10,511 nucleotides of DNA from Candidatus Dadabacteria bacterium (GCA_040289575.1 PSLL01000025.1:1203-11713), one strand, 5' to 3'; counted from the stretch's first letter, positions 1 to 10,511 are shown. Notes: generated by a model not told the origin, from the sequence alone. Program-made: numbers and translations.

Positions 1-1
1 T

Positions 2-463
2 GGGATTTCGCTACCAGTGGTACAAGTCGGCGGAGGACTGATCGTAATCTCTACGGGATGGGCGATGCTGAAGCGGCGAGAGGAGGAAGAACGCAGCGAA
101 GTGCACAGAAATGTACAACCACAGGATGCACTCCACCAAGCTTTTTACCCATTAACGCTACCGCTGACAGTAGGTCCAGGATCAATTTCGGTGGCGATCA
201 CCCTGGGCGCGAATGCCTCGCACCACTATGGAACCGATCTCTTGGCCATTATGGCTGCGCTTATCGGATCAGCAGTGATTGCATTCAGCATTTTCCTATG
301 CTATGGGTTTGCGGACCGGCTGGCGCAAATCCTGGGAGCGACGGCAATGAGCGTGATCACGCGGCTGTCATCGTTTCTGCTGGTCTGCATCGGTGTGCAG
401 ATTGTATGGAATGGAGCTAGCGCGCTGTTGGCCTCGATTTCGGTGCCGATGCATGCACACTGA
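2..463 (+). CDS. marC: MarC-family inner-membrane protein, 5'-truncated by the window edge
   Basis: The frame is open from base 2 (GISLPVVQVGGGLI...), so GTG at 17 is probably internal. MarC motifs: GISLPxxxxxGG, AFYPLTLPLTVGPGSI, and C-terminal LGATAMSVITRLSSFLLVCIGVQ. Stop TGA 461-463. Confidence 0.9.
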   Translation, partial: GISLPVVQVGGGLIVISTGWAMLKRREEEERSEVHRNVQPQDALHQAFYPLTLPLTVGPGSISVAITLGANASHHYGTDLLAIMAALIGSAVIAFSIFLCYGFADRLAQILGATAMSVITRLSSFLLVCIGVQIVWNGASALLASISVPMHAH

Positions 464-527
464 GCAAATCAACCACTTATAAGACATTATTTTCAGTAGG
501 ATATGCAGGTATTAGCTTTTAAACAGC

Positions 528-790
528 CTAATCTCTTTGTGTTCCTTTTACTACAAGCTTATTTTCAACCCTCTTGGCACCCTTAACACTCTGTGCAATC
601 TCAATCGCCTTGGTAATTTGGCTCTCGTTGTCCACAAATCCGCTTAAATCGGACTACTACTTTGATGTCAAGCCCTTTAGTCCCTCGTCGGCTACAAGAT
701 CAACTTTTACCTTTGTAGTGATAGCGCTGTCGTCTATATATTGTCCTGTGCTCTCACTTGTGAGCTAACTGCATAGCTAATAAGCACAAC
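528..790 (-). pseudogene. Degraded BON-domain (OsmY-like) protein, probably once a lipoprotein
   Basis: Manual minus-strand translation from 755: ESTGQYIDDSAITTKVKVDLVADEGLKGLTSK**SDLSGFVDNESQITKAIEIAQSVKGAKRVENKLVVKGTQRD* (final TAG 530-528). This matches the BON pattern DDxxITTKVK...LSGFVD...A...V.G...V.N.L. In-frame TAG TAG at 659-654 and TAG at 767-765; no in-frame start. The 5' boundary is approximate. Confidence 0.85.
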
Positions 791-805
791 TTCTCTTTAT
801 CCGGA

Positions 806-2080
806 TTAACTACTCCTTACCGCCTTGGAGAAATAACTCACAAATTCTTCGGACGTCATGTTTGCAGTGCGGGCAAGTTTCTCCAGATGCTCTCTGTTTT
901 CTAGGTCTTCTTTCTTGAGTTTTATCATGTACTCTTCTGCAACCTCGTATGATTCTGTGTAAATATCTACGGGACGGATTCTTGTTCTTCCAGTTTTTGG
1001 GTCTAAGATGTCGTTGAAATATATGGGAACCATTTTCCCCGCCTGGACACTGATTAGCGCGCCTGAGCCGCCTGAGAGTAGGAACTTGACGGCTCCGTAG
1101 CCGAGATCGCGCGTGTATTTCGCATCAAACGGAATCGGAGGAGCGCATCTAAGCTCATACCCTATGTTTTTATCAACTATTGTGATTTTTATTCCCTTAT
1201 CCAAAAGGCGCTTTCTCGTTTCGTTCTTAACTATCTTTCCAAGGTCAATCTCGGAGAACCTTATATTTCCATGTTCATCTCTTTCTACATCCTTGAGGTC
1301 TTTAAGCTCCTTCTCATAAAGTTTATCTGCGAGTCCTTCTGTAAGGATTGCGACTCCATCTTCCCTACCCATACTGAGTCTCTTTATAATTGCCCCTTCA
1401 AGTATGCTGATGAGTTGAGTTAACCTAATCTTTCGCTCATTAAATTCCTCCGGAATGATTGTAAGCGTTGCCCCCGATGCCTTCCCAATCCCAAGAGCAA
1501 GATGTCCGGTTTTTCTTCCCATAGTTACAATGAAATACCATCTGCCTGTTGTTTTTGCGTCCTCCATAAGATACTGAACAATTCTCGTTCCGACGTGCCT
1601 TGCAGTCTCAAAACCAAATGTCGGGGTATAACCGGGAAGGGGCAGATCATTATCAATCGTTTTTGGAACGTGGGCTACTTTAATCTGTCCTCTTGCCTCT
1701 TCACTGACGCGGCTTGCCGAGAACATCGTATCGTCTCCGCCTATGGTCAAGAGGTATTTAACATTCAGCTCTTTTAGAACCCTTAGGACATTGTTCATTT
1801 TATCGGGGCTTGACGTTGGGTTTTCTCTAGATGTCCCTAAGATTGAACCTCCTGTAAGATGGATGCGTGATGTATCTCCAATTGTTAGGCTTCTTATATG
1901 GGTTTTATCGCCACGGCAGAGCCACTTAAATCCGTCAATGATGCCTATTACGATTTTCCCACGATTTATGGATTCAATAGTAGCCGCGCTGATGACACCA
2001 TTGATTCCCGGAGCAGGGCCACCCCCCACAAGAATAGCTAGAATCTCGGATGAGCCGCTTTTATCTTTTATATCTGTCAT
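806..2080 (-). CDS. pfp: Pyrophosphate-dependent 6-phosphofructokinase (diphosphate--fructose-6-phosphate 1-phosphotransferase), 424 aa
   Basis: PfkA-family motifs GGGPAPGIN, GGSILGTSR, TIGGDDT, VPKTIDND, TMGRKTGHLA and GYELRC. GGDD plus PKTIDND is the PPi-type signature. SD-like AGGA upstream. Confidence 0.92.
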   Translation of the reverse strand: MTDIKDKSGSSEILAILVGGGPAPGINGVISAATIESINRGKIVIGIIDGFKWLCRGDKTHIRSLTIGDTSRIHLTGGSILGTSRENPTSSPDKMNNVLRVLKELNVKYLLTIGGDDTMFSASRVSEEARGQIKVAHVPKTIDNDLPLPGYTPTFGFETARHVGTRIVQYLMEDAKTTGRWYFIVTMGRKTGHLALGIGKASGATLTIIPEEFNERKIRLTQLISILEGAIIKRLSMGREDGVAILTEGLADKLYEKELKDLKDVERDEHGNIRFSEIDLGKIVKNETRKRLLDKGIKITIVDKNIGYELRCAPPIPFDAKYTRDLGYGAVKFLLSGGSGALISVQAGKMVPIYFNDILDPKTGRTRIRPVDIYTESYEVAEEYMIKLKKEDLENREHLEKLARTANMTSEEFVSYFSKAVRSS

Positions 2081-2114
2081 GCTAAATTCCTACCGAATAG
2101 AGTTAAAAAACCAC

Positions 2115-2136
2115 GGAGCGTGTTGCAGCATGCTCT
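2115..2136. repeat. Imperfect palindrome upstream of pfp (possible REP-like remnant)
   Basis: GGAGCGTGT-TGCA-GCATGCTCT forms a 9-bp stem with three G:T pairs on the + strand. Confidence 0.4.
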
Positions 2137-2262
2137 AAAAACCATTCTAAAATAAAGTTTATCAAATCACCTATAAGATTGCTACTGCTAGGGAATGAAA
2201 ATCAAGAGGAGTTAAAAATTGTCAATTCTGATAAATCTTATATATACGAGGTTTCTATACAC

Positions 2263-3864
2263 TCATATTATCTTTGACACGGAATCCATTTGTAAGATCC
2301 CTCCGCTTATAAGCGATTGAATCGCAATTCCAAACCCAAGAATGGTTATAACAACGGATGAGAGCAGAGGAAGGGTCTGGATTATTCTTCCTTCTCCGCT
2401 AAATCTTTCCATAAACCGCTTGGCATATACCATTGCTAACCCGATTCCCATGAGAATAAGCGCAAGCCCTGTGCTGAATGCCACAATAAGTATGAGTCCA
2501 AATCCGATTCTGTGGAGAGATATGGCACTTATAAGTACAATGAGTGCCTCAGGGCATGGTACTATCCCGCCGCTTACACCCAGAGCGAGAAGGCTTCCAA
2601 ATGTTACCTTCTCAGGGATTTCATGATGATGGTGTCCGTGATTATGTTTATGGTCATGTAAATGGTCATGATGTGTATGAGAATGTGAGCCGTGATGGTG
2701 TGTATGAGCATGGGAATGAGGGTGGTGGGAATGCCCATGATCAGCAAATCCCTCTCTTCGGAGACTGACAAGACGTTTAAAGAACAGGGATATGCCGATT
2801 ATCACGATCATAAGTCCCGAGGCAAACCCAAGCCATGGATAGAGCTTTTCGGGGAGTATGTATCGGGAGGCATAGAGAGTTACAAGCCCAAGCGCAAATA
2901 CGCCGATTGTGTGTGTGAGGGTAACTATAGTGCCGAGCAGAAGCGCATGTCCTGCCGTTCCGCGCGAGCCTACAAGGTATGCAGCTACTATGGTTTTGCC
3001 ATGACCGGGAGAGAGCGCATGAAAGGCACCGAAACCGAATGCTATGGCAAGGGAGAAGAGAATTATCGGGAATGTGAGGTCTTTCTTTGTCAGAATCTCT
3101 GTGAAAGAGTTTCTGGGAGTTTTTACACGTGGAGATTTGGAGTATTTCTCTTGAGCCTTTGTAGAAGCAATCCCTTTTCCAACGCCTAGAGAGAATGAAA
3201 AACTCGCCTCTAGGTCTTGAGGCGGGCTTGATATGGCGTCCTGTGGATAGCTCGATAATTCATTGCTTATATCTTCGGAAGGAGCCGAGGAGTCTGCTAT
3301 ATAAGTCTCTCCCTTTTTCCCTAAAACGATTATCTCTTTCCACCCGGTTCTTCCTAAGTAGTTGCTGTCCTTGTAGAATACCTTGTTTATTCCCAGTAAA
3401 TCACCCTTTTCAATATTCGCCACATACTCAACGGTTATTTTAGTTGTAGGAAGCCCTCCCGCACCGGGCGGAAAGACCATATTCTTTGATTCTACCTTAA
3501 GCTCCAGAGGTTTATCGTTCAACTCTAGAGTGAGTCCTTTCTTTAATTCCAATACCTTTCTAGATAGATATATCCTCTGCTCATCGGGGGATATTTCTTT
3601 GTCTCCATTTGTGTCCATATCAGTCCTTTCCCCGAATGAGGGAATCTCTGCCATATCAATTATGTATCTCAGCCTGATTATGTTCTCTTCCACTTCAATC
3701 TTGGAGTAATGATTGATACTGAAATTCCCCATAGGATGGGCAAGGGCCTTAGTGGGTGATAATGTAGACAGGTATAGTAAAGAGATCAAAGTAAGTACAT
3801 TGCCTATATAAAACACAAAGTTTAATTTGCCTTTGGCTTTATGTTTCAAAGATGCGTTTGACAT
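2263..3864 (-). CDS. RcnA/NiCoT (HoxN/HupN/NixA-related) Ni/Co transporter fused to an N-terminal exported domain, with His-rich loop, 533 aa
   Basis: RcnA-type motifs GAFHALSPGHGKT, TLTHTIGV and GGIVPCPEAL; multiple TM helices; 23 His in 39 residues (2623-2739). Signal-peptide-like N-terminus ends ALA|HPMGNFSINHY. Exact start uncertain (weak SD). Confidence 0.88.
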   Translation of the reverse strand: MSNASLKHKAKGKLNFVFYIGNVLTLISLLYLSTLSPTKALAHPMGNFSINHYSKIEVEENIIRLRYIIDMAEIPSFGERTDMDTNGDKEISPDEQRIYLSRKVLELKKGLTLELNDKPLELKVESKNMVFPPGAGGLPTTKITVEYVANIEKGDLLGINKVFYKDSNYLGRTGWKEIIVLGKKGETYIADSSAPSEDISNELSSYPQDAISSPPQDLEASFSFSLGVGKGIASTKAQEKYSKSPRVKTPRNSFTEILTKKDLTFPIILFSLAIAFGFGAFHALSPGHGKTIVAAYLVGSRGTAGHALLLGTIVTLTHTIGVFALGLVTLYASRYILPEKLYPWLGFASGLMIVIIGISLFFKRLVSLRREGFADHGHSHHPHSHAHTHHHGSHSHTHHDHLHDHKHNHGHHHHEIPEKVTFGSLLALGVSGGIVPCPEALIVLISAISLHRIGFGLILIVAFSTGLALILMGIGLAMVYAKRFMERFSGEGRIIQTLPLLSSVVITILGFGIAIQSLISGGILQMDSVSKII

Positions 3865-3895
3865 ATTAGCTCTAAAATTAGCCTTACCAACGCCA

Positions 3896-5239
3896 CTATA
3901 AGCCGTTTTCTGCCCTCTTCACCGAGAATTTACTCTCTATTTCCTTCAAAGTGCTCTTAGCAACATCCGAGTAGATTACGTGGAAATAGGGATTTGTAGA
4001 GATCGCCCGGCTTAAGTATTCCCTAGCCTTATCCATATCTCCGAGTTTATAATAAATCATCCCCGCATGGAAAAAAAGAATCGCATCCTTTGTCCCTAGC
4101 TTAAGGGATTCCTTTGAGGCTTCTAAGGCTTCCTTAAATTTATTATTTTTATACAAGGCCCACGCAAGGGTGTCATAAGTATAGATGTCCCTTCTAACCT
4201 CCAACTCTCTCTTTGCTAAATCAAGAGCCTCGTCTAATTTCATATCATGGTCGGCATAAAAAAGGGCAAGGTCTCTATTGTATATGATCCTGTTAATCTT
4301 GCTCAGCAGTCCTATATACTCTACAAGATCATACTGCTTTTTCGCCTCTTGTATCTTCCCTGTCTTTTTATATACGTCTCCCAGTGAAGATACAAAGAGC
4401 GGTAGAGGAATAACGCCTATGGCTTTTTTATATAGCTCTATTGCCTCTCCATAATTCTTCTCCACTGCCTTTACCTTAGCCAATCCGGCAAGTGCATAAT
4501 AATAGTTGTCATAGGTTTTAAGCGATGCCCTATACTGCTCCTCAGCCTTCTTCATATCCCCGGTTTTAAAATATAATTCCCCAAGCATAAACTGAGCCCA
4601 AGCAACATTTTCAGCAGATTGGCCGTATCTTATGGAGTATATCCTGCCCTGGTGAATCGCATTCTCCATCGCTTCTATGGCCCCTCTTATATCGCCCCTT
4701 AGCTCTTTTATGTATGATATGCGGCTGTATGAATAGAAGCTGGGCCTAATGGTCAGCATCGCCTCGTATGCCCTTTCGGCTTTATCATATTCCCCCAGTT
4801 CAGCATAGGCATCACCAAGAATACCATATGCATAGCTCTGCTCGGGTTTCATCTGTATGGCTTTTTGTGCATAGGGTAGGGCGGCCCGAAATTCGTGCTT
4901 GGATGCGCTCACCTGTCCCAGATACACAACCGTCGGGTAGTCATCTGGATTTAGCTCAAGGGCCTTCTTAAGTACCTCTTCGGCCTTGTTGTAGTAGGCT
5001 ATATCTCCTGTCTCTCTTGCTTTTTGTATATAGGATTCACCGAGCCTCATATACCCGGAGTAGTTATTTGGGTCTCTTTTTATCTGTTCCTGATATGACC
5101 TAATTGTAATATCCGTTTTATTCACATGTAACTGCTCTGAATACTGGTTTTCATTTTGGGCTTTCTCTTTCTTTGAATCGGAGCAGGCGGAGATAAAAAT
5201 AAGATGAAAAGCAATGATTAGTAAGATTAACCTCTTCAA
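3896..5239 (-). CDS. Tetratricopeptide-repeat lipoprotein
   Basis: Many TPR-like repeats (e.g. AYGILGDAYAELGEYDKAERAYEAML, AQFMLGELYFKTGDMKKAEEQYRASL). Lipobox ISA|C. TTG at 5239 (MKRLILLIIAFHLIFISAC) lies 10 nt from SD AAGGGG, which fits better than the track's TTG at 5248 (1 nt). Confidence 0.85.
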   Translation of the reverse strand: MKRLILLIIAFHLIFISACSDSKKEKAQNENQYSEQLHVNKTDITIRSYQEQIKRDPNNYSGYMRLGESYIQKARETGDIAYYNKAEEVLKKALELNPDDYPTVVYLGQVSASKHEFRAALPYAQKAIQMKPEQSYAYGILGDAYAELGEYDKAERAYEAMLTIRPSFYSYSRISYIKELRGDIRGAIEAMENAIHQGRIYSIRYGQSAENVAWAQFMLGELYFKTGDMKKAEEQYRASLKTYDNYYYALAGLAKVKAVEKNYGEAIELYKKAIGVIPLPLFVSSLGDVYKKTGKIQEAKKQYDLVEYIGLLSKINRIIYNRDLALFYADHDMKLDEALDLAKRELEVRRDIYTYDTLAWALYKNNKFKEALEASKESLKLGTKDAILFFHAGMIYYKLGDMDKAREYLSRAISTNPYFHVIYSDVAKSTLKEIESKFSVKRAENGL

Positions 5240-5269
5240 TATGCCCAAACCCCTTCTTTATAAATAGTA

Positions 5270-5290
5270 GGGGCGGTGCAATACCGCCCC
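5270..5290 (-). terminator. GC-rich hairpin between DUF4331 and TPR genes (partial terminator/mRNA stabiliser; GTAG-type REP-like)
   Basis: Perfect 8-bp stem GGGGCGGT-GCAAT-ACCGCCCC, 19 nt after the DUF4331 stop. The minus-strand tail TACTATTTAT is only a weak U-tract. On + the element begins with GTAG (5267-5270). Confidence 0.6.
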
Positions 5291-5309
5291 GGATAAGTAT
5301 TTGATCTAA

Positions 5310-7097
5310 TCAGCCCTTGCTGGCTTTTCTTGCCAGCCTTCTTCCAAATACAAAGAGTGTGGGGGCAAGAAGAATGGCAGTTATGCTGGCTAGACTGCCC
5401 ATACCTATATCGGTTCCGGCTGAAGCAATGGCGCATCCGCCACTATTATTGCCACTGCTGAGGTTCTCAGGCTCATTAGCATCAATGTGTCGGCTATCGC
5501 GTCCGCTATGGGCAAATGCCTCGTATGGGAATACATCCTGATACCCCATAGCATTGAGATTACCGCCACCGGGATCGTTTTTAGTGTTTTCGCCTCTATC
5601 ATTATGGTTAACACCATCACCAAGGAGGGTATTAGGGGCTTGATTGAAAGGAGCTCCAGCTAAGACGCCAGCCACTGCTCGCAGGGATATATCCGTCACA
5701 TCATCAAACACACGCCGACCATTGGGGAAACCGGCATTGTCTCCGGCGAGAAAGCCGATTCGTTTTTGTTGTCCGGGCGGTGTCGCGGAAATGCCGGTGT
5801 TGAGGCGTAAAAGATCGGATACAGGTCCTAACCCAAGTCCATTTGTTACAGGACAGGCGGGGCAGATAGGCGGTGCGTATGTAACAAGCGGCGCTAAATC
5901 CAGGCGAGGCGGATTTGGGACATTGATTCCAAATGCTGCGTTGAGTGCATGTGCTAAGACAGGATCAAGAAAGAAATTCGCAAACTGTGCATCATCCTTA
6001 GGCTCACTCATACTGAATTTATCCTTGAACCCTGTGCCTATAATCAATTCGTTGATCAAAGGGTTGCCCATACGCTGAATCTGTACCAGTGTGGCATCCT
6101 TTGGAATTGGCTGACCGAATGTCCTTGTTGTTGGACGGAGTGTTGACCCATATGTGCCTATCACGGCTTGGGTGTCGGTAGCCGGGTGTAATTGGTGGTC
6201 GCTGGTGAGCATAGCTATAGGCACTTCAAGTGCAATCGAGTTTACATTGAACCCTGATACGTCATCCCTGGCTTTGCCAACATTCTTCGTATCATTTGCA
6301 TCCTGTTGAGGGCTTAGCACTGCTACGCGTAGGTTAAATGTGTCAAATGCCGCTCCAAGGTCAATATAGAATGGATCGTCAACGGTTCCAGCAAACACAC
6401 GAGCGCCATTAAAGCAACCGCCTAGGGTGTAAATACCTTGTTGAGCCAGTGCTGCATAGTTGGGCATAGTCCTTGGGCCAACGTTTGATGGAACAGCAAA
6501 GAGGGTATGTCCATTCACATCAGTTGATGTTGTACATAGAACATTCCCGCTTCCATCTGTCATAGTCACAGTATAGTGCTGACGTAAACTCAATCCTTCA
6601 GAACCAGGACCATCGAGTGCAGTGATAGCCGGCGGTATAATTGCGGCGCCTACGGTAGAATTTCCATTAATATCCGTAGGGGCATTTGAAGGAGCGTTAA
6701 TACCGTTGCCGGCTCCGGCAAAACCGGTGAAAAGATTGGGTATTCGAATTTCAGTCACAAACCTAAAGACGAATCTGATGTCTTCTACTCCGTCTAGGTT
6801 GTTGTCAACATTCATTCTGTATTCTATCTCAGGATCGAATGGAAAGTAGTTGGGGCCATTAGAAGGCTCAAGCAGTGGATCAGTATTGAGAATCATTGTT
6901 ACAGTATTTGGAGCGGCGGGATCGTAGCTGACAAAAGTAAACCAGTCAGTTATGTCGGCTGTACGATCTAAAGCCGTGATTGGTGCCTCACGATGGTTAG
7001 CTGCATATGCGATGTTCTGGTGTGGTATTCTGTCTACGCTAAAAAGAAGCGCCGACACAAATACCAAACTAAGCCTAAGGAGCTTAATGGTTCTCAT
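5310..7097 (-). CDS. Secreted DUF4331-family protein with C-terminal GGC-TM-basic sorting tail, 595 aa
   Basis: DUF4331 motifs HREAP..DxTD, GPNYFPFDP, NVGPRTMPNY, VFAGTVDDPFYIDLG, GFNVNSIALEVP, QIQRMGNPLINEL, DLLRLN and GFPNGRR..DDVTDI. Signal peptide ends in AYA. SD AAGGAGG at 7108-7114. Confidence 0.9.
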   Translation of the reverse strand: MRTIKLLRLSLVFVSALLFSVDRIPHQNIAYAANHREAPITALDRTADITDWFTFVSYDPAAPNTVTMILNTDPLLEPSNGPNYFPFDPEIEYRMNVDNNLDGVEDIRFVFRFVTEIRIPNLFTGFAGAGNGINAPSNAPTDINGNSTVGAAIIPPAITALDGPGSEGLSLRQHYTVTMTDGSGNVLCTTSTDVNGHTLFAVPSNVGPRTMPNYAALAQQGIYTLGGCFNGARVFAGTVDDPFYIDLGAAFDTFNLRVAVLSPQQDANDTKNVGKARDDVSGFNVNSIALEVPIAMLTSDHQLHPATDTQAVIGTYGSTLRPTTRTFGQPIPKDATLVQIQRMGNPLINELIIGTGFKDKFSMSEPKDDAQFANFFLDPVLAHALNAAFGINVPNPPRLDLAPLVTYAPPICPACPVTNGLGLGPVSDLLRLNTGISATPPGQQKRIGFLAGDNAGFPNGRRVFDDVTDISLRAVAGVLAGAPFNQAPNTLLGDGVNHNDRGENTKNDPGGGNLNAMGYQDVFPYEAFAHSGRDSRHIDANEPENLSSGNNSGGCAIASAGTDIGMGSLASITAILLAPTLFVFGRRLARKASKG

Positions 7098-7158
7098 CCT
7101 TTTTTAACCTCCTTTTTTACTTACATATATATATGTTTGTATTTCGGTTTTGGATTTA

Positions 7159-7446
7159 TTACGAGGGTTTTCGGAGTATATATAAGGTTATGACTAAAGC
7201 GGTGCCTGCTATTCCTAACATTCCCAATATCCTTAACTTGGGATGTTTGTCGAATTCCTTAATTTTGGGCTTAAAATTTGGGTCTTTCTCCGCGAGATAG
7301 AATTTCTCCCCCGAATATTTAGGGATATGTAGGTATACTGCACTACTTCCTTTATAGTTCCATTTCTCGGTCAATCCAGAGGTGTATATAACAAGGCATA
7401 TTGCCCCAGCAATTATCCAAATCGCTATCAGTTTTACTACCTTCAT
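7159..7446 (-). CDS. Hypothetical small membrane protein (95 aa, two hydrophobic helices)
   Basis: ATG start, hydrophobic N-terminal (LIAIWIIAGAICLVIY) and C-terminal (ILGMLGIAGTALVITLYIL) segments. Fills the gap between the promoter and DUF4331. Confidence 0.7.
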   Translation of the reverse strand: MKVVKLIAIWIIAGAICLVIYTSGLTEKWNYKGSSAVYLHIPKYSGEKFYLAEKDPNFKPKIKEFDKHPKLRILGMLGIAGTALVITLYILRKPS

Positions 7447-7455
7447 ACTTCGGCA

Positions 7456-7484
7456 ATTGTATTTTGTATTTAAGTATGTGTCAA
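7456..7484 (-). promoter_or_regulatory. Sigma70-type promoter for the minus-strand cluster
   Basis: Minus strand TTGACA (7484-7479), 17-bp spacer, TACAAT (7461-7456): 11/12 consensus bases with optimal spacing. Confidence 0.8.
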
Positions 7485-7534
7485 GGTTTCGGGTTTTATT
7501 TTTTTTACACGTCGCAGTTAAACTATTTTAGAGA

Positions 7535-8269
7535 ATGGAGGAGAAAATTCAGAGAGTAAAAGAGATTCTAACTAAAGCACAGGGCATAACCGTCCTTACC
7601 GGCGCGGGGATTTCGGCAGAAAGCGGAATCCCGACATTTCGTGGGGATGACGGTCTTTGGAAGAAATACCGTCCTGAGGATATTGATACTACCGATGCCT
7701 TCATGCGTAATCCGACATACGTGTGGCAGTGGTATGATGATCTTAGGGCGCTCATTTCAAAGACAAAGCCGAATCTCGGACATTACGCTCTTGCCGAGAT
7801 TGAGAAACTAAAGCCCAATTTCACTGTCATAACCCAGAATATAGACGACCTCCATAGGGCTGCGGGAAATACGAATATAATCGAACTGCACGGCAATATA
7901 TGGCGGGCGAGATGTATACAGTGCCCTTATGTCGAGGAAAACCGCGATGTCCCTTTGGGTGAAATACCGCCAAGATGCAGGGTCTGCGGTGCACTTCTTA
8001 GACCCGATGTTGTGTGGTTTGATGATAATATTCCGCTTCCGATAATAGATGCCTGTCTTATTTCCATAGAGTATTCCGATGTGATGCTTATTGTTGGAAC
8101 TTCCGGTTTGGTTGAACCCGCCGCATCTATGGGCTTGGTAGCCAAGCATACAGGAAAAACCGTAATTGAGATAAACCTGGAGGGGACGGTTAAATCTCAG
8201 CACTACGACATTGTCCTTCTAGGGAAATCAGGGGAGATTTTGCCGAGAATCGTTCCTAATAAAGACTAA
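7535..8269 (+). CDS. cobB: NAD-dependent protein deacylase (Sir2/CobB, class III-like), 244 aa
   Basis: Motifs TGAGISAESGIPTFRG, TQNIDDLH, ELHG, Zn site CIQC...CRVC, LRPDVVWF, VGTS and EIN. Confidence 0.95.
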   Translation: MEEKIQRVKEILTKAQGITVLTGAGISAESGIPTFRGDDGLWKKYRPEDIDTTDAFMRNPTYVWQWYDDLRALISKTKPNLGHYALAEIEKLKPNFTVITQNIDDLHRAAGNTNIIELHGNIWRARCIQCPYVEENRDVPLGEIPPRCRVCGALLRPDVVWFDDNIPLPIIDACLISIEYSDVMLIVGTSGLVEPAASMGLVAKHTGKTVIEINLEGTVKSQHYDIVLLGKSGEILPRIVPNKD

Positions 8270-8427
8270 TTAGCCACGAATGAACACGAATTTAGATGAA
8301 TAGAAGAATACAGAAAACAGGGTACAGGATACATGGACTTGAGATTTTTCCCTGTATTCTGTGTTCTGTATACTGTATCCTTCCTTTTTCATTCGTGGCT
8401 AATTATGTGTCAATTCGTGGTTAATTA
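8267..8427. repeat. Nested inverted-repeat element (MITE/REP-like; possibly also a bidirectional terminator) between convergent genes
   Basis: Perfect 18-bp IR TAATTAGCCACGAATGAA (8267-8284) / TTCATTCGTGGCTAATTA (8388-8405). A second imperfect right arm lies at 8407-8427. Inner arms are 4 heptamers each (8305-8332 and 8354-8381). Confidence 0.85.
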
Positions 8428-8435
8428 TTTTCAAC

Positions 8436-9062
8436 CTACTTTACAGGCAGTGTCAGGTGCACGTCCCTGCGGTCTAAGAATCTCCTAATTGCCTCTTTGC
8501 CATTCTCCAGAACGGACTCTCCATCTCCAACCAATACGGCGTCATAATCATATCCGAGCAATACATTGATTCCCTCTTTTGCCTTTTGAGGGTCCTTGTA
8601 GATTGTGGTCGGCAGGAGAGAAAATTCCCCTTTAGGCCATCCGATTATGGCATCTCCTATAAAGAGGATTCCCTTTCCTTGAGAGAGTAGAAGCGCCGTC
8701 TCTCCGGGAGATTTGTTGTTGGATATATTAATCGCCCTCAGATTGCCCGGCAGTATGTCGCCGTCATCGAATGTCTGATCTGGAGGCTGTTTTAGTAGAG
8801 GGGCATCGTTTTTATGAATATGGATCTTTGACCCGAACTGCTCTCTCATCTCGTAGGCCATTCGCTCATGGTCTTTGTTGGTAAGAAGAATATGGGCAGG
8901 CGTTCCGAGCTTCTGGAGCAGTTCCATGTTGGAGGCGTCCATAATAGCCGGATCAATCACAATCAGGCCGTCTTTGCTCTTGAATGCATACCCATTGAAG
9001 TTGTAGTTGTGCCTTGGAGAAAGCCAAGACCAAGTAAAAATCCCCGGCATAATCTGTCTCAT
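8436..9062 (-). CDS. MBL-fold metallo-hydrolase-like protein with degenerate metal motif, 208 aa
   Basis: MBL layout: LIVIDP, ILLTNKDHER (in place of HxHxDH), KSPGE (in place of HTPG), LFIGDA, VLVGDG (in place of PGHG). SD AGGAGG at 9070-9075. Confidence 0.8.
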   Translation of the reverse strand: MRQIMPGIFTWSWLSPRHNYNFNGYAFKSKDGLIVIDPAIMDASNMELLQKLGTPAHILLTNKDHERMAYEMREQFGSKIHIHKNDAPLLKQPPDQTFDDGDILPGNLRAINISNNKSPGETALLLSQGKGILFIGDAIIGWPKGEFSLLPTTIYKDPQKAKEGINVLLGYDYDAVLVGDGESVLENGKEAIRRFLDRRDVHLTLPVK

Positions 9063-9116
9063 ATAAAAACCTCCTGATATTTTCCATTAAATGGATTTGA
9101 TACCCATTGTTGCTAT

Positions 9117-9539
9117 TTATTGTCTAACCTCAAGTGTGCCTTCCATTCCCTTTTTTCTGTGATTTGCAAATATGCTCTTTTTATCACAGTAGAATTGATA
9201 TACCCCGGTCTTTGTGGGAGTAAAGCTGACCTTAACCTCTTTCCCTGGAGATATGTTCTCATCCACATTCAATCTTGCTTCTGTGCCCTTGAGCGTGAAA
9301 TTGTGGGGAACAATCTTTGAGACGCTCTTTAATGTGATCTCTACGGGTTTATTTACACTTACTATTATATGGTTGGGGCTAAAAGAGTAGCTGTCTACCT
9401 TAACTTCTAATCTCTGAACTCCGTCGGATGAGGGTTGAACTACAACAGGCTCAGATTCTTTGCTGGCTCCAAAGGCTAAAAGTACAGACAAAAATGCAAG
9501 AATAAATGAGATAATTAAAAAGTTGAATTTGTATTTCAT
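9117..9539 (-). CDS. Exported cupredoxin-domain protein (type-1 copper site), 140 aa
   Basis: Signal peptide; motifs YSFSPNHIIV, PHNF and GVYQFYC-x8-H-x4-MEG. SD AGGAGGA at 9548-9554. Confidence 0.88.
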   Translation of the reverse strand: MKYKFNFLIISFILAFLSVLLAFGASKESEPVVVQPSSDGVQRLEVKVDSYSFSPNHIIVSVNKPVEITLKSVSKIVPHNFTLKGTEARLNVDENISPGKEVKVSFTPTKTGVYQFYCDKKSIFANHRKKGMEGTLEVRQ

Positions 9540-9628
9540 AACGCCATTCCTCCTGATGAGTCCGTTTTATCTATAATCTTAGCATATAATGGATGGGGTT
9601 TCCTATCAAAGGTTCTATTGGACTTGAA

Positions 9629-9658
9629 GTGGGTGCAGGTTTCAAACTAGCCATCTAC
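9629..9658. repeat. Degenerate GTAG-type REP-like palindrome
   Basis: GTGGGTGCAGGTTTCAAACTAGCCATCTAC: outer arms GTGGGTG/CATCTAC pair with 2 G:T, and the core is GTTT-C-AAAC. The minus strand begins GTAG. Confidence 0.45.
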
Positions 9659-9757
9659 AGAAAAAGTTTATTCCAACCGTATTCTGTGGTAATTTTTATA
9701 TTGTATTATTTCGAACGCAGTACCGCGAGAAATAGGAATAAAAGGAAAGCTTTAAAT

Positions 9758-10225
9758 ATGAATCTCAGAGAAAGAATATCATTGGACTTAAAAAACGCGC
9801 TGAGAGGCAGAAGAATAATTGATCTTTCTGTGCTTCGGATGCTCCAGTCTGCAATCAGAAATAGGGAGATTGAGAAAAAGAAGGGCGATGCCGGGCTTAC
9901 GGATGAAGAGGTTATTGAGGTAGTAACAAGTGAGATTAAAAAACGGAAAGAGGCAATAGAAGGGTATATGAAGGGTCAAAGACAGGACTTGGTGGATAAA
10001 GAAAAGGCAGAGCTAGAGGTTCTTATGAATTATATGCCAAGTCAGATGGGAGAGGCGGAGATTCGAAAAGAGGCGAAAAAGGCGATTGAAGAGGCCGGGG
10101 CAAAAATCCCACAGGATATGGGAAGAGTGATGAAAATCCTTATGCCGCGTATGAAGGGGAAAGCCGATGGGGCTTTGGTCAATAGGATTGTAAAAGAGGA
10201 ATTGGAAAAGATGCTAAATTCATAA
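9758..10225 (+). CDS. yqeY: GatB/YqeY domain protein, 155 aa
   Basis: MNLRERISLDLKNALR...LRML.SAI...EIKKRKEAIE.Y....R.DL...E..E..VL..YMP.Q...DMGRVM......GKADG. The family N-terminus begins at ATG 9758, with AAAGGA upstream; the track's extension to 9593 is unlikely. Confidence 0.92.
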   Translation: MNLRERISLDLKNALRGRRIIDLSVLRMLQSAIRNREIEKKKGDAGLTDEEVIEVVTSEIKKRKEAIEGYMKGQRQDLVDKEKAELEVLMNYMPSQMGEAEIRKEAKKAIEEAGAKIPQDMGRVMKILMPRMKGKADGALVNRIVKEELEKMLNS

Positions 10226-10238
10226 TCGGAGGGGAGAG

Positions 10239-10511
10239 ATGAAAAAGATAATTACGGCATTAGGCTTGATATTTTTTATTCTCTACCCTTTTTCCAAATC
10301 CAAGGCGGAGCTTAAGATAGGCGATACCGCTCCTGAATTTAAGGCAACAGACCTTGACGGTAAGACTGTAGATTTAAACAGCTTGAGAGGCAAATGGGTA
10401 GTGCTTTATTTTTATCCCAAAGACGATACGCCCGGATGCACAATTGAGGCTAAGCAGTTTACAAGGTTGTATGAGGACTTTTTAAATGCTAATGCCCTGG
10501 TTTATGGCATA
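10239..10511 (+). CDS. bcp: Peroxiredoxin BCP/PrxQ family with signal peptide, 3'-truncated by the window edge
   Basis: Not in the ORF track. Manual translation: MKKIITALGLIFFILYPFSKSKAELKIGDTAPEFKATDLDGKTVDLNSLRGKWVVLYFYPKDDTPGCTIEAKQF... Contains the YFYPKDDTPGC peroxidatic motif; SD GGAGG upstream. Confidence 0.92.
   Translation, partial: MKKIITALGLIFFILYPFSKSKAELKIGDTAPEFKATDLDGKTVDLNSLRGKWVVLYFYPKDDTPGCTIEAKQFTRLYEDFLNANALVYGI

Follow-up and report, generated by a model that had tools for sequence, protein, structure and literature searches.

The cassette at positions 2263..7484 of the window (the whole stretch analysed, 10,511 nt, Candidatus Dadabacteria bacterium GCA_040289575.1 PSLL01000025.1:1203-11713) appears to be one copy of an envelope module for handling transition metal, likeliest Cu(II) or Ni(II) and possibly Co, by a relay between exported proteins and a permease; we put the probability of this reading at roughly 0.5. 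The cassette encodes, in order on the minus strand, a 95-aa protein with two transmembrane (TM) segments, a DUF4331 protein, a TPR lipoprotein and a NicO/RcnA-like permease. The following features were identified:

7456..7484, minus strand: sigma-70-like promoter, TTGACA-17-TACAAT, 11/12 positions matched
7159..7446, minus strand: ORF1, 95-aa protein with two TM segments by hydropathy; no Pfam or NCBIfam match
5310..7097, minus strand: ORF2, exported DUF4331 protein of 595 aa (Pfam PF14224, E 2.9e-101)
6993..7001, minus strand: predicted mature N-terminus of DUF4331, Ala33-Asn34-His35, Xaa-Xaa-His (ATCUN-type), from the homologue motif and the signal peptidase I rule
5313..5432, minus strand: C-terminal tail of DUF4331 (GGC, about 20 residues, TM helix at 566-584, basic cluster)
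5270..5290, minus strand: GC-rich hairpin between the DUF4331 stop and the TPR start (8-bp stem, 7 G-C pairs, weak T tail)
3896..5248, minus strand: ORF3, TPR lipoprotein of 450 aa (many Pfam TPR families; signal segment and lipobox I-S-A-C)
2263..3864, minus strand: ORF4, permease of 533 aa (signal segment, exported domain, NicO membrane domain)
3079..3738, minus strand: exported N-domain of the permease, residues 43-262 (about 220 aa), anglerase-like, predicted mature N-terminus His43
2266..3078, minus strand: NicO/RcnA-like membrane domain (PF03824), read as six TM helices (3 + 3)
2608..2760, minus strand: His-rich loop of the permease, residues 369-419 (23 of the 51 are His)

An initial annotation described four co-oriented, closely spaced envelope genes behind one promoter, and the ORFs, the gaps (61, 61 and 31 bp from ORF1 to ORF4) and the 11/12 site were all found; 182 bp separate the permease ORF from the following gene. 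Promoter-like sites show no excess across the region (9 versus a shuffle mean of 12.1), and the ORF1 ATG lies only 9 nt past the end of the -10 hexamer, so ORF1 would be either leaderless or just part of a 5' UTR. Homologues of ORF1 were confined to L002, L003 and L180, the nearest relatives; it is therefore lineage-restricted and no part of the conserved core. The hairpin could be a partial terminator or mRNA stabiliser. No operator-like inverted repeat was found around the cassette promoter, and an Rfam gathering-threshold search of the window and eight related loci revealed no metal-sensing riboswitch near any cassette. The four sequencing runs listed with this stretch are all soil-metagenome DNA, with no RNA run among them.

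The initial annotation had also pointed to similar neighbourhoods of DUF4331, TPR and Ni/Co-transporter genes from elsewhere; these were borne out and are strongly conserved, HupE/UreJ-type variants included. A TPR gene follows DUF4331 on the same strand at 70 of 80 genome loci; six of the ten others are cut within 320 bp and four are evaluable, giving 70/74, and within the host's own phylum the TPR gene follows in 14/14 evaluable stretches. The third gene was typed at 75 evaluable DUF4331-ascertained loci: 11 carry a fusion of an N-domain with NicO, 8 a fusion of the N-terminal-His HupE_UreJ_2 type (PF13795, E 8.5e-47) and 25 a CarboxypepD_reg outer-membrane barrel, and at 31 the sequence fetched shows none of these. 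Among 80 metagenome loci ascertained by the N-domain, 46 of the 52 evaluable for TPR have it directly upstream and 27 of the 30 evaluable for DUF4331 have that gene upstream, with DUF4331 downstream in two of the other three. The N-domain was detected in five of 120 genomes of the host's phylum, all among the 22 that carry DUF4331. The DUF4331-TPR pair adjoins His1-HupE/UreJ-2 fusions in Gammaproteobacteria, and the N-terminal His is invariant in both types of permease fusion. On well-supported branches of the DUF4331 tree the NicO label changes at least seven times and the HupE2 label at least twice; the linkage is therefore not one inherited accident. The module is widespread in bacteria, with a third gene that may be either fusion, the barrel or absent.

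The DUF4331 protein, a single copy in its own genome, passes the PF14224 gathering score by a wide margin (340.2 bits versus 27; profile positions 2-417 of 421), and one search returned more than 7,900 homologues, the best about 55-65% identical and in records labelled with several different phyla. Hydropathy indicates a signal segment at the N-terminus and a single TM segment near the C-terminus. The motif HRE[AS]P is present in 119 of 120 homologues, and the tripeptide ending at its His is ANH in 97, ASH in 18, SNH in 3 and AGH in 1. The residue at -1 of the predicted cleavage site is A, S or G in 118/119, and both -1 and -3 are typical for signal peptidase I, the site being predicted by the -3/-1 rule only. 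Locus ORFs carry [AS]xH[RK][ED][AS]P in 109 of 116 cases; four of the other seven have A-S-H, S-D-H or A-D-H in the printed stretch. H35 is invariant in the family alignment (A1) and is the only conserved His, and the Xaa-Xaa-His tip is retained even by divergent members. The predicted mature form of every DUF4331 protein examined begins with Xaa-Xaa-His, having the free N-terminus, non-Pro residue 2 and His3 of the ATCUN motif for Cu(II) and Ni(II).

Conservation of DUF4331 is very strong over about 500 residues, chiefly Asp, Asn and Gly, which a simple tip-binding carrier leaves unexplained. The C-terminal tail, found in only a subset of homologues in A1, looks like a sorting signal; it matched none of the NCBIfam sorting-domain models. 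The AF2 model is poor (pLDDT 61.7 from a 27-row alignment), and with this model Foldseek found nothing in the PDB at E <= 0.001. A wide VIA-align search gave generic Ig-like and fusion-protein matches only (best Z 8.0 at rmsd 8.4), and the profile matched flagellin alone among PDB sequences (E 0.05). An ESM Atlas search with DUF4331 gave no usable match.

The exported N-domain of the permease is also predicted to begin with a conserved His. AHPxGNFS..HY is invariant in the N-domain alignment (A2), and A|HPxGNF[ST] is visible across the best 150 cluster representatives, bar a few with miscalled starts; the first residue after predicted signal-peptide cleavage is thus the invariant His, as in anglerases. 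The best structural matches of the AF2 model (pLDDT 78.6) are all periplasmic metal binders, namely Cu-bound Ang-1 (9GCE), followed by ZrgA and PA4063. 9GCE ranks first in both Foldseek (E 1.2e-4, probability 1.00, TM 0.37/0.48) and VIA-align (Z 8.7, rmsd 3.8, 142 residues aligned), its margin over ZrgA in the latter (Z 7.8) being only about 1. Similarity to Ang-1 was undetectable in sequence (no PDB chain at E <= 1 with the A2 profile), as was similarity to the HupE-linked N-domains in hhalign (probability 0.85%).

The membrane domain belongs to NicO (PF03824, 52.3 bits versus a gathering score of 27.7, E 6.9e-14, residues 272-515), with no match to PF13795 (HupE/UreJ-2) in the window permease. 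Its sole NCBIfam match is PRK10019, the RcnA efflux subfamily, a model of 283 positions that aligns with residues 273-517 and scores 121.9 bits, under the cut-off of 195. The hydropathy profile shows a signal segment, an exported stretch, three peaks, a loop and then four overlapping peaks, which are read as three further helices. The His-rich loop sits after the third TM segment, the position expected for PRK10019, and is predicted to be cytoplasmic because the exported N-domain and then three TM segments precede it.

By alignment (A4), the TPR lipoprotein falls within a particular orthologous TPR family tied to DUF4331 and the permease. It shares 31-87% identity with 62 of the 64 further sequences and 17-19% with the remaining two, which come from HupE loci, and R78, H118, and W217 are invariant. 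One family has seven loci that lack a permease and whose TPR protein has a His-rich start, for example A|HEDGHHHE. Prediction of a complex between DUF4331 (33-545) and TPR (24-449) with custom alignments gave scores of 0.00 and 0.01, the mark being 0.32. A single 885-aa DUF4331-TPR ORF at locus L125 was considered as a Rosetta-stone fusion and rejected; the internal TPR start codon and signal anchor are retained, a stop codon occurs at the same point in its relatives L087 and L103, and the ORF is treated as read-through or a sequencing error.

In the relay that we propose, DUF4331 would be exported, signal peptidase would expose Ala-Asn-His, and metal would bind at this flexible ATCUN-type tip. 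The TPR lipoprotein may serve as adaptor or scaffold. The beta-sandwich N-domain of the permease would catch metal with His1, as an anglerase-like mono-histidine brace, and take it or give it at the mouth of the RcnA-like NicO channel, whose predicted cytoplasmic 23-His loop may handle it on the inside. A broader version, in which DUF4331 is a large family of extracytoplasmic ATCUN "metallophores" whose Cu(II) or Ni(II) is passed by the TPR adaptor to the His1-NicO permease or to outer-membrane transporters, is put forward tentatively, and we incline somewhat against it.

The initial annotation had read the same genes as an RcnA-like pump that expels Ni/Co, with the exported domain and the TPR scaffold metallating DUF4331 as a metalloprotein. 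Its neighbourhood stands and a role in transition-metal handling is supported; its export-to-metallate step is unsupported. Such loading is unlikely, even though the three genes are tightly linked, the only NCBIfam match is to the RcnA efflux subfamily (121.9 bits, below cut-off), and secreted enzymes can receive metal from exporters of this broad superfamily and from certain P-type ATPases. The single conserved DUF4331 His at a flexible tip is unlike a buried Ni/Co active site that needs a dedicated maturation machine, and an ATCUN site would load spontaneously. DUF4331-TPR pairs stand beside a barrel (25/75) or lack a permease within the sequence fetched (31/75), and a bona fide TonB-dependent receptor (Plug and barrel) lies 3.6 kb from the permease at locus L177. 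The alternative permease partner belongs to the HupE/UreJ type, and the N-domain is nearest to the anglerase domains fused to such permeases; these, as proposed by the Ang-1 authors, capture metal and feed it to their own permease for uptake (PMC12537917). For the relay, a net direction of capture and import is slightly favoured over export.

Where an adjacent regulator is present, it is an ECF sigma factor with an RskA- or ChrR-type anti-sigma factor (53/180 loci); these are the commonest regulators near the 80 genome loci (27/80). One family's cluster also contains genes for fasciclin, MsrB and MsrA (the last named from a sequence motif only), and this arrangement resembles a regulon for envelope stress more than one for metal starvation. 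It is conceivable that DUF4331-TPR is a non-metal module for envelope stress or surface structure under a SigK-like ECF regulon, the N-terminal peptide serving in docking or processing and the permease link being indirect; the Asp/Asn/Gly-dominated conservation of DUF4331, which suggests Ca-type structural sites, would suit it as well. We consider this quite unlikely, as it leaves unexplained both the His-rich tips of TPR proteins and the association with two different Ni/Co-type permease families that each carry an invariant N-terminal His domain.

The same stress-repair neighbours and ECF control would fit detoxification or buffering, in which RcnA-type efflux is backed by periplasmic sinks (DUF4331 and the N-domain) that keep expelled Cu or Ni outside, with RcnA-RcnB as a loose parallel. 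The RcnA-like domain and His-rich loop are consistent with this, as is the sigma-70-like promoter of the window cassette, which has no starvation regulator. However, a 595-aa protein with one site makes a poor sink, and TonB-dependent or outer-membrane and HupE-type partners suit uptake better, making detoxification very improbable.

A transition metal as the cargo of the relay is indicated by several independent features, namely His1 of the N-domain, Xaa-Xaa-His of DUF4331 and the His-rich loop. A search of the host's own genome (95% complete) for nickel enzymes found no urease, HypA or Ni-SOD, the Ni-SOD result being weak because control genomes also gave no match; the sole match to the NiFe-hydrogenase family, at 30.5 bits, is weak, partial and perhaps a complex I subunit. 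Four COX2 matches in this genome indicate a demand for copper, and the enzyme content is at most suggestive of copper; the case for nickel is thus no stronger than that for copper. A literature search on HupE with methanotroph copper found nothing relevant among the records listed.

The DUF4331 family is very large and strongly conserved, and no paper mentioning it was found in the literature searched, a search whose reach excludes most subscription journals. If its Xaa-Xaa-His tip binds Cu or Ni, DUF4331 would be a family-wide bacterial ATCUN protein, of which we know of no earlier description, and thousands of "RcnA-like" permeases now annotated as efflux pumps would gain a function. Such binding would also bring a second permease family and two obligate partners into the 2025 anglerase concept. 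The broader metallophore version, if true, would be a complete, previously undescribed route of trans-envelope metal acquisition in many phyla, the His1 domain on NicO forming a third class of anglerase-permease. Carriers of the module include soil Acidobacteriota, methanotrophs and other environmental bacteria, and it bears on trace-metal acquisition and control there.

Among known systems, the anglerases share with the window permease an exported beta-sandwich with an invariant His1, fused N-terminally to a metal permease (here His1 is predicted and the fold modelled). The Kd of Ang-1 is about 74 nM for Cu2+ and about 220 nM for Ni2+; the text of that paper cites CopC and has no mention of NicO, RcnA, TPR or DUF4331, and in its source data DUF4331 is a rare neighbour only, with counts of 1 and 2 (PMC12537917). 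Ang domains sit on HupE/UreJ-2 permeases (PF13795), whereas the window domain sits on NicO (PF03824). We take both permeases to belong to the same broad LysE superfamily.

E. coli RcnA (PRK10019) has a His-rich loop between its third and fourth TM segments, and the window permease resembles it in this loop and in its NicO-family membrane domain. It differs in falling under the subfamily cut-off and in its exported N-domain of about 220 aa, which to our knowledge RcnA lacks; the partners of RcnA are RcnR and RcnB, whereas those of the window permease are DUF4331 and TPR. In copper uptake by CopC-CopD and YcnI-YcnJ, an extracytoplasmic copper binder with an N-terminal His lies beside or is fused to an inner-membrane permease. 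That pairing is the likeness; the folds and permease families are unrelated, and these systems are not known to have a TPR or ATCUN-type partner. ATCUN Xaa-Xaa-His N-termini occur in serum albumin and histatin-5, and the examples known to us are eukaryotic peptides and proteins. The predicted mature end of DUF4331 has the same free amine, non-Pro second residue and His3, but belongs to an exported bacterial protein in which the motif, with its predicted cleavage and binding, is a feature of the whole family.

The window encodes, on its minus strand, four envelope genes arranged head to tail with intergenic gaps of 61, 61 and 31 bp. The initial annotation had described a co-oriented four-gene cassette behind one promoter, and ORF calls, Pfam, NCBIfam, hydropathy and a promoter scan bear this out in every detail. 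Its features are as follows.

7484..7456, minus strand: promoter-like TTGACA-17-TACAAT, 11 of 12 positions matched
7446..7159, minus strand: 95-aa ORF with two hydrophobic segments
7097..5310, minus strand: DUF4331 protein, 595 aa (Pfam, E 2.9e-101)
5313-5432, minus strand: C-terminal tail of the DUF4331 protein (GGC, about 20 residues, a transmembrane helix and an Arg/Lys cluster, RR), found in a subset of homologues only
5270-5290, minus strand: GC-rich hairpin, 8-bp stem with seven G-C pairs, between the DUF4331 stop and TPR start codons
5248..3896, minus strand: multi-TPR protein, 450 aa (Pfam)
3864..2263, minus strand: permease, 533 aa (Pfam NicO in residues 272-515, E 6.9e-14)

None of the flanking genes is related to the cassette: Pfam identifies a phosphofructokinase, a Sir2 protein, a cupredoxin and a protein of metallo-beta-lactamase fold. 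The cupredoxin-like protein is secreted and encoded 1.7 kb away (9117-9539, minus strand). Elsewhere in the genome (contig C22:7081-7937) there is another NicO gene, a canonical one scoring 258.8 bits.

In the promoter region (7446-7484, minus strand), the ATG of the 95-aa ORF follows the end of the -10 hexamer by only 9 nt, so the ORF would be either leaderless or an untranslated piece of the 5' UTR; no Shine-Dalgarno sequence precedes it. The hairpin between the DUF4331 and TPR genes could raise the DUF4331:TPR:permease expression ratio. An ECF sigma factor with an RskA- or ChrR-type anti-sigma factor adjoins the module in 53 of 180 loci, the window not being one of these. No riboswitch was found near any cassette in the window or in eight related loci; distant from the cassettes are a c-di-GMP-I riboswitch in a Competibacter locus (L057:891-981, plus strand) and two group II intron copies in an Acidobacteriaceae locus (L038:682-2190, minus strand).

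The neighbourhood is widely conserved, although the counts that follow derive from related genomes and best hits and are not independent samples. An alignment of DUF4331 (A1), searched against contigs from one genome per species, gave 588 relatives; the best 80 loci were mostly from Acidobacteriota and also included Methylomonas, Competibacteraceae, one Planctomycetota record and records labelled Delta-proteobacteria. DUF4331 is followed by a homologous TPR gene at 70 of these 80 loci, or 70 of the 74 evaluable, since six of the ten loci lacking the TPR gene end within 320 bp. A metagenome scan with the permease's exported N-terminal domain (residues 43-262; alignment A2) gave 572 relatives. 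Among the best 80, 52 loci are evaluable for the TPR gene, which is immediately upstream in 46, and 30 are evaluable for DUF4331, which precedes the permease on the same strand in 27; in the remaining three, DUF4331 is downstream in two and absent in one. The enrichment of DUF4331 neighbourhoods for TPR and permease genes anticipated by the initial annotation is clear.

The third gene is variable. ORFs were clustered by custom scripts and cluster representatives named by Pfam; with 18 DUF4331 stretches added from the window's own phylum, 95 loci with a DUF4331 ORF of at least 400 aa were classified (including two pairs of identical records, L003 = L180 and L076 = L170). The third gene is a fusion of the N-terminal domain to NicO at 11 loci, a HupE_UreJ_2 fusion at 8 and a CarboxypepD_reg barrel at 25; none of these occurs within the fetched stretch at 31, and the stretch is too short to judge at 20. 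On a FastTree phylogeny of DUF4331, the well-supported branches force at least seven changes of the NicO label and at least two of the HupE_UreJ_2 label. Within the own phylum, 22 of 120 genomes have DUF4331 and five have the N-terminal domain, all of them among the 22. Three of the five carry the pair side by side, one has the two at the ends of two contigs, and one has them on separate contigs.

DUF4331 is a huge, strongly conserved family for which no mention was found in the literature searched. Its sole conserved histidine, His35, lies at the very start of the predicted mature protein: 119 of 120 homologues have a signal peptide followed by ANH, ASH, SNH or AGH and then RE[AS]P, with A, S or G at position -1 in 118 of 119 and a small or aliphatic residue at -3. 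Divergent members keep A-S-H, S-D-H or A-D-H, and the Pfam model begins exactly at this site. The -3/-1 rule predicts Xaa-Xaa-His as the mature N-terminus. Such an N-terminus constitutes the ATCUN arrangement, which binds Cu(II) and Ni(II). Elsewhere the conserved positions are mostly Asp, Asn and Gly and include a D-N-x-x-D-G-x-x-D loop; they probably form structural calcium-type sites. The GGC...TM...RR tail resembles a sorting signal at the C-terminus and matched none of the NCBIfam sorting-domain models.

The hydropathy profile of the permease comprises a signal segment, an exported stretch of about 220 residues, three peaks of hydrophobicity, a loop with 23 His among 51 residues, and four overlapping peaks that are read as three further helices; with the N-terminal domain outside, the His loop would be cytoplasmic. 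In NCBIfam the permease matches one model only, that of the RcnA efflux subfamily, and its 121.9 bits fall short of the cut-off of 195. No Pfam model matches the N-terminal domain. A region search with it retrieved 2,206 proteins, NicO being present on nearly all those listed, and an exhaustive search gave 2,669 cluster representatives, with the domain N-terminal in every one. Both in A2 and in the 150 top-ranking of these representatives, the motif A/HP[LM]GNF[ST].N.Y (slash, predicted cleavage) comes immediately after the signal peptide, so the mature permease should begin with His43. Long permease forms (L077:1824-4319; proteins of 750-830 aa) have a second NicO-like half after the RcnA-like half, with an H-x4-D-H motif in the second half and three PF03824 stretches in all. 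A truncated (bacterial-like) globin gene lies directly 3' of the fusion permease at L097:1653-2015 and at seven other loci.

The TPR protein is, by its sequence, a member of a specific orthologous family: in its alignment (A4), 62 of 64 other sequences are 31-87% identical to it, and two TPR proteins from HupE loci are 17-19% identical. A lipobox is present in only 6 of 125 homologues. Nine loci (L023, L028, L040, L051, L071, L077, L115, L144 and L161) encode two paralogues, one beside DUF4331 and one beside the permease, and in three (L117, L121 and L152) these are fused into one ORF of about 910-940 aa; the window has a single TPR protein, of the permease-linked type. In one own-phylum family with DUF4331 and TPR genes and no permease (L162-L164, L167-L169 and L172), the TPR protein has a His-rich tip after the signal peptide (e.g., HEDGHHHE), and the clusters also hold an ECF sigma and anti-sigma pair, fasciclin, exported MsrB and MsrA (the last named by sequence motif only). 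At another locus (L125:618-3275), DUF4331 and TPR form one 885-aa ORF that keeps the TPR start codon and signal anchor inside; a true fusion was therefore rejected, a lost stop codon or sequencing error being probable.

The best explanation of the cassette is a module for metal relay, given three proteins or domains with metal-type tips at the N-terminus, permeases of two different Ni/Co-type families, and partners in the outer membrane. The evidence on the direction of transport points both ways. An RcnA-like membrane domain speaks for export, and export by the permease in order to metallate DUF4331, with the TPR protein as scaffold, was the initial proposal; this is possible and is not the best fit. 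Import is supported by HupE-type partners, by TonB-dependent or barrel partners and by the anglerase precedent. As for the metal carried by the relay, the predicted ATCUN sites and the likeness to Ang-1 favor Cu or Ni and the permease families Ni or Co; copper enzymes are present in the host genome, in which classical nickel enzymes were not found.

The source paper of PDB 9GCE (PMC12537917) introduces anglerases, beta-sandwich domains with His1 that are carried by HupE/UreJ-2 permeases; they bind Cu2+ and Ni2+, and their proposed role is to catch metal for import. NicO, RcnA, TPR and DUF4331 go unmentioned in its text, and in its source data DUF4331 is a rare neighbour only. An AF2 model of the window's N-terminal domain (pLDDT 78.6) is best matched by 9GCE, the Ang-1 domain of a HupE/UreJ-2 protein with Cu bound (Foldseek E 1.2e-4; VIA-align Z 8.7 with an rmsd of 3.8 across 142 residues); the zinc binders ZrgA and PA4063 come next. 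In Gammaproteobacteria, HupE_UreJ_2 fusions adjoining DUF4331 likewise start with His after predicted cleavage (A/HK.SDSY; alignment A3); a Methylomonas strain is one cultivable bacterium with the DUF4331-TPR-HupE/UreJ-2 version. Since sequence similarity of the modelled domain to 9GCE or to the HupE-linked domains is undetectable, it is called anglerase-like rather than a member of the anglerase family. The cassette would be a variant of the anglerase-permease arrangement with two undescribed obligate partners, DUF4331 and the TPR protein.
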